NCBI GenBank assembly: GCA_002291925.1
Contig: DBAY01000024.1
Span: 1,078-65,077 of the forward strand
Source of the DNA: Alphaproteobacteria bacterium UBA998
Lineage (GTDB): Bacteria; Pseudomonadota; Alphaproteobacteria; Rickettsiales; UBA998
Reading direction: 5' to 3'
DNA: 64,000 nucleotides
Shown: one piece after another, positions 1 through 64,000 of the stretch
How positions within the stretch are numbered: the first letter of the stretch is position 1
Layout of the letters: every line of letters starts with the position of its first letter
The notes under the pieces: generated by a model
Seen by the model: only the letters and a program-made list of their open reading frames with translations
Databases searched by the model: none
What the model was told of the DNA's origin: nothing
Position numbers and translations under genes: made by a program

Positions 1-38876: not shown

Positions 38877-38973
38877 ATTTCTCTACCTTCTTGGATGGGC
38901 CGCTGCGCTTGAGCACGCGTTGGCAATGATGTAAGCACGTCCTGTGCACAACGCCCACGCTACGTCAGAATTT

Positions 38974-38988
38974 TTAAAACTGGGTTAA
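38974..38988. promoter_or_regulatory. candidate CtrA-type box TTAA-N7-TTAA upstream of cheY
   Basis: ttaaaactgggttaa lies about 100 bp upstream of the cheY start. On the cheY strand it reads TTAACCCAGTTTTAA. The CtrA consensus TTAA-N7-TTAAC is established in Caulobacter and other alphaproteobacteria. A single site could arise by chance in this AT-rich spacer. Confidence 0.3.
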
Positions 38989-39064
38989 TGAGCGCTAAAT
39001 TTTATCAGAATGGTGCGCTGCGAGGTGTTTTCTGCCCAAGTTATTTATATCACTGGAAGAATCC

Positions 39065-39520
39065 ATGCGCCTGACCTTTGATGAGGTGGCGCTAGTGCAA
39101 TTCGGCCAGCGGCTGGCGGGCGATTTGGCCCCCGGCGACTGCCTGACGCTGCAAGGGCCGCTCGGTGCCGGCAAAAGCACTTTGGCCCGCGCCATCATCC
39201 AGCAGCTCACACACGAGGAGGAGGTGCCAAGCCCCACCTTCACGCTGGTGCAGATGTATGAGGCCCCCGGCTTCACGCTCTGGCATTACGATCTCTACCG
39301 GCTGGAGCATCCGTCGGAGCTGGCCGAGCTGGCTATTGACGAAGCCTTGGGGCAGGGGGTATGCCTGATCGAGTGGCCAGAGATTGCCTTGCCTTTCCTG
39401 CCTTCCGGGCGTTTGGCTGTAAGGCTTTCCCCCGGCGACACGGAGACATCACGAACGATCGAACTGGAAGGACCCTCCCGATGGCAGCAACGATGGCCGC
39501 ACTGGATACTTCCCGCCTGA
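39065..39520 (+). CDS. tsaE: tRNA threonylcarbamoyladenosine biosynthesis protein TsaE
   Basis: Walker A LQGPLGAGKSTLARAII, SPTFTLVQ.Y, HYDLYRL....E. Confidence 0.9.
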   Translation: MRLTFDEVALVQFGQRLAGDLAPGDCLTLQGPLGAGKSTLARAIIQQLTHEEEVPSPTFTLVQMYEAPGFTLWHYDLYRLEHPSELAELAIDEALGQGVCLIEWPEIALPFLPSGRLAVRLSPGDTETSRTIELEGPSRWQQRWPHWILPA

Positions 39521-40548
39521 CCCGCGAGGACGCCATCCGCGCCTTTCTCGCCCGCGCCGGGTGGGCGGATGCGGCGCGCGATCCCATTCCCGGCGATGCG
39601 TCCTTTCGCCGTTATGAGCGTCTGCGACGCGGGGCGGAATCGGCCATCCTGATGGATGCGCCGCCGGAGCGCGAGAACACCCGCGCCTTCGTCAATGCCC
39701 AGCGCTATTTCGCCCATGCTGGCTACAGCGCCCCCACCATCCTTTTCGATGGCGCGGAGAAGGGTCTGCTGCTGCTGGAAGATTTCGGCGATGAGTCCGT
39801 TAGCTCCCGCCTGCGCGCCGCCCCGCAGGAGGAAGGCGCCATTTATGCGGATGCGGTGACGCTGCTGGCCGGCGTGGCAGGGCAGGGACTCACGCATTTG
39901 GAAACCTCCGGCTGCCATTTTGCGCCTTACGATGCGGCGCTGCTGGAGCAGGAGGTGATGCTGCTCGCCCAATGGCTGCTGCCCGAGATTCTGCCGGTGG
40001 GGCAGGCGGTGGAGGCGGTCGAAGCGTATGCGGAGACATGGCGCGGCCTGCTGGCGCAGGCCGAACTGGCCCCGCAGGTGGTGACGCATCGCGATTACCA
40101 TGCTGATAATCTTTTCCTGCTGGCGAACCGGCAAGGCGTCGCGCGGATCGGGCTGCTCGATTTTCAGGATGCGGTGCTGGGCCGCCCGGCCTATGACCTT
40201 GTCTCCCTGCTCGAGGATGCGCGCCGTGATGTCGCGCCCGGCGTGGTGGCGGAAAACCTCGCGCGCTTCGCCGCGCTCACCGGCGTGGATGAAGCCGCAC
40301 TGCTTCGTGAGTATGCGTTCTACGGCGCGCAACGTAACGCCAAGATTCTCGGCATCTTCACGCGGCTTTATCGCCGCGATGGCAAGCCGCGCTATCTCGG
40401 CATGGTGCCGCGCGTGTGGCGTTATTTCGAGCACAACCTCACCCACCCGGCGCTCGCTCCGCTGAAGGCGTGGCGTGAGCGCTACATCACCCCACCCATT
40501 GAGGCGCGCATCCTGCATCTGCAGCAGGCGCTGACGGGCGAGGCATGA
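39481..40548 (+). CDS. amgK: aminoglycoside phosphotransferase-fold kinase, AmgK-like (anomeric MurNAc/GlcNAc kinase)
   Basis: Kinase-fold motifs are GDASFRRYERL, HRDYHADNL and LLDFQDA. The conserved tsaE-kinase-nucleotidyltransferase arrangement supports the call. The AmgK/MurU function is by analogy to the Pseudomonas recycling pathway. The start could be 39481 or 39493. Confidence 0.6.
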   Translation: MAATMAALDTSRLTREDAIRAFLARAGWADAARDPIPGDASFRRYERLRRGAESAILMDAPPERENTRAFVNAQRYFAHAGYSAPTILFDGAEKGLLLLEDFGDESVSSRLRAAPQEEGAIYADAVTLLAGVAGQGLTHLETSGCHFAPYDAALLEQEVMLLAQWLLPEILPVGQAVEAVEAYAETWRGLLAQAELAPQVVTHRDYHADNLFLLANRQGVARIGLLDFQDAVLGRPAYDLVSLLEDARRDVAPGVVAENLARFAALTGVDEAALLREYAFYGAQRNAKILGIFTRLYRRDGKPRYLGMVPRVWRYFEHNLTHPALAPLKAWRERYITPPIEARILHLQQALTGEA

Positions 40549-41288
40549 GCCGTATCCGCCGCGCCATGGTCCTGGCGGCGGGGCGCGGTCAGCGCCTGCG
40601 TCCGCTTACCGATACCCGCCCGAAGCCGATGGTGGAGGTGGGCGGCCGCGCTATGATCGACCGCCAGCTCGACCTGCTGGAGGCCTATGGCATCGAGGAA
40701 GCGGTGTTGAACACCTCGTGGCTGGGCGAGATGCTGCAACGCCATCTTTCCACACGCACTCGTCCGCACCTGAATTTCTCGCCGGAGGAAACGCTGCTGG
40801 AGACCGGCGGTGGCATTGCGCGCGCGCTGCCCCTGCTGGGCGAGGCACCTTTCTTTGCCGTCAACAGCGATGTCATTCTGCTCGATGGCCCGACGCGCCC
40901 GGCGCTGGAACGCCTTGCCGACGCGTGGAACCCGGAAACGATGGATGCCCTGCTGCTGCTGCAACCCAAATCCCGCGCTATCGGCTTCGAGGGGACAGGT
41001 GATTTCTTTCTGGAATCCGATGGCCTGACGCCCCGCCGCCGCGGCGATGCCGCCGAAGCGCCCTACATTTTCACCGGCACGCAAATCCTCCACCCGCGCC
41101 TGTTTGATGGGGCGCCGGAGGGAGCCTTTTCCATGAACCTGTTCTATGACCGCCACCGTGATGGGCAGGGCGTGCTGCACCGCGTTGCGGCGCTTGTCCA
41201 TGATGGCGACTGGCTGCATGTGGGCGACCCGGCCGGACTGGCGCAGGCGGAGGCCTATTTCATTAATGCGTCGGCTACCGTTACGTAG
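40545..41288 (+). CDS. murU: nucleotidyltransferase, MurU-like (MurNAc-1-P uridylyltransferase)
   Basis: AMVLAAGRGQRLRPLTDTRPKPMV is a sugar-1-P nucleotidyltransferase N-terminal motif. The start overlaps the AmgK-like stop. Confidence 0.6.
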   Translation: MSRIRRAMVLAAGRGQRLRPLTDTRPKPMVEVGGRAMIDRQLDLLEAYGIEEAVLNTSWLGEMLQRHLSTRTRPHLNFSPEETLLETGGGIARALPLLGEAPFFAVNSDVILLDGPTRPALERLADAWNPETMDALLLLQPKSRAIGFEGTGDFFLESDGLTPRRRGDAAEAPYIFTGTQILHPRLFDGAPEGAFSMNLFYDRHRDGQGVLHRVAALVHDGDWLHVGDPAGLAQAEAYFINASATVT

Positions 41289-41291
41289 TGC

Positions 41292-42191
41292 CTAGTAATT
41301 ATTCGCATTGATGATGCCTGGATCGATGTCGATTCCCTCGGAGGGAACGTCCAAAACAGCAGCTTCAGAAAATCCGTTCAAATCATACTCCGAGAGAAGG
41401 TTCCCGCCCGCGTCACGGACTTGAACCCAATTATCTAGAGTTGTCGTAATGACCGACCCCGCATCAACCGCGACACTGGTGCCATCAGGAAGGCGCAGCA
41501 AGGTATTCCCTGCGACTGAAATTGGGTTGCGAAGTGATGAGATTCCGGGGAAACCGGGCGCACTCGCTCCTGCGCCTACCGAAACGCTCTGGACCCCTGT
41601 CATCGCGGCACTTCCGTTGACCCGAACACCATTGGGGCCTGCGCAGGCCGATCCACCGATAGCGCCAAGGCCGCACACATTTACATTGCCGGATATGCAG
41701 GAACCTGTGATCCCTCCGCGAATATTCGCCGTCAGGTTCTGCAGGCAGGAAAGTACGTTAGGAAACGGAAAGGAGGTGAAAATATTGATGGAAGGCGGCC
41801 CGTAACTCGCTCCCCCGGCACCGCTTTTATTACAGGCGAACTTTGCTCCACTGTCTGACTCGCCGCCGGGCTTCGTGTTGGAGGTGGCATATGAGCATCC
41901 TTCACCAGCATAGTGAGGCATGGATTCTTTCGCCGTCTTGAGTCCGGCATGTATGGTGCCGCCGGTGCCCATTTCATTTGCGCCTGATTGACGTTCCGCG
42001 CCAGTGCCGCCCCGAATAATCCACTCTTTCGGAGGGTCATAGCCATCAGCAATGCATTTGCGGATCAGGTTGGGATCGAGATTTTGGGATTCATTGATGT
42101 TGGTGCTTCCCAACGAGGTGCATGAGGCGGCAACCGCGCCAGAACCCCAAAACCCGGCGAGAATGAAAGATACCAGTAAGAACGGCTTCAT
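41292..42191 (-). CDS. secreted Gly/Cys-rich hypothetical protein (299 aa), no recognisable family
   Basis: Signal peptide (MKPFLLVSFILAGFWGSGAVAA). I count 8 Cys. It has Gly/Ser/Asn-rich stretches (GGITGSCISGNVNVCGLGAIGGSACAGPNG). It lies 9 bp downstream of the 836-aa gene on the same strand, in sequence that is visibly AT-richer than the flanks. Confidence 0.7.
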   Translation of the reverse strand: MKPFLLVSFILAGFWGSGAVAASCTSLGSTNINESQNLDPNLIRKCIADGYDPPKEWIIRGGTGAERQSGANEMGTGGTIHAGLKTAKESMPHYAGEGCSYATSNTKPGGESDSGAKFACNKSGAGGASYGPPSINIFTSFPFPNVLSCLQNLTANIRGGITGSCISGNVNVCGLGAIGGSACAGPNGVRVNGSAAMTGVQSVSVGAGASAPGFPGISSLRNPISVAGNTLLRLPDGTSVAVDAGSVITTTLDNWVQVRDAGGNLLSEYDLNGFSEAAVLDVPSEGIDIDPGIINANNY

Positions 42192-42200
42192 CCGCGTGCC

Positions 42201-44711
42201 CTAATTCCTGACGTCGGTGTGAATATTGTAGCGCTTTACCCGGTCCCACAGCGGTTCGACGCAGTCATTAAGCTGGGGGTCCACGCATTTTTCCGTATGC
42301 CTGCCTACGTTCTTCAAACGGTCACGAATCCAGTTAGGCAAGGCGTCCTTGTAGAGATTGAAACTCTCTCCCATTCCCATATCCTGTGTGTTTCCGCAGG
42401 CATCAGGAAATTTTCCGTGGTTGTGGGCAACCACTCGAATGAACTGTTCTCCGGGTGCACCGTCGGGGCCTCCCGTAGAACCACCGCCCGATTGTCCCTC
42501 ATTCCTGGCGCGATTGTTATCGGTTTCCGTAACATACGCCACGTATGGCAAACGCCACACCGAATCATCGCCGGTGGTGCTTTCGCCGCGCTCGCTTCCG
42601 CTTTGCATGACTTCCGCGTCGAAGATCAGTACATCGCCCTGTTTTGCATTATCAAGGCCGGTTTCTATAGCCGGGCTTCCACTCCCAAAGTAAGGAAAAC
42701 GGTTGCCGGGGTCGATGTCCATCACGTAACCGCGCCATGCTTTAGGCCATGGTACGGTCATGTACCTGTCCATCCTTTTATCTGCCGGATTGGGCACTCT
42801 GAGCTGAGGTGCCGCCCCCGCCATATCAAGCACAAACTGCTCCGTGTCGTCCGGCTTGTTAACGATTTCGTTGCGCGGCAGGCAATAGAGCCCTTTGCGC
42901 ATGGCGTTCACCTGATAGAGCTTGAGCTCCATCCAGTCCGTAATGGGGCTGGGATTAGGAACACCCAGGCGCCCCAAACTGCCACCGAGCAGACAGCTCT
43001 GGCCCTCTCTGCCCGCGCCCATGATAGCCCAGCGCGATCCGGCACTCGAATTCAGCGGATCGTCTCCACTAGATAAGTCAAGACCACATTCCTGTCCCGT
43101 GTCCCAGCAGCGCATGTAGGGGCGGTGGTTCTTGAAATAGCTGTCGAATCGGTAACCGTGTGGCACGCCATGGGGGAAATTATTCTCGCCGGAAGGACTT
43201 GGTTGGGTATCACGCATCTTCAAGGCATTGACTGGAACTACCGGTTTTGCAAGAAATTCGCACGTCCGCCGGATGGACATCATGGGCTCGACCAGATTGT
43301 CGCACACTGGGCTGATGATGGGAGCGTTTGGTTTGTCCCATTCCGTAGAGCAGCAGTAGCCTCTCCCCGTACATCCCCACAGGTTCCAGCATCGAATGAA
43401 TCTTCCGCACCACATTGACCTGGTGGCCACATTGAAAGCGATACGGGCGTAGATCAGGCGCTCGAAACGGGCGCGCCGCCATTCCATCACATCGACGGGA
43501 ATGATATTGTCTCTATACCCGCCCGAGCACCGCACGGAGTTGAGCCCATCGCCATAGCCATAAGCTCTGGTCGCAGGTGAATACTGTGCCCGCTCGTTGA
43601 ATTTATAGTCCCAACGTGGAGAAAAGGGGTGGCTGGGGTCGATGATTCTTTCAAGCTGCAGGTGATCAGCCGCCAGATCAGACAGTTCGGTGTGGCCAAA
43701 CGAACCTACCGGCGGATCGATTGACTTGGTAATCCGGATGTTGTGACCATTACTTCCAGAGCCGTAATTAGGCTCAGCCGGAGCTTCGCCATTTCTTAAC
43801 AAGTAATTGGAATTGCTCAGAAGCTTGCGCCATGCCACCACGTAATACCAGTCAGCGGCATATTCCTGATCCACTCTGCTCACAGGAATCATGCGCAACG
43901 GCTGACAGGTTTGATTGCTGTAGGTCGGTACCGCGCTTTGAGGCTCATGGGCAATATTGGTATAACGTGCATTTTGCTGAAGAATATACTGGTTCACACA
44001 GTTATCCATCTCCAGTCGCTGCCACTCCGGGCTATAGGGATCGCGGCCAACGCTGGTGGATTCCACCATTCTTTCACAGCTGGTGGCTGACGAGCCCTGC
44101 GTGGGCTGGTTCAAACGGGAATTATAGCGGAAAAGGTTATAGGTGCCGCGGTACAAGGGCCCGATGTAGGGACTATAGGAACCTGCCTGCTTGCGTATCT
44201 CTATTAGCTTCTCTTCTGCTCCGGAGAATTCCGATTTAGATGGATTTTGGATACTGATGTAGTACCATTCGTTCAATTCAAGTGGTGAATAAAGCGGTGT
44301 AGTTTTATGCCTGATAGGCATGTTGGGTTTGGATTGCGACCCGTAGACCTTGCTTGTTGTTGTCAGTTCGTCCTTCTGGTATTGTCTGTCCTCTGCGCCA
44401 AAACTGTTGTTGAAGTAGAAATTCCTGTTAAGCAGCATGTTGATTTCATAACGCACTGCCCGCATATCGGTTAGGCTTCCGAGTATTTTAGGATCAACGG
44501 CTTTGGCGATCTCATTGTTGTCCAAGACATAGGAGCCGTCATTAAAACCACCGCCTGAACCGGATGAACCAATCACGTTTCCTGTGCTGCCGCTGACAGC
44601 CCCGCCGCCGCCATCGCCACCTGGATCGGCTGCGAGAGAGAAAGAGAAAAGCGAAATGCATCCAAAGCTGGTGAGTAGGAACCAAGGAGCTTTCACTGAC
44701 TTTCTGGGCAT
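42201..44711 (-). CDS. secreted Cys/Trp/Tyr-rich hypothetical protein (836 aa), no recognisable family
   Basis: Signal peptide (..WFLLTSFGCISLFSFSLAADP), then a Gly-rich tract (GGDGGGGAVSGSTGNVIGSSGSGGG). I count about 18 Cys in the mature part, including the cluster WCGRFIRCWNLWGCTGRGYCCSTEW. It is a long uninterrupted ORF in AT-richer DNA, where random long ORFs are less likely. Confidence 0.75.
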   Translation of the reverse strand: MPRKSVKAPWFLLTSFGCISLFSFSLAADPGGDGGGGAVSGSTGNVIGSSGSGGGFNDGSYVLDNNEIAKAVDPKILGSLTDMRAVRYEINMLLNRNFYFNNSFGAEDRQYQKDELTTTSKVYGSQSKPNMPIRHKTTPLYSPLELNEWYYISIQNPSKSEFSGAEEKLIEIRKQAGSYSPYIGPLYRGTYNLFRYNSRLNQPTQGSSATSCERMVESTSVGRDPYSPEWQRLEMDNCVNQYILQQNARYTNIAHEPQSAVPTYSNQTCQPLRMIPVSRVDQEYAADWYYVVAWRKLLSNSNYLLRNGEAPAEPNYGSGSNGHNIRITKSIDPPVGSFGHTELSDLAADHLQLERIIDPSHPFSPRWDYKFNERAQYSPATRAYGYGDGLNSVRCSGGYRDNIIPVDVMEWRRARFERLIYARIAFNVATRSMWCGRFIRCWNLWGCTGRGYCCSTEWDKPNAPIISPVCDNLVEPMMSIRRTCEFLAKPVVPVNALKMRDTQPSPSGENNFPHGVPHGYRFDSYFKNHRPYMRCWDTGQECGLDLSSGDDPLNSSAGSRWAIMGAGREGQSCLLGGSLGRLGVPNPSPITDWMELKLYQVNAMRKGLYCLPRNEIVNKPDDTEQFVLDMAGAAPQLRVPNPADKRMDRYMTVPWPKAWRGYVMDIDPGNRFPYFGSGSPAIETGLDNAKQGDVLIFDAEVMQSGSERGESTTGDDSVWRLPYVAYVTETDNNRARNEGQSGGGSTGGPDGAPGEQFIRVVAHNHGKFPDACGNTQDMGMGESFNLYKDALPNWIRDRLKNVGRHTEKCVDPQLNDCVEPLWDRVKRYNIHTDVRN

Positions 44712-44743
44712 AGCATCCGCACTTGCAGTAAACGTTTGTCATT

Positions 44744-44822
44744 AAACTGTAACATTGGAACATTTCATTTTTGTTACAGTTTTGTCGAAATTTTAAAACT
44801 TGCAGTCTAATTTACTGTAAAA
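44744..44822. promoter_or_regulatory. AT-rich divergent control region with ACTGTAA-type repeats
   Basis: There is a perfect 11-bp inverted repeat, aaactgtaaca (44744-44754) and tgttacagttt (44772-44782). A third related copy, ttactgtaaaa (44812-44822), abuts the VirB8-like start. The motif acttgcagt occurs twice (44721 and 44798). Confidence 0.4.
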
Positions 44823-45599
44823 ATGAGACCGCTCACCGGACCATGGATACTATTTATTATTGTTATGAGCGTTGACGATCAGGACATTTCCGCAGCCCTC
44901 GAAGACGGCTCATACTTCCAGGCGGCGCGGCGCTGGTATTCGGACATCTACATCTCCGTCATCTCCCAGCGCTATTTCTTCATCATCCTGACCACCCTTG
45001 CGGCCCTCACGGGCCTGCTCGCGCTCATCGGCATCCTGCGCCTCATGCCGCTGACGCCGCGCGCGCCGTTCCTCTATGAGGCGGATGACGCATTCAACCA
45101 GATTCCCATCGTGCGCCCCATCAAGACCTACCGCACACAGGACATCAACGATGCGCTGCGACGGTTTTTCCTCAATGAATACGTCCAGCAGCGCGAGGGC
45201 TATAGCAGTGACTCCGTCACCCGGCGGATCAACTTCGTGCGCAACCACAGCGACCGGAACACCTTCGCGCGCTACGGCGCCTACATGGATGTACGCAATC
45301 CGCGCAGCCCGGTGCAGGAACTGGGCATCTATTCCACCAAGCTGACGCGCATCGAAAGCTCACAGGTCACGCTTCAACCTATAACGAACCGGCAGAATTA
45401 CTGGCTGGCCAGCATTCCGTTCAGCGTTACCATCAATGGCCAGCAGACCACGCGCACCACAAATTTCCGCGCGGACGTCACCTTCTTTTATAAAGATTTG
45501 ATTGTCGAGCAGACAAGGGATATGGAGGAAGATAAGCCGTTTGACATTACGCCCATGCGTTTTATCGTGACGGATTATAAGGTCAGGCAGTTCAGGTAG
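44823..45599 (+). CDS. VirB8/TrbF-superfamily-like bitopic inner-membrane protein
   Basis: The architecture is a short cytoplasmic N-terminus (SYFQAARRWYSD), one TM segment (YFFIILTTLAALTGLLALIGIL..PL) and a roughly 170-aa periplasmic domain ending in P.RFIVTDYKV, comparable to the NPLGF.VT.Y ending of VirB8. It lies immediately upstream of a VirB9 homologue. The ATG at 44865 is an alternative start. Confidence 0.6.
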   Translation: MRPLTGPWILFIIVMSVDDQDISAALEDGSYFQAARRWYSDIYISVISQRYFFIILTTLAALTGLLALIGILRLMPLTPRAPFLYEADDAFNQIPIVRPIKTYRTQDINDALRRFFLNEYVQQREGYSSDSVTRRINFVRNHSDRNTFARYGAYMDVRNPRSPVQELGIYSTKLTRIESSQVTLQPITNRQNYWLASIPFSVTINGQQTTRTTNFRADVTFFYKDLIVEQTRDMEEDKPFDITPMRFIVTDYKVRQFR

Positions 45600-45621
45600 C
45601 TGATTCAAGGATAGGGGCCGT

Positions 45622-46413
45622 ATGAACAAGGCGTTTTGGGCGATTACTGCATTGCTTTTCCTCCATGCCCTGCCCGCTTCCGCGCTGCAGGAGCCGCGCC
45701 CTCTCGCCACGGACCGCCGCATCCAGACCGTGCGCTACAGCGCCAACGAGATCTATGATTTCATCGGCCATTACGGCTACCAGTCCATCATCGAATTTGC
45801 CCCCGATGAAGAGATCTCCACCGTTTCGCTCGGCGATTCCATCGCCTGGCAGGTGAACCCGGTCGGCTCGCGGCTGTTCCTGAAGCCCGTGGAGCAGGAT
45901 GCGCTGACCAACATGTCGGTCATCACCAACAAGCGCACCTACCATTTCGAACTGCATGCCGAGGAGACGGAAAACATCCGCGACAAGGACATGATCTTCC
46001 TGCTGCGCTTCATCTATCCGGATGATTACGCAGGTGATTATTCCAATTTCGTCAATGAAGATCCGCTGCCAGACCTTACCGATCCGGAGGTGCTGAAAAC
46101 GCTCAACTTCAATTACTCCATCGTTGGCAACGATGTCGCAGCTCCTATCCGCATCTTCGATGACGGAGAATTCACTTACATGGAATTCAAAGACGTCAAT
46201 GGCGATATTCCGGCAATTTTCTGGGTGGATTCGGGCGGTGAGGAGAACCTCGTCAACTTCCGCAAGAACGGGAGTTATATTGTCATCGAGCGTGTGACGT
46301 CGCAATTCACTCTTCGCAGTGGCCCGGACGTGATGTGTGTCTTCAATGAAAGCCGGCCGCTACCGCCGCGTACTCCGCCGACGCCGGAGCGCGACTGGTG
46401 GGAATTCTTCTAA
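45622..46413 (+). CDS. virB9: type IV secretion system protein VirB9/TrbG family
   Basis: Signal peptide. The N-domain reads DRRIQTVRYSANEIYDFIGHYGYQSIIEFAPDEEISTVSLGDSIAWQVNPVGSRLFLKPVEQDALTNMSVITNKRTYHFEL. The C-domain reads NFNYSIVGN...PIRIFDDGEFTYMEFKD...PAIFWVDSGGEENLVNFR. Both match the VirB9/CagX/TrbG consensus as I know it. Confidence 0.8.
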   Translation: MNKAFWAITALLFLHALPASALQEPRPLATDRRIQTVRYSANEIYDFIGHYGYQSIIEFAPDEEISTVSLGDSIAWQVNPVGSRLFLKPVEQDALTNMSVITNKRTYHFELHAEETENIRDKDMIFLLRFIYPDDYAGDYSNFVNEDPLPDLTDPEVLKTLNFNYSIVGNDVAAPIRIFDDGEFTYMEFKDVNGDIPAIFWVDSGGEENLVNFRKNGSYIVIERVTSQFTLRSGPDVMCVFNESRPLPPRTPPTPERDWWEFF

Positions 46414-57857: not shown

Positions 57858-59776
57858 TCGCGGGGTTCGTTGAGCCGGGCCAGCACGGCTTCATTGATGC
57901 GCACCGGGTAGCGTGCGCGAAGCTGGTTGATGTACTGCTCCAGAATCTCGTTGCGGTAATCGGTACGCAGTTTGCGGCGCACAGCGCGCAAAGCTTGATC
58001 TGACTGAGTGCTGCTTTTCGGGTCAGCGGCGGGTGTGATGTCACGCAACAGTGCAATGACGAAGCCGTCGCCCACCTTCTGCGCGCTCGAAACGCCGCCC
58101 GGCTGTTCGAGGGCAAAAATCTCCTGCACCATCGCAGGCGGCAGGGTAACGCCCTCCATCCCCATGACGGCACCGTTGCGGCGCATCTGGACGTCTGTTG
58201 TGCGATCAAACGTGAATTGCTTCAGCAGCTTCTGGGTCTCCTCCAGCGAGGGGCTCTTGGCCAGCTGGGCGACCATGTCGGTCGCATATTCCTCGCGCGC
58301 CTTGGCCAGACGCTCCTGCTTCCACGCGCCCACGACCTGCCCACGTACTTCGTCCAGTGTGCGCTGGCGGGGCGGGGTGATGGCATTGACTTTCACCACG
58401 TAAATGCCGCCATCGGCGCGGCGCTGCAATTCGGAGCGCTCGCCTTCGGAAAGCTGGAACGCCGTTTTCAGTAACTCGGCATTCAGCGCCTGCGGCAGCA
58501 CATCGCGGTTGTCCGTGCCGTGCCCGGTGGCATCGACTGGCTCCAGCTCACGCAGCGGCAGCTCGGCTTCCTTGGCGGCCTCGGCGAGGGAATCGGTGCC
58601 CGCCAGCATCTCTTCCAGCTGATCGGTGACATCCTGTACATGCTGCTCCAGCTTCTGCTGGCGAAGCTCTTCAGTGAGGCTTTCCTGCACATCCTCGAAC
58701 GGCGTCACGCGGCTTTCCACCACCTCATCCACGTAATAGATGTGCCATCCGAAGCGGCTCTCCAGCGGCTCGCTGAATTCGCCCTTGTCGAGCTGGAACA
58801 CTTTCTCCGCTTCCGGCGGCAGCTGTTCCTTGGTCACGAGGCCGAGATCGAGCGCTTCCTTGTTGATGGGCGCGACCATCGAGATCGCCTCTTTCAGGCT
58901 CTTGCCGTTACGCAGGATGCTGTAGGCGTTCTCCGCATCGGCCTTGGTGGAGAAGAGCAGGTTCTTCACACGGCGCTTCTCGGGAATCATCAGCGATTCG
59001 CTGCGCTCGTTATACAGGTTGAACACTTCCTGCCGGGTTATTTTTACCTGTTTAGCCCAGTCGTCCGGAGTGACCTCGATGACGGAAAGGGTGCGGTATT
59101 CCGGCGCGGTAAAGCGTGTCTGGTGGTCCTTGAAGTAGGCCGCAATTTCTTCCTCGCCCGGCTCCTGCCTGTCGAGGTTGAGACCCGGCTTCACCGCGTC
59201 AACGGCGAGCAGGTCGACACTGCGTACCTCGCCCTCGATCTTATAGACGAGGTTGGCGTAGCCAGCGGGCACCAGCTTCTCGCCATTCATGATGTCCATC
59301 AGCACTTCCTGCTTCAGACTGCTGCGGAGCTGATCGAGATACTGCGCCTCATGAATGTTCTGCTGGCGCAGCGTCTGCTGGAAGATGGTCTGGTCGAATT
59401 CGCCGCTGGCGTTGCGGAATTCCTCGTTGCGGCTGATTTCGCGCGCCAAGGCATCATCCGAGATGCGAAGCCCCATCCGGTCGGCCTCCAGCGAAATCAG
59501 CTGGCGGGAGATCATTCCCTCGAGCACCATCCGTTGCAGCATCTGCAGATCCACGCCGGAGGTCGGCATATTCTCGCCGAACGTGCGGCGCAGCACGGAG
59601 AATTCGCGCTCGAACTCGGCGAGGCTGATATCTTCGCTGCCCACCGTGGCCACCGTGCGCGGGGAATTCTGGTGGAACACATCCGCCACACCCCAGAAGG
59701 CGAAACAAATCACGAGGATGCCGAGCAGCAGCTTGGCAAAGAATCCGGCAGCGCCCGAGCGCAATTCCTTAAGCAT
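57854..59776 (-). CDS. PpiD-like periplasmic peptidylprolyl isomerase / chaperone (SurA N-terminal domain plus parvulin domain)
   Basis: N-terminal TM anchor (AKLLLGILVICFAFWGVADVF) and a parvulin-like segment (FSEPLESRFGWHIYYVDEV). The ATG is at complement 59774-59776. Confidence 0.8.
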   Translation of the reverse strand: MLKELRSGAAGFFAKLLLGILVICFAFWGVADVFHQNSPRTVATVGSEDISLAEFEREFSVLRRTFGENMPTSGVDLQMLQRMVLEGMISRQLISLEADRMGLRISDDALAREISRNEEFRNASGEFDQTIFQQTLRQQNIHEAQYLDQLRSSLKQEVLMDIMNGEKLVPAGYANLVYKIEGEVRSVDLLAVDAVKPGLNLDRQEPGEEEIAAYFKDHQTRFTAPEYRTLSVIEVTPDDWAKQVKITRQEVFNLYNERSESLMIPEKRRVKNLLFSTKADAENAYSILRNGKSLKEAISMVAPINKEALDLGLVTKEQLPPEAEKVFQLDKGEFSEPLESRFGWHIYYVDEVVESRVTPFEDVQESLTEELRQQKLEQHVQDVTDQLEEMLAGTDSLAEAAKEAELPLRELEPVDATGHGTDNRDVLPQALNAELLKTAFQLSEGERSELQRRADGGIYVVKVNAITPPRQRTLDEVRGQVVGAWKQERLAKAREEYATDMVAQLAKSPSLEETQKLLKQFTFDRTTDVQMRRNGAVMGMEGVTLPPAMVQEIFALEQPGGVSSAQKVGDGFVIALLRDITPAADPKSSTQSDQALRAVRRKLRTDYRNEILEQYINQLRARYPVRINEAVLARLNEPRE

Positions 59777-59898
59777 AGTCCGTCCCGTAGGTTGGGGAAT
59801 TCCTACACCAGCCCTCCGGCGATGCAAAGTCTTATTTATGGATTGTTCCTCTGCGCTATGCTAGGGGAAAACTCGCAGCGTGGCAGAGAAAACTCATC

Positions 59899-60645
59899 AT
59901 GGCAAATCAGCGTCTTATCGTCGGAAACTGGAAGATGAACGGCAGCCGCGCCCTGGCGTCCGAGCTGGTGCCGCAGGTGGTCAAGTCGCTGCCCTCTGCC
60001 CCCGGCCATGTGCAGGCCGTGCTGTGCCCCCCGGCGACGCTTTTGAGCGAAGTCGGCGCCATGCTGCGCGACACGCCGGTGGCACTTGGCGGGCAGGATT
60101 GCCACGCGCAAGTCCACGGTGCTTTTACCGGTGATATCAGTGCGGAGATGTTGAAAGAGGTGGGGTGCCGATATGTCATCCTCGGTCATTCCGAGCGCCG
60201 GGAATATCATGCGGAGACTAATGCGCAGGTGGTCGCCAAGGCGGCTGCCGTCTTGGCTGAAGGGCTTACGCCCGTCATTTGCGTTGGGGAAACACTAGCC
60301 TTACGTGAGATGGGAGAGGCAGAGCCGTTCGTCGCCAATCAGACGCTGGCCAGCCTGCCGGAGCAGGTAGGTGAGGGCGTGGTCATCGCCTACGAGCCGA
60401 TCTGGGCCATTGGTACGGGCCATACGCCCACCGCTGAAAACATCACGTCCATGCATCATGCCATCGCCAAAGCGCTCAGAACGGAGCGGGGGCTGGAAGC
60501 TCCGCACGTACGTATTCTTTATGGCGGCTCGGTGAAGGCATCCAACGCAAAGGAAATTTTGGATTTACCCGGCGTGGACGGTGTGCTAGTGGGTGGCGGC
60601 AGTTTGATTGCCGCGGAATTTTCCGCTATCGTCGGCGCGGCCTGA
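59899..60645 (+). CDS. tpiA: triose-phosphate isomerase
   Basis: VGNWKMNG, LGHSERR, AYEPIWAIGTG, YGGSVK. Confidence 0.95.
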   Translation: MANQRLIVGNWKMNGSRALASELVPQVVKSLPSAPGHVQAVLCPPATLLSEVGAMLRDTPVALGGQDCHAQVHGAFTGDISAEMLKEVGCRYVILGHSERREYHAETNAQVVAKAAAVLAEGLTPVICVGETLALREMGEAEPFVANQTLASLPEQVGEGVVIAYEPIWAIGTGHTPTAENITSMHHAIAKALRTERGLEAPHVRILYGGSVKASNAKEILDLPGVDGVLVGGGSLIAAEFSAIVGAA

Positions 60646-60659
60646 AATTAGGGGAGAAC

Positions 60660-61082
60660 ATGGAAACGATTCTTCTGGTCATCCAGATGGTCATTGCGCT
60701 GGCACTGATCGGCATCGTGCTGATCCAGCGCAGCGACAGTGACGGCATGGGCCTCGGCGGGGCAGGCGGCGGCATGGGGCTGCTTTCCGGCCGCGCCAAG
60801 GCGAACGCGCTGACGCGCACCACCGCCATTCTGGCAGCGGCTTTCATGCTGAACAGCCTGCTGTTTTCCATCGTGACGACCTCGAGCCGCGAATCCATTT
60901 TGGAGAAAATCGAGGCCCAGAAGGAAGCCACCACGCCAGACGTGCCGCGTGCCGATGAAACAGCGCCAGCCGCGTCCGACGCGGCCTCGGCCGCGCCTGC
61001 TCCGGCGGAAGCAACGGCTCCCGCCGAAGCCCCGGCTCCGGCCAATGACAACCAGCCTTTGAGCGTTCCGCGGGCTGAATAA
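60660..61082 (+). CDS. secG: preprotein translocase subunit SecG with Ala/Pro-rich C-terminal tail
   Basis: Two TM segments with LIQRSDSDGMGLGG and LTRTTAILAAAFMLNSL. It lies downstream of tpiA, as in many bacteria. Confidence 0.88.
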   Translation: METILLVIQMVIALALIGIVLIQRSDSDGMGLGGAGGGMGLLSGRAKANALTRTTAILAAAFMLNSLLFSIVTTSSRESILEKIEAQKEATTPDVPRADETAPAASDAASAAPAPAEATAPAEAPAPANDNQPLSVPRAE

Positions 61083-62753
<1,671 letters not shown>

Positions 62754-62755
62754 CG

Positions 62756-62821
62756 GTCATTCCCGCGCAGGCGGGAATCCAGAGGTTAGGAAACAGAGAT
62801 TCCCGTTTGCACGGGAATGAC
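62756..62821. repeat. 66-bp double-hairpin element with ATTCCC-N8-GGGAAT hairpins and GTCAT/ATGAC termini
   Basis: gtcattcccgcgcaggcgggaatcc-agaggttaggaaacaga-gattcccgtttgcacgggaatgac. It fills the pyrG-kdsA spacer. Confidence 0.8.
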
Positions 62822-62834
62822 AAGGAATCAAACG

Positions 62835-63659
62835 ATGAAAACCATCTCCGTCGGCCACCTGAAAATCTCCAACACGCTGCCCTTCACGCTCATTGCCGGG
62901 CCGTGCCAGATGGAATCGCGAGAGCATGCGATGGAAGTGGCGCATGAGCTGAAGGAAATCTGCGGGCGCCTGAACATCCCGCTCATCTTCAAGACGTCCT
63001 ACGACAAAGCCAACCGCTCCAGCCTTTCCGGCAAGCGCGGCATGGGCATGCACAAGGCGATGCCGGTCTTCGAGGAGATCAAGAAAACCTATGGCCTGCC
63101 CGTGCTCACCGATGTGCATACCGAGGAGCAGGCGACCGTGATGGGCGAGGTGGTGGACGTACTGCAGATCCCCGCCTTCCTCTGCCGCCAGACCGACCTG
63201 CTGATCGCCGCCGCCAAGACTGGCAAGGCGGTGAACGTGAAGAAAGGCCAGTTCCTCGCCCCGTGGGATGCGAAGAACATCGTCGAGAAACTGGAGCAAT
63301 CCGGCTGCCAGAACATCCTGCTTACCGAGCGCGGGGCCTCCTTCGGCTACAACACGCTGGTGGTCGATATGCGCTCCCTGCCCATCATGGCGGGCTTCGG
63401 CTACCCCGTCGTGTTTGATGCCACCCACGCCGTCCAGCAGCCGGGGGGCCTTGGCGCCGCTTCCGGCGGCCAGCGCGAGTTCGTGCCGGTGCTCGCCAAA
63501 GCCGCCGTGGCCGTGGGCGTCGGTGCCCTCTTCATGGAAACCCACCCGGACCCGGACAACGCCCCCTCGGACGGCCCCTGCATGATGCGACTTTCCGATA
63601 TGGAACAAACGCTTGGCATGCTGAAAGAGTTTGACACGCTGGCGAAGCGTCTGTCATAA
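62835..63659 (+). CDS. kdsA: 3-deoxy-8-phosphooctulonate synthase
   Basis: LIAGPCQMES, FKTSYDKANRSS, DATHAVQQPGG. The ATG at 62835 is preceded by AAGGA. The track start at 62817 lies inside the repeat. Confidence 0.93.
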   Translation: MKTISVGHLKISNTLPFTLIAGPCQMESREHAMEVAHELKEICGRLNIPLIFKTSYDKANRSSLSGKRGMGMHKAMPVFEEIKKTYGLPVLTDVHTEEQATVMGEVVDVLQIPAFLCRQTDLLIAAAKTGKAVNVKKGQFLAPWDAKNIVEKLEQSGCQNILLTERGASFGYNTLVVDMRSLPIMAGFGYPVVFDATHAVQQPGGLGAASGGQREFVPVLAKAAVAVGVGALFMETHPDPDNAPSDGPCMMRLSDMEQTLGMLKEFDTLAKRLS

Positions 63660-63713
63660 AATCTTCGTTTTTCAGGCGAGTGACGGTTTGCTACATTAAT
63701 TTTGGAGCAAGCA

Positions 63714-64000
63714 ATGGCCGAACGTCCCGCACATAATTATTTTCTTACTGAAGGCGCCCGCCAGCGTGTCTATCAGTTTTTCGGGCCCATTGCCTTCAGT
63801 GTGGCCGCTGCGCTGAATCCTCTCGCCGCGCTTGGGGCGGCCGCAGGCATGGTCGTCTATGAATGGTGGCGCGTCGGGCGCATTGAAGATGAATCGGCAA
63901 AACGTCTGTTGAATGCCTCCGAGCCGGAGCTTTGCCAGATGGTGTCCGCCCCGGTCGGCAAGCTGAAATTGGCGGACTTTGATCGCCTGGCCAAAGCCGA
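63714..64000 (+). CDS. hypothetical protein (5' part only; runs off the window)
   Basis: My own translation from the ATG at 63714 reads MAERPAHNYFLTEGARQRVYQFFGPIAFSVAAALNPLAALGAAAGMVVYEWW... and stays open to the window end. It has one hydrophobic segment. No family recognised. Confidence 0.4.
   Translation, partial: MAERPAHNYFLTEGARQRVYQFFGPIAFSVAAALNPLAALGAAAGMVVYEWWRVGRIEDESAKRLLNASEPELCQMVSAPVGKLKLADFDRLAKA

What the first reader, a model, noticed from the sequence alone, without database searches (positions are those of the whole stretch)
44823..46413. VirB8-like and VirB9 genes without any other T4SS component nearby
In canonical virB/trb operons, the B8-B9 (trbF-trbG) pair is followed directly by B10/trbI and B11. 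Here the VirB9 stop overlaps the convergent truA stop, so nothing follows it. Both ORFs are intact, with a plausible signal peptide or TM segment and an SD-like AAGGA upstream of virB9. That argues against simple decay.

Orphan or duplicated B8/B9 genes are established for the Rickettsiales rvh systems. Seeing such a pair in this high-GC alphaproteobacterial context is unusual.
Basis: partly seen in the sequence, partly recalled or inferred. Interest (0 to 1): 0.6.

Follow-up and report, generated by a model that had tools for sequence, protein, structure and literature searches.

The report
Detached VirB8-VirB9 secretion gene pair
Two intact type IV secretion genes sitting alone among housekeeping genes are most likely the separately encoded VirB8/VirB9 pair of a chromosomal, Rickettsia-like secretion machine that is conserved across many uncultured alphaproteobacteria, and they are usually partnered with two unknown secreted proteins.

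Summary
Window 44823-45599 encodes a divergent VirB8 and 45622-46413 a canonical full-length VirB9, whose stop overlaps the convergent truA stop. No other T4SS gene lies in the window or in the 10 kb after it, about 74 kb in all. It is neither a misjoin nor decay: four independent assemblies share the junction, and all genes are under purifying selection.

The pair is not an oddity. At least 132 species-level genomes of uncultured alphaproteobacteria match this VirB9. In all 80 loci fetched the same virB8-virB9 pair sits in housekeeping synteny.

In relatives, a complete chromosomal operon (virB2-B4-B6-B8-B9-B10-B11-D4) with its own VirB8/VirB9 lies elsewhere. In one contig it starts about 3 kb from the detached pair. 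The detached VirB8 lacks the NPXG motif and the operon VirB8 keeps it, which is the RvhB8-II versus RvhB8-I contrast known from Rickettsiales.

So the pair most likely belongs to a scattered, rvh-like T4SS. The main operon was not found for this genome, so that step is inferred.

They accompany the pair in about two thirds of decidable loci. They are the new element.

The parts
41292..42191 (-). 'SM': 299-aa protein of unknown family with a signal-peptide-like N-terminus, Gly/Cys-rich, encoded downstream of BIG on the same strand
   Evidence: No Pfam or NCBIfam match. It is homologous to the 453-aa protein at the same position in the distant locus L007 (26% identity, E 1e-14). My family HMM finds it next to BIG in 33 of 80 species-level loci. 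dN is far below dS. GC3 is 0.57, against about 0.75-0.8 for its neighbours.
42201..44711 (-). 'BIG': 836-aa Cys/Trp-rich protein of unknown family with a signal-peptide-like N-terminus, transcribed divergently from virB8-virB9
   Evidence: No Pfam, NCBIfam or PDB sequence match, alone or as a family profile. It is 39% identical over 769 aa to the protein at the same position in L007, which has different flanking genes. It is adjacent and divergent to the pair in 46 of 70 decidable species-level loci. The family has two conserved halves with a variable insert, and lengths run from 746 to 2709 aa. The AF2 model is poor (pLDDT 45.6) and the fold search gave nothing.
44712..44822 (.). AT-rich divergent intergenic region shared by BIG and virB8, holding the inverted repeat TGTAACA-N17-TGTTACA at 44748-44778; a candidate operator or promoter
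   Evidence: The repeat is invariant in the relatives L005 and L008, with one mismatch in L009, although synonymous sites are saturated. It occurs once in the window against 0 expected. It was not found in more distant loci. Its function is inferred, not tested.
44823..45599 (+). Divergent VirB8 (detached type): N-terminal cytoplasmic segment, one hydrophobic segment, periplasmic VirB8 domain; lacks the NPXG motif
   Evidence: PF04335 E 1.4e-16. It gives only weak matches to solved VirB8s: Bartonella VirB8 at 30 bits and R. typhi RvhB8-II (4O3V) at 27.5 bits. It has TPMRF where the operon-type VirB8s of relatives have NP[LI]G. A gene of this type sits immediately upstream of virB9 in all 88 loci examined. 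dN/dS is about 0.15.
45622..46413 (+). Canonical full-length P-type VirB9 (detached type): signal-peptide-like N-terminus, N-terminal and C-terminal beta-sandwich domains
   Evidence: TIGR02781 236 bits, above the cut-off of 217.7. It aligns over its full length to TrwF of R388 (E 7e-29). It is 44.8% identical to a conjugative Xanthomonas plasmid VirB9. The AF2 model has pLDDT 80. By Foldseek the NTD matches the TrwF NTD (TM 0.84, rmsd 1.6 A) and the CTD matches the TraO CTD (TM 0.74). The CTD signature PIRIFDDGEFTY is kept. It is 81% identical to the L005 orthologue, whereas TruA is 72%.

Best explanation
The two genes are the separately encoded VirB8/VirB9 pair of a vertically inherited, chromosomal, rvh-like P-type type IV secretion system. 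The rest of that system (virB2-virB4-virB6-virB8-virB9-virB10-virB11-virD4) lies elsewhere in the genome.

Inferred mechanism:
- The canonical VirB9 made here is exported by Sec and joins VirB10 from the main operon in the outer-membrane core complex.
- The divergent, NPXG-less VirB8 forms its own homo-oligomers in the inner-membrane and periplasmic part of the machine, or in a variant of it, as proposed for RvhB8-II.
- The divergently transcribed secreted proteins BIG and SM share the control region with the pair. They are most likely periplasmic or surface partners, or cargo, of this sub-assembly.

Shown: the identity and intactness of both genes, the conservation of the pair, the existence of two paralogous B8/B9 pairs plus a full operon in relatives, and the NPXG contrast.

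Inferred: that this genome has the main operon, that this VirB9 assembles with the operon's VirB10, and any role of BIG and SM.
For: Identity.

Conservation: 132 species-level genomes match this VirB9 and 80 loci were fetched. With the 8 loci, all 88 have virB8 directly upstream of virB9 and none has B10/B11 after it. Synteny with murU/amgK/tsaE, truA, ccmE-F or gpsA-nadA recurs, so inheritance is vertical.

Selection: dN is far below dS for all four genes, and VirB9 is more conserved than TruA.

Full T4SS in the clade: L089 carries, on one 22-kb stretch, BIG <-> virB8-virB9, then 3.2 kb of housekeeping genes, then virB2-B4-B6-B8-B9-B10-B11-D4. L057 shows the same arrangement in part. The same operon sits in conserved housekeeping synteny in L090, in the P0252 and P0201 contigs, and in L093, L096-L098 and L102-L105.

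Co-occurrence on separate contigs: the detached pair (L060, L071) and a full operon (L103, L105) come from the same two JGI projects. L060 is the best tetranucleotide match of L103 (r 0.91). L071 is the third-best match of L105 (r 0.89).

Paralogy: detached and operon VirB9 of one genome are 35-43% identical, and the VirB8s 23-27%.

rvh-like contrast: the detached VirB8 lacks NPXG and scores 61-67 bits on PF04335, while the operon VirB8 keeps NP[LI]G and scores 167 bits. The detached VirB9 is above the TIGR02781 cut-off in 3 of 3 tested; the operon VirB9 is below it in 2 of 3. In Rickettsia the canonical rvhB9-I and the divergent rvhB8-II likewise form an operon apart from rvhB8-I-rvhB9-II-rvhB10-rvhB11 (PMC4676284).
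Against: The main operon was not found for the window's own organism. It is not in the window or the 10 kb after it, about 74 kb of the 109-kb contig in all. No hit came from its metagenome sample.

Co-occurrence on one contig is shown only for L089 and L057. The two JGI project pairs rest on sample identity plus base composition.

In some relatives the operon stops after virB6. The number of B8/B9 pairs per genome may therefore vary, and in such genomes the detached pair could be the only one.

The VirB9 criss-cross is not absolute: the operon VirB9 of L103 scores 245 bits.

No VirB7 or VirB3 was identified in any locus.

My neighbour-joining VirB9 tree does not resolve whether the two types are sister paralogues (bootstrap 6-14%). 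Rickettsiales Rvh sequences could not be included.
Confidence: 0.7

Rival explanations
1. An autonomous module. VirB8 and VirB9 have been exapted, together with BIG and SM, into a self-contained envelope device, for example for outer-membrane anchoring, display or export of BIG. This device would work without VirB4/B10/B11 and would merely coexist with a T4SS in some genomes.
For: The four-gene cassette keeps its divergent arrangement in 46 of 70 decidable loci across VirB9 identities of 52-100% and in different neighbourhoods. All four products have a signal-peptide-like N-terminus or a hydrophobic segment (read from the sequences). The pair is never followed by B10/B11. The detached VirB9 is more conserved between genomes than the operon VirB9: 53-74% against 49-57%. 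No main operon was found for this genome.
Against: In 24 of 70 decidable loci the pair has no BIG next to it, for example the ccmE-F <-> virB8-virB9-gpsA loci. The pair's function therefore does not require adjacent BIG. From established knowledge of solved core complexes (R388, pKM101, Xanthomonas), VirB9 has no outer-membrane pore of its own; VirB10 provides it. This VirB9 keeps the canonical C-terminal domain and is 45% identical to a conjugative plasmid VirB9, as expected if the VirB7/VirB10 contacts are retained. Every relative for which enough sequence was available shows a full operon.
Confidence: 0.17
2. A remnant of a decayed or recently integrated conjugative element. The pair would be what is left of a virB operon from a plasmid or ICE, and is not functional.
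For: No B10/B11 follows. The 41-46 kb region has lower G+C (0.49-0.58 against about 0.62). The best annotated match of the VirB9 is a conjugative plasmid gene.
Against: Both ORFs are intact, with dN/dS of about 0.03-0.15. Orthologous pairs sit in the same housekeeping synteny in many species. No integrase, relaxase or repeat boundary was seen. The GC3 of virB8 and virB9 (0.76 and 0.73) is native-like; only BIG and SM are lower.
Confidence: 0.03
3. An assembly artefact: a chimeric join at the virB9/truA border.
For: The overlapping convergent stops look abrupt.
Against: The identical junction is present in four independent assemblies. truA lies convergently after virB9 in the 81%-identical relative L005, and a truA-family gene is the next gene after virB9 in 7 species-level loci.
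Confidence: 0.01

Closest known systems
Rickettsiales vir homolog (rvh) T4SS, specifically the rvhB9-I / rvhB8-II operon (Gillespie et al. 2009, PMC2653234; 2015, PMC4676284)
   Same: It is a chromosomal, vertically inherited P-type T4SS split over several loci among housekeeping genes. It has two VirB8 and two VirB9 paralogues per genome. A divergent VirB8 without the NPXG motif is encoded together with a canonical VirB9, away from the locus that holds the canonical VirB8, the other VirB9, VirB10, VirB11 and VirD4. There is no VirB5. VirB6 is enlarged.
   Different: Here the gene order is virB8 then virB9. The main locus in relatives is one operon (B2-B4-B6-B8-B9-B10-B11-D4) with a single VirB6. 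The operon VirB9 keeps a full C-terminal domain. VirB4 duplication was not seen. The hosts look free-living and motile, with flagellar, chemotaxis, Trp and LPS genes, and G+C runs from 43 to 64%. The detached pair is usually coupled to the BIG and SM secreted proteins; I found no description of such a partner in the papers I read. Orthology to Rvh proteins was not tested, because no Rvh sequences other than 4O3V were available.
Canonical VirB/VirD4 (MPF-T) systems: Agrobacterium VirB, R388 Trw, pKM101 Tra, Xanthomonas plasmid and chromosomal VirB
   Same: The VirB9 is a bona fide member: above the TIGR02781 cut-off, 45% identical to a Xanthomonas plasmid VirB9, 38% to an Agrobacterium plasmid VirB9, and both domains superpose on TrwF and TraO. 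The VirB8 carries the PF04335 domain.
   Different: The pair is not followed by virB10/virB11, is not on a mobile element, and its VirB8 lacks NPXG and matches solved VirB8s only weakly.
[quoted passage not shown] 2022, PMC9352585)
   Same: Environmental alphaproteobacterial MAGs with flagella, chemotaxis, full biosynthesis and higher G+C, carrying a chromosomal T4SS with duplicated components. Many loci here are labelled 'Rickettsiales bacterium'.
   Different: Whether the window's organism belongs to these families could not be tested. The MAG names in my loci (UBA6149, UBA6178, UBA6189, UBA1002) do not appear in that paper's main text; only UBA6187 and UBA6177 turned up in my searches of it. 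Other loci are labelled Azospirillum or Azospirillaceae.
Bordetella Ptl system (recalled from the literature, not tested here)
   Same: It is a T4SS that exports a cargo first delivered to the periplasm by Sec. This is a precedent for proteins with a signal peptide, such as BIG and SM, being T4SS-dependent cargo.
   Different: There is no sequence relation between BIG or SM and pertussis toxin. This is an analogy only.

Membership tests
P-type VirB9 (TIGR02781 / PF03524) | Full-length match above the curated equivalog cut-off | tested here: met
   236.3 bits against a cut-off of 217.7, profile positions 4-247 of 248. PF03524 E 7e-60.
P-type VirB9 (TIGR02781 / PF03524) | Two beta-sandwich domains, an NTD (I-layer) and a CTD (O-layer), joined by a flexible linker | tested here: met
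   The AF2 model has pLDDT 80, with a low-confidence linker at residues 134-145. By Foldseek the full-length TrwF match has E 9e-20, the NTD has TM 0.84 and rmsd 1.6 A, and the CTD has TM 0.74 against TraO (2OFQ).
P-type VirB9 (TIGR02781 / PF03524) | C-terminal domain residues that contact VirB7 and VirB10 | tested here: inconclusive
   The CTD signature (P-I-R-I-F-D-D-G-E-F-T-Y...FTLR.G....CV.N) is conserved and aligns with TrwF and plasmid VirB9s. Individual contact residues were not mapped, and no VirB7 partner was identified.
P-type VirB9 (TIGR02781 / PF03524) | Encoded in a virB8-virB9-virB10-virB11 operon | tested here: not met
   truA follows convergently. No B10 or B11 lies in the window plus the 10 kb after it, about 74 kb in all.
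VirB8 (PF04335) | Match above the Pfam gathering score, and a bitopic topology | tested here: met
   61.4 bits against 23.2, residues 35-235. A hydrophobic segment at about residues 50-73 is read directly from the sequence. The fold was not modelled.
VirB8 (PF04335) | Conserved C-terminal NPXG motif at the dimer interface | tested here: not met
   The window has TPMRF at the aligned position. All 8 detached VirB8s aligned lack the motif there, and 5 of 6 operon VirB8s have NP[LI]G.
Rickettsiales rvh T4SS | Two VirB8 and two VirB9 paralogues in one genome | tested here: inconclusive
   Met in the relative L089 on one contig, and probably in two JGI projects. Not testable for the window's own genome with these tools.
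Rickettsiales rvh T4SS | A divergent NPXG-less VirB8 (type II) encoded with the canonical VirB9 (type I), apart from the B8-I/B9-II/B10/B11/D4 locus | tested here: met
   compared with PMC4676284. One caveat: the operon VirB9 of L103 is also canonical by score.
Rickettsiales rvh T4SS | No VirB5 analogue | tested here: met
   In the operons of relatives virB4 is followed directly by virB6, and no VirB5-like ORF was detected.
Rickettsiales rvh T4SS | Multicopy VirB6 | tested here: not met
   Every operon seen has a single enlarged VirB6: 538-614 aa in most, 967 aa in L103, and a roughly 2,400-aa reading frame in L106.
Rickettsiales rvh T4SS | VirB4 duplication, with type II lacking ATPase motifs | not tested
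   Only one VirB4 per locus was seen. Most operon VirB4s have a Lys-to-Arg or Lys-to-His P-loop. A second copy was not searched for.
Rickettsiales rvh T4SS | Orthology to Rvh proteins, and a host within Rickettsiales | not testable with these tools
   No Rvh sequences were available except the PDB hit 4O3V (27.5 bits). The organism is known only from the labels on the MAG records.

The most novel reading that the evidence does not exclude
The detached VirB8/VirB9 pair and the divergently transcribed BIG and SM proteins would form a dedicated sub-system. In it, a specialised VirB8-II/VirB9-I assembly exports or displays a fast-evolving giant Cys-rich surface protein that reaches the periplasm by Sec. 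This would give the long-unexplained 'type II' paralogues of rvh-like T4SSs a concrete function. It would also define a new family of T4SS-associated proteins in free-living relatives of Rickettsiales.
Probability: 0.25. Interest if true: 0.65.

Novelty: new variant of a known kind. Interest (0 to 1): 0.42.

Why it matters
The function of the duplicated 'type II' components of the Rickettsiales rvh secretion system is unknown. Those bacteria are obligate intracellular and hard to manipulate.

This locus shows the same detached arrangement of a divergent VirB8 with a canonical VirB9. It is conserved in more than a hundred species of uncultured, apparently free-living and motile alphaproteobacteria.

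Here the pair has a conserved genomic partner: two secreted proteins of unknown family. That gives a testable lead for what the extra pair does. It also bears on how far back the odd rvh architecture goes, before host association arose.

For annotation, an 'orphan' virB8-virB9 in such genomes should not be read as a decayed conjugation system.

Tried and rejected
1. Structure of BIG. AlphaFold2 on a 14-sequence alignment gave pLDDT 45.6. Foldseek against the PDB gave no match with E below 1. The family profile gave no PDB or Pfam sequence match. The fold remains unknown.

2. Finding the main operon of the window's own genome.
   - Matching 'longest contig' lengths between the VirB9 and VirB4 hit lists gave no shared contig, but both lists are cut at 120.
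   - The listing of cluster members gave no usable accession numbers.
   - Five look-ups of VirB4 hits held by both NCBI and JGI all led to two other JGI samples (3300059473, 3300044610), not the window's samples.
   - Extending the contig by 10 kb found housekeeping genes only.

3. VirB9 phylogeny. A neighbour-joining tree of 197 sequences placed the detached and operon types apart, but with bootstrap support of 6-14%. I draw no conclusion on duplication versus separate origin. Rickettsiales Rvh sequences could not be obtained.

4. A shared regulatory motif. The TGTAACA-N17-TGTTACA repeat is confined to the window's close relatives, and no common motif turned up across 44 intergenic regions. 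The regions upstream of virB2 were covered only by the exact-pattern search.

5. A BIG-SM fusion as a 'Rosetta stone'. The apparent double hit in L070 is a weak overlapping match. Rejected.

6. Literature searches on Micavibrio, RF32, and orphan or duplicated virB8/virB9 in uncultured alphaproteobacteria found no description of this cassette.

7. An early idea that ComEC (50244-52265) and the pair form a ComB-like DNA-uptake system was dropped. Across the 81 sources clustered, a ComEC-like neighbour recurs in only 6, and it is not among the genes called around the pair in L007.
Full report
**1. The observation**

The two ORFs are as described. Window 44823-45599(+) encodes a 258-aa protein that matches Pfam VirB8 (E 1.4e-16). 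Window 45622-46413(+) encodes a 263-aa protein that matches TIGR02781 'P-type VirB9' over its whole length, at 236 bits against a curated cut-off of 217.7. AAGGA lies 10 nt before the virB9 start. The virB9 TAA and the truA stop on the opposite strand overlap in the sequence CTAA at 46410-46413.

The rest of the window is housekeeping: a Mur ligase, a type II topoisomerase B subunit, mfd, recG, bamA, skp, lpxD/I/B, flhB, fliR, rod proteins, cheY/cheZ, tsaE, an APH-family kinase, murU, truA, fmt, def, gltX, comEC, trpE/G/D/C, a SurA-like chaperone, tpiA and pyrG.

A phmmer search with VirB1/4/5/6/8/9/10/11 of a Xanthomonas plasmid against every reading frame of the window found only the two known genes. 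The next 10 kb of the 109-kb source contig is housekeeping as well.

**2. Not an artefact and not decay**

The same junction occurs in four independent assemblies. The 81%-identical relative L005 has the same gene order from cheZ to trpE.

Between the window and its relatives, synonymous sites are saturated while dN stays low, at 0.135 for VirB9 and 0.29 for VirB8. VirB9 (81% amino-acid identity) is better conserved than TruA (72%).

**3.

Two genes are transcribed divergently from virB8. BIG (42201-44711, 836 aa) and SM (41292-42191, 299 aa) both have a signal-peptide-like N-terminus. Neither matches anything in Pfam, NCBIfam or PDB sequences.

The same four-gene arrangement recurs in L007/L021, a 1.76-Mb contig with entirely different flanking genes. 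There all four proteins are homologous to the window's: 39%, 26%, 34% and 60% identity.

**4. Distribution**

A scan of one genome per GTDB species with an alignment of this VirB9 subfamily found 132 relatives. The 80 best were kept, at 51-82% identity. All are uncultured MAGs labelled 'Rickettsiales bacterium', 'Alphaproteobacteria bacterium' or 'Azospirillum/Azospirillaceae'.

In all 88 loci then held, a VirB8-like gene lies directly upstream of virB9, and no locus has virB10/virB11 after it.

Of the 70 species-level loci with enough upstream sequence:

| Upstream neighbour of the pair | Loci |
|---|---|
| BIG adjacent and divergent (33 of all 80 loci also have SM) | 46 |
| ccmE-ccmF, with gpsA-nadA downstream and no BIG | 17 |
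| Other neighbours, no BIG | 7 |

Recurrent neighbours are murU, a kinase gene, tsaE, truA and hisI. There were no recurring integrases or relaxases. The pair is therefore an old, vertically inherited chromosomal feature of a large clade.

**5. The rest of the machine exists in the clade**

The only additional T4SS hit within 10 kb of any detached pair was a VirB4, preceded by a VirB2-like pilin gene, in L057.

Using that VirB4 as a query returned 686 relatives from the same kinds of MAGs. Its 69%-identical relative lies on L089, where one 22-kb stretch reads as follows:

- BIG (1671 aa) <-> virB8-virB9
- hisI and other housekeeping genes (3.2 kb)
- virB2, virB4, virB6 (583 aa), virB8, virB9, virB10, virB11, virD4

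The same eight-gene operon is seen elsewhere, with no virB5, virB1, virB3 or virB7 called. In L090 and the P0252 contig it has matching downstream neighbours (His_Phos_1, ppk). The upstream set (YjgF, EVE, PAP2, scoAB, two DUF2336 genes, NAD kinase, EamA) is seen in L090 and partly recurs in the P0193 and P0246 contigs. It occurs in L090, in the P0252 and P0201 contigs, and in nine metagenome contigs. In at least one genome it ends after virB6, so the system can be split further.

Two JGI projects each yield one contig with the detached pair plus BIG (L060, L071) and another with the full operon (L103, L105). L060 is the best compositional match of L103 (r 0.91), and L071 is the third-best match of L105 (r 0.89).

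**6. Two paralogous pairs with an rvh-like contrast**

Within one genome, detached and operon VirB9 are 35-43% identical, and the two VirB8s 23-27%.

| Feature | Detached type | Operon type |
|---|---|---|
| VirB8, PF04335 score | 61-67 bits | 167 bits |
| VirB8, best solved VirB8 | 30 bits | 83 bits (Bartonella VirB8) |
| VirB8, NPXG motif | absent (TPMRF and similar) | NP[LI]G kept |
| VirB9, TIGR02781 (cut-off 217.7) | 230-236 bits in 3 of 3 | 197-200 bits in 2 of 3; 245 in L103 |
| VirB9, best plasmid identity | 45% | 36% |
| VirB9, identity between genomes | 53-74% | 49-57% |

The AlphaFold2 model of the window VirB9 (pLDDT 80) superposes on both domains of TrwF and on the TraO CTD.

Gillespie et al. 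(PMC4676284, read) describe the same pattern in Rickettsia. The canonical rvhB9-I and the NPXG-less rvhB8-II form their own operon. It is separate from rvhB7-rvhB8-I-rvhB9-II-rvhB10-rvhB11 and rvhD4. The role of the type II paralogues is unknown.

Schon et al. (PMC9352585) report the rvh system, with duplications, in free-living-like, flagellated, higher-GC deep Rickettsiales.

**7. Interpretation**

The pair in the window is best read as the detached VirB8-II/VirB9-I-like locus of such a scattered, chromosomal, rvh-like T4SS. Its VirB9 is probably a working core-complex subunit.

The presence of the main operon in this particular genome is inferred, not shown. I could not reach the rest of the MAG.

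Membership in rvh proper is only partly supported:

- Met: the B8/B9 duplication in relatives, the NPXG contrast, and the absence of VirB5.
- Not met: multicopy VirB6.
- Not tested: VirB4 duplication and orthology to Rvh proteins.

**8. BIG and SM**

BIG consists of two conserved halves separated by an insert of very variable length. Total length runs from 746 to 2709 aa, and the window copy is near-minimal. BIG and SM have lower GC3 (0.60 and 0.57) than all neighbours, including virB8 and virB9.

BIG and virB8 share a 111-bp AT-rich intergenic region. It holds an inverted repeat that is invariant among close relatives.

Conserved divergent pairing across deep divergence argues for a functional link. 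My working inference is that they are periplasmic or surface partners, or cargo, of the detached pair. There is no direct evidence, and about a third of decidable loci lack an adjacent BIG. The fold could not be predicted.

**9. Verdict**

The finding is real, and its core is explained by a known kind of system, rvh-type scattering and duplication of VirB8/VirB9.

The new elements are the breadth of this arrangement in uncultured, apparently free-living alphaproteobacteria and the conserved BIG/SM partner genes. Interest is moderate.

Noticed in passing
Relatives' operon VirB4 proteins (P0135-P0254; for example L091 10001-12361): Most operon VirB4 proteins of this clade have a non-canonical P-loop, G(K/R)P(G/K)(S/T)GRT or G.EKSGHT. 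Only about 25 of 117 keep the Walker A lysine. This recalls the ATPase-dead RvhB4-II, but here it is the copy inside the operon.
   Followed up: partly
window 44748-44778: The inverted repeat TGTAACA-N17-TGTTACA lies in the divergent BIG/virB8 intergenic region. It is unique in the window and invariant in L005 and L008 despite saturated synonymous divergence. It is a candidate operator and is restricted to the window's close relatives.
   Followed up: partly
window 41292-44711: BIG and SM have GC3 of 0.60 and 0.57, against about 0.75-0.8 for the surrounding genes, including virB8 and virB9. This is what lowers the regional G+C to 0.49-0.58. It could reflect fast or diversifying evolution, or replacement by transfer within the clade.
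   Followed up: no
L089 20060-20842; L062 11756-12568: A 261-aa ORF directly after virD4 carries a prepilin N-terminal methylation motif (PF07963, E 2.5e-4, just under the cut-off). Similar pilin-like genes of about 260 aa occur near detached pairs in 8 loci.
   Followed up: no
L056, L058, L062, L067, L076, L079, L084 and others, around position 9000-12000: In 17 more distant species the pair has no BIG. It sits between the divergent ccmE-ccmF-ccmG-ccmH genes and a closely following gpsA-nadA, apparently embedded in housekeeping operons.
   Followed up: partly
P0193 contig (L091, L092): In at least one genome the T4SS operon ends after virB6 and is followed by pmbA and cox genes. virB8-B11/D4 must then lie elsewhere, or the detached pair is the only B8/B9 there. 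The P0246 contig ends soon after virB6, so it is not informative.
   Followed up: no
L103 12385-15285; L106 12169-19425: VirB6 is greatly enlarged in some lineages: 967 aa in L103 and a reading frame of about 2,400 aa in L106. Only the N-terminal TrbL domain is recognisable in L103, the one scanned against Pfam.
   Followed up: no
window 44823 versus 44865: The virB8 start codon is ambiguous. Gene callers chose 258 aa in two assemblies and 244 aa (ATG at 44865) in another. Homologues align from about residue 20 onward.
   Followed up: no
window 27855-31609 and 37755-38876: Flagellar export and rod genes (flhB, fliR, rod proteins) and cheY/cheZ lie in the window, alongside full Trp and LPS pathway genes. 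The organism looks motile and free-living rather than an obligate intracellular rickettsia.
   Followed up: no
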